Assembly: GCA_902628635.1 (NCBI GenBank) | Contig: CACONQ010000004.1 | Location: forward strand, 48,082-112,081 | Direction of reading: 5' to 3' | DNA length: 64,000 nucleotides | Source: an uncultured Pelagibacteraceae bacterium | Lineage (GTDB): Bacteria; Pseudomonadota; Alphaproteobacteria; Pelagibacterales; Pelagibacteraceae | Part shown: piece by piece, positions 1 to 64,000 of the stretch | How positions within the stretch are numbered: the stretch's first letter is position 1 | Layout of the letters: every line of letters starts with the position of its first letter | The notes under the pieces: generated by a model | Databases searched by the model: none | The model's input: only the letters and a program-made list of their open reading frames with translations | Told to the model about the DNA's origin: nothing | Made by a program: the position numbers and the translations under genes

Positions 1-1621
1 GAAGTCCAGGCATTGTCATTATTTCTCCGCATACAATGACTACAAATTCAGCTCCAGAGGATAGTCTTACTTCTCTAACAGGAAGCACATGATCTGAAGG
101 AGCACCTTTAAGACTAGGATCGGTTGAAAAACTATATTGTGTTTTTGCAATACAAACAGGTAAATTACCGAATCCTTTTTCCTCAAAATCTTTTAATTGT
201 TGTCTGATTTTAGTATCAGCAACTACCTCGCTCGCACGATAAATCTCAACTGCTATTTTTTCAATTTTTTTAAATAATGTTAATTTATCTTCATACAAAT
301 AATTAAAATTGTTTTTTTCATTTTCACATATATTCACAACAGTTTGTGCAAGTTCTTTTGTACCATTTCCTCCATCTGCCCAATGAGTGCACATTGAAGC
401 TTTTACATCCAACTTTTTACAAAAATCTAGTAATGCTTTTGACTCATTTTCTGTATCTAAAATAAATTTATTTATAGCAACAGTTACTGGTAATCCAAAT
501 TTCCTTACATTATTTATATGTCTTTCTAAATTTACTAAACCTTTTTTAACAGCATCAACATTTTCTTTTTTCAAATCTGCTTTCTCTACACCTCCATGCA
601 TTTTCAGAGCCCTAATAGTTGCTACTATGACAACACAATCAGGTTTTAATCCTGATTTTCTACATTTAATATCCAAAAACTTTTCTGCACCTAGATCTGC
701 ACCAAAACCTGCTTCAGTTACAACATAATCTGCTAATTTAAGACCTGCCTTTGTAGCTATTACTGAGTTACATCCATGAGCAATATTTGCAAATGGTCCG
801 CCATGAATAATTGCAGGATTATTTTCTAAAGTTTGTGTAATGTTTGGTTTGATTGCATCTTTTAATAAAACTGTCATAGGCCCTTGTGCATTTAACTCTT
901 TTGCGTAAATAGGTTTTTTTTCTCTTGTATAAGCTATAGTTATATTCCCAATTCTTTTTTCTAAATCTTCAAGATTATTTGCCAAGCAAAAGATTGCCAT
1001 TATCTCTGAAGCTACAGTAATATCAAAGCCATCTTGTCTTGGATAACCATTAGCGACACCCCCAAGATTAATATTTATTGATCTAAGGGATCTATCATTC
1101 ATATCTATAACTCTTTTCCAAACCACTCTTCTAACATCTATGTTTAATTTATTTCCCCAATAAATATGATTATCAATTAATGCTGATAATAAATTGTGAG
1201 CAGACGTTATTGCATGAAAATCTCCAGTGAAATGTAAATTGATTTGTTCCATTGGCACAACTTGAGCATAACCACCACCTGCAGCCCCACCTTTCATTCC
1301 AAATGACGGTCCTAGACTTGGTTCTCTTAAACACACTATAGATTTTTTTCCAATTTTATTTAGTCCATCATTAAGTCCAACTGATGTTGTAGTCTTACCT
1401 TCTCCTGCTGGAGTAGGAGTAATTGCAGTTACTAATACAAGCTTACTATTTTTATTATCTTTAATACCATCTAGATACTCCAGGTTGATTTTTGCTATAT
1501 GAGGACCCATTGGACTGAAAGCCTCAATTTTATTTGGAACGTTAATTTTTGCTAAAATATCTTGAATAGGCTGCATTTTCGCACTTCTTGCTATCTCAAT
1601 GTCAGACTTGACTGCGCCCAT
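1..1621 (-). CDS. fhs: Formate--tetrahydrofolate ligase (3' end runs off the window)
   Basis: Not in the ORF track because it is truncated. Manual translation from ATG at 1621 (RBS AAGGAG upstream) gives [19 protein letters not shown]...[12 protein letters not shown]...[29 protein letters not shown]...[16 protein letters not shown]...[13 protein letters not shown], the Fhs signatures. Confidence 0.97.
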
Positions 1622-1711
1622 TTTGTCTCCTTTAGAACTTTATATTATGCTCGAGATTTCTATACTTTATTATTTAATTTTGAAAGAAATAAATTAAGTG
1701 TATTATTAATT

Positions 1712-2968
1712 ATGCAAAAGTATTCAGTATTTAACCTCATAAAGAACGCATTCTCCAGTCATGAAAATTGGGAAGTTGCCTGGAAAGACCCAACTCCAAA
1801 AAAAAGTTATGATGTAATTATTATTGGAGGCGGAGGACATGGGCTCGCTACTGCATATTATCTAGCTAAAGAACATAATATTACAAATGTCGCTATTATT
1901 GAAAAAGGCTGGATAGGAGGCGGCAACGTTGGAAGAAATACTACAATTATAAGATCTAATTTTATGCACGATGCCAATGGAAGATTTAACGAATTTTCTA
2001 TGGATCTTTGGAGAAACATGAGTCAAGAACTGAACTTCAATGTAATGTTTTCTCCAAGAGGAATTATTAACCTTGCACATTCTGATGCTCAAATGAATGC
2101 TTACGCAAGAAGAGGAAACTCAATGAGATTAAACGGTATTGATGCAGTTTTATTAAATAGGGAACAAGTAAAAAAACTAATTCCTATGGCAGATTTTTCT
2201 GAAGATGTAAGATTTCCAATATTTGGGGGATTGATGCAGCCCAGCGCTGGAACAGCAAGGCACGATGCAGTTGCTTGGGGTTATGCAAGACAAGCAGATT
2301 CAATGGGTGTTGATATAATTCAAAATTGCGAAGTAATTGGTTTTGATGTGGTTGGTGGAAAAATAAAAGGAGTAAGAACTTCAAAAGGTGATATCAAGGC
2401 AAACAAAATAGGATTATGTGTTGCCGGCAGCACGTCAATTCTTGCTGAAAAATTAAATATGACACTTCCAATTGAGACACATCTTTTACAAGCATGTGTA
2501 TCTGAGCCTATTAAACCTCTCTTGGATCATGTAGTTACATTTGGTGCAGGACATTTTTATTGCAGTCAGTCAGACAAAGGTGAAATGGTTATGGGAGGTG
2601 ACCTTGACGGTTATAATAGTTATGCTCAAAGAGGAAACTTACCAACTTTACAACATGTGTTAACTGAAGGAATAGCAATGTTCCCATTTTTAAGTAAATT
2701 AAAAATGTTGAGGACATGGGGTGGTATAATGGATATGTCAATGGATGGTTCACCTATAATTGATAAAACACATATTGAAGGATTATATTTAAACTGTGGC
2801 TGGTGTTACGGTGGTTTTAAATCAACCCCCGCATCCGGTTGGACGTTTGCACACACTATTGCACAAGATAAAGTACATAAATTAAATGCAGACTATAGTT
2901 TAAATAGATTTAGCAAGGGATATTTATTAGACGAGAAAGGTCTTGGAACAAAAACTTGGATATCCTAA
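1712..2968 (+). CDS. soxB: Heterotetrameric sarcosine oxidase / N-methylglutamate dehydrogenase beta subunit (SoxB/MgdA-like)
   Basis: GGGGHGLATAYYLAKEH FAD motif, GGGNVGRNTTIIRSN, GTARHDAVAWGYAR. Start moved to ATG 1712 (MQKYS) because the longer ORF overlaps fhs. Confidence 0.93.
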   Translation: MQKYSVFNLIKNAFSSHENWEVAWKDPTPKKSYDVIIIGGGGHGLATAYYLAKEHNITNVAIIEKGWIGGGNVGRNTTIIRSNFMHDANGRFNEFSMDLWRNMSQELNFNVMFSPRGIINLAHSDAQMNAYARRGNSMRLNGIDAVLLNREQVKKLIPMADFSEDVRFPIFGGLMQPSAGTARHDAVAWGYARQADSMGVDIIQNCEVIGFDVVGGKIKGVRTSKGDIKANKIGLCVAGSTSILAEKLNMTLPIETHLLQACVSEPIKPLLDHVVTFGAGHFYCSQSDKGEMVMGGDLDGYNSYAQRGNLPTLQHVLTEGIAMFPFLSKLKMLRTWGGIMDMSMDGSPIIDKTHIEGLYLNCGWCYGGFKSTPASGWTFAHTIAQDKVHKLNADYSLNRFSKGYLLDEKGLGTKTWIS

Positions 2969-3235
2969 ATGCTATTTATAAAATGCCCATATTGTGGAAT
3001 AAGATCTCAAAATGAATTCGCTTATGGTGGTGATGCCACAGTAAAAAGGCCAGAACTTAACAAGGAAATTTCTGATAAAGAATGGGACGATTTTGTTTAC
3101 AATAGAAAAAGTCCTAGAGGAAAACATTTAGAGTTTTGGCATCACATCTCAGGTTGTAGACAATGGTTTAAAGTTCATAGAGATACAGCAACCCATGAAA
3201 TATTTAAAACTTTAAAACCTCACGAAGAGCTTTGA
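2969..3235 (+). CDS. soxD: Sarcosine oxidase delta subunit
   Basis: CPYCG...HHISGCRQWF zinc ligands; lies between soxB and soxA. Confidence 0.93.
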   Translation: MLFIKCPYCGIRSQNEFAYGGDATVKRPELNKEISDKEWDDFVYNRKSPRGKHLEFWHHISGCRQWFKVHRDTATHEIFKTLKPHEEL

Positions 3236-3237
3236 TA

Positions 3238-6234
3238 ATGACACAAGAGTTTAGATTAAAAGATGAGGGATTAATTGATAGATCCAAAAAAATTTCATTT
3301 AAGTTTAATGGAAAAAAATATTTTGGATATGAGGGTGATACTCTAGCGTCCGCTCTTATAGCAAATGGCGTTCATTTAGTTGGTAGAAGTTTTAAATATC
3401 ATAGGCCAAGAGGCTTTTATGGTGCTGGAGTTGACGACCCTTACGCTCTTGTTCAGCTAATAAGAAACAATGAGACCATTCCAAACATTAAAGCAACAGA
3501 GCAAGAATTATTTGAAGGACTAGAGGCTAAGAGTGTGAATTGTTGGCCAAATGTTAATTTTGACATAGGTGGAATTAATAATTTTTTAAGAATTTTTTTA
3601 CCTGCTGGTTTTTATTACAAAACGTTTATGTGGCCAAAAAGTTTCTGGTACAGAATATATGAGCCATTTATTAGAAAGGCAGCTGGCTTTGGAGTTGTAA
3701 CTCACGAGCACGATAAAGAAAGATATGAACATAAATATGAGTATTGTGATTTGTTGGTTACAGGATCAGGTCCATCAGGTTTAGCAAGCGCTTATTCAGC
3801 AGCTAAAAATGGTGCTAAAGTAATTTTAGCAGAAGATAAACCGAGATTTGGTGGAAGCCTTTTAACTAGTGAAGTTACAATTGGAAATCAAACAGGAAAA
3901 GAATGGGCAGATAAAATAGTAACTGAGCTTAAAGAGATGCCAAATGTTGTAGTAAAAAATAGAGCACAAGTGTTTGGTTATTACGATCACAACATGCTTG
4001 TCATGTCTGAAAGAATTTCTGAGCACATGCCAAAAACTGAAAAATTTATGCCAAAACAGAAGTTATGGTACATTAGAGCAAAGGAGGTAGTAATATCCTC
4101 AGGTTCGATTGAGAGACCTATAGTTTTTGGAAATAATGATACCCCAGGTATTCTTTTATCATCAGCTGCAAAGGAATATATGAAAGTATATGGAGTCTTG
4201 GTTGGTAAAAAACCTTTAATCTTTACAAATAATGACAGCGCCTATGAGACAGCGATAGAGTTTAAAAAAAATGGAATTAATCCAATAGTTCTTGATTCTA
4301 GAAAAGAGTTAAATTCTGATTTAATAACCGAGGCAAAGAATTTGGGTATAGATATTAAATTTGAACATGTAGTAGTAAATGCAAATGGTTATAGAAAAGT
4401 TAAATCTGCAGATATTGCTAAGATCTCTGAAGATAAAACTAATCTTGGAAAAATTGAGAATATTGCTTGCGATTGTATATGTGTATCAGGATTTTGGACA
4501 CCTACAATTCATTTAGCATCTCAATCAGGAGGTAAGACAAAATTCAATGAAGATATTGATGCATTTATTCCAAGTCAATCTAAACAGAATGAGACAACAG
4601 TTGGATCTGCAAATGGAATATTTAATTTGAATGATACACTTAAAAATTCTTTTGAAGCAGGATACGAACTGTCAAAAAAAATTACTAGCAAAGAAAATAA
4701 ATTATCTGTGCCCGCAGTTGTTGAGAAAAAAAATTCAAAACATGACAAATTTTGGTGTGTCCCATTACCCAAAGGTAAAAAATATAAAAGATTTTTGGAT
4801 TTTCAAAATGATGTAGCAGTTTCTGATATAGAATTAGCTTTACGAGAAGGTTACAGATCAATTGAGCATGTAAAAAGATATACAACATTAGGGATGGCTA
4901 CTGATCAAGGTAAAACTAGTAATTTAAATGGTTTACAATTGGTTTCAAACATTGAAAACAAAGTAGTACCCGAGGTTGGTCATACAACTTTTAGACCACC
5001 TTACACCCCAGTATCTATTGGTGCGATTGTAGGTCGAGAGGTTGGCAAGCACTCTAAACCAACTAGAAAATCTCCAATGCACTCATGGCATGAAAAAAAT
5101 AATGCTGTATTTGTTGATGCAGGACTTTGGTTACGGCCAAGATATTACAAAAAAGGAAATGAAACATTATTTGATGCTTCAAAAAGAGAAGCGGAAAATG
5201 TTAGAAAAAATGTTGGGGTATGTGATGTGACTACTCTTGGAAAAATTGACGTCAAGGGCCCAGATGCTGCTGAGTTTTTAAACAGAGTTTATACTAATGC
5301 ATGGTTAAAACTTCCTGTTGGTAAAGCAAGATACGGAGTGATGCTAAGAGAGGATGGAATAGTGATGGATGATGGAACTACAACAAGAGTATCAGAAAAT
5401 CATTACCATATGACAACAACAACTGCTCAAGCTGCAAATGTTCTATCTCATTTAGAGTATTATCTTCAAATAGTTTGGCCTGAATTAAATGTAAATGTAG
5501 TATCAACAACAGAGCAATGGGCTGGAGCTGCAATTGCCGGACCTAAATCAAGAGATCTTCTTCAAAAACTTTTTCCTGAAACAGATTGCTCAAATGATGG
5601 TTTACCTTTCATGGGATTTATCGAAACGAAATTATTTGGTGTTTACGCTAGAATTTTTAGAATTTCCTTTTCAGGAGAACTTGCATACGAGGTAAATGTT
5701 GAATCAGATAACGGAAATTTTATGTGGGAAAAAATAATTGAATTAGGAGAAGAATTTAAGATACAACCTTATGGCACTGAGGCTTTATCAACTTTAAGAA
5801 TTGAAATGGGGCACGTTGCTGGCTCAGAACTTGATGGTAGAACTACTCCATTTGATAACTCTCTAGAAGGTTTGTTGAGCAAAAAGAAAGACTTTATTGG
5901 AAAGAGATCCTTGCAAAAAGAGGCATTTATTTCACCTGATAGAGAAAAAATAGTTGGTGTTGTACCTCTAGATAAAAAAACAAGTATTCCAGAGGGGTCA
6001 TACATTGTTAGAGATGCAAATGCGAAATTACCCAACCCAAAGTTAGGTCATGTTTCAGCATCTTGCTGGAGTGTTGAATATAATAATCCCTTTTCTCTTG
6101 CAATAATAAAAGACGGAAAAAACATGATAGGTCAAAAACTATTTGCACTATCACCACTGAAAAATAAATCAATTCCTGTTGAAATTGTATCTTCTCATTA
6201 TGTAGATCCAAAAGGAGAAAGAGTTAGATCATGA
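3238..6234 (+). CDS. soxA: Sarcosine oxidase alpha subunit (NAD-binding plus GcvT/THF domain)
   Basis: GDTLASALIANG, GRSFKYHRPRG, KRYTTLGMATDQGK, RISFSGELAYE; about 1000 aa; likely ATG start at 3238. Confidence 0.95.
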   Translation: MTQEFRLKDEGLIDRSKKISFKFNGKKYFGYEGDTLASALIANGVHLVGRSFKYHRPRGFYGAGVDDPYALVQLIRNNETIPNIKATEQELFEGLEAKSVNCWPNVNFDIGGINNFLRIFLPAGFYYKTFMWPKSFWYRIYEPFIRKAAGFGVVTHEHDKERYEHKYEYCDLLVTGSGPSGLASAYSAAKNGAKVILAEDKPRFGGSLLTSEVTIGNQTGKEWADKIVTELKEMPNVVVKNRAQVFGYYDHNMLVMSERISEHMPKTEKFMPKQKLWYIRAKEVVISSGSIERPIVFGNNDTPGILLSSAAKEYMKVYGVLVGKKPLIFTNNDSAYETAIEFKKNGINPIVLDSRKELNSDLITEAKNLGIDIKFEHVVVNANGYRKVKSADIAKISEDKTNLGKIENIACDCICVSGFWTPTIHLASQSGGKTKFNEDIDAFIPSQSKQNETTVGSANGIFNLNDTLKNSFEAGYELSKKITSKENKLSVPAVVEKKNSKHDKFWCVPLPKGKKYKRFLDFQNDVAVSDIELALREGYRSIEHVKRYTTLGMATDQGKTSNLNGLQLVSNIENKVVPEVGHTTFRPPYTPVSIGAIVGREVGKHSKPTRKSPMHSWHEKNNAVFVDAGLWLRPRYYKKGNETLFDASKREAENVRKNVGVCDVTTLGKIDVKGPDAAEFLNRVYTNAWLKLPVGKARYGVMLREDGIVMDDGTTTRVSENHYHMTTTTAQAANVLSHLEYYLQIVWPELNVNVVSTTEQWAGAAIAGPKSRDLLQKLFPETDCSNDGLPFMGFIETKLFGVYARIFRISFSGELAYEVNVESDNGNFMWEKIIELGEEFKIQPYGTEALSTLRIEMGHVAGSELDGRTTPFDNSLEGLLSKKKDFIGKRSLQKEAFISPDREKIVGVVPLDKKTSIPEGSYIVRDANAKLPNPKLGHVSASCWSVEYNNPFSLAIIKDGKNMIGQKLFALSPLKNKSIPVEIVSSHYVDPKGERVRS

Positions 6235-6812
6235 CAAGTATTTCTTCATTAAATAAAGTCCATCACTTAGGTCAGTATGGTAATTTTGAAAATAAAGATG
6301 AAAATCAATTAATAAAAATAAAAGAAATTAAAAATATTTTTATTTATCAAGTTGTAAAATTTAAAAATTCAAAAAAAAATAATACTGAGATAATGGTTGA
6401 TAATCTTAATTTTCCTGAAGTACTTAAAGTAAACTCAAATGATCAAACACGTATCTTATGGATGGGGCCAGAGAACTGGTTAGTTATTTCCTCAAAGAAT
6501 CTTTTAAATGAGCTCAATGAAAAGTTTTCAACGACTGAATTTGCAGTTACAGATATTTCTCATTCAAGATCTATAATTGAGCTTCAAGGCTCAGATGTGC
6601 TGGAGGTAATTAAAAAAGGATCACCATTTGATATTGAGAGCTTAACAAAAAATAATTGTACTAATACAGTCTATAATGGAATCACTATTACAATTGACAA
6701 TATCGAAGATAGTAAAAATCAAATAAGAATTATATCTTTAAGAAGTTTTGGGGAGTCGCTATACCATTCTGTCACAGATGCTTGTCTCGAGTATGGTTAT
6801 AAAGCAATTTGA
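6231..6812 (+). CDS. soxG: Sarcosine oxidase gamma subunit
   Basis: LWMGPENWLV, VTDISHSR, RSFGESLY; overlaps the soxA stop. Confidence 0.88.
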   Translation: MTSISSLNKVHHLGQYGNFENKDENQLIKIKEIKNIFIYQVVKFKNSKKNNTEIMVDNLNFPEVLKVNSNDQTRILWMGPENWLVISSKNLLNELNEKFSTTEFAVTDISHSRSIIELQGSDVLEVIKKGSPFDIESLTKNNCTNTVYNGITITIDNIEDSKNQIRIISLRSFGESLYHSVTDACLEYGYKAI

Positions 6813-6901
6813 TCGATCTCATTATGAACATATGTGGATAACTATTTTCTAGCACCTTGTAAAAATTCTAAATATCAGTACCCACAGATTTTATTTGAAT
6901 C

Positions 6902-7246
6902 ATGGGAAAATATATTAAAATTTTTGCACTATTATTTCTAACAGGGTGTCTCCAGTCTACAGCCTCACTTATTGGACCTGCCTACACTATTGGTTCATCT
7001 GGAAACATCTACCAAGCAGGATTAAGTTATGGCATTAATGAAACATTACAAAGAACAACAGGCAAATCGACTATTGATCATGCTAAGTTGTTATTAGAAA
7101 ACACTAAAAACTATCATCAACAAGGTAAAAATAAATTGAAAAATTACTCAAATAGAAGAACAAATAATATCAAAATTAGCTCAGACGAGTTTTTTACTTC
7201 AGTAAAGTCAAATATTGAAAAAATCCCTGAATATTTTATCGATTGA
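6902..7246 (+). CDS. Hypothetical lipoprotein
   Basis: Signal peptide with lipobox LTGC; no other recognisable motif. Confidence 0.65.
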   Translation: MGKYIKIFALLFLTGCLQSTASLIGPAYTIGSSGNIYQAGLSYGINETLQRTTGKSTIDHAKLLLENTKNYHQQGKNKLKNYSNRRTNNIKISSDEFFTSVKSNIEKIPEYFID

Positions 7247-7307
7247 TAATTTAATTCATAAAATCATTTAGCTTATAAAAATTTTATAATATACCTACAG
7301 GTAATTT

Positions 7308-7763
7308 ATGAATTCAATAGAAGGTAATTTTGAAAATCCCGAGGTAAATACTCTTCTTGAGAAACACTTTAAAGAACTAAGATCTGTTTCACCCGAAGGT
7401 AGTGCTCATGTCCTTGATATTCCAGGTTTAAAAGTTGAAAGTATAAAATTCTGGAGTCTTTGGGAGGAAAAGAATCTTATTGGCTGTGGTGCTTTGAAAT
7501 TTTTAGAAGAGAACCATGGTGAATTTAAATCAATAAGGGTTGTCGATGAGTTTAGAAAAAAAGGTTATGGCATTAAAATTTTAGAACACTTAATTACTGA
7601 GGCAAAAAAACTTAAAATCAAAAAACTTAGTCTCGAAACAGGCTCCGGTGACTTTTTTATTCCTGCTAGAGCTTTATTTAAAAAACTTGGTTTTATTGAA
7701 TGTAATCCATTTGCACATTACAAAAAGGATCCAAACTCTTGTTATATGAGTTTAGAAATTTAA
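7308..7763 (+). CDS. GNAT family N-acetyltransferase (YsnE-like)
   Basis: GCGALK, GEFKSIRV...RKKGYG acetyl-CoA motif A, LSLETGS, PFAHYKKDPNS. Confidence 0.88.
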   Translation: MNSIEGNFENPEVNTLLEKHFKELRSVSPEGSAHVLDIPGLKVESIKFWSLWEEKNLIGCGALKFLEENHGEFKSIRVVDEFRKKGYGIKILEHLITEAKKLKIKKLSLETGSGDFFIPARALFKKLGFIECNPFAHYKKDPNSCYMSLEI

Positions 7764-7764
7764 T

Positions 7765-8814
7765 TTATTTTAAAATATCATTTAAATTTTCAATTTGACC
7801 AATTTTAAATATTAAAGCATCATCTTCATTAAACCCAAAACTCTTGGCATTTCTTTTAAATCTTTTTGGAGGTTCTAATATAGGCTCTAACGATAGAACA
7901 AAAGTACCCCAATGAGTACCCAAAACCCTTTTGCTTTTTAGGTCTTTTGCGACTTCTAGCGCTTCCTCTGGCGTAGTATGATAAATGGACTTTTCAAACA
8001 TAGGTCTAAAATCATAAGCACCAATATTTATCATTGTTAAATCAATTGGCCCGTAGTCTTTACCCAATTTTTTATAAACTTCTCCATATCCAGTATCACA
8101 TGCAAAAAATATTTTTTTTCCTTTATACTCAATTAAAAAATTACCCCAAAGAGTCTTATTGGTGTCTGTAAGGCTTCGTTTAGACCAATGCACGGCAGGC
8201 AAAAATGTTATTTTTAAATCATTTATTTTTACTTCATCGTACCAATCTAACTCATTTACGTTTTTAAACCTATTATTGGTAAAATATTTTCCTAATTTTA
8301 AAGCTGTCAAAACTTTTGCATCTTTAAACGGAAATTTTCTTATAGTTTTTATGTCTAAGTGATCGTAATGATTATGCGTAAGTAAAAATAAATCAATTTT
8401 TGGTAATTCGTTTAAATTTAAAGCTGGGTCAACATATCTTTTGGGTCCAAAAAATAATGGACCAGCATTTCTTGAAAAAACTGGATCTGTAATTATTGTT
8501 GTATCACCTAATTTTATTAAAAATGTTGCATGACCAATCCACGCGATAAAATCATTATTTTGATTTTTCATCAGATTTTTTAGAACCACCTCTTTTTTTA
8601 TGGAATGGTCACTAGGTAATGACATATCTAGTTTTTTCTTTTCTTTATTAAACGTTCTAAATGACCAATTTACATTTTCTTTACGCTCAGGAGACCCCTC
8701 TGGATTTCTAAATTTTCCATCTGGCAAATGATGAAAGAGTTTATTTTCCATTGTAATTCCTTGAATGTTAATAGCACAAATTAACACAATAAAAATTATT
8801 AAATTAATTTTCAT
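7765..8814 (-). CDS. MBL-fold metallo-hydrolase (NAPE-PLD/RomA-like), exported
   Basis: WIGHATFLI, TDPVFS, THNHYDHLD, PAVHWSKR, HWGTF; N-terminal hydrophobic segment. Confidence 0.88.
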   Translation of the reverse strand: MKINLIIFIVLICAINIQGITMENKLFHHLPDGKFRNPEGSPERKENVNWSFRTFNKEKKKLDMSLPSDHSIKKEVVLKNLMKNQNNDFIAWIGHATFLIKLGDTTIITDPVFSRNAGPLFFGPKRYVDPALNLNELPKIDLFLLTHNHYDHLDIKTIRKFPFKDAKVLTALKLGKYFTNNRFKNVNELDWYDEVKINDLKITFLPAVHWSKRSLTDTNKTLWGNFLIEYKGKKIFFACDTGYGEVYKKLGKDYGPIDLTMINIGAYDFRPMFEKSIYHTTPEEALEVAKDLKSKRVLGTHWGTFVLSLEPILEPPKRFKRNAKSFGFNEDDALIFKIGQIENLNDILK

Positions 8815-8818
8815 TATG

Positions 8819-9865
8819 CTATTTAATTATTCTTGTAAGATGACCCATTTTTCTTTTTGGCTTTATTGATTTTTTTTTATAATCAAAGAAAAATTCATTA
8901 TCCTCAAGTTTTTTATCTCTGTATTCTAAAATATCATCTCCAATTAAATTTATCATTTCTGCATTAAACATTTTTTCAGTATTTATTTTTTCAAATTGAC
9001 AAACCGCTCTTAAATGGTTTTCAAATTGGCTAATATTATGAGAGTTTATAGTAAGATGTCCTGAATTATGTACTCTTGGAGCAATCTCATTTACATAAAG
9101 ATTATCTTTTTTATCAATAAAAAATTCAACGCATAAAGTTCCTATGTAATCCAAGGACTCCGAAATAGAAACTGCCCATTCCTTAGATAACGTTTTCAGT
9201 TTATCATTTATTTCAGCAGGTATCTTTGAAGTTTTTAATATCTGGTCTTTGTGTACATTTTCAATAGGCTCATAAATTTCATAACTATTTTTTTTAAATC
9301 TTGTTAAAATAATTGAAATTTCTTTTTTTAAATCAATAAATTTTTCTAAAATAAATTCATTATTGGTTTCTAAATTTAAATCTTTTAAATCATTTATCGA
9401 GTCAATTTTGAATTGGCCTTTTCCATCGTAACCCAAGGTACAAGTCTTTAGAAGACCAGGAATTAGATTTTTATTATGCTCTATATCAATTTTACTTTCA
9501 ATAGATTTGTAGCTAGTTGTTTTTATATTTAAATTATTAATAAAATTTTTCTCTAATAATCTATTTTGAATTATTTTATTAATCTCAGGTTTAGGATAAA
9601 CCTTTTTTTGTTTATCTATTTGATCTAGTGTTTCAAAAGGAATATTTTCGAATTCAAAAGTAACTAAATCAACTTTATTTACAAATTCTTCAATACATTT
9701 TAAATCTTTATAATCTCCAAAGATAAAATCATCACAATAATTTTTTGCTGGCGCATCTTTATCGTCGCAAAAAATTATAGTTTTAATACCTAGCTTTTTG
9801 GCAGCTACTGCTAATAAACTACCTAATTGACCTCCGCCTAATATTCCAAGATTAACTTTGGTCAT
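8819..9865 (-). CDS. purK: N5-carboxyaminoimidazole ribonucleotide synthase
   Basis: GILGGGQLG, TFEFEN, GYDGKGQ, NEIAPRVHNSGH, RKMGH. Confidence 0.97.
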   Translation of the reverse strand: MTKVNLGILGGGQLGSLLAVAAKKLGIKTIIFCDDKDAPAKNYCDDFIFGDYKDLKCIEEFVNKVDLVTFEFENIPFETLDQIDKQKKVYPKPEINKIIQNRLLEKNFINNLNIKTTSYKSIESKIDIEHNKNLIPGLLKTCTLGYDGKGQFKIDSINDLKDLNLETNNEFILEKFIDLKKEISIILTRFKKNSYEIYEPIENVHKDQILKTSKIPAEINDKLKTLSKEWAVSISESLDYIGTLCVEFFIDKKDNLYVNEIAPRVHNSGHLTINSHNISQFENHLRAVCQFEKINTEKMFNAEMINLIGDDILEYRDKKLEDNEFFFDYKKKSIKPKRKMGHLTRIIK

Positions 9866-10363
9866 CTATTTAGGCTTTTTTTTTACAGATTTAGTTTGTT
9901 TTGTCTTCCAATTATTAAGACGTTTTTTTAGTTTTTTATCAGAAAGGGAAATTATAGATGCAGACAAAAGAGCAGCATTAATTGCCCCATCATCTCCTAT
10001 AGCCACCGTGCCTACAGGAACTCCTTTTGGCATCTGAACAATTGATAATAAACTATCAAGACCTTTCAGTTTTTTACTTTCTATTGGTACTCCTAATACT
10101 GGTAAATTTGTTAAAGAAGCAATCATGCCCGGCAAGTGAGCCGATCCACCGGCACCAGCAATAATTACGGAAAAATTATTTTTCTCAGCACTTTTTGCAA
10201 AATCAAACATTCTTTTTGGAGTTCTGTGGGCTGAGACTATCTTAATCTCATGTTTAATTTTAAGTAATTTGAGTACGTTAACAGCATATTTCATAGTTGA
10301 ATAATCAGATTGACTACCCATCACAATTGCGACTTTATGGTTTTTATTCTTAATCATCCGCAT
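9866..10363 (-). CDS. purE: N5-CAIR mutase
   Basis: MGSQSD, SAHRTP, AGAGGSAHLPGM, SIVQMPKGVPV; start may be 10357. Confidence 0.97.
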   Translation of the reverse strand: MRMIKNKNHKVAIVMGSQSDYSTMKYAVNVLKLLKIKHEIKIVSAHRTPKRMFDFAKSAEKNNFSVIIAGAGGSAHLPGMIASLTNLPVLGVPIESKKLKGLDSLLSIVQMPKGVPVGTVAIGDDGAINAALLSASIISLSDKKLKKRLNNWKTKQTKSVKKKPK

Positions 10364-10406
10364 GTTTTAATATCAAAAATTTTAACACTATTATATATGT
10401 ATTTAT

Positions 10407-11375
10407 ATGAATTATAAAATTGATAATCTTCAATACTGTAATTGGTCAAGAAAGGTATTTCAAATAAATAGAGAAGCAGAACTAGATGCAGTTCATGTAA
10501 CAGTTGTTTATCATGAAGATTATGATGAGTTTTTAGATAGAGTAAAAGAGTGGGATAATCATTTTAAAGAAAATTCAGATTTAATTTTTCTTGGAAAAAA
10601 CTTTAAGGATATTGAAAGAGCAAGAAAAGAAAATAAAACTGCCATTTTCTTTGGCTTTCAAAACTGCTCACCAATTGAGGATGATATTGGTTTAATTGAA
10701 AAAGTTCATGAAAAAGGATGTAGATTTATGCAACTCACTTATAACAATCAATCATTATTAGCTACAGGATGCTATGAAAAAACTGATAGCGGTGTTACAA
10801 ATTTTGGAAAAGAGGCTATAAAAGAAATGAATAGATTAGGTATTGTAGTTGACATGTCTCATTCAGCTGAAAAAAGTACTTTCGATGCAATTGATTTAAG
10901 CAAAAAGCCAATTGCCATAACTCATGCTAATCCAAATTTTTGGCATAAAGCTTTAAGAAACAAATCAAATGATCTTTTAAAAGCACTGGCAAGTAGCAAT
11001 GGAATGTTAGGTTTGTCATTATATGCTCACCATCTTAAAGATAGTACAAACTGTAAACTAGAAAGTTTTTGTGAAATGGCTGCAAGAACAGTTGATATAA
11101 TGGGAATAAACAATGTTGGTATAGGCTCAGACCTTTGTTTAAACCAACCTGACACTGTTGTTGAATGGATGAGAAATGGAACTTGGACAAAAACAAAAAA
11201 CTACGGAGAAGGATCAAAAAATAAACCTGGATTTCCTCAACAACCTGATTGGTTTTTAGATGCAAGAGGTTTTAAAAATCTAGAAACAGGATTAAAAAAT
11301 ATAGGTTTTAACAGCGAGGATACACATAAAATTTTAGGCAATAATTGGTATAATTTTTACAAAGGCATTAATTAA
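10407..11375 (+). CDS. Membrane-dipeptidase (M19)-like amidohydrolase with non-canonical metal site
   Basis: MQLTYN, EMNRLGIVVDMSH, ITHAN, RNKS, GIGSD, ILGNNW; N-terminal HxD replaced by DNLQ and the usual Glu by GFQN. Confidence 0.8.
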   Translation: MNYKIDNLQYCNWSRKVFQINREAELDAVHVTVVYHEDYDEFLDRVKEWDNHFKENSDLIFLGKNFKDIERARKENKTAIFFGFQNCSPIEDDIGLIEKVHEKGCRFMQLTYNNQSLLATGCYEKTDSGVTNFGKEAIKEMNRLGIVVDMSHSAEKSTFDAIDLSKKPIAITHANPNFWHKALRNKSNDLLKALASSNGMLGLSLYAHHLKDSTNCKLESFCEMAARTVDIMGINNVGIGSDLCLNQPDTVVEWMRNGTWTKTKNYGEGSKNKPGFPQQPDWFLDARGFKNLETGLKNIGFNSEDTHKILGNNWYNFYKGIN

Positions 11376-13036
11376 TGAAAATTAATCTTAGAGATCCAAA
11401 GAAAATAATGAAATTATCAAAACTTGGATGCTTTCATCAATCCAAATTATCTTTCTTACGTTCATTTCTAAAAGAATTTAAAACCTGGAAGTATAATAGA
11501 GATTTATTTGATTTAGATGAAAATGGATTTGGAAGAGCAGTTTATTCATTTAGCAAAAATAAAAGAATTTATTCATTAATATGTTTTGCTAATAAAATAG
11601 ATGACAATGAAAGATCTGATAGAGTTATCGCAACGAAATGGGACGCAGCATTTACTTTACATGATGGAATTCCTAGTAAAAATGATTTAGATCGCTTAAG
11701 TGAAAATGTTCCTAAACAAGAAGTTGGCAGAATGTCTTACAAAGAACTAACATTATCGAGAGCGAATAAATCAGTCAGAATTTTCGACCACGTGGTTGAT
11801 AGTCTTTCGAATGGAAGACAACCAGATAAGTCCAAAATTTCAGAAGTTGGTTATTTATATAGAACAACTGCTGTTTATGGCTCTGGGAAATTTGGTTTAG
11901 CTGATCGCTTTAGAATAAAAAATAGAAATGAAATTTTTGGTCCATTTAGATTGGAAATGATGTTAGTTTACTTAGTAAGACAATTTACTTTTGACCAAGT
12001 TAATCATATTGCAAAATATAAAAATCCAAAAAAAGCTATTAAGTTAGATAATAATATCTGTAGAAATTTAGGAATTGGGAACTCAACAGGTTTAGGTATG
12101 GCACCTTTTATTGTAAATCATCCAACGCTATTAAATAATTGGATATCAGCAAGAGAAAATGTGCTAAAAAAAATTAGAGAGATCAAAGTAGTTGAAAAAA
12201 AAAGTGAGGATATTTTTAAAAATTGTCTCAAAAAATCTTTAAAAAATATATCTTCATGGACAACTGATAGTGAATTTCAAAAGAAAAAAATTTTAAGTTT
12301 AAATGAGGATTTAATAAAATTTACAAAATTTTTAGACGAAAATCCTTTATTTCAAAGCGAATACCCTTTCAATGAGATTTACTTATGGAGTGAGAAAAAC
12401 CTCAAAGATGAGTGTATCGAATATATTGTTTCGATGATGATGGAACCTTTTGATGAAATTGTTGAGCCATATGTTTATAAAATGAGCTCTGAAGAAGATA
12501 AGTTTTTTACAATACCAGCAAGTCGTACTATTCAAGATCTAAGAAGAATTTTAGAAGAAAAATATTCCGATATACTTAAAATTGACTTCTCAAAGAAAGA
12601 GAGCAATCAAAATTTTTGGTTCATATCTAAAAATAAAGAAGAGCCGAGGCTTGCTGATAGATTTCATGATAATGGTTCTGAATTAGAACAACCCTTAGCA
12701 ATAGCCAGAGATATTAATGAATTATATTCAAGGATTTCTAATGTGAAAAATAGTTTAAAGGTTGGTAAATTCCTTTTAGAAAATAATGATCTCAGACATG
12801 TAGTAAGAAGAGCTTTTATAATTGAAAAATTTCCTTACGCAGAGATTCAGGATAACACAATCGGATCAGAATTAGTTGCAATTGACATGTTAAGACTAAA
12901 ATTGTCTTTTTTTGGTGCAGTTAAATTTGATCCACGATCTGATAAATGGTTGAGAATTTCCATGTTTCAAGGCGCTCCTCTTCCAGAAGATTTAAATTCT
13001 TTTAATGATCAGTGGGTTTATAATTCTTTAAATTGA
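11375..13036 (+). CDS. Hypothetical protein (553 aa), function unknown
   Basis: Long ORF translationally coupled to both neighbours; motif-like blocks ERSDRVIATKWDAAF, RTTAVYGSGKFG, GIGNSTGLGMAPF, SKNKEEPRL. Confidence 0.85.
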   Translation: MKINLRDPKKIMKLSKLGCFHQSKLSFLRSFLKEFKTWKYNRDLFDLDENGFGRAVYSFSKNKRIYSLICFANKIDDNERSDRVIATKWDAAFTLHDGIPSKNDLDRLSENVPKQEVGRMSYKELTLSRANKSVRIFDHVVDSLSNGRQPDKSKISEVGYLYRTTAVYGSGKFGLADRFRIKNRNEIFGPFRLEMMLVYLVRQFTFDQVNHIAKYKNPKKAIKLDNNICRNLGIGNSTGLGMAPFIVNHPTLLNNWISARENVLKKIREIKVVEKKSEDIFKNCLKKSLKNISSWTTDSEFQKKKILSLNEDLIKFTKFLDENPLFQSEYPFNEIYLWSEKNLKDECIEYIVSMMMEPFDEIVEPYVYKMSSEEDKFFTIPASRTIQDLRRILEEKYSDILKIDFSKKESNQNFWFISKNKEEPRLADRFHDNGSELEQPLAIARDINELYSRISNVKNSLKVGKFLLENNDLRHVVRRAFIIEKFPYAEIQDNTIGSELVAIDMLRLKLSFFGAVKFDPRSDKWLRISMFQGAPLPEDLNSFNDQWVYNSLN

Positions 13037-13644
13037 TGAGAAGTTTAAGTGAAATAGATACAATTGTCAAAAGAGCTAGCAAGGGTGTCGGTTATAGCTG
13101 GGGAATTGCAGAAGAAGTTGGAAAAAATATTAAACTATTAGAAACTTATGGTTTATCTGGTTTAAAAAACTTAAATGATTATTTTAACTCATTAAAATCA
13201 AAAAAATTTCAACACCTTACTCACATATCTACCGAAAATCATTCTAAAATACCTTATTGTCCAATTATAGCTGGAACAAGTTTTCTTGATCAAATCGATG
13301 AGCTTAAAGATTTGGTTAATATTAAAATTGAAAATATGTCTTATCCAATTTTATTTTTACCTTTTTTAAGTAGAGCTTCAGAAATAGTTGGAAAAAAAAT
13401 ATCGCTTAAAATCGATGAAAAAATTTTTCTATTAAATTTTAATCAAAATATATATTCAAATTATTTTGCTAATGAAATATTAAAACATGCAGATTTAATT
13501 CAAATTTCTTTTATCAAAAATTCAAATACATTTGATCAAAATGAATGGGATAATTTATATAAGTTATCTACAAACACCTTTGTTGACGAAACAGATGAGC
13601 TAAAAAAAAGTGCAGCAGGAGCCGGATTGACGGATAATGATTAA
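13036..13644 (+). CDS. DUF3726-like protein
   Basis: RSLSEIDTIVKRASKGVGYSWGIAEEVG N-terminus, CPIIAG, C-terminal GAGLTDND, as recalled for DUF3726. Confidence 0.75.
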   Translation: MRSLSEIDTIVKRASKGVGYSWGIAEEVGKNIKLLETYGLSGLKNLNDYFNSLKSKKFQHLTHISTENHSKIPYCPIIAGTSFLDQIDELKDLVNIKIENMSYPILFLPFLSRASEIVGKKISLKIDEKIFLLNFNQNIYSNYFANEILKHADLIQISFIKNSNTFDQNEWDNLYKLSTNTFVDETDELKKSAAGAGLTDND

Positions 13645-13807
13645 AAAATATTTTACAAAACCTGATAAAAATGATCCGATTGAGGAATTAAACAATGTTT
13701 GTGAGGAATGTAAAAAAGAAGACGAAAGCGTAAGGCAAAATTTAATTCTAACAGGTTTTAAGTTATGTAAGTCCTGCAGAACTTCAAAAACTATATTTCC
13801 AATTTAA
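13637..13807 (+). CDS. Small zinc-ribbon protein (56 aa, CxxC...CxxC), not in ORF track
   Basis: MIKKYFTKPDKNDPIEELNNVCEECKKEDESVRQNLILTGFKLCKSCRTSKTIFPI; start overlaps the DUF3726 stop and the ORF fills the gap exactly. Confidence 0.7.
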   Translation: MIKKYFTKPDKNDPIEELNNVCEECKKEDESVRQNLILTGFKLCKSCRTSKTIFPI

Positions 13808-14349
13808 GTAATATTCCCAGCTGGAAGTACATTCATTTTACTCATTACAAAAGAGACTGATAAAAAAGCAATTATTAAAAAGGATAAAAATATTATACCA
13901 AATGATTTAAAGTTTGATTTAAGATTAAGCACCTGTCTCATAGAGATAATTAAAGATGCAAATATCCAAAATTGCGTTAAAAAAATTATAGGAAATACTA
14001 CCTCAGGAACTACAGCAAAAAATCTGAGTAAGCCAGGCGCATGAGCGTATCCAACTCCAATTAGTATATTTTTGAATGAAGCTTTAGTATTTTTATCAGG
14101 AAATAGTTTTACACCAATAACATAAATTAAAATTGACCAAAAAAACCAAGCGAAAATTGCTGTTATTCCCGAAACTCCTATTGATGTTTTGATAACTGTG
14201 TTTGCTGCAATTGCACCAGCAACCCCGTCTAATATCATAATCAAACCAGCAAAATAAATACCAGCCTCACCAAAATATCTACTATTAGTATATAAAGTTT
14301 TATCTAATTTTATTGATTTAAAAATTATATCTAAAAAAAAAGCAAACAT
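13804..14349 (-). CDS. Yip1-like integral membrane protein
   Basis: About five hydrophobic helices, GVGYAHAPGLLR motif. Confidence 0.7.
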   Translation of the reverse strand: MFAFFLDIIFKSIKLDKTLYTNSRYFGEAGIYFAGLIMILDGVAGAIAANTVIKTSIGVSGITAIFAWFFWSILIYVIGVKLFPDKNTKASFKNILIGVGYAHAPGLLRFFAVVPEVVFPIIFLTQFWIFASLIISMRQVLNLKSNFKSFGIIFLSFLIIAFLSVSFVMSKMNVLPAGNIT

Positions 14350-14350
14350 A

Positions 14351-14455
14351 TTATTTTTTATTTTTTTTTTGTGCTTTGTAAGACACTAAAAGTGGAAAAA
14401 GTATTAAAACAATTACTATGATTATGCAAACACCAATTAAAAATACTTTGGTCAT
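14351..14455 (-). CDS. Putative 34-aa single-pass membrane micro-protein, not in ORF track
   Basis: MTKVFLIGVCIIIVIVLILFPLLVSYKAQKKNKK: one TM helix with basic tail; stop lies 1 nt before the Yip1-like ATG. Confidence 0.5.
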   Translation of the reverse strand: MTKVFLIGVCIIIVIVLILFPLLVSYKAQKKNKK

Positions 14456-14460
14456 TTTTA

Positions 14461-14483
14461 TAGGGGGGATTATATCCCCCCTA
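14461..14483. terminator. Perfect 10-bp stem-loop after the GcvT-like gene (terminator or mRNA-stabilising hairpin)
   Basis: TAGGGGGGAT-TAT-ATCCCCCCTA; no U-tract follows on the minus strand. Confidence 0.6.
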
Positions 14484-14490
14484 AAATTAT

Positions 14491-15846
14491 TTAGCCTTTT
14501 ACAACTTCTCTTGTATTTGCATGGTAAGATTCAGTAAAAGGTATGTCTACAACTACAGCATCTACTGGTTTACCTGGTTTTAAAGAATATTTTCTTGGTA
14601 AATGCACTTTATACCTAGTTCCAACTTTACCTTTTGGAAAACCATTTGGATTTTTTGTGCCATCGTATGGAACATATCCCATTGCTATATTTGTTCCTTT
14701 TTCAGGATGATACCAAGGAGACGTTACAAAACCAACTGGCTTACCTCCACTAGCTTTTGAAATTAACCAAAAATCAGGAGCATATTCTGTTATCGGTTTA
14801 CCACCAAGTTCTAAACCAACTAACTGAAGTTTATAAGGTTTCTTTCCAGATTTTAGTTGTGCTTTCATTTTTTCTAATGCAGCTTTACCAATATAATTAG
14901 CTTTCTTTTTCCACTCACCTTTTCCTGAAAGAGAAACTTGATAACCAAGATTACACTGAAAAGGATTGTGCTCATGATCTAAATCTTGACCCCAAGATAA
15001 AATTCCAGCCTGGATTCTTCTATGGTGCGCTGGTGCAATCACTCTCAATTTATGTTTTTTACCAGCTTTAAGAACAGCATTCCACATATCATCAGCGTAT
15101 TTAGTTGCATTCTTTAAATATATTTCATAACCAGCTTCTCCGGAGAAACCTGATTGAGAAATAACGCATTCTCTTCCACCAACTCTGGCCTTTGCTAATC
15201 CATAATATGGCATGTTATCTAAATCAACTTGTCTTCCTATTAAATCTTTCATTAAAGCCTTAGATTTAGGTCCTTGTATTTGAACTGGACATGCATCTAT
15301 TTCATCTATTTCGCATTTGAACTTTTTGTTAGCATTAACTCCTTGGAGGTATAAACCAATATCACTATCAGATAAACTAAACCAAAATTCATCTTTTGCT
15401 ACTCTTAACAAAATAGGATCATTTAAAACTCCGCCTTTATAGTTACAAAGAATTACATACCTTGCTCTCATTGGTGAAATTTTAGTTGCATCTCTAGTAA
15501 TTACGTAGTTAACAAATTTTTCAGCATCTCTACCTTTGACTCTAATTTGTCTTTCAACAGCAACATTCCACATTGTTACATCATTTTTAATTGATTTGTA
15601 TTCTACCATAGCTCCATTTTTACCCTTTACATATCCTCTTGGATGGTAAATACGATTATAAACTGTTGCTCTCCAACATCCTGCCCTCATTGATAAATGC
15701 CAGTAGGGCGATTTTCGCACTCTTGTCGATATTAATAATTCAACTTTTGTTGGACCGCTTTGTCTTAAATTATATGGAACATGTCGATCTGATTGATTTA
15801 CAGATGTTTCATGTTTCAGTCTTGAATAATCAAATTCTTTAGACAT
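14491..15846 (-). CDS. GcvT/DmdA-family THF-dependent aminomethyltransferase/demethylase
   Basis: MWNVAVERQI, GGVLNDPILLR, QIQGPKS, SQSGFSGEAGYEIY, RRIQAGILSWGQD. Confidence 0.88.
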   Translation of the reverse strand: MSKEFDYSRLKHETSVNQSDRHVPYNLRQSGPTKVELLISTRVRKSPYWHLSMRAGCWRATVYNRIYHPRGYVKGKNGAMVEYKSIKNDVTMWNVAVERQIRVKGRDAEKFVNYVITRDATKISPMRARYVILCNYKGGVLNDPILLRVAKDEFWFSLSDSDIGLYLQGVNANKKFKCEIDEIDACPVQIQGPKSKALMKDLIGRQVDLDNMPYYGLAKARVGGRECVISQSGFSGEAGYEIYLKNATKYADDMWNAVLKAGKKHKLRVIAPAHHRRIQAGILSWGQDLDHEHNPFQCNLGYQVSLSGKGEWKKKANYIGKAALEKMKAQLKSGKKPYKLQLVGLELGGKPITEYAPDFWLISKASGGKPVGFVTSPWYHPEKGTNIAMGYVPYDGTKNPNGFPKGKVGTRYKVHLPRKYSLKPGKPVDAVVVDIPFTESYHANTREVVKG

Positions 15847-16567
15847 ATTTATTCTCCTTCAACCACTTGTTAGTTTCCTTCAAGCCGCCGAATGTATAAA
15901 TGTGAAAAAAATCGGTGTGCGTTTTTAATTTCTCAATTAATTCATTTGGGTCTTTAGGTTTTAATAAATCTAACGCCTTACTAAAATTAGATTTAAGAAA
16001 ATTTAAGGAATTTTTTGCTCCTACAATATTTGCAAATTTAATTAAGCTTGATATTTTTAGAGGTCCAGTAATTCCAACATGCACTGGCACGCTTTGTTTA
16101 GAAATAAAATCTATGATTGGCTGAGGATCTAATAACCACTGGGTTACTATATAATCAGCATAAGGCTTTTTATCTATCATAGCTTTTTCTAAATCTGAGT
16201 CGGATATATCAGGACTCCCCTCTGGATGTCCAGCAATTCCTATCTTCATCTTCTCAAAATAACCAGTCTCTAAAAGTTGATATGAGCTATCAAATTTACC
16301 TGCGGGTTCACGACCGCCACCTATAACTAAAACTTGCTTTACGCCCCCGTCCTTGCACATGGACACATATTCTTTAAGTTGATTATTGTCCTCAATTGAT
16401 CTTGCAGGAAAGTGCGGTATTGGATTATAGCCTCTTTTTACAAGGCTTATTGCTTGTTGTGCTGTCTCTTTGTAATCTCCTCCAGGAAGCATTGTGATAT
16501 AAACATCATTCAAATTAGGCAAGGTCTCTAAATCTGTTTTAGGCCCGATTTCAACTGAAAATTTCAT
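15839..16567 (-). CDS. metF: Short methylenetetrahydrofolate reductase-like protein
   Basis: FSVEIGP, PIPHFPAR, LVIGG, IAGHPEG, IVTQW, FHIYTFG; start set to ATG 16567 (MKFSVE) because the longer ORF overlaps the permease. Confidence 0.8.
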   Translation of the reverse strand: MKFSVEIGPKTDLETLPNLNDVYITMLPGGDYKETAQQAISLVKRGYNPIPHFPARSIEDNNQLKEYVSMCKDGGVKQVLVIGGGREPAGKFDSSYQLLETGYFEKMKIGIAGHPEGSPDISDSDLEKAMIDKKPYADYIVTQWLLDPQPIIDFISKQSVPVHVGITGPLKISSLIKFANIVGAKNSLNFLKSNFSKALDLLKPKDPNELIEKLKTHTDFFHIYTFGGLKETNKWLKENKYV

Positions 16568-16631
16568 AAATGAATGTTTATTTATTTTAAAATTTCTGTC
16601 TATAAAAATCGAGCTATCTGCGATAAGAAAA

Positions 16632-17516
16632 CTATCTTTTTGTACCCCGGTGTTTCTGAATTCTTCTACCGTATTCTTGAGTAATCCTGTCAAAAATTAT
16701 GGCTAATGCCACTATTGCTAAGCCATTAAATAAACCTAAGGCTAAATATTGATTTGATATAGCTCTAAGTATTGGAACGCCTAACCCTTTTACCCCAATC
16801 ATTGAGGCTATCACTACCATTGCTAGTGCCATCATTATTGTTTGGTTTACACCTGCAAAAACCGTAGGAAGAGCCAAAGGTATTTGAACAGTTCTTAATT
16901 TTTGTAATTTTGTTGCACCAAAAGCTTCACTAGCTTCAATTGTTTCTCTATCTACTTCTCTAATTCCTAAGTTGGTCAATCTTATTACTGGAGGAATTGC
17001 ATAAATACATACTGCAATCAATCCAGGTATTTTACCAATACCTAATAACATTAATATCGGTATCAAATATACAAAGCTTGGAATTGTTTGCATCATGTCT
17101 AAAACTGGAAGCATTGCTCTTTCAACTCTATCTGATCTTGCCATTAAAACTCCTATTGGAATACCAACCGCTATACACATAATTGTACAAACTGTAATTA
17201 TAGCTACCGTTGCCATGCAATCTTTCCACATACCGAAGTAACCAATTAACATAAATGCAACAACACTACCTATAACTAGTTTCCAACTTCTTGAACCCAA
17301 CCATGCTAAAGCACCGAGAACCAATAAGATTATTGGCCAAGGTGTTGCTAGTAATAACTTTTCTAATTTAATTAAAAAAAATAACAAAGGATCGAAAAAT
17401 GCTTCGATGGAGTCACCATATGATCTTGAAAAATCCCTAAAAGCAAAATCAATTCCCTTTCTTAACTCCATAAGAGAGGTACGTTCCATAACGGGAAATT
17501 TTGTTAAAAAATCCAT
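16632..17516 (-). CDS. proW: Glycine betaine/proline-type ABC transporter permease (ProW/OpuAB family)
   Basis: LDMMQTIPSFVYLIP, EASEAFGAT EAA loop, GVNQTIMMALAMVVIASMIG. Confidence 0.9.
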   Translation of the reverse strand: MDFLTKFPVMERTSLMELRKGIDFAFRDFSRSYGDSIEAFFDPLLFFLIKLEKLLLATPWPIILLVLGALAWLGSRSWKLVIGSVVAFMLIGYFGMWKDCMATVAIITVCTIMCIAVGIPIGVLMARSDRVERAMLPVLDMMQTIPSFVYLIPILMLLGIGKIPGLIAVCIYAIPPVIRLTNLGIREVDRETIEASEAFGATKLQKLRTVQIPLALPTVFAGVNQTIMMALAMVVIASMIGVKGLGVPILRAISNQYLALGLFNGLAIVALAIIFDRITQEYGRRIQKHRGTKR

Positions 17517-17530
17517 ATATAAAATTTAGA

Positions 17531-17561
17531 ATAACGAGCCTAATATTAATAGGCTCGTTAT
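17531..17561. terminator. 12-bp stem-loop between SBP and permease genes
   Basis: ATAACGAGCCTA-ATATTAA-TAGGCTCGTTAT, just downstream of the SBP stop on the minus strand. Confidence 0.7.
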
Positions 17562-17573
17562 AAATTTTAAAAA

Positions 17574-18593
17574 TTAAAGACCAGCTTTGATTTTTTTCTT
17601 AGCTGCTGAAGATACCCATTTACCCCAAACACCTTCATGCTGCTTTAAAAACTCAACAGCTGCATCTGAACCTTTAGCTTGGTTATCAGCCATATAAACT
17701 AACATAGAGTTCATAACCTCACCTGGATAAGTTCGCTTTTTAACGTAATTTAAAGCGTCTTTTCCACCTGTTTTTGCAAAGTTTGCAGTAACAATAGAGT
17801 TTACTTCTGATTTAGTCCAAGCAGTTGGTTTTGGATTTGCACAATCTTGTTCTGCAAGAGTTATGCAGTTATCCCAGTTATCTCTGCTGTGAAATTTCAC
17901 ACCAAAGTCTACTGATATTAAACTGTATTTTCCAACCATTGAAGTTGGGTTCCAGTAATATCCAAACCATGGCTCACCTGAGTCTGCTGCTTTAGATATT
18001 GTTCCATCTAAACCTGCAGCTGAACCTGGATCAATTAACACCCAACCTTTTTTTTCCATTTCAAATGCTCTAAAAAGATTTGCGTTAGCTAATTGACAAC
18101 CCCATCCAGCAGGACATCCAACAAAAGCTCCTTTTGATGGATCTTCTTTTGACGGAAACCACTCTGGGTGCTCTAAAATTTCCATTGCAGTCATACCTTT
18201 GATCTGCGGATGCTTTTTAACAGTTCCTGGAGTAATCCACCAACCTTCACCAAGACCAGTAATAGGAGCTTGGTTAGCAATGATTAATCTTTTTTCTGAA
18301 ACTGCTTTTTTTAAAGGTGTGTAAACAGCATTTGCCCATTGTTCTGGGTTCATGTCTGGTTCGCCTTTTTCATCCATTGAGGTAAAAGTTGGCATAGTTG
18401 CACCAGGTATAAGTTCAACCTCGCAACCATAACCTTTCTCAAGGATTATCTTATCAACGTTCGCCATTAATTCAGCAGAAGCCCAGTTCTGCTCAGCGAT
18501 AACTAATTTTCCGCATGCAGCATTAGCAACACTGTTTAATGAAGTGAAGCCTAATATTACAAGAGCGGAAATAATTACATTTTTTATTTTCAT
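17574..18593 (-). CDS. proX: Quaternary-amine ABC transporter substrate-binding protein (ProX/OpuAC family)
   Basis: Signal peptide, NWASAE, GYGCEVELIPG, GCPAGWGC, GYYWNP; ligand not determined. Confidence 0.85.
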   Translation of the reverse strand: MKIKNVIISALVILGFTSLNSVANAACGKLVIAEQNWASAELMANVDKIILEKGYGCEVELIPGATMPTFTSMDEKGEPDMNPEQWANAVYTPLKKAVSEKRLIIANQAPITGLGEGWWITPGTVKKHPQIKGMTAMEILEHPEWFPSKEDPSKGAFVGCPAGWGCQLANANLFRAFEMEKKGWVLIDPGSAAGLDGTISKAADSGEPWFGYYWNPTSMVGKYSLISVDFGVKFHSRDNWDNCITLAEQDCANPKPTAWTKSEVNSIVTANFAKTGGKDALNYVKKRTYPGEVMNSMLVYMADNQAKGSDAAVEFLKQHEGVWGKWVSSAAKKKIKAGL

Positions 18594-18892
18594 TATATTT
18601 CCCCTTAATTAATTAAAGTATTTAATGAGAACACATAGCAAAATAAAAAGCAAATTTATCTCAACTACGAGTTGTAGATAAATTGTTTTGCAAAGCTTAA
18701 TTTCTAGATGTAGTCTTTATTTTTATGTCTAAGGAAAAGTGTAACTGTCTTAAAAAATTTAGAGTTCTTGGGTATTTTTCTTTTGATGATCTATACCTAA
18801 ATAGATTTTATTTCAGATTACATTCAAATTATTTCCAGAGTCATTAATTTTATTAAGTTCAATTAAAATAATAAAATTATTAAGGAGGATTA

Positions 18893-19939
18893 ATGACAAA
18901 AGATTTAATAACAAGATTAAACGAGGGACCTGTTCTTTTTGCAGAGGGATATTTATTTGCAATGGAAAGAAGAGGATATTTATCGGCAGGTGCATTTGTA
19001 CCTGAAGTAGTATTGGAGCATCCAGAAGTAGTTTCTCAATTGCATAGAGAATTTATTAGAGCAGGTTCTGATATTGTTCAAGCTTTTACGTATTACGGCC
19101 ATAGAGAAAAGCTTAGACTGATTGGTAAAGAAGATTTACTGGAGCCTCTTCAAAAAAACGCACTTCAAATTGCAAAAGATGCTAGAGATGAGTTTAAAGA
19201 ATTGGATCTGTTAGTTTGTGGTGATGTTGCAAATACCAATATTTATAATCCAGATGATAAAAAAAGTCATATCGAGTGTCAAAAAATGTACGAAGAACAA
19301 GTTGGCTGGGCAAAAGAAGCAGGAGTTGACTTTATTGTAGCTGAAACAATTAATTGGACTGAAGAAATGAAGATTGCATTAAAGGCAATAAAAGATGCAG
19401 GCATGATAGCTGTGACAAACTTCTCAATTAAAAAAGGTGACAAAACAAGAGAAGGTCATACTCCTGGAGATGCATGTAAAATTATGGAAGATTTGGGTGC
19501 AGATGTTGTTGGTCTTAATTGTTATAGAGGACCTGCAATGACAATGAAACTTTTGCCAGAAATTAGAAAAAAAGTTTCTTGTCACGTTGCTGCATTACCT
19601 GTTCCATATAGAACTACAGAAGAACAACCTGGTTTTCTAAATCAAAAAGATCCAGGATGCGATTGTATTCCAGGTGGCAACGCTTTTCCCGTGGCTTTAG
19701 ATAATTTGTACTGCAATAGATTTGAAATGGCTGAATTTGCTAAAGATTGTCTAAAACAAAATATAAATCTAATTGGAATTTGCTGTGGCGCAGAACCTCA
19801 TCATGTTAGAGAAATGTCTGTAGCTCTAGGCAGAAAACCAATTGCTTACAAATATTATCCAGACATGAGTAGACATTGGCTTCATGGAAAGGATAAATCA
19901 TTTTTAGAGCTTAATACTAAAATGAAAGATAAATATTAA
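18893..19939 (+). CDS. bhmT: Betaine--homocysteine S-methyltransferase family protein
   Basis: EGYLFAMERRGY, HREFIRAGSDIVQAFTYY, GLNC and GICCG zinc cysteines; RBS AAGGAGG. Confidence 0.88.
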   Translation: MTKDLITRLNEGPVLFAEGYLFAMERRGYLSAGAFVPEVVLEHPEVVSQLHREFIRAGSDIVQAFTYYGHREKLRLIGKEDLLEPLQKNALQIAKDARDEFKELDLLVCGDVANTNIYNPDDKKSHIECQKMYEEQVGWAKEAGVDFIVAETINWTEEMKIALKAIKDAGMIAVTNFSIKKGDKTREGHTPGDACKIMEDLGADVVGLNCYRGPAMTMKLLPEIRKKVSCHVAALPVPYRTTEEQPGFLNQKDPGCDCIPGGNAFPVALDNLYCNRFEMAEFAKDCLKQNINLIGICCGAEPHHVREMSVALGRKPIAYKYYPDMSRHWLHGKDKSFLELNTKMKDKY

Positions 19940-22344
19940 TGGAAAAAAACGCCAAAGTAGTAATTATCGGTGGCGGAGTAGTTGGATGTTCAATTCTTTA
20001 TCATTTATCTAAATTTGGATTAAAAGATTGCATTTTACTTGAGAGAAATGAATTAACATCAGGATCATCTTGGCATGCAGCTGGAAATGTCCATGTTATT
20101 TCCTCTGATCCGAATATCTCAAGAATGATGGCATATACTATTAATCTTTATAAAGAGATTGAAAAAGAGTCTGGGCATTCAGTTGGTTTCAAACCTAGCG
20201 GTGGTTTTTATTTAGCTTCAAATGATGTTTGGGCTGAATATTTAAAAAGAGAGAGGTCTAAAGCAAGATATATGGGTTTAGATCAAGAATTTATATCACT
20301 TGAAGAAGTAAAAAAAAAACATCCATTAATTGATCCAAAAAAGTATTTATTAGCTTTGTGGGATCCAATTGATGGAGAAGTAGATCCGTCAGGTGTTACT
20401 TATGCTTTTGCCAAAGCTGCAAAAGTTCATGGCGGCAAATATTATACTCATACTGTAGTCAAAGATACGAAACAAAAGCCAGATGGTTCATGGGATGTCT
20501 TTACAGATAAAGGGAATATCAATGCTGAAATCGTAATTAATGCTGGAGGATTATGGGCTAGAGAAGTTGGACATCTATCAGGTGTAGATCTTCCTGTTCA
20601 ACCAATGGAGCATCACTATTTAATTACTGAGGCAATTCCAGAAATAGAGGCAATGGGAGATCAAAGATTACCAATTGGAACAGATTTTGAAGGAAATATT
20701 TATTTTCGACAAGAAGCAAAAGGAATGTTGTTGGGAACTTATGAACCAAAATCAACACCATGGAAAGTGGAGGGCACTCCGATGAATTTTGGCCATGAAC
20801 TTTTAGAGCCAAAACTAGAAAACATTCAAGACAGATTAGCAATCGGTTTTAAAAGAATGCCTGCTTTAGAAAGGGCTGGTATTAAAAATATTGTGAATGG
20901 ACCTTTCACTTTTGGACCAGACGGCAGTCCATTAATTGGACCAGTTCCTGGAATGAAAAATTATTGGGTAGCAGTAGGAGTTATGGCAGGATTTTGCCAA
21001 GGTGGCGGAGTTGGCAAATGCATAGCAGAATGGATTATAGATGGAGAACCATCAATTGATGTATGGGCTATGGATGTTGCAAGATTTGGAGAATATGCAA
21101 CACCACAATATGGAACAATTAAATCTTCTGAAAATTATGAGAGAAGATTTATTATGACTTTTCCTAATGAAACTTTGCCGAAAGGTAGAAAACAAAAAAC
21201 TACAGCCCTATACGATCGTTTTGTTAATCAAGGTGCAGTAATGGGAGACGGGTTTGGTTTAGAAAGTGTATTGTGGTTTGCCAAAGATAAAAAAGATGCA
21301 TATGAGGAACCAACCATTAAAAGATCAAGATCACATAATTATGTATCCAAAGAAGTAATAAATGTTAGAGAAAATGTTGGCGTTATGGAACTTGCGAATT
21401 TTTCAAAGCATGAATTTAAAGGGCAAGATGCGAAAAAATTTCTTGATTATATTATGGCAGGAAAACTGCCAAAACCTGGAAGAATTTCCTTAAGTCCAAT
21501 GCTAACTAATAAAGGAAAACTGTATGGCGATCTAACAGTTGCTTGCATGGATGATAATGAGTTTATGATATTTGGATCTGGTGCAGCACAAGAGATGCAC
21601 AGAAGATGGTTTGAAAGTCATATTGGGAAGTTTAATTTAGAATATAAAAATAGATCTGATGATTTTCATGGACTAGCTATTTCAGGTCCAAAATCTAGGG
21701 AAGTACTCCAAAAAGTTGTAAGAGATAATGTCTCTAATGAAAAATTTAAATTTAGAGACTCTAGAAGAATGTATGTTGCAGGAGTGCCAGCTATAGTCAA
21801 TAGAATTTCTTTTACGGGAGAACTGGGTTATGAAATATATGTTGCTCCGCACTATCAAATAAAATTATATGAAGAATTAACTGAGGCAGGAAAAGAATTT
21901 AATATTAAACCATTTGGCTTAAGAGCTTTAATGTCGATGAGATTAGAAAAGAATTGGGGCGCATGGACTTTAGACTACAGGCCTGATTTTACAGCTAAAG
22001 AAACAGGCTTAGATATATTTATTAATTGGGATAAAGATTTTATTGGAAAAAAATATGCCAAAGAAGATAAAAGCTCAAACAAACTTACACCTATGGTAGT
22101 GGAGACAAACGAAATAGATGTAACTTATAATGAAGCGGTATTAAAAGATGATAAGGCGATAGGATATGTAACCTCAGGGGGCTTTGCCCATTTCGTAAAT
22201 AAAAGTGTTGCGTTTAGTTATTTAGATACAAATAAATTAAATTCAGGAAAAGGCATTCAAGTAGAAATTAATGGAGACTTATTTAATTGCAATTTAATTA
22301 AAGAACCACTCTATGATCCAAGTGGAGCTAAAATGAGAAGCTAA
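19939..22344 (+). CDS. Dimethylglycine/sarcosine dehydrogenase-like flavoprotein with GcvT domain (paralog 1)
   Basis: IIGGGVVG, LTSGSSWHAAG covalent-FAD His motif, NGPFTFGPDG, RISFTGELGYE. Confidence 0.9.
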   Translation: MEKNAKVVIIGGGVVGCSILYHLSKFGLKDCILLERNELTSGSSWHAAGNVHVISSDPNISRMMAYTINLYKEIEKESGHSVGFKPSGGFYLASNDVWAEYLKRERSKARYMGLDQEFISLEEVKKKHPLIDPKKYLLALWDPIDGEVDPSGVTYAFAKAAKVHGGKYYTHTVVKDTKQKPDGSWDVFTDKGNINAEIVINAGGLWAREVGHLSGVDLPVQPMEHHYLITEAIPEIEAMGDQRLPIGTDFEGNIYFRQEAKGMLLGTYEPKSTPWKVEGTPMNFGHELLEPKLENIQDRLAIGFKRMPALERAGIKNIVNGPFTFGPDGSPLIGPVPGMKNYWVAVGVMAGFCQGGGVGKCIAEWIIDGEPSIDVWAMDVARFGEYATPQYGTIKSSENYERRFIMTFPNETLPKGRKQKTTALYDRFVNQGAVMGDGFGLESVLWFAKDKKDAYEEPTIKRSRSHNYVSKEVINVRENVGVMELANFSKHEFKGQDAKKFLDYIMAGKLPKPGRISLSPMLTNKGKLYGDLTVACMDDNEFMIFGSGAAQEMHRRWFESHIGKFNLEYKNRSDDFHGLAISGPKSREVLQKVVRDNVSNEKFKFRDSRRMYVAGVPAIVNRISFTGELGYEIYVAPHYQIKLYEELTEAGKEFNIKPFGLRALMSMRLEKNWGAWTLDYRPDFTAKETGLDIFINWDKDFIGKKYAKEDKSSNKLTPMVVETNEIDVTYNEAVLKDDKAIGYVTSGGFAHFVNKSVAFSYLDTNKLNSGKGIQVEINGDLFNCNLIKEPLYDPSGAKMRS

Positions 22345-22345
22345 A

Positions 22346-23335
22346 ATGATTTCTGAAGAAGATAAAATAATGATGGAGACCTTGTATTGGTGGGGTATTC
22401 CAACATTATTTAGATGCAAACATGACCCTGATCCTAAAAATTGCGATATTGCATTAGTCGGTATTCCTCATAGCACTGGAAACGGAACAACAGAGAGAGA
22501 CCAACATCTTGGTCCAAGAGCAGTAAGAAATATATCAGCTTTACAAAGAAGAGCACATTTTGATTACAAGATTAATCCATGGAAAGATTTCAAAATTCAC
22601 GATCTTGGAGATGTACCTTTGCCAGAGGCTAACGATAACGAGAAATGTATAGAAAGAATTTCAAATTTTTTTGATTACATCGAAAAAGCTGAAAAACCTG
22701 TTGTTTCTATTGGAGGTGATCATTCAATCACTGGAGGTATAATTCAGAGTTTAGCAAAAAAAAATTCAAAACTGACTAAAGGAAAAAAAATAACATTAGT
22801 TCATTTTGATGCACACACTGATTGTTTTGAAAAACTTGAGCATTTTTTGGGAGCAAAAAAATCAGCTGCTCACTGGGCATCATATTTAGTTAAACAAGGA
22901 AATGTTGACCCAAAAACAAGTACTCAAATAGGCATAAGAGGAAATCCTCGAACACTGGATTGGTTACAAGCAAGTTATGATATTGGTTATCAAGTAATAA
23001 CAATGGATGAATACAAAAAACTAGGTCATGAAAAATGTTCTAAAATGATTAAAGATAAATTTGGCGATAATCCAATTTATATTACTTTTGATTTAGACTG
23101 TCTCGATCCCGCAGTTGCTCCTGGAGTATCTAATTTAGAACCGGCATTTAATGGTTTTAGCATGGATGAAGTAAGAAAACTTTTGCAAAGCTTAAAAGGA
23201 AAAAATATTATTGGTGGAGATGTTGTTTGTCTAATGCCAACTAAAGATAGTCCAAATCAAATAACAGCGATGGTTGCAGCATCTATAATGTTCGAAATTA
23301 TTTGTTTAATATCAATAAATTTAGGGAGTAAATAA
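22346..23335 (+). CDS. Ureohydrolase (agmatinase/arginase family), atypical active site
   Basis: GGDHS, HFDAHTD, FDLDCLDP binuclear metal ligands; QIGIRG. Confidence 0.88.
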   Translation: MISEEDKIMMETLYWWGIPTLFRCKHDPDPKNCDIALVGIPHSTGNGTTERDQHLGPRAVRNISALQRRAHFDYKINPWKDFKIHDLGDVPLPEANDNEKCIERISNFFDYIEKAEKPVVSIGGDHSITGGIIQSLAKKNSKLTKGKKITLVHFDAHTDCFEKLEHFLGAKKSAAHWASYLVKQGNVDPKTSTQIGIRGNPRTLDWLQASYDIGYQVITMDEYKKLGHEKCSKMIKDKFGDNPIYITFDLDCLDPAVAPGVSNLEPAFNGFSMDEVRKLLQSLKGKNIIGGDVVCLMPTKDSPNQITAMVAASIMFEIICLISINLGSK

Positions 23336-23336
23336 T

Positions 23337-23966
23337 ATGTCACAGAAAGATGTTGGCAACAAAGTACCTATCTATAAATTAAAAAAGACCGATGAGGTAA
23401 TGAAATATTATGATGAATGGGGAGAGGGCAACAAATATGATCAAGATATGCTTGATTGGAATTATACTGGTCCAAAAGAAACAACTGAAGTTTATATAAA
23501 GTACGAGAAAAATAAAAATTCAAAAATTTATGATGCTGGATGCGGCACAGGTTTAGTAGGTGTTGAACTGAAAAAGTATGGTTTTTCTAATTTTTATGGA
23601 GCAGATTTATCACAAAAACTTTTAGACTTAGTACCAAAAGGTCTTTATCACAAATTAGATAAAGTTGATTTAAATAAGCCTATTAATGAAAAAGATAATT
23701 CTTTTGATGCTGTAATGTGTGTGGGTACTTTCACTTTCGGTCACGTTAAACCGCCTGCTTTAGATGAATTTATAAGAATTACAAAAGATAAAGGGTTAAT
23801 TTGTTTCACGATAAATGAGGGAATTCACGAAGAATATGGTTTTGATAAAAAAATTGATCAATTAAACAAAGATAATAAATGGAAAGAGATTGAATTTTTC
23901 AAATCAGATTATATTGCCAGTAAGGACGTAAACGCTTGGCTTGGGTTGTATGAAGTGATAAAATAA
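23337..23966 (+). CDS. Class I SAM-dependent methyltransferase
   Basis: YDAGCGTGLVG motif I, GADLS, FDAVMCVGTFTFGH. Confidence 0.88.
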   Translation: MSQKDVGNKVPIYKLKKTDEVMKYYDEWGEGNKYDQDMLDWNYTGPKETTEVYIKYEKNKNSKIYDAGCGTGLVGVELKKYGFSNFYGADLSQKLLDLVPKGLYHKLDKVDLNKPINEKDNSFDAVMCVGTFTFGHVKPPALDEFIRITKDKGLICFTINEGIHEEYGFDKKIDQLNKDNKWKEIEFFKSDYIASKDVNAWLGLYEVIK

Positions 23967-23969
23967 GCC

Positions 23970-25145
23970 ATGTCTGATATTTATAATATTATAAATAAAG
24001 AAAAACTTGATATTGTAAGTAAGCCCATTAAAGACGCTCATGGACTTCCAAATGAGTGTTACACTAGTAAAGAATATACTTTAATTGAAAGAAAAAAGTT
24101 ATTTGAAGATAAATGGATGGTAATAGGGGTTGCAAGCTCTTTACCAAATGTTGGAGACGCAAAACCTGTAGATATTCTAGGTATGCCAATACTTCTTGTT
24201 AGAGGTAAAGATAAAAAAATAAAAGTCTTTCATAATGTTTGTAGCCATAGAGGACTTAAATTAGTTACAAAATCAGGAAATATTAAAAACGTTATTAGAT
24301 GTCCTTATCATTCTTGGTCCTATAATTTTGATGGTGAATTAGTTGCAACACCACATATTGGTGGCATGAATATTCACCAAACAAAAGATTTTGAAAGATC
24401 CAAAAGTAATCTTAAAGAAATACGATCATATATTTGGTTAGATTTAATAATGATTAATATAAACAATAATGAAATGTCTTTTGAAGAATATATTAAACCT
24501 TTGAGTGATCGATGGGAGAAATTTTGGCCAATAAAAGATAGAGAGCTTATAAACCACTCAAATGATTTTGGATATTTTAAATTAAATGCAAATTGTAATT
24601 GGAAGTTTGCAATTGAAAATTATTGTGAAAGCTATCATTTGCCATGGGTACATCCAGGCTTAAATTCATATTCTAAAATAGAAGATCATTATCATATTCA
24701 GGGGTTACCAAATCGTTTTGCTGGACAAGGAACAGTTGTTTATAATCCAAGATTTGAGGGAAAAGAAAAATTTCCATGTTTTCCTAATTGGCCAAAAAAT
24801 AAAGAAAATATTGCGGAGTATGTAGCTTTATTTCCAAATGTAATGCTTGGTATACATAAAGATCATTATTATGCTTATTGGTTAGAACCAATTAATCATG
24901 AATTCACACTTGAACATATGGAATTGTATTATGTTGGAGAAGAAGCAGCTAATTCAAAAAAATTCGAGTCGTTAAGAAAACAAAATCACAAACAATGGGA
25001 AGATATTCAAAAAGAAGATGTTGATATCATACAAGGTATGCAAATTGGAAGAAACTCGCCTGTTTATAATGGTGGTAATTTCTCTCCAGTTATGGATAAT
25101 CCAACTCATCATTTTCATAAATGGGTAGCACAAAATTTAATTTAA
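23970..25145 (+). CDS. Rieske non-heme iron oxygenase alpha subunit (choline monooxygenase/GbcA/CntA-like)
   Basis: NVCSHRG...CPYHSW Rieske motif; ENYCESYHLPWVH and EDVDI mononuclear Fe ligands. Confidence 0.92.
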   Translation: MSDIYNIINKEKLDIVSKPIKDAHGLPNECYTSKEYTLIERKKLFEDKWMVIGVASSLPNVGDAKPVDILGMPILLVRGKDKKIKVFHNVCSHRGLKLVTKSGNIKNVIRCPYHSWSYNFDGELVATPHIGGMNIHQTKDFERSKSNLKEIRSYIWLDLIMININNNEMSFEEYIKPLSDRWEKFWPIKDRELINHSNDFGYFKLNANCNWKFAIENYCESYHLPWVHPGLNSYSKIEDHYHIQGLPNRFAGQGTVVYNPRFEGKEKFPCFPNWPKNKENIAEYVALFPNVMLGIHKDHYYAYWLEPINHEFTLEHMELYYVGEEAANSKKFESLRKQNHKQWEDIQKEDVDIIQGMQIGRNSPVYNGGNFSPVMDNPTHHFHKWVAQNLI

Positions 25146-25146
25146 A

Positions 25147-26382
25147 ATGAAATTTAAAAGAAAAATTGCTCCAGAAATTAAATCCTCACCAAAGTTTATT
25201 ACAAAAAAAAGATTAAGAGAGGATGAAATTAATTTTAGTAAATTAAGATCATATCGACTAGATCGAGTTAAAAAAGAACTTGAAAAAAATAATTTAGAAG
25301 CTTGTATATTGTTTGATCCAGTTAATGTTCGTTATGCATTGGATACAGTTAATATGAGTGTTTATAATATGCATAATCTGACTAGATATTGTTTTGTACC
25401 GGTTGATGGACCTACAATCTTATATGAATATTTTAACTGTGAAATTTTATCGAAACATTTAAATTTAATTGATGAAATTAGACCTGCAATAACTTGGGAT
25501 TATTTTAGTAATGGCGATCAAGTAAATGCACAATTAAAAAAATGGGTACATGAAATTGAAGATCTCTCAAAAAATTATTTTAAAAGTAAAAAAGTTGCCA
25601 TTGACGTTTTAAATGGACCGGCAGTAACAGCATTAAATAATTCAGGGATACAAGTTGTAGATGCTAAACTTATTTTAGAACAAGCAAGAGTAATAAAATC
25701 AGCTGAGGAATTAAAATGCATGAAAGCAGCTCTAGAAGTTGCAGAAATAGGGGTTGCTAAAATGAGGGAAGAAATGAAAGCTGGTATGACAGAAGATGAG
25801 CTTTGGTCTATTTTACATAAAACAAATATTGAACATGGAGGAGAATGGATTGAATGTAGAATTCTTTCATCTGGCGAAAGAACTAATCCATGGATGCAAG
25901 AGAGTAGTAATAAAGTAATTCAAAATGGTGAAATTGTATCCTTTGATACCGACATGGTTGGTCCCTACGGATATTGTGCAGATATATCGAGAGCTTTTGT
26001 TGTTGGACATAAATTTAATGATGAACAAAAAAAACTTTATTCAATGGCTATGGATCAAATTGATCATAATTTTAGATTAATTAAACCAGGAATGACATTT
26101 AAAGAATTTGTAAAAAAATCATGGGTACTCCCAGAAGAGTATTATGGAAATAGATATTCATGCATGGTCCATGGAATTGGTTTATGTGATGAGTGGCCAC
26201 AAATAAAATATCCAACCGACGGAGGTGAACAAGGTGGAAGTTTTGAAAAAAATATGACAATTACTCTTGAAAGTTATATTGGAAAAGTTGGCGGCAAAGA
26301 GGGTGTTAAACTCGAGCAACAATATTTAGTTGGCCGAAACGGTTTAGAGTTAATGTCACATCATCCTCTAGAAAAACTCTAA
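25147..26382 (+). CDS. M24 family protein, DddP (DMSP lyase)-like
   Basis: LFDPVNVRYA, GGEWIECRILSSGERTNPWMQE, SFDTD, DISR, YSCMVHGIGLCDEWP, KLEQQ resemble DddP more than Xaa-Pro aminopeptidase. Confidence 0.75.
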   Translation: MKFKRKIAPEIKSSPKFITKKRLREDEINFSKLRSYRLDRVKKELEKNNLEACILFDPVNVRYALDTVNMSVYNMHNLTRYCFVPVDGPTILYEYFNCEILSKHLNLIDEIRPAITWDYFSNGDQVNAQLKKWVHEIEDLSKNYFKSKKVAIDVLNGPAVTALNNSGIQVVDAKLILEQARVIKSAEELKCMKAALEVAEIGVAKMREEMKAGMTEDELWSILHKTNIEHGGEWIECRILSSGERTNPWMQESSNKVIQNGEIVSFDTDMVGPYGYCADISRAFVVGHKFNDEQKKLYSMAMDQIDHNFRLIKPGMTFKEFVKKSWVLPEEYYGNRYSCMVHGIGLCDEWPQIKYPTDGGEQGGSFEKNMTITLESYIGKVGGKEGVKLEQQYLVGRNGLELMSHHPLEKL

Positions 26383-26792
26383 TGAAAATTATTTTAATAA
26401 TGGGATTGCCTGGTGCAGGCAAAACAACATTAGCAAATGAACTTGCTCCAATGATTAATGCAAAAAGATTAAATGCTGACGAAGTTAGGAAGGCCGCTGA
26501 CGACTGGGATTTTTCTCCAGAGGGAAGAAAAAGACAAGCAAAGAGAATGGCAGATCTTGCTATCAAACTTAAAGAAGAGGGAAACTATGTTGTTGCTGAT
26601 TTTATTTGTCCAACACCTGAAGCAAGAAGTTTATTTCCAGCTAATTATGTAGTTTGGGTTGATACAATAAAAGAAGGAAGATTCGATGATACCAATAAAA
26701 TGTTTGTAAAACCTGATAAATTTGACTTCCATGTTACCTCACAAGATGCCAAAAATTGGGCACCTAAGATATATAAAGATTTAAAAAAATAG
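26382..26792 (+). CDS. Small P-loop kinase (adenylylsulfate kinase-like, truncated)
   Basis: MGLPGAGKTT Walker A, NADEVR, DWDFSPEGR, VADFICP; only 136 aa. Confidence 0.8.
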   Translation: MKIILIMGLPGAGKTTLANELAPMINAKRLNADEVRKAADDWDFSPEGRKRQAKRMADLAIKLKEEGNYVVADFICPTPEARSLFPANYVVWVDTIKEGRFDDTNKMFVKPDKFDFHVTSQDAKNWAPKIYKDLKK

Positions 26793-26814
26793 ATTAAAAA
26801 TACTTTTAATTTTT

Positions 26815-28923
26815 ATGAATAAAATCTTCAAATTGAAAATAGTTACTTTAATTGTTCTTATTTTGCAAAGTTCAATTACTTTTGCAGCTGTAAGTGGATA
26901 TGTTGACAGCAAAGGTGTTACACAAAGACTTGCACATGGAATAACATTTAAACCAGATGGAACTAAAATGTTTGTTGTTGGAAAGACTCAAGAAAGGATT
27001 TTTGAATTTGATTTATCTACAGCTTTTGATATTTCAACTGCTACCATAAGTTCTAATGAATATAATCATGGTTTGGAAGACGATGATGCAACAGATATAA
27101 AATTTAATTCTGATGGTACAAAATTATTTCTTGCTGGAGCAGGTGATCAAGAAATAAATGTGTATAATTTATCAACTGCCTATGATGTTTCAACCAGCGT
27201 TCATCAAAATACATATTTTAATGGGGACGGTTTGGATTTTGTAGCTATCGCATTTAATACGAATGGAACAAAACTTTTTATTTATGATAAAACGGGTGAT
27301 GACTCGATTAAACAATATTCATTGGGAAGTCCCTTTGATCTCTCAAACGCAGTTCTTCAAAAAGAATATACTGGAACAAGCAGCAAAACTTTAGTTACAA
27401 TAAATAAGAATCCACAAGGATTTGCATTTAGCTCTGATGGATCTAAAATGTACATTACAGGAAAAGGTAACAAAAAAATTAAAGAATTGACACTAAGCAC
27501 GCCCTTTGATTTATCTAATGTGAAACTTGAAAGTGGGAATTACGACCTCTCAGACGAAATTGCTGAACCTTCAGGAATTGCGTTAAGTGATGATGGTCTT
27601 AAATTATTTATTTTAGATTCAAAAAATCATGTTGATAATAGAGATGTTTCTGAATATGATTTAACTTGTGGTTTTGGTGTCATCAAATGCATCGATCCAA
27701 CAGCAAATAAAGATGATGTTGCTTCTATTGAAACACAATCAGAGACAACAAAAAAGATTATACAGCACACAACATTCCCAGTTATCAACCGTATGGAATG
27801 GTTAAGACGAAATAGTGGAAGAGTTAATTTAACTAATCAAAACATTAAGATTCAGTTTAATAATGCAATTTTGAATTCCTTAACAGATACTTTAGTTCCA
27901 ATTTATTTTTCCAATGATGGTAATAGTGGGTCGGATTATAAAAATACAAGCTGGTCTTTTTGGAGCGAAGGAACTATCAGCATAGGAAGTACGGGTGATA
28001 CTAATCAGTCTTCATCAAAAAGTATTAATACTTCGGCGATCACTCTTGGAGCAGATAAAAAAGGTCAGGATAATATTATGAGAGGTATTGCTTTAAGATT
28101 TGGAACTGATGATGTTGATGTTGGTGACCTTGGAAGTGCTTTAGATATGAATTCTTTTAGTTTAACTTTTTATGAAACAAAGCCAAAAGGTGAACAAAGA
28201 TTTACAGATCATTTATTTGGCATAAGTTTTATAAATTCTAATTTAATAAATAATAGCGGATCTCAATCAACAAATGGTGATAGATATGGCGAACAATTAT
28301 ACGGATCCTTAAGTTTAAGAGACACGTTTTCAAAAAATCGATTAAATTTTACTCCTAAATTAAAAATTAATTATGGAATAACACATTTAGGTGCATATAA
28401 AGAAACAGGATCTGAAGGATTAAATTTAGAATATGAAGATCAATATATTGGTAATTTTACATCATCTGTAGGAACAAGTTTAGATAACGCTTATGATTTT
28501 GAAGTTGGCTCATTTATTCCATATTTTGATTTTGAATATTATGCCGATATGAGTCCTGCCTCAGAACAAACCTTCTCTTACATTTCTAATGGTGAGGAAT
28601 TTACTTTGAAAGGTATAGAAAACTCAACTCACAATTTTATAGGTAGTATTGGATTTGATTTTGTGTCACAGAATGGTTTAACTTTTATGACCAAGTTCAC
28701 AAGAGATCAGACTAAAAATAGTAAGAATGATAGCTTTAATATTGCTTTAGATTACAGAGGTTCTCAAAGTTCTTCTTATGCCATGTCCATTCAAGATACA
28801 TCGGCTAAGCTTTCACATAATAAAGAACTTAATAATTTTAAAGTTAATATAGATAGTCACTATGATTTTTTAAAAGACGATCCAGATTATGGGATTTATT
28901 TAAAAGTTTCGAATATAAATTAA
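26815..28923 (+). CDS. Autotransporter-like outer membrane protein with beta-propeller repeat passenger (paralog A)
   Basis: Signal peptide; about five FxxDGTKxF...YxLSTxFDxS repeats; helix RMEWLRRN; C-terminal amphipathic beta strands starting WSFWSEG. Confidence 0.8.
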   Translation: MNKIFKLKIVTLIVLILQSSITFAAVSGYVDSKGVTQRLAHGITFKPDGTKMFVVGKTQERIFEFDLSTAFDISTATISSNEYNHGLEDDDATDIKFNSDGTKLFLAGAGDQEINVYNLSTAYDVSTSVHQNTYFNGDGLDFVAIAFNTNGTKLFIYDKTGDDSIKQYSLGSPFDLSNAVLQKEYTGTSSKTLVTINKNPQGFAFSSDGSKMYITGKGNKKIKELTLSTPFDLSNVKLESGNYDLSDEIAEPSGIALSDDGLKLFILDSKNHVDNRDVSEYDLTCGFGVIKCIDPTANKDDVASIETQSETTKKIIQHTTFPVINRMEWLRRNSGRVNLTNQNIKIQFNNAILNSLTDTLVPIYFSNDGNSGSDYKNTSWSFWSEGTISIGSTGDTNQSSSKSINTSAITLGADKKGQDNIMRGIALRFGTDDVDVGDLGSALDMNSFSLTFYETKPKGEQRFTDHLFGISFINSNLINNSGSQSTNGDRYGEQLYGSLSLRDTFSKNRLNFTPKLKINYGITHLGAYKETGSEGLNLEYEDQYIGNFTSSVGTSLDNAYDFEVGSFIPYFDFEYYADMSPASEQTFSYISNGEEFTLKGIENSTHNFIGSIGFDFVSQNGLTFMTKFTRDQTKNSKNDSFNIALDYRGSQSSSYAMSIQDTSAKLSHNKELNNFKVNIDSHYDFLKDDPDYGIYLKVSNIN

Positions 28924-29039
28924 ATAAAATTTAATTTAGTTAGTACAACTATTACACAAGAATTTACTAGTTTTTCAGTCAATTTTTCCTCTATATTTAC
29001 CTTTTAATCTGTTGAAGATTTTGGATATAAAAGGCGCTT

Positions 29040-31334
29040 ATGAAATTTTTGAGAAAAGCTATAATAATTTTAATATTTTTATTTCCAAGTTTAAATGTTC
29101 TTGCAAACGTCACTCATATTGATGATCAAACTTTTCGAGATGGTGGTTCTGGATCTGGGACTTTAAATGGTATAGAGTTTAATTCTAATGGAACAAAAAT
29201 GTTCACAATTTATTCGGGTGCTTCTGGCAACGATAACGATATTGACTTTATAAATGAGTACGATCTTTCAACACCGTTTGATATTTCTACACACACTTAT
29301 AGAGGTGATAGTGAGCGATGTAATTTAGCTAATGGTTATGATTCTGGATCGCATCAGATACCAGACAATGCAGGGGATATGTCTTTCAGTAGCAATGGTA
29401 TGCACATATTTGTTATTAATAGAGGTACAAATGGTAAAAATGACGATGCTTTGTACAGATACGATTTAACTAAACCTTATGATGTTTCAACTTGTACATT
29501 GGCTCAAGAAATAGATCCTGATCAAAGTGGAGTAGAGATTAATGGTTGGAGATCTGGATCCATTGATACTAATTCTCCAAGACATCATGCACAAGGTGTA
29601 GCTATTAGTCCTGATGGAACAAAAATATTTATAAGCTTTAACGGTACCGGTGGTGGAGCTGCAAGCGATAAAGCTGGTATCAGAGAATATAGTCTTTCAA
29701 CGCCTTATGATATAAGCACTCTTACCCATGTTGATACTGCAGGGATTCTTCTTCCAAATGCTTTACCTTCAGCTAATCCTGACGCTCTTTCTTTAAGTGC
29801 AGATGGAAAAAGAATATTTATAGTTTATCATGGTTCAAATACTAGTAATGCAACAGTTGAACAATATTCATTGTCATCACCATATGATACGACTGACTTT
29901 AACTTAGATGGAGCACTAAATGTAAATGATTTAGTTTCAGATAAATCTCTCACACAAGGAAGATCAATTGCATTTAGTGCTAAAGGTTTTAAAATGTTTG
30001 TATCCGATGATCACAGTCAAGATGGTTCAATAACAGAAGCAATCTATGAGTTTAATTTAGCGTGTCCTTTTAATCTTTTTGGAGGAACATGTGCTTCGAT
30101 AGCAGAAGATAACGATAGAATGGGAATGGCAGAGGCCCAAATAGAGCTTGCGAATAGAACAGTGAAACTATCAACAAACTCAGCGTTGAACAGACTGAAA
30201 TGGATTAGAAGAAATAAAGATAAACAAAATTTATCAAATCAAAATATTAAATTAAATTTTTCAAATAATTTACTCTCATCTTTAAAAGAATTACCAATTT
30301 CATCTTTTAAAAAAATATCATCATCAGAAAACAGTAATAATAATAAAAATTATTTCTACTGGAGCGAGGGAAGTATTTCTCTTGGAAGAGTTGAAGAAAC
30401 AAGTCTTTCATCAATGAAAAAAGCAAAAACAGAAGCCTTAACTTTTGGTTTTGATAAATTTACAGATGATTATAGTCTTAAAGGATTTGCTTTTAGATTT
30501 GGAGATGACAATGTTGATGTTGGAAATTCTGGAAGTAGGTTAGAATCTGACACTTATAACATTACATATTACAGCACATCACCAGTTCAAGATGAAACAA
30601 AATTGATTGATAAAATTTTTGGAATTGGAAAAATTAGATCCAATTTACTTACTATTGTAGATGGAGAAAGAATAACTGCTGATAGAACGGGAAATCAAAT
30701 TTATGGAACAGTAAAACTTAAGGATGAATTTATAAAAGGTAAATTAACTCTTATTCCTTCTGGTCAGTTCGATTTTGCGCATACAATTTTAAAAGGTTAT
30801 CAAGAGTCTGGCAATGCAGGTATAATTGTTAACGATCAACATGTTAGAACAAGAAATATTAGAGCAGCTATTGCAGCAGTTGAAGATTTATCTAAAAAAA
30901 ACTATTCCTTTAAAAGGCATGGAAAAATAGAGTATATAGCTGAATTAGATCGCTCATCAAACTTTAAATATACATATGTTAATGATAAAAGTGTAAAATT
31001 TAACGATACATTACACACAGGAGCATTACATAATTTAAATGCTGAAGTTGGTGTAGATATAATCTTTCCAGAGCACTATAGTATTTTTATAATTTACGAA
31101 AGAAACCAAGCGTTTGAAACAGGACATACTGATAACCTATATGTGGCTTTAGGGTATCTACCTCATAAAGATACTGAAATTGCATTTACTATAAATGGAT
31201 CTGAAAACTTAATGTCAGAATTTGAAATTAAAAAAGATATTAATGGCTTTGATTTAATTTTTAATTTAAATGATGATTTAACTCGATTTGGTGATGCGAG
31301 AGAGGCTTATATTGAACTAAATAAAGTCTTTTAA
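29040..31334 (+). CDS. Autotransporter-like outer membrane protein with beta-propeller repeat passenger (paralog B)
   Basis: Same architecture: signal peptide, FNSNGTKMF...YDLSTPFDIS repeats, RLKWIRRN, YFYWSEG barrel, terminal Phe. Confidence 0.8.
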   Translation: MKFLRKAIIILIFLFPSLNVLANVTHIDDQTFRDGGSGSGTLNGIEFNSNGTKMFTIYSGASGNDNDIDFINEYDLSTPFDISTHTYRGDSERCNLANGYDSGSHQIPDNAGDMSFSSNGMHIFVINRGTNGKNDDALYRYDLTKPYDVSTCTLAQEIDPDQSGVEINGWRSGSIDTNSPRHHAQGVAISPDGTKIFISFNGTGGGAASDKAGIREYSLSTPYDISTLTHVDTAGILLPNALPSANPDALSLSADGKRIFIVYHGSNTSNATVEQYSLSSPYDTTDFNLDGALNVNDLVSDKSLTQGRSIAFSAKGFKMFVSDDHSQDGSITEAIYEFNLACPFNLFGGTCASIAEDNDRMGMAEAQIELANRTVKLSTNSALNRLKWIRRNKDKQNLSNQNIKLNFSNNLLSSLKELPISSFKKISSSENSNNNKNYFYWSEGSISLGRVEETSLSSMKKAKTEALTFGFDKFTDDYSLKGFAFRFGDDNVDVGNSGSRLESDTYNITYYSTSPVQDETKLIDKIFGIGKIRSNLLTIVDGERITADRTGNQIYGTVKLKDEFIKGKLTLIPSGQFDFAHTILKGYQESGNAGIIVNDQHVRTRNIRAAIAAVEDLSKKNYSFKRHGKIEYIAELDRSSNFKYTYVNDKSVKFNDTLHTGALHNLNAEVGVDIIFPEHYSIFIIYERNQAFETGHTDNLYVALGYLPHKDTEIAFTINGSENLMSEFEIKKDINGFDLIFNLNDDLTRFGDAREAYIELNKVF

Positions 31335-31377
31335 TTTAAGTAATTAAGAATAAGATAATTTAAAGGAGTATCTATTA

Positions 31378-31752
31378 ATGAGTTATAAATGGGACAATAA
31401 AAAACCAACTGCACAAATGTTAGGACGTTGGCAACCATTTCATGATGGTCACTACGCACTGTTTAAAGAAATCATTAAAAAGACCGGCCAAGTTTGTATT
31501 CAGATTAGAGATGTACAGGGAGTGGATGATAATCCTTTTGACTTTGACACTGTTAAAAAAAAAATAGAGGAAAGATTAAATCCTGAATTTGAGGGTAGAT
31601 TTAAGGTGATGTTAGTTCCTAATATAACTAATATTTGTTATGGAAGAGGAGTTGGTTATAAAATTGAGGAAATAGTTCTACCTGAGGAAATCCAAAAAAT
31701 TTCAGCAACAAAAATAAGAGCCAAAATGAGAGAAGAGGGTGATTTAAAGTGA
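31378..31752 (+). CDS. Small HxGH nucleotidyltransferase (cytidylyltransferase-like)
   Basis: LGRWQPFHDGH and ISATKIR motifs; RBS AAGGAG. Confidence 0.82.
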   Translation: MSYKWDNKKPTAQMLGRWQPFHDGHYALFKEIIKKTGQVCIQIRDVQGVDDNPFDFDTVKKKIEERLNPEFEGRFKVMLVPNITNICYGRGVGYKIEEIVLPEEIQKISATKIRAKMREEGDLK

Positions 31753-32600
31753 ATGAAAGACTAAAATCAATAGTTGATTTAGAAAAATACCCAATTCATG
31801 ATTTAACATCATCAAAAATTCAAAAAATAATTACAAGATGTAAAGCTGAACTTGCTCAAGATAGTTGTTCTACAATACCAAATTTTATTTTACCAAATTC
31901 ACTTAAAACAATGAACTTGGAGTTGGAAAAACAACTCAACGAAGTTTATATGTCTAAAGAAAGTATAAATGCGTATTTATATGCAAAGGATGATCCAAGT
32001 CTAGAAAAGGATCATCCAAAAAGAAAGTTTATGAAAAGATATAATGGATATTTAAATTCAAATTGTTTTTCAAAAAATTCTGAAATGAAGTTTCTTTATG
32101 AAACAGATGAGCTCTTAAACTTTGTATCAGCTTGTCTAGATGTCTCTCCAATCTATAGATGGGCAGATCCTTTAGCATGTCATGCCTATAATGTGATGAA
32201 ACCAGAGGGTATTCTACCATGGCACTTTGATAGTTGTGAATTTACTTTAAGTTTGATGATACAAAAACCTGAGCAAGGAGGTATTTTTGAATACTGTCCT
32301 AATATAAGAGAGCCAGGGAACGAAAATTTTGAAGAAGTTAAAAAGGTTTTAAATGGAGATAGAACAAGGGTAAAAAAATTAAAATTAGAGCCAGGCGACC
32401 TTCAAATTTTTAAAGGTAGATTTACTTTACACAGAGTTACAAAAATTGTGGGAAATAAATCTAGATATATGTGTATACCTGCTTATGTTTTAGATCCACA
32501 TAGAGTTAATACTCCTGAGCATTCAAAAGCAATTTACGGTAAAGTTTTGCCAATTCATTTAGAGAGAAATAAAGCAAGATCAGATGGTTTAGCTGATTAA
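31749..32600 (+). CDS. Fe(II)/2-oxoglutarate oxygenase, BesD/ArpA-like fold, hydroxylase-type triad
   Basis: LPWHFD...GGIFEY...LEPGDLQIFKGRFTLHRVT...R; GTG start overlaps the upstream stop. Confidence 0.78.
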   Translation: MNERLKSIVDLEKYPIHDLTSSKIQKIITRCKAELAQDSCSTIPNFILPNSLKTMNLELEKQLNEVYMSKESINAYLYAKDDPSLEKDHPKRKFMKRYNGYLNSNCFSKNSEMKFLYETDELLNFVSACLDVSPIYRWADPLACHAYNVMKPEGILPWHFDSCEFTLSLMIQKPEQGGIFEYCPNIREPGNENFEEVKKVLNGDRTRVKKLKLEPGDLQIFKGRFTLHRVTKIVGNKSRYMCIPAYVLDPHRVNTPEHSKAIYGKVLPIHLERNKARSDGLAD

Positions 32601-32602
32601 AA

Positions 32603-32950
32603 ATGAATGTATTACAGTGTCATTGTAAGAAAATCAAAATAGAAATTAAATCTAAAAATGTAATGAGTGATTTTACAAGGTGTAATTGTTCACTTTGTAT
32701 TAAAAGAGGATCGATTATGGGAGTAATTTATCTAGAGGAACTAACTATTTTAGAGGGAAAAAATTACTTAACTCTTTATAAGTTCGGAAAAAATCAAGCT
32801 AAACATTATTTCTGTTCGATATGTGGGATTTATACGCACCATAGATCTTTTACTAGTCCTAATAAATATTGTATTAACTTAGGTTGCATAGATAAAATTA
32901 ATTACTTTGAGTTAAATCAGGTTCCAATATTTGATGGTAAAAAAATTTAA
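32603..32950 (+). CDS. GFA/CENP-V family zinc protein
   Basis: CHC...CNCSLC...HYFCSICG. Confidence 0.88.
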   Translation: MNVLQCHCKKIKIEIKSKNVMSDFTRCNCSLCIKRGSIMGVIYLEELTILEGKNYLTLYKFGKNQAKHYFCSICGIYTHHRSFTSPNKYCINLGCIDKINYFELNQVPIFDGKKI

Positions 32951-33736
32951 ATGAAAAAACATACAACTGTAAAAATAAAAAAAATTAATAGTGGCATAAG
33001 TCTTGTTTCTATTAACGATCCAAAAACTTATAACTCTTTATCATTTAAAACGTTAAGCTCGCTAATTTCTGTATTTAAAGAGCTTGATAAAGATAATTCT
33101 ACAAAAGTGATCATCATAGAAGGCGTAGGCAAGGGTTTTAGTGCTGGTCATAATTTAAAAGAAGTAAAGGGACTAAAAAAAAGAGGTAAATATTTAAAAT
33201 TATTTAATCTTTGTTCAAAATTAATGCTGCAAATAGTTGAAGGAAAAAAACCAGTTATTGCAAAAGTTCATGGAGCTGCATTTGCTGCAGGATGTCAACT
33301 AGTAGCTAGTTGTGATTTAGCTTACAGCACAAAGGATGCAATTTTTGCAACACCTGGTGTAAACATTGGACTATTTTGTAGTACACCTATGGTTGCTGTA
33401 AGTAGAAAAGTAAATAGAAAAGTAATGATGAAAATGCTTTTGACAGGAGAGCCAATAAAAGCAAATTACGCAAAAGAGATTGGATTAATTAATGACTTTT
33501 TTCCTAGAAATAAACTTAACAAAGAAATTTTAAAAATTGCAAAAAAAATAGCTTCAAAGTCAAATTTAACAATTAAAATTGGAAAAAGAGCTTTTTACAA
33601 ACAATTAGAAATGCCTTTAGCTAAAGCTTACGCTTACACTAGCAAAATGATGACATTAAACATGATGGCTAGTGATGCAAAAGAAGGAATATCAGCATTT
33701 ATCGAAAAAAGGAAACCAAATTGGAAGAATAAGTAA
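32951..33736 (+). CDS. Enoyl-CoA hydratase/crotonase family (ECHDC3-like)
   Basis: FSAGHNLKE, AAGCQLVASCDLA, TPGVNIGLFCSTP, EGISAFIEKRKP. Confidence 0.9.
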   Translation: MKKHTTVKIKKINSGISLVSINDPKTYNSLSFKTLSSLISVFKELDKDNSTKVIIIEGVGKGFSAGHNLKEVKGLKKRGKYLKLFNLCSKLMLQIVEGKKPVIAKVHGAAFAAGCQLVASCDLAYSTKDAIFATPGVNIGLFCSTPMVAVSRKVNRKVMMKMLLTGEPIKANYAKEIGLINDFFPRNKLNKEILKIAKKIASKSNLTIKIGKRAFYKQLEMPLAKAYAYTSKMMTLNMMASDAKEGISAFIEKRKPNWKNK

Positions 33737-33738
33737 AA

Positions 33739-34200
33739 ATGGAAAATATTGAGACAGTTTTAAAAAATTCACAAACTATTGCAATGATTGGCGTAAGCTC
33801 ATTAAAAAAAAAAGAGGATCCAAAAAATATTAAAAGAAAACCCTCAACAATTGTCATGAAATATATGCAAGATTTTGGTTATAAAGTGATACCGGTAAAT
33901 CCTTTTGCAAAAGATGAAATTATTCATGGGGAAAAAGTTTTTGCTGAATTAAAAGACATTAAAATTAAAATCGATATTGTAGATATTTTCCGTCCTTCAA
34001 AAGAAACACCTGAAATCGCAAAGCAAGCAGTAGACATAGGTGCAAGAACACTTTGGTTGCAATATGGGATTGCAAATGATGAAGCAAAAAAAATAGCTTC
34101 AGAAAATAGCATGAATTATTTTGAAAATTTATGTATTAAGCAAGAATATCAAAAAATCTTTGAAAAGATGAATCCAGTATTCCCAGTTCTAAAGAAGTAA
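33739..34200 (+). CDS. CoA-binding protein (YccU-like)
   Basis: TIAMIGVS, IPVNP, DIVDIFRPS, LWLQYGI. Confidence 0.88.
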   Translation: MENIETVLKNSQTIAMIGVSSLKKKEDPKNIKRKPSTIVMKYMQDFGYKVIPVNPFAKDEIIHGEKVFAELKDIKIKIDIVDIFRPSKETPEIAKQAVDIGARTLWLQYGIANDEAKKIASENSMNYFENLCIKQEYQKIFEKMNPVFPVLKK

Positions 34201-34209
34201 ATTTATAAA

Positions 34210-34788
34210 ATGTTTAAAAAAGTTTTAGTATTTATACTTACTATATTTGTTTTTACTCACGTCCATAGCCAAGAAGTAGACAAAGCATATTTTGGCGGTG
34301 GTTGTTTTTGGTGTATGGAGGAGTCTTTTGAGAAAGTTAATGGTGTGATTGAAGTTATATCTGGCTACTCAGGAGGAACAAAACCAAATCCAACTTATAA
34401 AGAGGTCACCTACGGAAATACTGGTCATTTTGAAGTTGTAGAAATTGTTTATGATAAAACAGTGATTAATTTTGAGAGAATACTTGAAATATTTTGGAAA
34501 AATATAGATCCTTTTGATTCTCAAGGCCAGTTTTGCGATAAAGGATATAGTTATAGATCTGTTGCATTTTATAGGACCGAACAGCAAAGGCAACAAATAG
34601 CAAAAAGTATTAAAAAGATTGAGCGGGATTTTAATGAGAAAGTAGTTACATATGTTAGGAAATTTGAAAAATTTTATATCGCAGAAGAAAATCATCAAAA
34701 TTATTACCAAGATTACTTTGTAAATTATTTGTTGTATAAGAAGGGGTGTGGTAGAGAAAAAAGGTTAAAAAATATTTGGTCTCAATGA
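34210..34788 (+). CDS. msrA: Peptide-methionine (S)-S-oxide reductase, exported
   Basis: GGGCFWCME, GYSGG, PTYKEV, AEENHQNYY; signal peptide. Confidence 0.93.
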   Translation: MFKKVLVFILTIFVFTHVHSQEVDKAYFGGGCFWCMEESFEKVNGVIEVISGYSGGTKPNPTYKEVTYGNTGHFEVVEIVYDKTVINFERILEIFWKNIDPFDSQGQFCDKGYSYRSVAFYRTEQQRQQIAKSIKKIERDFNEKVVTYVRKFEKFYIAEENHQNYYQDYFVNYLLYKKGCGREKRLKNIWSQ

Positions 34789-35354
34789 AAAAAATATTTT
34801 TAGTATATAGTCATTATGATGAAAAATCATTCAATGCAGCAATTAGAGATACTTTTGTCTCGTCTTTAAAAGAACTGGGTCATACTGTTGATTATGTTGA
34901 TCTTTATAAAGAAAAATTTGACCCAGTTTTTGCAGGAGAAAAACCCGATAGCATTGTTTTAGACCATAGAGATAGAATTGAAAAAAGTGATATTATTGCA
35001 ATGATTGCACCGATTTGGAATTTTAGATTACCAGCAATAGCAGAAGGCTGGATAGATAAAGTTTTAGCTCCGCCTTGGGCTTTTAGATTTAAAAGGTTAG
35101 TTGGAAATTATGGATACCCAATAGGAAACTTAAAAGGAAAAAAAGCTATAATTTTTTGTACTTATGGCTCACCACAATTTGCAATAAGAACTTTTTTTTT
35201 AAATATGCCAACAAAAAGATTAAAAAGAGGTGTATTTAATTTGTGTGGAATTAACGATATTACTTATAAAAGATTTTTTTCTGTTCCATTTGTGACTGGT
35301 GAAAAAAGAAAAAAATTTCTTAAAGTAGTTTCTGAGACTGCAAAAAAAATTTAG
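34785..35354 (+). CDS. Flavodoxin-like NAD(P)H:quinone oxidoreductase (KefF/MdaB family)
   Basis: SFNAAI, DLYKEKFDPV, PIWNFRLPAIAEGWIDKV; ATG 34785 overlaps the msrA stop. Confidence 0.85.
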   Translation: MKKIFLVYSHYDEKSFNAAIRDTFVSSLKELGHTVDYVDLYKEKFDPVFAGEKPDSIVLDHRDRIEKSDIIAMIAPIWNFRLPAIAEGWIDKVLAPPWAFRFKRLVGNYGYPIGNLKGKKAIIFCTYGSPQFAIRTFFLNMPTKRLKRGVFNLCGINDITYKRFFSVPFVTGEKRKKFLKVVSETAKKI

Positions 35355-35356
35355 TA

Positions 35357-36325
35357 TTACCTTTGGTACTCGACAAACTTTTTTAATGATCTATTCAAAA
35401 ATTTCTCAAAGTGTATGCCTGAATTTCTGTTTAAATTCTTTGTGAAAAAGGTTTTATTCATTTTAAAATCATAAGAAGGTTCAAAGAAAAATGGGATAGA
35501 CATTCTTTTAGTCTTATTCCATAGAACTCTATGATTTGTTGCTTTAAACATACCTTTACTTAGAAATTCTAATGCAAGTCCAGTATTTACGATTAGAGCA
35601 TTTTTATTAAATGGTACATCATACCATTTTTTTGAATGTCTATTCTGAACTTGTAAACCACCTTTTTTATCTTGATATAATATTGTAAAGATTCCACTAT
35701 CAACGTGAGTTTCGCATCCTAAAGCAACTCCATCCTGTTTTGATATCTCGACTGGTTTTGACTGTTTTGGATAATAATTAAATCTTAAAGTGCTTAATGT
35801 TTTTTGTCTTTTAAACGCAAATTTTGATCTACTAATGTCTAAATTATAAATTTTAATAATACTTTTAAATAAAGTTTCACCTAAAATAAAAATTTTGTCA
35901 TAATACTTACTTAATATTTTTATCGAACTTTTGCTAAGAGACTTCTCCAAATTTAAATATTCAATGTATTGATTATTTAATTGTTTTGCATATTTTTCAG
36001 TAATCTTCAAATCACCAATATCGAGACCTTCTTTTCCATTAACATCATTAGGAAAATATCCCCTATAAGAATTTTTATTAATCTTGTTCCATTTTTTTGG
36101 TGCTAATTTCATTTTATTTATTTTAGAAGATTTAAAAAAAGCATTTCCCACACTGGTGATATTTTTAATATCCTTTTTTGATATTCCATGACCAACTATT
36201 TGAAAAAATCCTATATCAATTGACGCTTTTTTAATTTTTTTTAAAGTTTCAAAACTTTTTTTTTTATCAAATCCATTTTCTAAAAGGGATGAAATATTTA
36301 TTGTTGGGATATAATTTTTTCTCAT
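35357..36325 (-). CDS. Isopenicillin N synthase-family Fe(II)/2OG oxygenase
   Basis: GFFQIVGHGI, LRFNYYP, HVDSGIFTILYQD, GGLQV, ATNHRV, RMSIPFF. Confidence 0.9.
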   Translation of the reverse strand: MRKNYIPTINISSLLENGFDKKKSFETLKKIKKASIDIGFFQIVGHGISKKDIKNITSVGNAFFKSSKINKMKLAPKKWNKINKNSYRGYFPNDVNGKEGLDIGDLKITEKYAKQLNNQYIEYLNLEKSLSKSSIKILSKYYDKIFILGETLFKSIIKIYNLDISRSKFAFKRQKTLSTLRFNYYPKQSKPVEISKQDGVALGCETHVDSGIFTILYQDKKGGLQVQNRHSKKWYDVPFNKNALIVNTGLALEFLSKGMFKATNHRVLWNKTKRMSIPFFFEPSYDFKMNKTFFTKNLNRNSGIHFEKFLNRSLKKFVEYQR

Positions 36326-37278
36326 CTTCTTACAGGTGTTTCTGTTGCAATATACTGATCTCTAACTTTTTCTCTAAAATAAATATAAACACCAGCTCCT
36401 ATTATACACGCAACCCCTAAAAAAGTTCTCTCAGAGGGTATTTCATTAAATAATAAATAGCCTGGTATCATAGACATTATAATTAATGAGTATTCAAATA
36501 AAGAAACAACTGATGGAGAGGCAACTATATAGGCTGAAAAAATACAGATAAAAGCTATTGATGCCGCCACTCCAAAGAAAAGAATAAATTTCCATGTATA
36601 GTTAAAATTTAAAAACCATTCTCTAAAAATGAATTGCATTGTAGGATCATAGCTAGGGCTATTCAATTGTCCTTTACCCATAATAAAATATATTACTATT
36701 AAGAGCGATATTGAAATTAAATAAAAATAAAATAATTGAGTATAAACATTATCTTTATTAGAGGTATACTTCGTTATCACCATTGATGATGCATAAAAAA
36801 AAGCACTTACAACAGGTAATAAATTTTTATATTCAAAATCAGTGAAGTTTGGATTTAAAACTATGTAAACACCAATAAAACCAAATATTATTGCAGACCA
36901 TCGTCTAATACCAATAAATTCTTTTAAAAAAAATTTTGCAAAAATAGATACAAAAAACGGACTAGAAAAAAACAATGCATTTGCAGTTGCTAGTGGCATA
37001 AATGTTAATGATATAAAGAAAGCAGTAAACGCTAAAAAGTGTAAAGATACTCTTAATATTGTGAGTAACGGATAGTGTGTTTTGAAATTAACTTTTTTAT
37101 TAGTAACAATTATGAAGCAAAATAATATAAACGCCGCAATAACATATCTACCAAAAAAAATTTCATACAATGATGATTGTTCAAAAACAAATTTAATTAA
37201 TGCATCTTGCATCGCAAATAAGGACATTGCAATTATTACTAGCACTATACCTTTTGGATTATTATTTTGGACAACCAT
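36322..37278 (-). CDS. DMT/EamA family transporter
   Basis: About ten TM helices, KEFIGIRRW, SLFEYS...LFNEIP. Confidence 0.88.
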   Translation of the reverse strand: MVVQNNNPKGIVLVIIAMSLFAMQDALIKFVFEQSSLYEIFFGRYVIAAFILFCFIIVTNKKVNFKTHYPLLTILRVSLHFLAFTAFFISLTFMPLATANALFFSSPFFVSIFAKFFLKEFIGIRRWSAIIFGFIGVYIVLNPNFTDFEYKNLLPVVSAFFYASSMVITKYTSNKDNVYTQLFYFYLISISLLIVIYFIMGKGQLNSPSYDPTMQFIFREWFLNFNYTWKFILFFGVAASIAFICIFSAYIVASPSVVSLFEYSLIIMSMIPGYLLFNEIPSERTFLGVACIIGAGVYIYFREKVRDQYIATETPVRR

Positions 37279-37329
37279 TAATTAGATTACCACTTTTTTA
37301 TTTTAAAAAATATATTTTTATGAGATGAT

Positions 37330-37746
37330 ATGCTTATGTCTGAAAAAATTTTTGTTACAAAAACTGGGAGTTGCATATGTGGTAATATAAAATTTACTGT
37401 AAAACTTGATGAAGTACCAAGGGTTTTTAATTGTCATTGTGTAGACTGTCGAAAAAAAATAGGAGGAATGATAACAATCATTGAATTAAGAGAAAATGCA
37501 ATTAATTTAAATTATGAGAATTTATCAATTTATGAGCATGGAGGCGGTAGTCAAAAAAGTATTAAAAAACATTTTTGTAAAAATTGTGCAGCACCAATTT
37601 TAACTTACGTTCAAAAATGGAATAAATACTACCTTTATGCAGGTCTTCTCGATGACATTAGTATTCTAAAAAAAGCAATAAACATTTTTTACAAAGACTC
37701 ACATTTTCCTTTTATGGAAATTGAAAAAAATAATCTAAAGACTTAA
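37330..37746 (+). CDS. GFA/CENP-V family zinc protein (second copy)
   Basis: GSCICG...CHCVDCRK...HFCKNC. Confidence 0.85.
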   Translation: MLMSEKIFVTKTGSCICGNIKFTVKLDEVPRVFNCHCVDCRKKIGGMITIIELRENAINLNYENLSIYEHGGGSQKSIKKHFCKNCAAPILTYVQKWNKYYLYAGLLDDISILKKAINIFYKDSHFPFMEIEKNNLKT

Positions 37747-38777
37747 CTCTCTTTTCCTTTTGTAAGTGAGATTTTTAATTCTTTATTTGTTATATAACCT
37801 TTAACATTACCTTTTTTATCAACTACTTCACAATTTGCATCAGTACAAACAACTTGTGGTAAAAATTCCTCTATAAACTGATCCTCTTGTACTTTTAATA
37901 AGTTAGATTTATCTAAACCATTTATTTTATCGACAGGTGTCATGATAACTTTTGCCTTAATGACCTTTGCTCGATTAACATCTTTGACGAATGCTGCCAC
38001 ATATTCATCTGCTGGATTCATAATTATATCAACTGGACTCCCAACTTGAACAAGTTTTCCAGCGTTAAGAATTCCAATATGATCACCTAGCCTGAGAGAC
38101 TCATCTAAATCATGAGTAATAAAAACAATTGTTTTTTTAAGTTGGTCTTGTAAGTCTAAAAGTTGCTTCTGCATATCGCTTCTAATTAAAGGGTCTAAGG
38201 CAGAAAATGCTTCATCCATTAACATAATATCAGTATCTGTTGCTAACGCTCTAGCCAAGCCAACTCTTTGCTGCATTCCTCCAGATAATTGATTTGGATA
38301 TTGATTCTCGAAACCACTTAATCCAACTGCTTCAATTTTATTCATACAAATTTTTTTTCTTTCCTCATCACTAATACCTTGTATCTCTAAGCCATAACCG
38401 ACATTTTGAATTACAGTTTTATGAGGAAATAATCCAAATCTTTGAAAAACCATGCTCATTTTGTGTCTTCTAAATTCAATTAGCTTTTGTTGGCTTAAAG
38501 TCATTACATCAGTACCCTCAACTAAAATTTCACCCTCAGTTGGATCAATTAATCTATTTAAATGTCTAATTAGAGTAGATTTACCAGAGCCAGATAAACC
38601 CATACAAACAAATATTTCGCCTTCCTCAATCTTCATCGAAACATTATCCAAACCAACAGTATGACCAGTTTTTTCTAAAATTTCCTCTTTTGATGATCCT
38701 TCTTTAACCATTGGTAGGACCGACTTTGGATTACTCCCAAAAATTTTATAAACATTATTAATTTCAATCTTCGACAT
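37743..38777 (-). CDS. proV: Glycine betaine/proline-type ABC transporter ATP-binding subunit (ProV/OpuAA family)
   Basis: MGLSGSGKST, LSGGMQQRVGLARAL, MDEAFSALDPLIR, FITHDLDE; start set to ATG 38777 (MSKIEI). Confidence 0.92.
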   Translation of the reverse strand: MSKIEINNVYKIFGSNPKSVLPMVKEGSSKEEILEKTGHTVGLDNVSMKIEEGEIFVCMGLSGSGKSTLIRHLNRLIDPTEGEILVEGTDVMTLSQQKLIEFRRHKMSMVFQRFGLFPHKTVIQNVGYGLEIQGISDEERKKICMNKIEAVGLSGFENQYPNQLSGGMQQRVGLARALATDTDIMLMDEAFSALDPLIRSDMQKQLLDLQDQLKKTIVFITHDLDESLRLGDHIGILNAGKLVQVGSPVDIIMNPADEYVAAFVKDVNRAKVIKAKVIMTPVDKINGLDKSNLLKVQEDQFIEEFLPQVVCTDANCEVVDKKGNVKGYITNKELKISLTKGKES

Positions 38778-38893
38778 TTTCTCACAATATTTAACAGCTT
38801 GAGGAGAGTGATACAAAATAAATAAATACAACTTTTAATTGAAATATAATTTTTTCAATTTATTTTAGTTGAAAATATAATAATTTTACAAAC

Positions 38894-39625
38894 ATGAGTG
38901 ATAAAGATTTTAATGTTAGATGTGAATTAGCTGCTCTTTACAGAATTCTTCACATGTACGGCATGACCGATCTTGCTAATCAATGTGCCGGTGCTCGTTC
39001 AATTGAAAATAAAGATAACTCTTTTGTTCATCCTTATGGAATGTTTTATGAGGAAATAACAGCGTCATCACTTGTTAAAATTAATAAAGAGGGCAAAGCA
39101 ATTGAAAATGATAATCCCTGGCTTAACGATGGATGTAATAATCTTGCAAAATGGATATTCAATGCAAGACAGGATGTTAATTTTTATGTTCATGGACATG
39201 CAAACGATGTAATGGCAGTTGGTGGAACTAAAGAGGGGTTAATGTATTTATCGCAAGCTGCAGTTTATCTTAATCATCTAATTGGATATGTAGACTATGA
39301 ATTCGTAGAGGATAAAGATTATGGAACCAAATTTATGTCTTTAATTAAGCAACACGATATTTTAATTACTAGAAATCATGGATATTATACTGTTGGCAAA
39401 ACTGCATCTGAAGCTTTTTTTAGGGCATATTATTTAGAGCAAGCCTGTACAGTTCAGGTAAAAAATTTATCAATGGGATTAAAAGTACACGAAATTGACA
39501 AGCAAAAGGCAGCCTTCTTTTGGGAGAATATGGACAAATCTGATGATTATAATTATGATGGTAAAACAGAATGGGCTGCACTTTTAAGAAAACTAGATAG
39601 AGAGAAATCAAACTATAAAACTTAA
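38894..39625 (+). CDS. Class II aldolase/adducin family protein
   Basis: RCELAALYR, YEEITASSLVK, VHGH and RNHG metal histidines, LEQAC. Confidence 0.85.
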   Translation: MSDKDFNVRCELAALYRILHMYGMTDLANQCAGARSIENKDNSFVHPYGMFYEEITASSLVKINKEGKAIENDNPWLNDGCNNLAKWIFNARQDVNFYVHGHANDVMAVGGTKEGLMYLSQAAVYLNHLIGYVDYEFVEDKDYGTKFMSLIKQHDILITRNHGYYTVGKTASEAFFRAYYLEQACTVQVKNLSMGLKVHEIDKQKAAFFWENMDKSDDYNYDGKTEWAALLRKLDREKSNYKT

Positions 39626-40773
39626 TGCAAAATTTTACTATAAAAAATATTACAAAAAACTCAAATTGCCTTGAAGTTCTTTGGGATGATGGAAAAAAAA
39701 GTAAATTTAATTACATGTGGTTAAGAGATAATTGCCCCACAGCTCATGATAAAGATTCACGACATAGAATGTTTAATATCTTAAAGGTATCAAACCAAAT
39801 TAATCCTAAGAAATACTCTATTAATAGTTCAGGTAAATTAGAAATTGAATGGAGTGAGGGAAATCATACAAGCTATTACGATCAAAACTGGCTTAGAGAA
39901 AATTGCTATACTATTAAAAATAATTCTCAATATATTTCACCATATAAACTGTGGGATAATTCCCTTCAACAAAATCTTAAATCAATAGAGATTGAGCATG
40001 ATGAGATAATGAATTCTGAGGCTGGTTTAGTAAAATGGTTAGAACTCCTTCATCATACTGGTATTGCAATTGTTAAAAATGCGCCTGTTGAAAAAAAATC
40101 AGGTTTTAAAATATTAAATAGGATAAGCCACACACGAGAAACTTTTTTCAAAACACCATTTGAGGTCATTAATATTCCAAAACCAAATAACTCTGCTTAT
40201 ACAGCTCATGCACTAAGAAACCATATGGATTTACCATGGTTTGAAACCCCTCCGGGTTACCAGTTCTTACATTGTTTAATAAATTCAGCAGAGGGTGGAG
40301 AGTCTTCAGCGGTTGATGGTTTTGCAGTCGCTGATTATCTTAGAAAAAATGAAAAAGATATATTTGATACTTTAATAAATGTTCATCTAAAGTTTAGAGA
40401 TATGGATTACACGCAAGAAGCAGTCAGAAGTTATTATGCTCCTGCTGTATCACTCACTAAAGATAAGGATTATCATGATATTAGATTTAGTGTTGCAACG
40501 ATGGATGCATTAGATTGTCATCCAGATTTGATGGATAAAGTTTATAAAGCACATCATAGATTTGGTAATCTTTTGCACGATGATAAGTTTCAAATAAAGT
40601 TTAGGCTAGAACCAGGAGATATTTTTTCTTTCAATAATAGACGATTGTTACATGGAAGAACTGAATATGACCCAAATTCTGGTCATCGACATTTACAGGG
40701 ATATTATATGGATAGAGATGAAATTATCGGAAGACTAAAATATTTAAAAAATAAATCTAATTCCAACCAGTAA
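39625..40773 (+). CDS. Gamma-butyrobetaine hydroxylase/trimethyllysine dioxygenase-like (TauD family)
   Basis: WLRDNC N-domain, AYT...HMDLP, PGYQFLHC, VDGF, FNNRRLLHGR, RHLQGYY. Confidence 0.88.
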   Translation: MQNFTIKNITKNSNCLEVLWDDGKKSKFNYMWLRDNCPTAHDKDSRHRMFNILKVSNQINPKKYSINSSGKLEIEWSEGNHTSYYDQNWLRENCYTIKNNSQYISPYKLWDNSLQQNLKSIEIEHDEIMNSEAGLVKWLELLHHTGIAIVKNAPVEKKSGFKILNRISHTRETFFKTPFEVINIPKPNNSAYTAHALRNHMDLPWFETPPGYQFLHCLINSAEGGESSAVDGFAVADYLRKNEKDIFDTLINVHLKFRDMDYTQEAVRSYYAPAVSLTKDKDYHDIRFSVATMDALDCHPDLMDKVYKAHHRFGNLLHDDKFQIKFRLEPGDIFSFNNRRLLHGRTEYDPNSGHRHLQGYYMDRDEIIGRLKYLKNKSNSNQ

Positions 40774-42187
40774 CTGTTTTTACTTCTAAAAACTCCTCAA
40801 GACCCCAAACGCCTCCCTCTCGACCATTTCCAGATTGTTTGTATCCACCAAAAGGTGTACCAGCATCAGCGCTTTTACCGTTTATATAAACACAGCCAGA
40901 TCTTAATTTTTTTGCAACTCTTTTTGCTTTTTCTTTATCTTCAGTTTGTAAGTAGTTTCCTAAACCATAACAGGTATCATTTACAATTTTAATAGCCTCA
41001 TCTTCAGTATCAAATGGAATAATTGACAACACAGGACCAAAAATTTCTTCTTTTGCAATTGTCATTTCATTTGTAACATCAGTGAATATAGTTGGTTTTA
41101 TAAAATAGCCTTTATTTAACCCATTGGGTAATTCGGGCCCACCTGCTGAAAGTGTTGCACCTTCCTCAATGCCACTTTTAATTAATTTAATAATTTTATC
41201 GTATTGAATTTTAGATACCACAGGTCCAATGTGATCTCCCTTTTTTGAAGCTAAATCTACTTTGATTTTATTTGCTTCATCAATTGCTTCATCAACAGCT
41301 TTTTTGTAAATAGATTTTTCTACTAACATTCTTGTAGGAGCATCACATGATTGACCAGAGTTACTCATTACATTTCTAATTCCATCCCGCACAGCGTTTG
41401 GATATGCATCTGCAAAAACTATATTGCCTCCTTTTCCACCAAGCTCTAAACAAACCTTTTTAATAGTATCAGCTGCATTCTTTGAAATAAGTCTCCCGGC
41501 TCTTGTAGAACCAGTAAATGAAATCATATCTACATCTGGATGACCAGATAATTGAGTTCCTACTCCAGCACCATCTCCATTAATTAAGTTAAATACACCT
41601 TTTGGAAATTTAGCCTCGTCAATCATTTCTGCGAACACCATTGCTGATAAAGGGGATATTTCAGAGGGCTTAAGTATCATTGTACAACCTGTTGCAAGAG
41701 CTGGAATTACTTTGAGCGCAATTTGGTTTATTGGCCAGTTCCAAGGTGTTATTAATCCACAAACACCTATTGGCTCATAACAAATATGGTTGTTTGATTT
41801 TTTATCAAATTGCTTGTCAAAATTAAAATTTTTTAATCTTAAAATAAAGTCTTCAAGATGTGCTTGACCAGATGCAGTTTGAACGTCTTTTGCCCAATCA
41901 ATTGGAGCGCCCATCTCAGTCGATATAGCCTCAGACATAATATCAAATTTTTTTTTATAAATCGTTAGCAATGTCTCAAGTAAATTAATCTTTTTATCTT
42001 TTGGTACATCTCTCCAGCTTTCGAATGCTTTTTTCGCAGCTACAACTGCTTTATCAACATCTTCTTTTGATCCTAAAGAAATTTTTGCAAAACACTCCTC
42101 ATTCGATGGATTGATAACTTCAAAATCATTATTTTTATTTGGGTCAATCCATTTACCATCAATATAAAATTTTTTTTTGTCTAACAT
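40757..42187 (-). CDS. NAD-dependent aldehyde dehydrogenase
   Basis: ITPWNWP, LKPSE, FTGSTRAG, LELGGK, SGQSC, EEIFGPV. Confidence 0.95.
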   Translation of the reverse strand: MLDKKKFYIDGKWIDPNKNNDFEVINPSNEECFAKISLGSKEDVDKAVVAAKKAFESWRDVPKDKKINLLETLLTIYKKKFDIMSEAISTEMGAPIDWAKDVQTASGQAHLEDFILRLKNFNFDKQFDKKSNNHICYEPIGVCGLITPWNWPINQIALKVIPALATGCTMILKPSEISPLSAMVFAEMIDEAKFPKGVFNLINGDGAGVGTQLSGHPDVDMISFTGSTRAGRLISKNAADTIKKVCLELGGKGGNIVFADAYPNAVRDGIRNVMSNSGQSCDAPTRMLVEKSIYKKAVDEAIDEANKIKVDLASKKGDHIGPVVSKIQYDKIIKLIKSGIEEGATLSAGGPELPNGLNKGYFIKPTIFTDVTNEMTIAKEEIFGPVLSIIPFDTEDEAIKIVNDTCYGLGNYLQTEDKEKAKRVAKKLRSGCVYINGKSADAGTPFGGYKQSGNGREGGVWGLEEFLEVKTVTGWN

Positions 42188-42195
42188 ATTAGTTT

Positions 42196-43137
42196 TTATA
42201 TTTCGTAACCTTTTTCTTCTTTTTCATCATCAATTAGTTCTTCAGGAAAATTTGATGCTCTAAAATCAATACCTAATTTATCCTCAAATCTCTTAACAAC
42301 CATAGAAGACCAAGCTCTAGAACCATATTTTTTTTTTGCATCTTTAAAAATATTCAGTACCAAAGGTGAAATTTCTAAATTTGTCTCTAATTTTTTTGCC
42401 AATTCATTAAATAGGCCAACATCCTTTTCAACTAAATCCATTGTAAAGTTTATATTGTATGATCCATTTAAAATAACTTGGCTTTCTGTTTCATGTACAA
42501 AAGAATTTCCTGATGATACTGCAATACCTTTGAAGGTTTTGGAGAGATCTAATTTTGATTTCTTTGCAACCGCCCATGCTTCTCCCAATGCAGCTAAATG
42601 AGTAGAAGCAAGATAATTTGTTATTACTTTAAGTATAGAAGCGCTTCCTAACGCCCCTGTGTGAAGTATTTTTCTCCCCATTGATGAAAGAGCAGGTAAA
42701 ATTTTTTCAAAAGCTTTTCTTTCTCCACCCACAAAAATCGCAATATTTCCTGTTGCTGCTCTATGGCACCCACCACTCACTGGACCATCAAGGGGTATTC
42801 CTCCTTTTTCTGATACTAGTTTTCCCATTCTCTTGACTTCAGACTCATCTGTAGTGCTCATTTCCAGCCAAATTTTGTCTTTACTTATACCCTTAAGAAT
42901 ACCATTTGGCCCTTCCATTACATCCTTACATATTTTTGGCGAAGGTAGGCAAGTAATTATTAAATCAACTCCTTCAGTAAGCTCTCTGGAGTTTTCAGCT
43001 ATTTTTGCCCCCTTTTTTTTGAATTCATCAGTCAAATTTTTATCTACATCCCTAACCGTTAGGTCAAATTTATTTCTCAATAAACTACCAGCTAATTTGC
43101 CACCGACATTTCCCAATCCAATAAAGCCGATTTTCAT
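42196..43137 (-). CDS. 3-hydroxyisobutyrate/beta-hydroxyacid dehydrogenase family
   Basis: GFIGLGNVG, EMSTT, DGPVSGG, catalytic Lys in LKVITN. Confidence 0.88.
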   Translation of the reverse strand: MKIGFIGLGNVGGKLAGSLLRNKFDLTVRDVDKNLTDEFKKKGAKIAENSRELTEGVDLIITCLPSPKICKDVMEGPNGILKGISKDKIWLEMSTTDESEVKRMGKLVSEKGGIPLDGPVSGGCHRAATGNIAIFVGGERKAFEKILPALSSMGRKILHTGALGSASILKVITNYLASTHLAALGEAWAVAKKSKLDLSKTFKGIAVSSGNSFVHETESQVILNGSYNINFTMDLVEKDVGLFNELAKKLETNLEISPLVLNIFKDAKKKYGSRAWSSMVVKRFEDKLGIDFRASNFPEELIDDEKEEKGYEI

Positions 43138-43195
43138 GTGCGTCCTAATTAGTAAATTAATAATTTTTTAAACATGATATAATTTTCTAATTAAA

Positions 43196-43678
43196 ATGTA
43201 TTTAAATAAAATTAAAACAACAATAAGCTTTTTTTTAATATTATCGGTCATTTCAATAAACAAATTTGCTTTTGCTGAGATAATAAAGCCAAATAATGGC
43301 ATTGAACCTCTTCAAGTTGTTAAAATTCAATTAAGAGGATTAAAGAATAATAGCAAAGAATATAAAGATGATGGTATCGAGCAGACTTGGGCATTTGCAC
43401 ACCCAGATAACCAAAGATACACAGGACCCCTTGAGAAATTTAAAATTATGCTAAAAGGTGAGGCGTACTCCATGTTGCTAAATCATAAAGAACATAACAT
43501 TAAAGAAATTTTTTCATCAGAGGATGTTGCAACTTTTGAGGTAATTATTTTAAATGCCGAAAAAGAATATTTTAAATTTAAATGGCAAGTTGAAAAATTT
43601 AATCAGGAAGGACCACTAAAGGACTGTTGGTTAACAACTGCTGTATCTTCACCAATATCTATGGGGTCATCAATCTAA
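43196..43678 (+). CDS. Exported hypothetical protein (DUF4864-like)
   Basis: Signal peptide; PLQVVKIQL...WAFAHP...CWLT pattern. Confidence 0.6.
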   Translation: MYLNKIKTTISFFLILSVISINKFAFAEIIKPNNGIEPLQVVKIQLRGLKNNSKEYKDDGIEQTWAFAHPDNQRYTGPLEKFKIMLKGEAYSMLLNHKEHNIKEIFSSEDVATFEVIILNAEKEYFKFKWQVEKFNQEGPLKDCWLTTAVSSPISMGSSI

Positions 43679-43884
43679 TGCCAAAATTACCTGATTATAT
43701 AAGAGTAGCAATTTTAATGGGAATTTTATGTATTCCACCCATTGCAGCAACCCAAATTGGTTGGTTTCTTTGGGGTAAAGAAGCGGGTATTAATTGTGGT
43801 ATGGTTGTTGGAGTAATAAGTGTGACTATCGCAGCATACCTAATGTACCAGAAGGGTTGGAGAGATTCTGATGATGATTATTAA
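43678..43884 (+). CDS. Small two-helix membrane protein (68 aa)
   Basis: ATG 43678 overlaps the upstream TAA; two hydrophobic segments, acidic tail. Confidence 0.65.
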   Translation: MPKLPDYIRVAILMGILCIPPIAATQIGWFLWGKEAGINCGMVVGVISVTIAAYLMYQKGWRDSDDDY

Positions 43885-43927
43885 ATTTATGTTTCGTTAA
43901 GATGAGAAATTTAGTAGGAATCCAAAT

Positions 43928-46360
43928 ATGAAATCAAAAGCTAAAGTAGTTATAGTTGGTGGAGGAGTAGTTGGAGTAAGCGCGCTTTATCACTTAGCAA
44001 AAAAAGGATGGTCTGACGTTGTTTTAGTTGAAAGAAAAGAACTAACATCTGGATCAACTTGGCATGCTGCCGGACTTTTGCCACTGTTTAATATGAGTTA
44101 TTCAGTAGGACAACTTCATAAATACGCAGTCAATCTTTATAAAACATTAGAAAAAGAAACAGGAAAAAATGTTGGATTCAGTGTTGTATCAAATATTAGA
44201 TTAGCAAGCACTAAAGATAGAATGGATGAATATCACCAGTATGCAGGGGTTGCGCAAACAATTGGAGTCGATGTTAAATTCTTAACACCTGACCAAGTAA
44301 AAGAAATTTGGCCATTATGTAATACTTCAGATCTAGTTGGTGCAATTCAACACCCAGAGGATGGTTACATTCAACCTGCTGATCTTACTCAAGCTTTAGC
44401 AACAGGCGCAAGAAATAGAGGCGCAGAAATTTATAGAAATACAAATGTAGTCGGAATTAAACAAACAAAAGATGGATGGGTTGTTGAAACTGATAAAGGT
44501 TCTATCGAGTGCGAACATGTGATGTCATGTTCTGGTAATTTTGCAAGACAAACTGGTAAGATGGTTGGATTAGATATTCCTGTTATTCCAGTTGAACATC
44601 AATACATCGTGACTGAACCGCATCCAGAAATACAAAAAAGAAAAAAACAAGGACTTCCAGAGATGGGAGTTTTAAGAGACAGTGATAGTAGATGGTACAT
44701 GAGAGAGGAAGCTGGAGGTTTGATTTTAGGACCTTATGAAGATGGTGCTCCATGTTGTTATGTAGACGGACCATCAAAAGACTCTGAGTATGAATTATTT
44801 CAAGAAGATCTTGATAGACTTGCTCCTCACATTGAAGGCGCAATTCACCGAGTACCTGCATTTGGAGAAGTTGGTGTAAAGAAAGTTTATAATGGTGCTA
44901 TATGCTATACACCAGATGGTAATCCAATAGTTGGTCCAGCTTGGGGATTAAAAAATTTTTGGATTAATGAGGGACATAGTTTTGGAATTACAGCAGCTGG
45001 TGGTGCAGGTTGGCAATTAGCAGAATGGATTGTTGATGGAGAACCAACTATTGATATGTTAGGCGTTGAGCCAAGAAGATATGGAGACTATTGTTCAAAA
45101 TCATATCTTAAAGAAAAAAATGAAGAAGCATATAGAAATGTATTTATAATTCATTATCCAGATGAGGAAAGAGGAGCTGCAAGACCATTAAGAACAGCAC
45201 CATGTTACGATAGAATGAAAAATTTAGGAGCTGTGTTTGGACAAAAATTTGGATGGGAGAGACCAAATTTTTTTGCAACTGATGGGATGAAACAAGAGGA
45301 CGATTGGTCTTTTAGAAGATCAAAATGGTTTGAAGCTATAAAAAAAGAATGCAAGAACGTGAAAGAAAATGTTGGATTGCTAGACATGACAGCTTTTGCA
45401 AAATGTAGAATCAAAGGTCCTAAAGCAGAAGAATTTTTAGATAAATTAGTCGCCAACAAACTTCCAAAAAAAGTTGGAAGAATAAATTTGTGTCATGCTT
45501 TAAATACGAAAGGTGGTGTACACTCTGAATTTACTATAATGCGAGAAGCAGAGGATAGCTTTTACTTGGTTTCGGCAGGTGCTTTTCAAAGATTAGATCA
45601 TGATTGGATATTAAAATGGATGCCAAGCGATGGCTCAGTACAATTTGAAAATTTAACAAATAGCAAGGGTGTATTAGTTGTCTCTGGGCCAAAAGCTAGA
45701 GAATTGATGCAAAGAGTTTCAAAAGATGATTTTTCAAATGAAAATTTTAAATGGTTAAGTGCTAAAAATGTGGATATTGGTCAGGCACCTGTAAACGCAA
45801 TGAGAGTTAACTTTGTTGGAGAACTTGGTTGGGAGCTCCATCATGGCATAGAATATCAAAACCATATTTTTGATAAATTAATGGAGGCAGGCAAAGATTT
45901 AAATCTAAAGCCATTTGGAATACGAGCGATGAATAGTTTAAGAGTAGAAAAATCTTACAAACTAGTTGGAACAGAATTATCAATTGAATACTCTCCTTAT
46001 GAGAGCGGACTTGATAGATTCATTCACCCAAATAAAGGAAACTTTATAGGTCTTGATGCGCTTAATAAATGGAGAGAAAAAGGATTTAATAATAAATTAA
46101 TAACACTTGAAGTTCATAACACAACAGATGCTGATGTTTTAGGAAATAATCCTATTTATGAAAATGGATCAGTCATAGGAAGAGCAACTGGTGGTGATTT
46201 TGGTTTTAGATTAGGAAAATCTATCGCATTAGGTATGGTTAAACCAGAGTTGGCTAACGTTGGACAAAAATTAAAAATTGATATACTTGGTAAGATGCAT
46301 GAGGCAACAATCTTAGAGGAAAGTCCTTATGATCCTGAAAATAATTTATTGAGAGCTTAA
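43928..46360 (+). CDS. Dimethylglycine dehydrogenase-like flavoprotein with GcvT domain (paralog 2)
   Basis: [38 protein letters not shown]; coupled to etfB. Confidence 0.92.
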
Positions 46361-47109
46361 TGAAAATATTAGTCGCTGTAAAAAGAGTTATTGATTACAA
46401 TGTACAAGTAAGAGTAAAAGAGGATGGTACTGGTGTTGTCACTGATAACGTAAAAATGTCAACTAATCCGCCTGATGATAATGCTGTAGAAGAAGCTGTC
46501 AAAATTAAAGAGTCTGGTAAAGCAACCGAGGTAATTGCTATTACAATTGGCGAAGAGAAAGCTCAAGAAACTGTAAGAAAAGCTTTAGCGGTAGGAGCAG
46601 ATAGAGGAATTCATGTTAAAGCTGATGGAATTTTGGAGCCTTTAGCGGTATCAAAAATTTTACAGAAAGTTGTTGAGAAAGAAAAACCAGATTTAGTATT
46701 CATGGGCAAACAAGCTATTGATGATGACTGTAATCAGACAGGTCAAATGCTAGCAGCTTTATTAAATTGGCCACAAGCTACTTTTGCGTCAAAAATTGAG
46801 GTAAAAGACAAATCTCTAGATGTAACTAGAGAAGTGGACGAGGGATTAGAGACTATATCAGTTAATGTACCAGCAATTGTTACTTGCGATTTAAGGTTAA
46901 ATGAACCTAGATACGCGTCTTTACCAAATATAATGAAGGCTAAAAAGAAGCCTCTTGAGCAATTAAGTGCTACAGATTTAGGCATTGATACTAAGCCAAG
47001 AATCGAGCAGATTAAGGTTGAAGAACCTCCTAAAAGAAAAGCAGGTATTAAAGTAGGAAGTGTTGCGGAGTTAGTACAAAAACTTAAAAATGAGGCAAAA
47101 GTAATTTAA
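46360..47109 (+). CDS. etfB: Electron transfer flavoprotein beta subunit
   Basis: [39 protein letters not shown]. Confidence 0.97.
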
Positions 47110-48062
47110 TGTCAGTTTTATTAATAGCAGAACATAATAATAAAGAGTTAAAACCTTTTACTCTAAATGCGATTACAGCTGCTTCTCAAATAGATCAAGA
47201 TTTACATGTATTAGTGATAGGTCACAATTCCGACGGTGCTGCAAAAGCTGCTTCAGCGGTTCCATTAGTTAAAAAAGTAATTCAAATTGAAAATCCCATT
47301 TATGAAAATTATTTAGCTGAAAATTTTACTCCAGTAATTATAAAACATGCTGAAAACTATTCTCATATAGTCTGTTCAGCTAATACGTTTGGTAAAAATT
47401 TAATGCCGAGAATTGCTGCTTTAATGGATTGTTCACAAGTAAGTGATATAATTAAAGTAATTTCTCCAGATACTTTTTTAAGACCAATTTATGCAGGAAA
47501 TGCTTTTGCTACAGTAAAAAGTAATGATAAAAAAAAATGTGTAACTATAAGACCGACATCTTTTGATGCTGCACCATCTGACGGTGGATCAGCAGAAATA
47601 GTAAAAGGTGATGGAGCTGATGAATTTACTTTGACTAAATTTGTTAAAAAAGAGGAAGTTAAATCTGATAGACCAGAGCTTGGAACTGCAAGAATTGTAA
47701 TTTCTGGTGGTAGAGGTATGCAGAGCGGTGACAATTTTAAATTAATCACTGCAATAGCAGATAAGTTAAACGCTGCAATTGGTGCCTCAAGAGCTGCAGT
47801 TGATGCTGGCTATATTACAAACGATCATCAAGTGGGACAAACGGGAAAAGTTGTTGTCCCAGATCTTTATATTGCAGTAGGTATATCAGGTGCTATTCAA
47901 CATCTAGCAGGAATGAAAGAAAGCAAGGTCATTGTTGCAATTAATAAGGATGGAGAAGCGCCAATATTTAGCGTAGCAGATTATGGACTTGAGGCAGATT
48001 TGTTCGAAGCATTACCGCAATTTTTAGAAGAATTGAACAAATTAAACACTATACAAAAATAA
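47109..48062 (+). CDS. etfA: Electron transfer flavoprotein alpha subunit
   Basis: RPIYAGNA, SGGRG, GASRAAVDAG, QVGQTGK, GISGAIQHLAG. Confidence 0.97.
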   Translation: MSVLLIAEHNNKELKPFTLNAITAASQIDQDLHVLVIGHNSDGAAKAASAVPLVKKVIQIENPIYENYLAENFTPVIIKHAENYSHIVCSANTFGKNLMPRIAALMDCSQVSDIIKVISPDTFLRPIYAGNAFATVKSNDKKKCVTIRPTSFDAAPSDGGSAEIVKGDGADEFTLTKFVKKEEVKSDRPELGTARIVISGGRGMQSGDNFKLITAIADKLNAAIGASRAAVDAGYITNDHQVGQTGKVVVPDLYIAVGISGAIQHLAGMKESKVIVAINKDGEAPIFSVADYGLEADLFEALPQFLEELNKLNTIQK

Positions 48063-48086
48063 CAGATATTGTAAAAAAATACCATT

Positions 48087-49706
48087 ATGTCTAGAGAAGT
48101 AATGGAATATGATGTTGTAATCGTTGGTGGTGGTCCATCAGGCTTGTCAACGGCAATAAAACTTAAACAATTAAATCCAGATATAAATGTTTGCATTCTA
48201 GAAAAAGCTGCTGAGATAGGTGCACATATTCTTTCAGGCAATGTTTTTGAGACTAGAGCTTTAGACGAGCTGATCCCGAATTGGAAAGAATTAAATTCGC
48301 CAATTAAAACAAAAGTAAAAAAAGAAAAATTTTTATTTCTTGGTAAAAATAAATCATTAAGTTGGCCAACATGGCTTTTACCTAAGGTTCAACAAAATCA
48401 CAAAAATTATATTATTAGTCTTGCAAACTTATGTAGATGGCTTGCTGAACAAGCAGAGGCACTTGGAGTGGAAATTTTTCCTGGATTTCCTGCGAGCGAA
48501 GTTATTTATAATGACGACGGATCTGTAAAGGGAGTTGCTACACAAGATATGGGAATTGATAAAGAAGGAAATAAAAAAGATAGTTTTGAATCTGGAATAG
48601 AGCTTCATGCTAAAGTAACTGTATTTGCTGAAGGCTGTAGAGGTCACCTAGGAAAAGAATTAATTAAAAAATTTGAATTAGATAAAGATAAAGATCCACA
48701 ACAATATGGAATTGGTTTTAAAGAAATTTGGGAAGTTGATGATACTAAGCATGATGAGGGATTAGTAATGCATACTGCTGGATGGCCATTGGACAATAAA
48801 ACATATGGTGGAAGTTTTATTTATCATGCTGAAAATAAACAAATATTTTTAGGATACGTTATTGGATTAGATTATCAAAACCCTCATTTATCTCCTTTCG
48901 ATGAATTCCAAAGATTCAAAACTCACCCTTCAATAAAAAAAATGATTGAGGGAGGAAAAAGAATTTCTTATGGCGCAAGGGCGCTCATAGAGGGTGGTTT
49001 ACAAAGTTTACCAAAAATGTATATGCCAGGTGCTTTACTTGTTGGTTGCGATGCAGGAACTTTAAACATGCCAAAAATAAAAGGTTCTCACACGGCAATG
49101 AAGAGTGGGATAATAGCTGCCGAGACCATTAACGAATTTATTAAAGATAATAAAGACCTATCAAGTTATGAGGAAAAATTCAAAAAAAGCTGGGTTTATG
49201 AAGAGTTACATGCGGCTAGAAACGTGAAACCGAGCTTTAGTTGGGGACTAATTTTAGGAATAATATTTACAGGAATTGATCAGATACTCTTTAGAGGCAA
49301 GTTACCATTTACTCTAAAACATAAACATGCCGACCACGAATGTTTGAAGCCTGCTAGTGAGATGCCTAAAATTGAATACCCAAAACCTGATAATAAAATA
49401 ACTTTTGATAAAACAAGTTCTGTTTATCTAACAGGAACAAATCATGCGGATAATCAACCAGTGCATTTAAAATTAAAAGATAAAGAATTACCAATTAAAT
49501 ACACTCTTGAAAAATTTGATGAGCCAGCACAAAGATATTGTCCAGCGGGAGTTTACGAAGTTCAAATAGAAAGCAACATACCAAAGTTTGTAATCAATGC
49601 ACAAAATTGTATTCATTGTAAAACTTGTGATATTAAAGAACCATCACAAAATATTACTTGGGTTACTCCAGAAGGTAGTGGTGGACCACGATATGGAAAT
49701 ATGTAA
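48087..49706 (+). CDS. ETF-ubiquinone oxidoreductase
   Basis: VGGGPSG, GAHILSG, EGCRG, KIKGSH, CPAGVYE...NCIHCKTCDIK 4Fe-4S motif. Confidence 0.96.
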   Translation: MSREVMEYDVVIVGGGPSGLSTAIKLKQLNPDINVCILEKAAEIGAHILSGNVFETRALDELIPNWKELNSPIKTKVKKEKFLFLGKNKSLSWPTWLLPKVQQNHKNYIISLANLCRWLAEQAEALGVEIFPGFPASEVIYNDDGSVKGVATQDMGIDKEGNKKDSFESGIELHAKVTVFAEGCRGHLGKELIKKFELDKDKDPQQYGIGFKEIWEVDDTKHDEGLVMHTAGWPLDNKTYGGSFIYHAENKQIFLGYVIGLDYQNPHLSPFDEFQRFKTHPSIKKMIEGGKRISYGARALIEGGLQSLPKMYMPGALLVGCDAGTLNMPKIKGSHTAMKSGIIAAETINEFIKDNKDLSSYEEKFKKSWVYEELHAARNVKPSFSWGLILGIIFTGIDQILFRGKLPFTLKHKHADHECLKPASEMPKIEYPKPDNKITFDKTSSVYLTGTNHADNQPVHLKLKDKELPIKYTLEKFDEPAQRYCPAGVYEVQIESNIPKFVINAQNCIHCKTCDIKEPSQNITWVTPEGSGGPRYGNM

Positions 49707-50081
49707 TTAAGAAAGATCTATTGCAAACTTTTTTAAAGTTTCAATTGGAATTAGTTTTAAAGTATTTTCGTGAGTTTTTTTTAAAAAGATTGGACAACCT
49801 TTTCCAGCCTCAACTGCTTTTGCATACCAACCTGCACAAACACACCAACTATCGCCATTTTTTAAACCAGGAAAGCCAAATTCAGGATGTGGGGTAATTA
49901 AATCGTTACCGGCTTGCTTGCACCATTCTAAAAATTCATCATTTACTTTTGCACAGACTGTATGTACTCCAGTATCGTTTTCATCTGTTTTACAACAACC
50001 ATCTCGATACCAACCAGTTAAAGGATCTAAAGAACAATCTTCTAAAACTTCACCCAAAACATTTTTCTGTTTATCAGACAT
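49707..50081 (-). CDS. DUF2237 family protein
   Basis: NVLGEVLEDCSLDPLTGWYRDGCC, GNDLITP, WCVCA. Confidence 0.88.
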   Translation of the reverse strand: MSDKQKNVLGEVLEDCSLDPLTGWYRDGCCKTDENDTGVHTVCAKVNDEFLEWCKQAGNDLITPHPEFGFPGLKNGDSWCVCAGWYAKAVEAGKGCPIFLKKTHENTLKLIPIETLKKFAIDLS

Positions 50082-50683
50082 TAAATAGTCTTTGAAATTT
50101 TTTTATCTACTTCGAGATTAAAAGAAAAAGATCTTCTTTCACCCTCAACTGAAAATGGATATGCAGTGTGCATTAAGTAATTAGGGAAAAGTATCATATC
50201 GCCAACCTTAGGCACATGGTTATGAATACTATTTGAAAGAAAAGATTTTTGTCCATTTATAAAATCTATTGTTCCATTTGTTTTAGTATTTTTTTTATTT
50301 TTAGTTAAATTTTTTGGAATTTTTAAATATCCAACACCTGATATATCTCCATCATGAAAATGAATTGGGTTATATTCATTTTTAAATTGTCTTACTACCC
50401 AAAAATTTTTTAATGTAATTTTATTTGTATTTTTGTTTGTTGATTTTTTAATGTATGAGGAAATATTTTTTAGTAGAAATTTTTTAATTACTTTATTAGT
50501 AAATTTATCTGATAATCTTATTTCTTGGTATACTTGTCCTACAACTTTTTTTGAGTAATCATTTTTCTTTGATAATTTTTTATTAAAAATTATCTTATCA
50601 ACTTCTAAATTAATTTTATTAATAATTTTTTTTGGGATTTTAACTTTTGCTAATGCTGGTCCAAATGGATTAAATACTTTCAT
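50081..50683 (-). CDS. Putative Fe(II)/2OG oxygenase (TIGR02466-like)
   Basis: EYNPIHFH, ISGVGYL, GDMILFPNYLMHTAYPF, ERRSFSFN. Confidence 0.75.
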   Translation of the reverse strand: MKVFNPFGPALAKVKIPKKIINKINLEVDKIIFNKKLSKKNDYSKKVVGQVYQEIRLSDKFTNKVIKKFLLKNISSYIKKSTNKNTNKITLKNFWVVRQFKNEYNPIHFHDGDISGVGYLKIPKNLTKNKKNTKTNGTIDFINGQKSFLSNSIHNHVPKVGDMILFPNYLMHTAYPFSVEGERRSFSFNLEVDKKISKTI

Positions 50684-50685
50684 TT

Positions 50686-51153
50686 TTAAATTTTTGTGGG
50701 ATTAGGCTGATCTTTATATACTTTTTCTGGATCAAATTTTTTTTGTTTTTCTTCAAAATTCATTTTTATGTTTCTTGCATTATCTATTTTTCCAAGCGGT
50801 ATAGATCTATAAAAACAAGATCTATATCCAACATGGCAACTTGACCCATCTCCAATATCAACACTTAACCACACAGAATCTTGATCATCGTCAATTCTAA
50901 TTTCTTTTATTTTTTGAACAAATCCACTTGTTTTACCTTTATGCCAAATTTGTTTTCTCGATCTACTCCAATAGTGTGCTTCTTTTGTTTCTATTGAGAG
51001 TTTAAGAGCTTCAACATTCATAAATCCATGCATTAAGATTTCTTTGGTTTTTGCGCAAGTTGTCACAACAGGGATCAAGCCGTCATTATCAAATTTTGGT
51101 GATAATAGGCTACCTTCCTCTATTTCAGCGACATTTTCTCTTTTTTTAAACAT
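50686..51153 (-). CDS. hisI: Phosphoribosyl-AMP cyclohydrolase
   Basis: GLIPVV, YWSRSR, WHKGKTSG, DDDQD, CHVGYRSCFYR. Confidence 0.95.
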   Translation of the reverse strand: MFKKRENVAEIEEGSLLSPKFDNDGLIPVVTTCAKTKEILMHGFMNVEALKLSIETKEAHYWSRSRKQIWHKGKTSGFVQKIKEIRIDDDQDSVWLSVDIGDGSSCHVGYRSCFYRSIPLGKIDNARNIKMNFEEKQKKFDPEKVYKDQPNPTKI

Positions 51154-51229
51154 TTTAAAGATTTTTTAACATATTAAAAAATATAATAAACATTTTAAAA
51201 TAATATAATTAATATATAAATTTCACTTT

Positions 51230-51829
51230 ATGAAGTTAGTTAAAAATCAAAACGAGAAACAAGAAAAAGTTACAGACGAAGAAGCTAGAGAAGCATTCGT
51301 AAAAATTCTTAAATGGATAGGAGAAGACCCAACAAGAGAGGGGTTGTTAGAGACACCGAAAAGGGTAACTAAGGCATTCAAAGAATATTTTAAAGGATAC
51401 CATGAAGATCCAAAAGAAATATTAAATAAAACTTTTGGTGACGTTGAAGGTTATAGCGATATGGTTGTTCAAAAAAATATATCAGTACAAAGTCATTGCG
51501 AACATCACATGGCACCTATAATTGGTATTGCGCATGTTGCATATATTCCAAATCAAAGAGTGGTAGGGCTCAGTAAAATTGCCAGAGTAGTAGAAGTGTT
51601 CTCAAAAAGATTACAAACTCAAGAAAGATTAACGGTCCAAATAGCAAATACATTAATGGAAGCATTAGATGCCAAAGGAGTTGCTGTAACAATAGATTCA
51701 ACCCATCAGTGTATGACTATGAGAGGCATTAAAAAGGAACAAGCAACAACCGTAACAAACTTTTATTTAGGTCAATTTAGAGACGATTTAAGTTATCAAA
51801 ATAGATATTTGAGATTTATCGCAAAATAA
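51230..51829 (+). CDS. folE: GTP cyclohydrolase I
   Basis: REGLLETPKRV, SHCEHH, GLSKIAR, RLQTQER, HQCMTMRG. Confidence 0.97.
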   Translation: MKLVKNQNEKQEKVTDEEAREAFVKILKWIGEDPTREGLLETPKRVTKAFKEYFKGYHEDPKEILNKTFGDVEGYSDMVVQKNISVQSHCEHHMAPIIGIAHVAYIPNQRVVGLSKIARVVEVFSKRLQTQERLTVQIANTLMEALDAKGVAVTIDSTHQCMTMRGIKKEQATTVTNFYLGQFRDDLSYQNRYLRFIAK

Positions 51830-51844
51830 TATTAATTAACAGAA

Positions 51845-52849
51845 ATGTCAGATAAATTTAAAGCCTTGGTTTTAAACCAAGAGGGTGAAAATTTTACTAG
51901 GGAAGTAAAGGAGTTAGATAAAAGTTTTTTAAAACATGGGGATGTTACTGTTAAAGTAGACTACTCAAGTTTAAATTATAAAGATGCACTAATTTTAAAA
52001 AATGGTGCAAGATTAGTCAAAGAATTTCCACATATTCCAGGTATTGATTTCTCAGGTACGGTTGTTGAAAGTCAAAATCAAAAATTTAAAGAAGGCGATG
52101 AAATAATTCTTACAGGATGGAGAGTAGGCGAGATTTATTTTGGAGGCTACTCTCAATACGCAAAAGTCAATGGAGAATTTCTAGTTAAAAAACCTAAATC
52201 TCTTACATTCAAACAAGCGATGATATTAGGAACTGCAGGGTTTACTGCTTTACAATGTGCTTTTACTACAAAACAAACTAGAGAAGTTTTATTACTTGGA
52301 GAGAAAGTTCAAGATGTTTTAGTTACTGGAGCATCAGGTGGGGTAGGAAGTATTGCAACAATGATTTTAAGTAAATTAGGATGTAATGTAACTGCTGTTA
52401 CAGGCAAGGATAGTAACAAAGAGTATTTAAAATCAATTGGTGCTAAAAATGTAATAAATACAAGTGAATTAGACAAAGAAGCAAGGCCATTAGATAAAGG
52501 TATTTATGATGGAGCAGTCGATACAGTTGGCGGGAATGTTTTATCAAATGTTTTATCCCATGTTAAAGATGCCGGAATTGTAGCAGCTTGTGGAAATGCA
52601 TCAGGAATAAAATTAAATACCACAGTAATGCCATTTATTATAAGAGGTGTAAAGCTTTGGGGTATAAACTCTGTTACAGCATCAATTAAAAGAAGAGAAT
52701 TTTTGTGGGGGGAAGTAGAAAAACTAGTTGATTTTGCTTTGCTTGAAAAATCTATAAAAGAGGTAAGTCTTGGCGAATTAATTGATGTTTACCCAAAAAT
52801 GTTACAAGGGAAAACATCAGGAAGATATATCGTCAATTTAAACAAATAA
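51845..52849 (+). CDS. acuI: Acryloyl-CoA reductase (AcuI/YhdH family)
   Basis: YSSLNYKDAL, PGIDFSG, GTAGFTA, VTGASGGVGS, VDTVGG, PFIIRGVKLWGINSV. Confidence 0.88.
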   Translation: MSDKFKALVLNQEGENFTREVKELDKSFLKHGDVTVKVDYSSLNYKDALILKNGARLVKEFPHIPGIDFSGTVVESQNQKFKEGDEIILTGWRVGEIYFGGYSQYAKVNGEFLVKKPKSLTFKQAMILGTAGFTALQCAFTTKQTREVLLLGEKVQDVLVTGASGGVGSIATMILSKLGCNVTAVTGKDSNKEYLKSIGAKNVINTSELDKEARPLDKGIYDGAVDTVGGNVLSNVLSHVKDAGIVAACGNASGIKLNTTVMPFIIRGVKLWGINSVTASIKRREFLWGEVEKLVDFALLEKSIKEVSLGELIDVYPKMLQGKTSGRYIVNLNK

Positions 52850-53739
52850 TGGATTGGGATAAATTAAAAATTTTTCACGCTGTTGCTGAAGCAGGGAGTT
52901 TTACAAGTGCCACAGTAAATCTAAATCTAAGTCAATCAGCAATTAGTAGACAAATTCAATCTCTTGAGGAAGATTTAAAAGTAAAATTATTTGAAAGACA
53001 TGCGAGAGGACTTACTTTAACCGAAAATGGTGAATATGTTTTCAAAACTGCTCATGAAGTGATTAGTAAATTAAAAGAAGTTGAAACATCTCTTTCAGAT
53101 CAAAAAAATCATCCAACAGGCAAAATTACAATCACAACAGTTAGAAGTTTTGGAACTCACTGGCTAACACCTAGAATCCAAGAATTTATGCAACTCCATT
53201 CAGAAATCGAGGTTGAGTTAATTTTTGATGATAAAGAATTAGATTTAAGCACTCGACAAGCAGATATTGGAATTTTTATGAGAAGACCTAAACAGCTTAA
53301 TTATATTCAAAAGAAGCTAATAGATATTAATTATCATATTTATGGATCTACTAAGTATTTGGAAAAACATGGTATGCCAAAAACTGTATCAGATTTAAAT
53401 AGGCACAGATTTATTTCATTTGGAAAGGGAACTCCTTCTCCTGTATATAATCCAGATTGGGCTCTTAAAATAGGCATGAAAGACAACAAAAAAAGAAAGT
53501 CTATAATGAAAGTAAATAGCGTTATGGGCTTATTATTAGCAGTGGAAAGTGGTGTTGGATTGGCTGCACTACCAGACTATTTAAGTTATCAATCAAAAAA
53601 CATTATTAAAGTTTTACCCAAAATAGAGGGGCCAATCACCGAGGCTCATTTTGTTTATCCACAATCAATGAAAAACGTAGCTAGGGTTCAAGCTTTTAGA
53701 AATTTTCTATATAGCAAGATTTCAGAGTGGGAATTCTAG
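52849..53739 (+). CDS. LysR-type regulator, LsrB/VtlR-like
   Basis: MDWDKLKIFHAVAEAGSFT...LSQSAISRQI...LFERHARGL, the pattern of the conserved alphaproteobacterial LsrB/VtlR group. Confidence 0.85.
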   Translation: MDWDKLKIFHAVAEAGSFTSATVNLNLSQSAISRQIQSLEEDLKVKLFERHARGLTLTENGEYVFKTAHEVISKLKEVETSLSDQKNHPTGKITITTVRSFGTHWLTPRIQEFMQLHSEIEVELIFDDKELDLSTRQADIGIFMRRPKQLNYIQKKLIDINYHIYGSTKYLEKHGMPKTVSDLNRHRFISFGKGTPSPVYNPDWALKIGMKDNKKRKSIMKVNSVMGLLLAVESGVGLAALPDYLSYQSKNIIKVLPKIEGPITEAHFVYPQSMKNVARVQAFRNFLYSKISEWEF

Positions 53740-53772
53740 TAAATAATAGATAGGGTGCGACACCCTTGCAAT

Positions 53773-53803
53773 TGATAATCATTATCATTGCGAATAGTTA
53801 TCA
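53773..53803 (+). promoter_or_regulatory. Tandem Fur boxes upstream of the Fe(III)-binding protein gene
   Basis: Perfect 7-1-7 palindrome TGATAAT-C-ATTATCA (53773-53787) followed by degenerate TGCGAAT-A-GTTATCA (53789-53803). Confidence 0.85.
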
Positions 53804-53843
53804 ATACTAACGTAATATATATATATACAAATAGGAGATATAA

Positions 53844-54872
53844 ATGAGAAAAATAATAGTTTCTTCATTGATTACAATTTTGTTTGCATCATCTTTTGCG
53901 ATTGCAAATGAGGTAAATGTATTTAATGCAAGACATTATAAAGCAGATGGAGAGCTTTATAGTAAGTTTACTAACAAGACCGGAATAAAAGTTAATCTTA
54001 TAAACGGTAAATCAGGTGCTTTGGAAAAAAGAATACTTGAAGAGGGTGCTGATGCAACTGCAGACCTTTACATTACAGCAGACGCTGGAAGATGTGGAGC
54101 TATGGATGCAAAAGGTGCGCTTCAAGGTGGTTTAACTTCAAAAGCTATTAGCGCTGCTGTTCCAAAAAGCTTTAGAACAAGCAAATGGGTTGGTATCGCA
54201 AAAAGAGCGAGAATAATTTATTATTCACCTGAAAGAGTTACTGGTGCTGAGTTATCTGGAATGACTTACGAAGGTTTAGCAGATCCTAAATGGAAAGGCA
54301 GACTTGTAATAAGAAAATCTAGTAACATCTACAACAAATCACTTGTAGCATCATTGATTAAAAACAATGGAAAAGCTGCAACAGCTGCATGGGCTGAAGG
54401 CGTTGTTGCTAATATGGCAAGAACACCAACAGGTAATGACAGAGCACAGATCATGGCAGTTGCTGCTGGTGAGGCTGATATTGCTGTAGCAAATACTTAC
54501 TACTTAGCACTTATGTTATCTGGTAAAAAAGGTGCGGAACAACAAGAAGCCGCTAAAAAAGTTAAAGCTTTTTTCCCTAATCAAAATGATAGAGGAACGC
54601 ACATGAATGTAAGTTGTGCAGCTTTAGTTAAAGGCGCGCCTAATAAAGATAATGCCGTTAAACTTGTAGAGTTTTTATTAACTCCAGAATCTCAAGAGCA
54701 TTTTACAAATAACACTTTTGAGTTTCCAATGATTGATGGCGTTTCACCAAGTCCATTAGTAGTTAACAACTTAGGATTAGATTTCAAACAAGATATGAAA
54801 ACTAAGCTGTCTTCTTATGGTAAAAACCAAGCTGCTGCAGTAGAAGTTATGACAGCCGCAGGTTGGAAATAA
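53844..54872 (+). CDS. sfuC: Fe(III) ABC transporter substrate-binding protein (FutA/FbpA type; sfuC in Pelagibacter usage)
   Basis: ARHY, RARII, NIYNKSL, GNDRAQI, ANTYY tyrosine iron ligands; Fur boxes upstream. Confidence 0.92.
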   Translation: MRKIIVSSLITILFASSFAIANEVNVFNARHYKADGELYSKFTNKTGIKVNLINGKSGALEKRILEEGADATADLYITADAGRCGAMDAKGALQGGLTSKAISAAVPKSFRTSKWVGIAKRARIIYYSPERVTGAELSGMTYEGLADPKWKGRLVIRKSSNIYNKSLVASLIKNNGKAATAAWAEGVVANMARTPTGNDRAQIMAVAAGEADIAVANTYYLALMLSGKKGAEQQEAAKKVKAFFPNQNDRGTHMNVSCAALVKGAPNKDNAVKLVEFLLTPESQEHFTNNTFEFPMIDGVSPSPLVVNNLGLDFKQDMKTKLSSYGKNQAAAVEVMTAAGWK

Positions 54873-54876
54873 TTGG

Positions 54877-55047
54877 ATGAATAAAAAGAATTTATTTGAA
54901 GTTGATTTAAATAAATCTTCTAAGGCATGCGATCCGTGTGCTTTAGAGTGTAAAAAAATCGATGAAAAAATAAATAACAGAAAATTGTCTGAACTCAAAA
55001 ATGATGAGGTTGCACATATCCTAAAAATTTTTGAAGATAAAGAGTAA
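54877..55047 (+). CDS. 56-aa CxxCxxxC micro-protein inside the iron-uptake operon, not in ORF track
   Basis: MNKKNLFEVDLNKSSKACDPCALECKKIDEKINNRKLSELKNDEVAHILKIFEDKE; starts 4 nt after the SBP stop. Confidence 0.65.
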   Translation: MNKKNLFEVDLNKSSKACDPCALECKKIDEKINNRKLSELKNDEVAHILKIFEDKE

Positions 55048-55057
55048 TTTTCTCATA

Positions 55058-55136
55058 TAAGTGTCCGTGGTTACTTGGTATTACCCCCTTTTAATCGCGG
55101 GCACTTAATATTATAAGGGGTAAGGGTAATATCTTG
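55058..55136 (+). promoter_or_regulatory. Predicted structured RNA (16-bp stem plus loop-RBS pseudoknot) before the Fe permease
   Basis: 55058-55073 pairs with 55092-55107 including G-U pairs; loop GGUAUUACCC (55077-55086) is complementary to GGGUAAUAUC (55124-55133), which abuts the TTG start. Confidence 0.6.
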
Positions 55137-56759
55137 ACAAAAAAATTAAATATCTGGTTTTTACTATCCCTTTTAATCTCAGTAATTGTTTGTATTCCTA
55201 TTCTAACTGTCTTCATAAGCTTTTTTGAAAACACTTCAAATTATTACGAAATATTAAAAGAAACCTTTTTAATAGAATATATTTTAAATTCTTTTACTCT
55301 TCTAGTATCGGTTTTAATATTTACATTAATATTAGGAACTGGAACTGCTTATTTAGTATCTTTTTTTAAATTTCCTTTAAGTAATTTCTTTAAATGGGCA
55401 TTGATATTATCTTTTGCAGTTCCACCATATATTTACGCATATTCTTTAACAGCTTTTTTTGACAATTATGGAACAGCATTTACGATTTTAACAAATTTAT
55501 TTGGTGAGGGAAATTATAATAAAAATATTCCAAAATTTGATGGAATGATTGGTGCAATTTTATCCATGACCTTCTCCCTTTTTGCCTACGTCTACATATT
55601 ATCGAGGGCATCATTTTTATATCAATCTCAAAACCTCATTGATTTAGGTAAAAATCTCGGTTTTTCAAAATTTCAATCGTTCTATAATATTATATTACCA
55701 GGAGCTAGACCCGCAATAATTGCTGGCCTATCTCTTGTGGCCATGGAGACATTAGCAGAATTTGGTGCAGTAGATTTTTTTTCTATAAACACTTTAACAA
55801 CGGGCATATATAATTCTTGGATTGCTTTTGATGATCTTGCATTTGCAAATAGAATAGCTTCATTTCTACTACTTTTTATATTTTCATTATTCATTATAGA
55901 AAATTTATCTAGAAAAAAAGCAAAATATCATTTTAATATTAAAGGAGGGTTTAAACAAAAAGAAAAATTAGAACTTAATGGTTATAAATCTTTTTGTGCA
56001 TTTATTTTCTGTTTTTTTGTTTTTTTTATGAGTTTTCTATTTCCATTGAGCCAAATGCTTTATTGGACAATAAAGTTTCCTGAAAATTTATTTGATTTAC
56101 AAGTTGTCACTCTTTTACTTAATACACTTTACTTAGCTTTATTATCCAGTCTAGTATTAATAATATTCTCATTGATATCAAATTATGGAAATAGAGTTTC
56201 AAATAATAAAGCACTTAACATAATGTCAACTTTATCAATTTCAGGTTATGCGATACCAGGCGTAATACTAGCGGTAGCTTTTATAACTTTTATTGCGTGG
56301 TTCGATAATCAGATAATTAAATCACTAGGCTTTTTGTCAATTAAAAAAATATTTATAGGTTCAGTATTAGGTTTAGTAATAGTTTATTTTATTAGATTTT
56401 ATTCTTTAGCATTTAATGGAATTAAATCTGGTTATGAAAAAATAAATATTGCTGTTGATGAAAGTGCCTATTTACTTGGCTACTCAAAAAGAAAAACTTT
56501 TATGAATATTCATGTTCCATATTTGAGAAATTCACTTTTGTTTATAATAATATTAATTTCATTAGAAATTATAAGAGAGCTACCTATTACTTTAATTTTA
56601 AGACCATTTAATTTTGAAACTTTTGCCACTACAGCATATATTTCAGCATCAGAGGATTTGCTCGAGGCCGCTGCGGTGCCATCACTATTTTTAATATTAA
56701 TTGCTTCAATCTTTATTATAATTGCTTCAAAATATATTTTAAGGGAAACGAATGAGTAA
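55134..56759 (+). CDS. sfuB: Fe(III) ABC transporter permease
   Basis: AVPPYIYAY, METLAEFG, GYAIPG, RELPITLILRPFNFET; two-repeat permease; TTG start. Confidence 0.92.
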   Translation: MTKKLNIWFLLSLLISVIVCIPILTVFISFFENTSNYYEILKETFLIEYILNSFTLLVSVLIFTLILGTGTAYLVSFFKFPLSNFFKWALILSFAVPPYIYAYSLTAFFDNYGTAFTILTNLFGEGNYNKNIPKFDGMIGAILSMTFSLFAYVYILSRASFLYQSQNLIDLGKNLGFSKFQSFYNIILPGARPAIIAGLSLVAMETLAEFGAVDFFSINTLTTGIYNSWIAFDDLAFANRIASFLLLFIFSLFIIENLSRKKAKYHFNIKGGFKQKEKLELNGYKSFCAFIFCFFVFFMSFLFPLSQMLYWTIKFPENLFDLQVVTLLLNTLYLALLSSLVLIIFSLISNYGNRVSNNKALNIMSTLSISGYAIPGVILAVAFITFIAWFDNQIIKSLGFLSIKKIFIGSVLGLVIVYFIRFYSLAFNGIKSGYEKINIAVDESAYLLGYSKRKTFMNIHVPYLRNSLLFIIILISLEIIRELPITLILRPFNFETFATTAYISASEDLLEAAAVPSLFLILIASIFIIIASKYILRETNE

Positions 56760-57813
56760 TAATTTCTTTGAAGTTTCAAATGTTGATTTTATTGCAGGCG
56801 GTGAAACAAAAGTCCGTAATGTATCTTTTAAAATTCAGAAAGAAGGAGACATTGTATGTCTTTTGGGACCATCAGGAATTGGTAAGACAACAATATTAAG
56901 AACTATAGCTGGATTACAGAAAATAAAAAATGGTGATATTAAATTAAAAAATAAAATTATTTCATCTAAAGATATTAACGTTGAACCAGAAAATAGAAAT
57001 ATATCTTTAGCTTTTCAGGAAAATAGTTTATTTCCACATTACACTGTAGAGAAAAATATTTTGTTAGGAGCTGAAAAGAATAAGGGTAAAAGAAATCAAC
57101 AATTGAGCTTAAAACAAATTGTAGATTTACTGGATATTACAGAAATATTAAACCACTATCCTCATCAAATAAGCGCTGGTGAGGCACAAAGAGCCTCGCT
57201 TGCAAGATCTCTTTTAACACAACCAGATCTTTTACTATTAGATGAACCGTTATCAAATGTTGACCAAAACTTTAAAGAAGAAATTCAAGTAAAACTGAAG
57301 CATATTTTAAAGTCTTTAAAGATCACTACAATAATAGTAACGCACGATTCATATGAAGCTTTCTATTTGGGATCAAAATGTGGAATAATTTTAAATCATG
57401 AACTTAAACAATTCGATGACCCCTACAAAGTTTATCATTTACCAAACTCAATAGAAGTCGTTAACTTTTTAAACAGAGGCGCATTAATACCTGCAAAAAT
57501 ATCCAGCCCAAAAAGCTTAGAAAGTGAAGAGTTAGGAACAATCACAGGAAATTTTACAAAACCATTACCAAATGGAACAAATGTAAAACTTTTGTTACAA
57601 CCAGATGATCTTCAGCATGACGATAAAAGTAACTTAAAGCTAGAAGTGGTTGATATAAAGTTTAGAGGAACAAGTTTTATATATACACTAAAAACACCAA
57701 ATAATATGTTACTACCTATTTTGGTCCATTCACATCATATTCATCAACATGAAATAGGTGATAAATTTGGTATTAAGAGACCAATTCATATTGAACATGT
57801 AGTCTGTTTCTAG
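56752..57813 (+). CDS. sfuA: Fe(III) ABC transporter ATP-binding subunit
   Basis: GPSGIGKTT, LFPHYTV, LLLDEPLSN, VTHD. Confidence 0.9.
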   Translation: MSNNFFEVSNVDFIAGGETKVRNVSFKIQKEGDIVCLLGPSGIGKTTILRTIAGLQKIKNGDIKLKNKIISSKDINVEPENRNISLAFQENSLFPHYTVEKNILLGAEKNKGKRNQQLSLKQIVDLLDITEILNHYPHQISAGEAQRASLARSLLTQPDLLLLDEPLSNVDQNFKEEIQVKLKHILKSLKITTIIVTHDSYEAFYLGSKCGIILNHELKQFDDPYKVYHLPNSIEVVNFLNRGALIPAKISSPKSLESEELGTITGNFTKPLPNGTNVKLLLQPDDLQHDDKSNLKLEVVDIKFRGTSFIYTLKTPNNMLLPILVHSHHIHQHEIGDKFGIKRPIHIEHVVCF

Positions 57814-57817
57814 AATT

Positions 57818-59509
57818 TTATTTGTCACTTACGTAAACAGAAACACCCCGAGCATTTATATCTACATCAAATTTTTTATGCAAAGGAGGAAAGGCTCTTT
57901 GAGAACAATCTAATCTATCACATGTTCTGCATGAAACTCCAATTGGAATCTCCGTTTTTTTATCCTCTAAACTTAAATTTTCAGTATAAACAAATTCTTT
58001 CGCGTATTTTGCTTCACAACCCAATCCAATAGAAAGGATACTTTTTGATTGACCAAATCTCCCAACACCTTTTTCTACTGTTCTCGCTATACAAACATAT
58101 TTTTCACCATTTGTCATTTTGCTTACAGCAGCTTGTATCACACCTGGTCTTGTAAAAGCTGAATAAACATTCCATCTTGGACATGCGCCACCGTATCGAG
58201 GAATTTCAATCCCAGATAATGAAAATCTTTTTGATATATTACCTGCTATATCAACTCTCAACATATGGAAAGGTATACCAGGTAATTTTGGATCTTGTAA
58301 ACATGTGACTCTATGTGCAACCTGCTCAAATGAAGTTGCAAAAGTATTTTGGAGCAATTCTAAATCGTACTTTAGTTTTTTACACTCAGAATGAAATAAT
58401 CTGTAAGGCATTAATATTGCAGCACCACAATAGTTTAATAATGCAATTTGTGTAAGACTTTTTGATTCATCAGAAGGAAATTTAAATTCAGATAAGTAAT
58501 CATTAATAATATCTGTTGCACCTTCCTGAGCTATCTGAGCTGCAGCATGTAATTTTTTTGTTTCTAAAGAGTTATAATCACTCAAAAGCAACTCTTTTTT
58601 TTCTTTATTAAAAATTTTTGAAAATGGTTTGCCGTCTTCAGGTATAACATCTTTGACTAATATTGAATATTCTGACTTAAGGAACTCACAAAGAGCGATG
58701 TACCTAGTACGATTATTTTTTTGAACCTTTTCGAAAATCTTGTTTGCAAAATCTTCGAGTTTTGGAAAATAATTTTTTTTTTCTTGTAAAAAATCAGATA
58801 TAACTTCTCCAGGAAATGAGGCTTTTCTACTATCAATTATTTTTCCGGATAAACTTTCAACTTTATTTATCATTTCATGATCTTTTTGTTTAAAATTATC
58901 TCCTAACTTAATTAAAGCTTTTGCTATTTTTGGATTTGTGTTAACTAGGTCTTTTACTTCCGGTCCCAAAATATCTAAATCATCGAATAATTGATCATCC
59001 AATAATTCTGATATATTATTTTCTAAATTTATTTCTGCTTTACTCGTTAAATCTGATACTTCAACTCTTAATTCTTTACTAATTTTTATAAGTAAATCCC
59101 CATCAATATTTCTTTTTCCACTTTCAATTAGATTTAAATAACTAGGTGATATATTAATTTGTTCAGCAAATTTATTAGCCTGAAGGCCTAATTGTCTTCT
59201 GAAGGCTTTTATCTTTGGACCAATTTTTAAATCTAATTTTTTTATATCTTTATCTTTTGAAAATTTACTAATAGCTATTTTTGAATTTTTTAAATCTATA
59301 TTAGTTTCACTTTGAAGATCAGCTAATTCAATTCTCAACTCCTGACAAATTCTCAAAAGAAGGTCAGCATCAATATTCCTTTTTCCTCCTTCAATTAAGT
59401 TGAGATAGCTGGGAGATATATTTAATTGCTCAGCAAGTTTATTTGCCTGAAGGCCCAGCTTTTGTCTAAAAGCTTTGATTTTTGGTCCTAATTTATTGTT
59501 TATTTCCAT
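57818..59509 (-). CDS. Short-chain fatty acyl-CoA regulator (RamB/PrpR/ScfR family) with duplicated XRE HTH
   Basis: Two ISPSYLNLIE HTH copies, SFEQVAHR, RVDIAGNISKRFS, GGACPRWNV, IGVSCRTCDRLDCSQRAFPP; divergent from aceA. Confidence 0.9.
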   Translation of the reverse strand: MEINNKLGPKIKAFRQKLGLQANKLAEQLNISPSYLNLIEGGKRNIDADLLLRICQELRIELADLQSETNIDLKNSKIAISKFSKDKDIKKLDLKIGPKIKAFRRQLGLQANKFAEQINISPSYLNLIESGKRNIDGDLLIKISKELRVEVSDLTSKAEINLENNISELLDDQLFDDLDILGPEVKDLVNTNPKIAKALIKLGDNFKQKDHEMINKVESLSGKIIDSRKASFPGEVISDFLQEKKNYFPKLEDFANKIFEKVQKNNRTRYIALCEFLKSEYSILVKDVIPEDGKPFSKIFNKEKKELLLSDYNSLETKKLHAAAQIAQEGATDIINDYLSEFKFPSDESKSLTQIALLNYCGAAILMPYRLFHSECKKLKYDLELLQNTFATSFEQVAHRVTCLQDPKLPGIPFHMLRVDIAGNISKRFSLSGIEIPRYGGACPRWNVYSAFTRPGVIQAAVSKMTNGEKYVCIARTVEKGVGRFGQSKSILSIGLGCEAKYAKEFVYTENLSLEDKKTEIPIGVSCRTCDRLDCSQRAFPPLHKKFDVDINARGVSVYVSDK

Positions 59510-59510
59510 A

Positions 59511-59603
59511 TTTTGTAAATTTTGTAAATTTTAATTTACAAAAAATTAACGATATTTACAAGTAAAATAGCACTTTTTAGTAGATATTGTAAATTTTGTA
59601 AAA
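59511..59603. promoter_or_regulatory. Array of TTGTAAA/TTTACAA half-sites, probable RamB-family operators
   Basis: Six copies at 59513, 59522, 59535(inv), 59555(inv), 59587 and 59596 between the regulator and aceA. Confidence 0.7.
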
Positions 59604-59615
59604 TATAACATAAGC

Positions 59616-59783
59616 ATGATCGACAAAAACAAGATCAAAAACCAAGATAATAAGGCTCAAAACTACAATAATGAGCCTCAGAATCACGAAAATAGATCAG
59701 GAATTTATTTAAGAGATGATCATTGTGATTGGGGTTCAAGCGGTATGAATGAATTTACCAACGAATTTGGTAAAGATAATTAA
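59616..59783 (+). CDS. Putative 55-aa ORF upstream of aceA, not in ORF track
   Basis: MIDKNKIKNQDNKAQNYNNEPQNHENRSGIYLRDDHCDWGSSGMNEFTNEFGKDN; open through AT-rich DNA, no clear RBS. Confidence 0.45.
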   Translation: MIDKNKIKNQDNKAQNYNNEPQNHENRSGIYLRDDHCDWGSSGMNEFTNEFGKDN

Positions 59784-59824
59784 TACCTCTAAGTCTTATA
59801 AATCTTACAAAATAGGAATTTAAT

Positions 59825-61102
59825 ATGAGCTCGGAAACTAAAGTTTCTTATGAATTAAAAAGATTTGCTGGAATTAAAAGAGATTACACACCAGAGGAAG
59901 TGGAGAGATTAAGGGGCTCAATAAAAATTGAATATTCGATGTGCAAACATCAATCTCAAAAGCTTTGGAGATTATTAAACACAGAACCATATGTTAATAC
60001 ATTAGGTTCTTTATCAGGAAATCATGCAGTACAACATGCAAAAGCAGGTTTAAAAGCAATCTATTTAAGTGGATGGCAGGTAGCTGCTGACGCAAACAGT
60101 GCAGGAGAAATGTATCCTGATCAATCGTTATACCCATACGATAGTGCTCCTAAATTAGTTGAGTCTATGAATAATGCTTTAACAAGAGCAGATCAGATAC
60201 AACACATGGAAATAAAAGATGGAGATATGAAATCAAAAGATAGAGTAGATTACATGCTACCAATTATTGCTGATGGCGAGGCAGGCTTTGGTGGACCTTT
60301 AAACGTTTTTGAACTAGCCAAAAAATTTATTCGGGCTGGAGCTGCAGGAGTACATTTTGAAGACCAGTTAGCAAGTGAAAAAAAATGTGGTCACATGGGT
60401 GGTAAAGTTTTAGTTCCTACAGGCACGATGATTAAGAATTTAAAGGCCGCAAGACTTGCTGCAGATATTGCAGATGTTCCATTAATAATTTTAGCTAGAA
60501 CAGATGCTAATGCTGCAAAACTAATTACAAACGACCATGATGAAAATGATAAACCTTTTTTAACAGGAGAAAGATCTCCCGAAGGTTTTTATTACGTAAA
60601 ACATGGAATTGAACAAGCAATATCCCGAGGATTAGCATATGCGCCTTACTCAGATTTAATATGGTGTGAAACAGCAACGCCTAATTTGGAGGAGGCTAAA
60701 AAATTTGCTGAAGCAATACATTCAAAATATCCTGGAAAATTATTAGCTTATAATTGCTCTCCGTCTTTTAATTGGAAAAAACATTTATCAGATGCAGAAA
60801 TATCTACATTCCAACAAAAAATAAGTGAAATGGGATATAAGTTTCAATTTATAACTCTAGCAGGATTTCATACTCAGAATATTGCAATATTTGAATTAGC
60901 TGAAAAATATAAAAAAGAAGGTATGACAGCATATTCAAGAATTCAACAGCAAGAATTCGCAAGAGAAAAAGATGGTTATACTAGTGTAAAACATCAGCGT
61001 GAAGTTGGAACATCATACTTCGATGCAGTTTCGAATACTATTAGTGGTGGGCAAAGCTCAACCACCGCTATGGAAGGCTCAACAGAGTCAGAACAGTTTT
61101 AA
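59825..61102 (+). CDS. aceA: Isocitrate lyase
   Basis: [49 protein letters not shown]. Confidence 0.98.
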
Positions 61103-61128
61103 TCCCTAAATAATATATAAGTTAGATT

Positions 61129-61156
61129 ATAACCCCTAGTTTTTACCTAGGGTTAT
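61129..61156 (+). terminator. Probable aceA terminator hairpin
   Basis: ATAACCCCTAG-TTTTTAC-CTAGGGTTAT with one bulged C. Confidence 0.5.
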
Positions 61157-61175
61157 CATTTAATTATGTTATAAT

Positions 61176-61246
61176 TAATTAAGGGGTGTCTTAATTGACT
61201 GAGAATATACCCTTTGAACCTGTCCGGTAATTCAGAAAGGGAATTT
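61176..61246 (+). ncRNA. TPP-family riboswitch (variant), translational
   Basis: AGGGGUG...CUGAGAA-UAUACCC-UUUGAACCU...UAAU...AGGGAA core; the aptamer 3' end is the RBS of the downstream gene. Confidence 0.88.
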
Positions 61247-62683
61247 ATGGAAAAAACTTATTTTTTAAATCAATCAACAGCACTAATTATTGTTATTACA
61301 ATTTGTTTTATTTTCGCAATTTTTGGCATAAACTATTCTAAAAGATTTAAAGGTATTAACAATTATTTAACAGCAAATAGAAATATCGGTTTTTTTTCAT
61401 TAAGCACAAGCCTTACCGCTTCTGCACTTGGTGCATGGATTTTATTTGGACCAGCTTCTGCAGCAACGTGGGGTGGAATTGGTGCTGCAATTGGATATGC
61501 TCTAGGAACAGCGTTTCCGATGATTTTTTTTATAATGCTTGGAAAAAAAATTAGAAAAGAATTTCCAAAGGGATCATCACTTATAGAGTTTTTAAGAAAA
61601 AAATTTAGCAAAAATCTATTTAAATTAATTTTACTGATGACTGTGTTTTATCTATTTATTTTTTTATGTGCTGAAATAACAGCCGTGAGTATTTTAATAA
61701 ATTATATCTCAGGAACACAGTTGTGGCTCACAGCGATTATAGTTCTGTTAGGAACTTTGACCTATACTCTTTATGGTGGTTTAAGAGCTTCAATATTTAC
61801 TGACAATATTCAAATGATTGTAACTACTATTTTGTTATTAACCTCAGGAATTTATTTATGGTCATATACTGGAAGTGAATTTTCATTTTCATTTATAAAT
61901 AAAAAAAATCCACATTTGCTAAGTTTTGAACATGTACCAAATTACACAGCTGGTATAACTTTTTTTGTTGCAGTTGCTGCAACAAATCTTTTCCACCAAG
62001 GAAATTGGCAAAGAGTTTATGCAGCAAAAAATAATAATATTTTAGTTAAAAGTTTATTGATTTCATTTTTTGTTATTATTCCAATAGTTTTTTTTATGGG
62101 TTTTTGTGGCCTAGTTGCTATATCAGTTGATCCTAATGTGATACCTGATTTAGGATTTTTCTCATTACTCTTTAAAGATCAGACCGAATTTTTATCATTA
62201 ATAATTATAATATTAGGTTTATCTTTAACCATAAGCACTGTTGATACACTTGTTAATGCTGTATCAAGTTTAGTGGTTGTTGATGGAAAGGCTACATTCA
62301 ATATTAAATCTAAAGCAGATTTTTTAAAATTATCTAAATATTTTATAATTATATTATCGATAATTGCTTTTTTTATAGCATCAAAAGGATATAGTGTTTT
62401 GTATTTATTTTTATTAGCAGATCTTTTTTGTTGTGCGTTTGTGTTAACTGTTTTCTATAGCTTTTATAATAAGAAAATGAGCGAAAAAACTGCATTTACA
62501 TCTATCTTAATAGGGTTGATAGGAGGATTTCTTCTATTTCCTGCGCCTGATTTTTCTAAAAGTTTGTTAGTAGGTATTATTTTACCTATAGAATTTTTCC
62601 CAATTTTTGTGACACAATCATTATTATTTTTATCATTTGTAGTTGCTACAACTCTACCAGTGCTAATTTGGAAGTTGAGATAA
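61247..62683 (+). CDS. thiV: Sodium:solute symporter, ThiV-like (thiamine-precursor uptake)
   Basis: SSS-family motifs (YTLYGGLRASIFTD, WQRVYAA, STVDT), about 13 TM; directly under a TPP riboswitch; ATG 61247. Confidence 0.85.
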   Translation: MEKTYFLNQSTALIIVITICFIFAIFGINYSKRFKGINNYLTANRNIGFFSLSTSLTASALGAWILFGPASAATWGGIGAAIGYALGTAFPMIFFIMLGKKIRKEFPKGSSLIEFLRKKFSKNLFKLILLMTVFYLFIFLCAEITAVSILINYISGTQLWLTAIIVLLGTLTYTLYGGLRASIFTDNIQMIVTTILLLTSGIYLWSYTGSEFSFSFINKKNPHLLSFEHVPNYTAGITFFVAVAATNLFHQGNWQRVYAAKNNNILVKSLLISFFVIIPIVFFMGFCGLVAISVDPNVIPDLGFFSLLFKDQTEFLSLIIIILGLSLTISTVDTLVNAVSSLVVVDGKATFNIKSKADFLKLSKYFIIILSIIAFFIASKGYSVLYLFLLADLFCCAFVLTVFYSFYNKKMSEKTAFTSILIGLIGGFLLFPAPDFSKSLLVGIILPIEFFPIFVTQSLLFLSFVVATTLPVLIWKLR

Positions 62684-62708
62684 TTGTTTTAATATATAAT
62701 ATATTGGT

Positions 62709-63818
62709 ATGTTAAATTTTATAATACCTTTCATGGTTCTAATCTTAGTAGTTGTATTTATCCATGAGTATGGACACTATTATTTTGCGAAAAAATTCGG
62801 TGTTGGTGTAACAGATTTTTCTATTGGTTTTGGCAAGGAATTATTCGGCTGGAATGATAAATCTGGCACAAGGTGGAAAATTTGCTGGATTCCTTTAGGA
62901 GGCTATGTAAAATTTTTTGGTGATAGAAACGTATTTTCTCAGGCTGATCACGATGAAATACTTAAAAAATATAACGAAAAGGAAAGAGAGAAACTTTTTA
63001 CCTTAAAACCTCTATATCAACGAGCTATCATTGTCGCAGCAGGCCCAATAGCTAATTTTATATTAGCAGCTATTATATTTTTATTTATTTACATGTTTGT
63101 AGGCAAAGATTTTACACCTGCAGTTATTAATGAAGTTCAAATAGAAAGTCCTGCTGAAAAAGCTGGTTTAAAAAAAAATGATATAATCTTAGAAATTGAC
63201 GGCACGAAGGTTGAAAGTGTTCTTGATGTTTCAAAATTAATAACAATGTCTACATCTGAGTTTATTGATTTTAAAGTTTCGAGATATGAAAAAGATCTAT
63301 TCTTAAAAATAAAACCCAATATTATTGCTACTGAAGACAGTTTAGGAAACAAAGTTAATAAAAGAGTTGTTGGTATTGTGATAGGTGCCTTTAATGACAA
63401 AGTAAATCATGTAAAACTTGGACCTTTAAAAGCTTTATATTATTCAGTTAACGAAGTTTATTTTGTTACTTCCTCGACGCTTAGTTATTTGGGCTCAATG
63501 ATTTTCGGTGATGCTGATACATCCCAACTTGGTGGCCCAATTAGAATTGCTAAAATTTCAGGGCAGGTGGCACAATTTGGAATTATACCTTTTTTAAGCA
63601 TGATGGCGTATATATCAATAAGTTTAGGTTTGATTAATCTTTTCCCAATACCTTTATTAGACGGTGGACATTTAATGTTTTATGGTTTTGAAAAAATTTT
63701 AGGAAGACCTCTAAGCCAAAAAACGCAAGAAGGTTTTTTTCGAATCGGGATGTTTTTAGTTTTATCTTTAATGTTTTTTGCAACCTATAATGACCTCAAA
63801 GATTTAGGTCTATTTTAA
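62709..63818 (+). CDS. rseP: RIP metalloprotease RseP
   Basis: HEYGH, FSIGFG, PLGGYVK, AGPIAN, PDZ domain, NLFPIPLLDGG. Confidence 0.96.
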   Translation: MLNFIIPFMVLILVVVFIHEYGHYYFAKKFGVGVTDFSIGFGKELFGWNDKSGTRWKICWIPLGGYVKFFGDRNVFSQADHDEILKKYNEKEREKLFTLKPLYQRAIIVAAGPIANFILAAIIFLFIYMFVGKDFTPAVINEVQIESPAEKAGLKKNDIILEIDGTKVESVLDVSKLITMSTSEFIDFKVSRYEKDLFLKIKPNIIATEDSLGNKVNKRVVGIVIGAFNDKVNHVKLGPLKALYYSVNEVYFVTSSTLSYLGSMIFGDADTSQLGGPIRIAKISGQVAQFGIIPFLSMMAYISISLGLINLFPIPLLDGGHLMFYGFEKILGRPLSQKTQEGFFRIGMFLVLSLMFFATYNDLKDLGLF

Positions 63819-63865
63819 AGGATTTTTTAAACATCATAAAAGCAAGTAAAATCAACACTTTTTAA

Positions 63866-63881
63866 ACACAATATATTGTGT
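63866..63881. promoter_or_regulatory. Perfect 16-bp palindrome resembling an NrdR box
   Basis: ACACAATATATTGTGT fits consensus acaCwAtATaTwGtgt. Confidence 0.5.
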
Positions 63882-63966
63882 GAAAAAACAATTAAACCAC
63901 TAAAAAAAAGCTTGAAAAATAGGGTATTTTGTTAAGTATGTAAATAACCTTTAAACCGGAGCTAAA

Positions 63967-64000
63967 ATGAACAAAAAACAACTAGTAGCAAAGCTTTCTG
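63967..64000 (+). CDS. Probable HU-family DNA-binding protein, 5' end only
   Basis: RBS GGAG then MNKKQLVAKLS, matching the MNKxxL HU N-terminus; only 11 codons visible. Confidence 0.55.
   Translation, partial: MNKKQLVAKLS

Follow-up and report, generated by a model that had tools for sequence, protein, structure and literature searches.

The potC RNA motif (Rfam RF01751) precedes transporter or peroxiredoxin genes; the REP elements of malE-malF and hisJ-hisQ are intercistronic stabiliser hairpins that follow binding-protein genes in enterobacteria; and the IRE-like hairpin of Bacillus subtilis feuA-feuB sits between a binding-protein gene and a permease gene. The entry for potC in its original description lists it as a probable RNA and probable cis-regulator, with the remarks "switch ?" and "marine only", and the rows compared here from the alignment in the supplement to that paper are all two-tiered, all carry the sequence UUACCC, and none has the single-stem form described below (Weinberg et al. 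2010, PMC2864571). Our search of the literature found no later work on potC after that 2010 description. Among the riboswitches in which a loop pairs with a downstream Shine-Dalgarno (SD) sequence, SAM-V occurs in the SAR11 lineage (PMC2704228). We describe here a hairpin between two cistrons of a SAR11 operon; it is a form of potC, itself an orphan motif, that has diverged and become simpler. The features of the operon in the window (the whole 64,000-nucleotide stretch of DNA that was analysed) are as follows:

52849-53739, + strand: LysR-type regulator gene, upstream of the binding-protein gene
53772-53806, no strand: Fur-box-like operator that lies ahead of the binding-protein gene and consists of GATAATCATTATC at 53774-53786 and a further half-repeat
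53844-54872, + strand: solute-binding protein gene (sfuC-like), first of the operon (Pfam SBP_bac_8/6/11/1)
54877-55047, + strand: small unnamed ORF, 56 aa, whose translation has CxxCxxxC and KINNRKLSE; its stop lies 10 nt before the hairpin
55058-55073, + strand: hairpin 5′ arm UAAGUGUCCGUGGUUA (direct reading, fold, covariation)
55074-55091, + strand: apical loop, 18 nt, with anti-SD-like UUACCC at 55081-55086, a motif common to the potC matches in relatives
55092-55107, + strand: hairpin 3′ arm UAAUCGCGGGCACUUA (direct reading, fold, covariation)
55115-55123, + strand: upstream SD-like repeat AAGGGGUAA, used in the second register of pairing; apart from the window, only the relative L018 has it
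55122-55133, + strand: SD (AAGGG) plus candidate pseudoknot partner GGGUAAUAUC (55124-55133), by direct reading
55134-56759, + strand: fused two-domain ABC permease gene (sfuB-like) with a TTG start (Pfam BPD_transp_1, two stretches)
56752-57813, + strand: ABC ATPase gene (sfuA-like), whose first 8 nt overlap the end of the permease gene

The TTG start of the permease gene fits its homologues, which are 541 aa long, come from Pelagibacteraceae and are named iron ABC transporter permease by their sources. All matches of the binding protein to NCBIfam equivalog models were below the cut-offs, and the iron substrate thus rests on these source names, the Fur-box-like site and the published Pelagibacter ubique operon. 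The Fur box has a 19-mer consensus. Its units are GATAAT hexamers (PMC2864753), and all loci for which the sequence ahead of the binding-protein gene was covered keep the same Fur-box-like block there; this site is the likely seat of iron control. The sfuC/sfuB/sfuA operon of P. ubique is induced by iron limitation, under which the mRNAs rise 16-fold for sfuC, 10.4-fold for sfuB and 5.0-fold for sfuA (PMC2864753), a microarray gradient measured in strain HTCC1062, whose sfuC-sfuB junction is not among the junctions compared here.

The window hairpin has a 16-bp stem with three G-U pairs (55058-55073 with 55092-55107), and its GC content is 0.46 compared with 0.313 for the whole window. Folded alone, the + strand gives −23.5 kcal/mol (z −5.30, with none of 200 shuffles equal to it), while the reverse complement gives −13.1 kcal/mol (z −1.31). 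No terminator-like site was called at the hairpin, which has no U-tract (its tail is AUAUUAUAAGG). No plus-strand promoter-like site was found there either, and an internal promoter at the hairpin was rejected on that ground. Using model R1 (built from types A and C, below) with filters off, the hairpin is single-copy in the 64 kb (77.1 bits for itself; 20.5 bits and E 0.18 for the next match), and its loop motif is no commoner across the window than expected (26 matches versus 24.8); these two results speak against a REP-like dispersed repeat.

A scan of genome contigs with the permease alignment gave 557 confirmed relatives, of which the best 80 were compared; with the window this makes 81 sequences. 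Those best 80 are all Pelagibacteraceae, are 78-91% identical and include HIMB isolates, which fall among types P and C below. The junction between the binding-protein and permease genes is 17 to 882 nt long in the 81 sequences, and a hairpin is found at the orthologous place in 73 of them, plus one more (L080) that is cut by a contig end. The forms that occupy this place are as follows:

Type A, 13 sequences including the window: one 12-16-bp stem; loop ..GGYAUUACCCCCUUU..; SD AAGGGUAAUAUU; UUG start in 13 of 13
Type C, 18 sequences: 19-20-bp stem; loop UAUUUACCCU; SD AAAGGGUAAA; AUG or GUG start
Type P, 22 sequences plus the cut L080: two-tiered hairpin; then a 181-aa Redoxin/AhpC-TSA gene, then the permease
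Type E, 8 sequences: two-tiered hairpin as in type P; then an AU-rich spacer of 75-200 nt
Type G, 7 sequences: 15-16-bp stem, GGGG loop, no SD
Type T, 5 sequences: stem with variable loop, then UUUACUUUUUU and SD AAGGCGGA
None, 7 sequences (five loci with a 17-nt gap, L068 and L028): no small ORF and no hairpin

The stems turned over completely between these lineages and the loop motif was retained: UUACCC does not vary across types A, C, E and P, and the hairpins of types G and T lack it. Base changes within the stems keep the pairing. Within type A, 8 stem pairs show two-sided compensatory changes; the figure is 9 of 13 stem pairs for types A and C taken together, 7 of 18 for E and P, and 6 of 16 for G and T. 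A test of the minimum free energy of the whole region favoured the plus strand in 49 of 58 sequences; it was noisy and was replaced by a count of G-U pairs in the helices, which in 57 unique sequences gave 57 G-U pairs versus 1 A-C mismatch over the helix stretches counted; the counting halts at the first irregularity of a helix, and for some rows it ran into an outer AU-rich extension. The hairpin is, then, a plus-strand RNA structure preserved by compensatory change. The preliminary description of this locus had preferred RNA to a DNA palindrome, and the asymmetry of G-U pairs, the strand-specific fold and the compensatory stem changes all agree with it, as does the covariation in the stems of relatives that it had proposed to look for; the 16-bp stem, the three G-U pairs, the 18-nt loop, the 10-bp complement between loop and ribosome binding site (RBS) and the second register that it had reported can all be read in the sequence. 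Model R1 found, over 51 other loci, only the orthologous site of L012 and is thus too narrow to serve as a family-wide detector.

Is the window hairpin a known RNA? A scan of 2.5 kb around it against Rfam gave no match at E ≤ 10. When the hairpin itself was compared with 4227 Rfam families, potC came out on top, as it did for type C; the scores were 17.1 bits (E 0.38, 121-nt search) for the window and 29.2 bits (E 1.8e-4 on 111 nt) for type C, both under the potC gathering score of 44. At the orthologous site of relatives, potC matches of 62.9-93.8 bits were present in 10 of 10 tested loci of types E and P, and the threshold was reached in none of the tested loci of the other types (type A 0 of 5, C 0 of 4, G 0 of 2, T 0 of 3). 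These potC matches are placed as in the window, after the small ORF that follows the binding-protein gene, and the genes that follow potC among these loci are an ABC permease or a peroxiredoxin. The potC model aligns the outer arms and the UUACCC loop of the window copy: the window's outer helix, GUGUCCGUGG / UCGCGGGCAC, corresponds with compensatory changes to the GUGCCCACG / CGUGGGCAC-like outer helix of potC, and UUACCC at 55081-55086 is also in the Rfam consensus. The inner helix of potC is absent; the window has neither UAGGA/UCCUA nor the CUCUCC 5′ internal loop, and the model places gaps there. Because three forms occupy one site behind the same small ORF, types C and A read as progressively simplified potC variants. 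The preliminary description had called the element undescribed, and this must be given up: the orthologous hairpins of relatives are potC RNA, and potC is the best family for the window copy as well. The search of Rfam that it had proposed as a check thus gave two answers, a score below threshold for the window and passing scores in all ten of the type E and P relatives.

The hairpin is tightly coupled to the small ORF that precedes it. An open frame of 56-64 aa is kept in 72 sequences, with invariant residues that include C-x-P-C and with the core KINNRKLSE, and its differences by codon position (25148/23008/36559) show a third-position excess. Small ORF and hairpin are both visible in 72 sequences, neither is in 7, and one alone is in none; the distance from the small-ORF stop to the start of the hairpin is about 9-22 nt in every type. 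No Pfam or NCBIfam family was found for the small protein, and its 186 predicted homologous clusters in public data are all unnamed and without a Pfam family. Its AlphaFold model has two helices, of modest confidence, with a mean pLDDT of 73.6. In the atlas searched its look-alikes are Fer4-type clusters at 0.85, under the level that the tool treats as more than a lead.

In a permease tree (a quick IQ-TREE search with a midpoint root, in which 33 of 70 forks are open) the loci with a 17-nt gap branch from within type C and L068 from within type P, so that small ORF and hairpin must have been deleted together at least twice; L028 makes a third case. The gene before the hairpin is constant, and the gene after it is the permease in 51 sequences and the peroxiredoxin in 22. 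On this showing the element belongs with the cistrons before it no less than with the permease RBS.

The explanation that we think best, and to which we would give about an even chance, is that the window hairpin is a diverged potC copy that acts in cis as a lineage-wide intercistronic divider of the SAR11 iron-uptake operon. We infer this function from position and by analogy; it is favoured by the stable stem that stands between the small-ORF stop and the membrane genes, by the terminator-like hairpins of type T and by the gradient in P. ubique. Acting on the polycistronic mRNA, the element would lower or uncouple expression of the permease and ATPase relative to the binding protein and small protein, and its stable stem would serve to protect a 3′ end or to mark a boundary for processing. 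The orthologous hairpin of sister lineage T, with its U-tract, resembles an intrinsic terminator, and the two type T loci that were tested both fit the pattern of one. In the lineage of the window the anti-SD-like loop may pair with the permease SD (7-10 bp, an H-type pseudoknot), and this pairing and the weak UUG start together would damp permease translation. The brakes would thus be specific to lineages: a terminator tail with a strong SD in type T, an SD-complementary loop in types A and C, and the UUG start in type A. Iron control of the operon would be transcriptional, through the Fur-box-like site and not through the hairpin RNA.

Three counterpoints to a dividing function should be set beside these steps. 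A mere stabiliser leaves the invariance of the loop unaccounted for, the window hairpin lacks a U-tract, and the decrease in induction from sfuC through sfuB to sfuA can also come from ordinary polarity.

The invariance of the loop is the starting point of a second, tentative explanation, the main rival of the first and in our view rather unlikely, namely that the stem displays UUACCC to a trans-acting RNA-binding protein or small RNA, much as iron-responsive elements (IREs) are bound by apo-aconitase, and that the match to the SD is a by-product of an anti-SD-like loop. UUACCC stays the same across types A, C, E and P and throughout the rows compared from the published potC alignment (PMC2864571), while the stems change freely, and the loop is kept where no cis partner is found: in the potC-proper loci neither the GGGUA sites nor a duplex scan from −1400 to +2600 nt gave a consistent partner. 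(Some G-rich stretches came up as partners in the duplex scan; they are coding and conserved as protein, and were rejected.) The operon is, moreover, iron-regulated, the iron-sensing aconitase of E. coli binds an mRNA 3′ UTR (PMC4150767), and Csp RNA-binding proteins have been proposed for post-transcriptional control of sfuC in Pelagibacter (PMC2864753). These are candidate factors only. Lineages G and T, however, keep the small ORF and the hairpin and have lost the loop motif, so the small protein cannot depend on that loop, and the hairpin must serve some purpose even where the motif is missing. In a bolder form of this explanation, which we find distinctly doubtful, UUACCC would be the site of a trans-acting factor that depends on iron status (apo-aconitase or a Csp protein), potC, with the window's variant included, would be a bacterial counterpart of the IRE, and the loop of types A and C would double as an SD mask, opened or locked by the factor. 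If that were true, a factor at the potC loop would set the ratios of binding protein to permease and of peroxiredoxin post-transcriptionally in the ocean's most abundant heterotroph.

A translational switch is a third possibility, and in our judgment an unlikely one. In it the loop and the SD would form an H-type pseudoknot that shuts off permease translation in response to a metal, a metabolite, temperature or a protein. The complementarity on which it is based is clear in the window, where the loop sequence GGUAUUACCC (55077-55086) complements GGGUAAUAUC (55124-55133) over 10 bp, with one G-U pair, directly against the TTG at 55134, and a second register pairs UUACCCCCUU (55081-55090) with AAGGGGUAA (55115-55123) with one bulged C. 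The loop-RBS duplex of the window has a predicted energy of −16.5 kcal/mol (z −2.7), which was reached by 0.7% of 300 loop shuffles. Across relatives these duplexes range from −9.3 to −16.5 kcal/mol in type A and from −9.1 to −10.9 kcal/mol in type C; in L031/32 the duplex is weakened to −5.2 kcal/mol. A complement of at least 7 contiguous bp is present in 31 of the 73 hairpins, that is, in all 13 of type A and all 18 of type C, and a core of UUACCC/GGGUAA (6 bp) is found in all 20 unique A and C sequences. At the next helix position the pair is A-U in type A versus U-A in 7 of 10 unique type C sequences, which counts as one compensatory position. Some core changes keep the pairing by wobble (CC to UU in L031/32, A to G in L015), as does a change at the helix edge in L030 (A to G on the SD side); in L006, L020 and L031/32 one pair at the edge is lost through a U to C change. 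Type A sequences outside the window offer two mutually exclusive folds, since their SD-side bases are contested by a local hairpin of 8 bp, AGUAUUAU/GUAAUAUU, whose loop contains AAGG; in the window the RBS stretch by itself forms no stable structure (−1.4 kcal/mol).

Set against this, none of the 10 pairs of the loop-RBS helix has a two-sided change within type A. The complement is missing from the other 42 of the 73 hairpins, 30 of which (types E and P) keep the loop motif, and the five 17-nt-gap loci keep the SD, AAGGG(U/C)AAA, without any hairpin. In seven lineages the loop motif and a GGGUAA SD occur together in two, the loop motif alone in two, neither in two and the SD alone in one; this split shows that the presence of the loop motif and that of the SD are uncorrelated across lineages. 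Each partner is thus kept somewhere without the other, and the pairing cannot explain the family-wide conservation of the loop. The window variant is one stem and one loop without a conserved pocket-like architecture, it matches no Rfam riboswitch, and iron control is already accounted for by the Fur-box-like site. In type C the pseudoknot would have about 8 nt to span a stem of about 20 bp and, by our estimate, looks strained.

Much of the preliminary description concerned this pairing, and it fares unevenly. It had proposed that the pseudoknot covers the permease RBS; the hairpin alone ends 7 nt before the first SD-like G-run of the RBS, and the RBS is therefore covered only if the loop-SD helix forms. 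As to the pairing itself, the complement found in 31 of 73 hairpins speaks for it, and its absence from the 42 others and the lack of two-sided changes within type A speak against it, so that the conservation and covariation in relatives on which that proposal had been staked are present in part and missing in part. Its suggestion that the RNA responds to iron found no support; the conserved Fur-box-like site upstream of the operon was found instead, and such an operator is a sufficient route for iron control, which leaves iron sensing by the RNA without a basis. Its observation that the SAM-II and SAM-V consensus is lacking was correct, since Rfam gave no match to either. On the sequences compared, loop and SD can pair in lineages A and C, and it is plausible that these lineages make use of it. 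These two types lie in two different major clades of the permease tree, and the arrangement is thus either old or arose twice. Masking of the SD is plausible as a lineage-specific addition.

That the element is nothing more than a hairpin closing the sfuC and small-ORF transcript, as a weak terminator or a stop to decay, with a loop conserved by descent alone and an SD match due to chance, seems to us very improbable. It does stand directly after a stop codon in all cases, its type T orthologues resemble intrinsic terminators, and the loop-SD match traces to only one or two evolutionary events. The stems were, however, fully replaced while the loop motif stayed, which descent alone does not give; the window copy has no U-tract; and shuffled loops match the RBS equally well in only 0-4% of cases for 19 of the 20 unique A and C sequences. 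Finally, although the inverted repeat lies in a variable junction (with the peroxiredoxin insertion, and the deletions in the 17-nt-gap loci, L068 and L028), a DNA-level palindrome, whether a protein operator, a recombination site or a REP-like dispersed repeat, is hardly credible given the three G-U pairs of the window and the 57 to 1 excess of G-U over A-C in the helices counted, a minus strand that folds 10 kcal/mol worse, a single copy in 64 kb and a loop motif no commoner than expected.

These comparisons place potC, an orphan motif since 2010, at a fixed point of the Pelagibacteraceae sfuC-sfuB-sfuA operon, and they add two unrecognised structural variants of it that lie behind a conserved small ORF which no database names. 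The Rfam potC model misses about half of the family's forms. The operon also offers a natural series for comparison that runs from potC proper through type C and type A to the loop-less type G, the terminator-like type T and clean deletions.

How does the window hairpin compare with described systems? Its likeness to the IRE is an analogy only. The IRE loop bears no likeness to the UUACCC loop, and the loop sequences of the IRE-like acnB and feuA-feuB hairpins are unrelated to it. What is shared, as with the IRE-like element in the acnB 3′ UTR of E. coli (PMC4150767), is a hairpin with a conserved apical loop, here on an iron-uptake mRNA. The intercistronic stabilisers of malE-malF and hisJ-hisQ have in common with the window a stable stem-loop without a U-tract that stands between the gene of a highly expressed periplasmic binding protein and those of the membrane components, and an excess of binding protein would be expected from both; unlike those REP elements, the window hairpin is single-copy, has a sequence-conserved loop and has a small ORF interposed. 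With SAM-II, SAM-V and preQ1-II it would share, if the second helix forms, the topology in which a loop pairs with a downstream SD and the block to initiation expected from it. Stem 1 of those riboswitches is far shorter than the 16 bp of the window. The window also differs from them in lacking conserved triplex or pocket nucleotides and a link to a metabolic pathway gene, and its second helix is not conserved family-wide; neither Rfam scan gave a SAM-II or SAM-V match in the region at E ≤ 10.

With potC the agreement is closest: the genomic site, an outer helix that opens with GUGY and closes with RCAC, the UUACCC loop and the occurrence in marine bacteria are the same, and the neighbouring gene is an ABC permease of the kind once called potC, or a peroxiredoxin. 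The differences are that the window copy is a single 16-bp stem with an 18-nt loop, without the inner helix or CUCUCC; that its loop has a complementary SD downstream, whereas potC proper (types E and P) has none; and that it lies between cistrons, after a small ORF, and not at the head of a transcript.

Among loci of type A, the class to which the window belongs and whose hairpin loop is complementary to the permease SD, the ribosome-binding region can also pair locally, as seen in the orthologous locus L025:

L025 891-911: local 8-bp hairpin AGUAUUAU/GUAAUAUU, with AAGG in its loop, directly ahead of the UUG start

The same 8-bp hairpin lies at the UUG start of other type A loci but not of the window, which has only a weak 7-bp version before the start. 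This local hairpin and the candidate loop-SD helix exclude each other. The SD-like stretch is doubled (AAGGGGUAAGGGUAA) in the window (55115-55133) and in L018, which gives two pairing registers there, and the remaining 11 type A loci have one AAGGGUAA each. A further complement of the loop is present in type C and in the loci with a 17-nt gap (e.g., L024 and L061), where UAGGGUAAAGA is found in the sfuC leader, ~20 nt before the SBP gene start; over 9 bp it is complementary to the type C loop, which lies 1.25 kb further downstream, and it is found as well in loci without any hairpin.

The other junction types carry the following features:

L004 2415-2960: Redoxin/AhpC-TSA (peroxiredoxin-like) gene, 181 aa, inserted 3' of the potC hairpin and ahead of the permease gene (type P)
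L021 2929-2963 and L057 2928-2963: orthologous type T hairpins, followed by UUUACUUUUUU

The same insertion is present in 21 type P loci besides L004 (among the best 80 of 557 relatives), and in L028 the gene is reduced to a 61-aa C-terminal remnant immediately 3' of the SBP gene. The potC stem of type P loci would be lengthened by a candidate outer pairing rich in A and U, UAUAUUU..../....AAAUAUG (L004 2328-2417 is an example), which according to MFE folds would take in the peroxiredoxin start codon. Both type T hairpins fit the intrinsic-terminator pattern, and the type T permease gene has a strong SD, AAGGCGGA.

The rest of the operon and its surroundings in the window include:

53752-53766: short GGGTG/CACCC hairpin, ahead of the Fur-box-like site
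53772-53806: Fur-box-like site, 5' of the SBP gene, GATAATCATTATC plus GCGAATAGTTATCA
54877-55047, + strand: conserved, unannotated small ORF, 56 aa, starting 4 nt past the SBP gene stop
57818-59509, - strand: regulator gene, 563 aa, convergent and downstream of the operon

A conserved TGCGAC..TTGC(G/A)AT block precedes the Fur-box-like site, and the block is kept in every locus with upstream DNA. The small-ORF frame is uninterrupted in 72 of 81 orthologous sequences (the window and the best 80 of 557 relatives). Its window translation contains CxxCxxxC and KINNRKLSE motifs and is predicted to fold as two helices (pLDDT 73.6); no Pfam or NCBIfam family was found for it, and its 186 homologous clusters are all unnamed. 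The convergent regulator has two HTH domains, a Peptidase_M78 (IrrE-like) domain and a C-terminal ScfRs domain.

Clean natural losses of these intercistronic elements exist: the 17-nt gap of L061, L063, L066, L072 and L077 lacks the small ORF and hairpin, and the 41-nt gap of L068 lacks the peroxiredoxin gene as well. These loci fall inside types C and P in the permease tree, and they are natural controls, already at hand, for the function of the element.

Follow-up and report, generated by a model that had tools for sequence, protein, structure and literature searches.

The leader of thiV in the window, the whole 64,000-nucleotide stretch analysed here, carries an RNA element that can be defined by its sequence as a subclass of the TPP riboswitch. 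Its pyrimidine sensor is intact, while the canonical Mg-pyrophosphate pocket is replaced by a continuous helix with G-purine and C-A mismatches. The original prediction had described an aptamer with an intact pyrimidine sensor and an altered pyrophosphate sensor, and alignment to RF00059 confirms both parts of that description. Judged by its conservation among SAR11 genomes, the variant is real and under strong selection, neither private to one genome nor decaying, and it most likely acts as a ligand-dependent translational OFF switch.

The RF00059 (TPP) match lies on the forward strand at 61171-61259 (Infernal, 43.4 bits, E 1.7e-7) and covers positions 1-105, the full length of the model. It is visible only under an E-value threshold: at the Rfam gathering score (54.3 bits) nothing is reported for the thiV leader. 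Among the other Rfam families, none gives a match with a credible score. The assembly (989 kb, 84% complete) contains a single TPP-like element by RF00059 and by a variant-specific model, and a search with both models for a second or tandem copy found none; there is one element per genome. Directly downstream lies thiV (61247-62683, forward strand), which encodes a sodium:solute symporter of 478 aa (PF00474, 2.2e-20; TIGR00813), the proposed HMP importer, with 78% identity to the HTCC1062 orthologue SAR11_0811 (786575-788008). The symporter match and the literature (PMC11452348, PMC4260697) bear out the connection between SAR11, ThiV and HMP that had been drawn from the sequence. On the 5' side is the isocitrate lyase gene aceA (59825-61102, forward strand; PF00463, ICL), and at its end a terminator scan finds a terminator-like hairpin followed by a T-run (61134-61152, forward strand), which sets the thiV leader apart as a transcription unit of its own. 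A -10-like hexamer, TATAAT, occurs on the forward strand at 61170-61175, 7 nucleotides 5' of AAGGGG. The DNA around it is AT-rich and a promoter scan called no forward-strand promoter at this site; if used, the hexamer would weakly suggest a transcript starting at or just before P2, consistent with the missing P1 described below.

The anatomy of the aptamer, all on the forward strand, follows from the Infernal alignment. The pyrimidine-sensor arm (61182-61213) consists of P2 (61182-61187 paired with 61207-61213), with GGGG at 61183-61186; P3, in which GUC(UU) at 61188-61192 pairs with (UU)GAC at 61195-61199; and the J3/2 T-loop CUGAGA (61199-61204), which holds the U39-G40-A41-G42-A43 feature. 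The J2/4 linker UUGAA (61214-61218), whose final AA is invariant, leads into the collapsed P4/P5 arm, placed at 61219-61240 by the Infernal alignment together with an alignment of the variant. P2, P3, the T-loop, J2/4 and L5 all match the RF00059 consensus. The second arm as a whole (61219-61242) reads CCUG-U-CCGG-UAAU-UCAG-A-A-AGGGA. In P4, CCU (61219-61221) pairs with AGG (61238-61240). Next to it, G61222, the equivalent of G60, stands opposite A61237 as a purine-purine mismatch, followed by the covarying pair U61223-A61236, the standard pairs C61224-G61235 and G61226-C61233, a mismatch in P5 between C61225 and A61234, and L5, GUAAUU, at 61227-61232. The arm sequence and the C-A mismatch are found as the original prediction had read them.

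Both strands of the internal loop that normally receives the pyrophosphate are deleted in the alignment: the J4/5 consensus AU (A61/U62 when numbered as in E. coli thiM) and the J5/4 consensus CG (C77/G78), the latter written in upper case as highly conserved. Infernal marks two pairs of the second arm as non-standard. The canonical aptamer contacts the beta-phosphate of TPP through hydrogen bonds from C77 and G78 and relies on G60 and A61 to hold the Mg ions (bioRxiv 10.1101/2025.01.21.634073; PMC3764141). The proposal that GU replaces GAU and AA replaces CGU holds in that both junctions are altered; the exact pairing of old and new positions is ambiguous, since the arm can be aligned with a deletion of 2+2 nucleotides, as Infernal has it, or of 1+1 nucleotides with substitutions. 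In the second alignment one nucleotide would be lost per strand, A61 would possibly pair with a mutated C77, and the mismatched purine would be G78; it deserves consideration, given that G occupies the purine position in roughly half of the variant sequences. C77 and G78 are absent as such under either alignment, and only the G60 equivalent is invariant in the variant among the canonical phosphate-reading bases. In all, the variant lacks three of the features that define the TPP family.

The same arm is widespread in SAR11. A search of 151 sampled Pelagibacteraceae genomes with RF00059 (E <= 0.01) gives one match in each of 123, with scores of 35-72 bits, and the gathering threshold is passed in only 25 of the 151. 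From these matches 112, each a species, were retrieved for comparison of the arm. The design CCUG-N-CYGG-UAAU-UCAG-N'-R-AGGGA is present in 72 of the 112 species and in 11 genera, so that the comparison with other SAR11 leaders proposed at the outset, like the alignment to the full RF00059 model, shows a variant that is conserved within the clade. The purine position of the design is A in 36 cases, G in 35 and U in 1. Over 69 distinct sequences N and N' always pair, as A-U in 40, U-A in 24 and G-U in 5, and the C that faces an A in P5 (C61225/A61234 in the window) is replaced by a U-A pair in 6. CUGAGA and GGGG/ACCC are invariant in all 69, P2 is 96% paired, P3 contains three covarying pairs, and L5 reads GGUAAUUC in 68, its UAAU core being invariant in all 69. 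Since the pair flips freely and A and G share the purine position almost evenly, base-specific contacts to the pyrophosphate do not look selected in the variant.

The exact 24-nucleotide arm of the window is identical in 23 species, whose ThiV proteins share a mean identity of 76% and whose thiV genes are 44.5% identical at four-fold degenerate sites; the 5' flank, the P3 loop and the spacer between the Shine-Dalgarno sequence and the ATG are only 42-45% identical in the same comparison. A pattern scan of GTDB that allowed a gap of 8-20 nucleotides finds the variant arm in at least 119 species genomes, all SAR11-like, and the arm class of the window (U-A pair, A as the purine) accounts for 97 of 119 loci among the GTDB matches listed. 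The closed genome of HTCC1062 has the same arm as the window. A scan of viral contigs for the variant gave no match, and thus no phage-borne copies. The suggestion that the changes might be private to this assembly is refuted by these counts, and that of a decaying aptamer is ruled out because in most Pelagibacteraceae the arm either does not vary or covaries. An error of sequencing or assembly, or a degenerate copy confined to this genome, is a reading for which nothing speaks except the sub-threshold Rfam score; with the arm shared by so many species and by a closed genome, its probability is negligible, and both decay and artefact were rejected on the conservation of the arm across species.

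Helix P1 was sought through the duplex energy of the 5' and 3' flanks, cognate against shuffled or non-cognate. In the variant the cognate flanks (-1.45 kcal/mol) give no signal relative to non-cognate (-1.25, p 0.09) or shuffled ones (-1.19, p 0.07), whereas in the CG-type relatives, which serve as a positive control, the signal is clear (-5.27 against -2.17 for shuffled flanks, p 2e-12). The 3' end of the arm is occupied by the Shine-Dalgarno sequence AAGGGA (61237-61242, forward strand), whose core AAGG (61237-61240) consists of the mismatch purine and the 3' strand of P4. The spacer from AGGGA to the ATG at 61247 is 4 nucleotides, and in all variant loci it is 0-6 nucleotides, mostly 2-5. 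The requirement for a purine at 61237 may thus reflect Shine-Dalgarno function as much as ligand binding. Because the 3' strand of P4 supplies the Shine-Dalgarno sequence and P1 is absent, the 60-nucleotide aptamer (61183-61242) would constitute the whole switch, without a separate expression platform.

Set beside the canonical TPP riboswitch, or THI element (RF00059; E. coli thiM, PDB 2GDI), the variant shares the pyrimidine sensor formed by P2, J3/2 and P3 with its CUGAGA T-loop; the GAA of J2/4, the CCU/AGG of P4, the G60 equivalent and the UAAU of L5; and a site before a thiamin-pathway gene with AGGGA near the start codon. It differs in that P1 is absent, A61/U62 of J4/5 and C77/G78 of J5/4 have given way to one covarying Watson-Crick pair and a G-purine mismatch, P5 has an extra C-A mismatch, and the 3' strand of P4 doubles as the Shine-Dalgarno sequence in place of a separate expression platform.

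A covariance model built from the variant was scored on the window, its relatives and 150 other alphaproteobacterial families. It gives 86.7 bits for the window and 87.4 bits for HTCC1062, 55-59 bits for CG-type Pelagibacter, and 45.9 bits for the best match in the 150 other families. The TPP arms of the other alphaproteobacterial families (22 parsable) keep CG in 21 of 22, with C77 in 21 and G78 in 22. Since CG is nearly universal outside, the canonical state is ancestral and the collapse arose inside the Pelagibacteraceae. The closest relatives of the variant within the family are the thiV riboswitches that keep CG (genera g10, g12 and g17 and four Pelagibacter species; loci L003-L021, L031 and L036). 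They precede the same gene and share the compact translational layout with the Shine-Dalgarno sequence in AGGGA or AGGAA; unlike the variant, they retain the CG of J5/4, have a clear P1 and score 52-72 bits.

The transporters are divided along nearly the same line. In a tree of ThiV proteins, made with a quick method, rooted at the midpoint and with long branches flagged, a split with 100% SH-aLRT support separates two groups. One group lies behind the CG-keeping riboswitches and is joined by a single genus on a long branch whose arm may have collapsed independently; the other lies behind arms that lack CG, namely the variant and a sister form in genus g14. The ThiV proteins behind CG-keeping riboswitches fall on the other side of the split from ThiV of the window and are 40-48% identical to it. 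Four complete Pelagibacter genomes (L031, L036, L039 and L051) have a CG-type cassette with P1 and a ThiV 47-48% identical to that of the window, and on the tree these four proteins cluster with other genera. It looks, from tree and leaders together, as if the whole riboswitch-transporter unit had been replaced within Pelagibacter. Complete Pelagibacter genomes have exactly one thiV and one riboswitch, variant or CG-keeping, and never both.

A separate observation concerns locus L089 of genus g15, where the arm UCCG-CAUGG-UAAU-GCAUG-AGGGA is also without CG, but the ThiV, which has a long branch, groups with the CG-type transporters in the tree. The arm may represent a second, independent collapse of the pocket.

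The genes found 3' of the variant are thiV at 61 loci, a gene for an NMT1/THI5-like protein at 10 and TenA at 1; all of them belong to the HMP branch. The NMT1/THI5-like cases (L059:1674-2540 and nine other g2 loci) encode a 289-aa protein that lacks a clear signal peptide and could be either an HMP-P synthase or a binder resembling ThiY. The TenA case (L106:1673-2335) occurs in one species of the same genus, and no thiV was found within 1.6 kb of the variant at these g2 loci. As for the rest of the pathway, thiE and thiL are present in the genome of the window, which indicates that TPP is made there. No thiC was found in the 84%-complete assembly, as expected for SAR11. Nor does the assembly contain a match to thiD (PF08543), which is present in 11 of 12 genus relatives and is probably encoded in the 16% that the assembly lacks. 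A test with thiE shows no correlation between riboswitch class and pathway content: whichever class they carry, all high-quality genomes of the family (57 of 57) have thiE. That tally takes in the unpublished genome G068, on which none of the other results depends.

The mechanism proposed here builds on three observed features: the conserved aptamer-like fold, the intact aminopyrimidine pocket and the Shine-Dalgarno sequence buried in P4 directly before thiV. A ligand of the thiamin family would place its aminopyrimidine ring in the conserved CUGAGA T-loop pocket and extend across to the P4/P5 arm; the two arms would then lock side by side, aided by docking of L5 on P3. P4 would be held closed, ribosome binding blocked and initiation of thiV stopped. 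If TPP is what is sensed, the switch would provide end-product feedback on HMP import.

On the identity of the ligand we lean tentatively, with somewhat less than even confidence, towards TPP (or TPP and TMP), bound through weaker, rewired phosphate contacts; the variant would then be a miniature TPP riboswitch that represses translation of thiV. The main reason is that variant and CG-type cassettes are interchangeable: they substitute for each other within one genus, which suggests that both respond to the same physiological signal. End-product logic and the strong selection on the whole second arm would also favour TPP. Against it stand the loss of the beta-phosphate contacts, the loss of P1 and the precedent of A61U, a change that by itself raises the TPP Kd of thiM to 2200 nM (bioRxiv 10.1101/2025.01.21.634073). 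A lower affinity might suit a very small cell. From cell volume, a single free molecule in a very small SAR11 cell is estimated to amount to a concentration of some tens of nanomolar.

The ligand may instead have changed, as the original prediction had suggested, to a pyrimidine compound without pyrophosphate or with another phosphate pattern, such as HMP, HMP-P, thiamine or TMP and, less likely, HMP-PP or AmMP. The pocket would then have been closed by base pairing, the pyrophosphate being no longer needed or read, and the switch could exert direct feedback on the imported precursor. This is a serious possibility that we nevertheless hold to be rather less probable than an even chance. It is favoured by the fact that the positions that contact the beta-phosphate, near-universally CG elsewhere, are not kept as bases in the variant, where the pair alternates between A-U, U-A and G-U and the purine position accepts A and G with similar frequency, and by the restriction of the genes behind the variant to the HMP branch (thiV; the NMT1/THI5-like gene in ten species of one genus; TenA in one). 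A closed pocket would also remove the need for Mg-pyrophosphate to organise the arm. The thiM A61U mutant, with its more than 100-fold loss of TPP affinity, still binds ligands of the pyrimidine pocket (bioRxiv 10.1101/2025.01.21.634073), and HMP is reportedly cytotoxic at high concentration, its uptake attenuating within an hour (PMC11452348). A ligand that fills the pyrimidine pocket alone leaves unexplained, however, why all 24 nucleotides of the arm, mismatches included, are under strong selection, although Shine-Dalgarno function and docking of L5 on P3 account for part of it. The exchange of cassettes within one genus again argues for an unchanged signal, and HMP-PP would still require a pyrophosphate site. 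TMP and thiamine pools are in turn expected to be small in a cell without thiamine import. It is improbable, finally, that the element no longer senses a ligand and is instead kept as a constitutive element for translation or stability, masking the Shine-Dalgarno sequence, or as a protein-binding site. Such a role would fit the absence of P1, the score below the Rfam gathering threshold and the minimum free energy fold of the leader, which is non-canonical and no better than shuffles (z -1.47), a result that carries no information on a ligand-dependent tertiary fold; TPP-like aptamers of diatoms are also reported not to regulate (cited in PMC11452348). But the ligand-contacting CUGAGA T-loop, GGGG/ACCC and UAAU are invariant over the 69 distinct sequences while the flanks and the P3 loop drift, and a plain hairpin masking the Shine-Dalgarno sequence needs no base-specific conservation of unpaired pocket residues.

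Two known systems bear on the possibility of a new ligand. The HMP-PP riboswitch (thiS motif; Atilho et al. 2019, PMC6478431) is likewise very small and tied to a thiamin precursor, and provides a precedent for RNA sensing of precursors in addition to TPP. It differs in having an unrelated fold, with the aptamer embedded in a terminator and containing a pseudoknot, in being a transcriptional ON switch, in controlling thiazole-branch genes in Firmicutes, and in lacking any sequence similarity to the SAR11 variant. A terminator of the thiS-motif kind was sought between the aptamer and the ATG in the window and not found, the sole terminator-like site lying upstream at the end of aceA. The engineered thiM mutants (A61U; A61U/C63U/G78U; bioRxiv 10.1101/2025.01.21.634073) are altered at the same positions as the variant and have the pyrimidine pocket untouched. 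They were made in the laboratory as point mutants of a full-size aptamer that has P1, and they have lost TPP affinity (A61U, 2200 nM) and bind synthetic ligands, whereas in the SAR11 variant, a product of natural selection, nucleotides have been deleted as well.

SAR11 are the most abundant heterotrophic bacteria of the ocean. They are HMP auxotrophs, and their uptake shapes the picomolar concentrations of B1 vitamers in the sea. The switch on their importer is assumed to sense TPP, yet the nucleotides that read the pyrophosphate are missing across most of the clade. The HTCC1062 element was published as a 'TPP riboswitch' before SAR11_0811 (Meyer et al. 2009, PMC2704228), and the 2024 paper on uptake by HTCC7211 notes that both activity and ligand specificity still await confirmation (PMC11452348). 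A literature search for binding, reporter or regulation experiments on any SAR11 copy found none, and as far as we could find the odd second arm has not been discussed in the years since the element was annotated in 2009. That most SAR11 use a descendant of the TPP riboswitch with a ligand other than TPP, either the precursor or a thiamin compound in dephospho or monophospho form, is a possibility that we rate as appreciable but short of probable. If true, it would mean that a new riboswitch class arose when the pyrophosphate pocket collapsed and P1 was lost, and that it has been hidden under a known name. If TPP still binds, the variant would be a natural case of minimal phosphate recognition in a 60-nucleotide riboswitch without P1 or expression platform. 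In either case, the Rfam gathering threshold misses the element in about five-sixths of Pelagibacteraceae genomes, so standard annotation will overlook most thiV riboswitches of SAR11, and riboswitch-based inferences about B1 regulation drawn from marine metagenomes undercount them.

A few further observations concern single contigs and loci. A 2.9-kb contig binned as 'uncultured Flavobacteriaceae' (L166, CAYTIE010000064.1; 25.6% GC) bears the variant riboswitch of SAR11 together with a ThiV that shares 64% identity with that of the window, and is probably a misbinned SAR11 contig. The adjacency of aceA and thiV occurs only in the genome of the window among 17 variant-type Pelagibacter loci, and thiV appears to lie at differing chromosomal sites in different species. 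On the reverse strand at 57818-59509, divergent from and adjoining the isocitrate lyase gene, is a gene whose 563-aa product, a regulator, combines two HTH_3 domains and a Peptidase_M78 domain with a C-terminal ScfRs (short-chain fatty acyl-CoA regulator) domain; it is the RamB/ScfR-type partner usual for the glyoxylate shunt.
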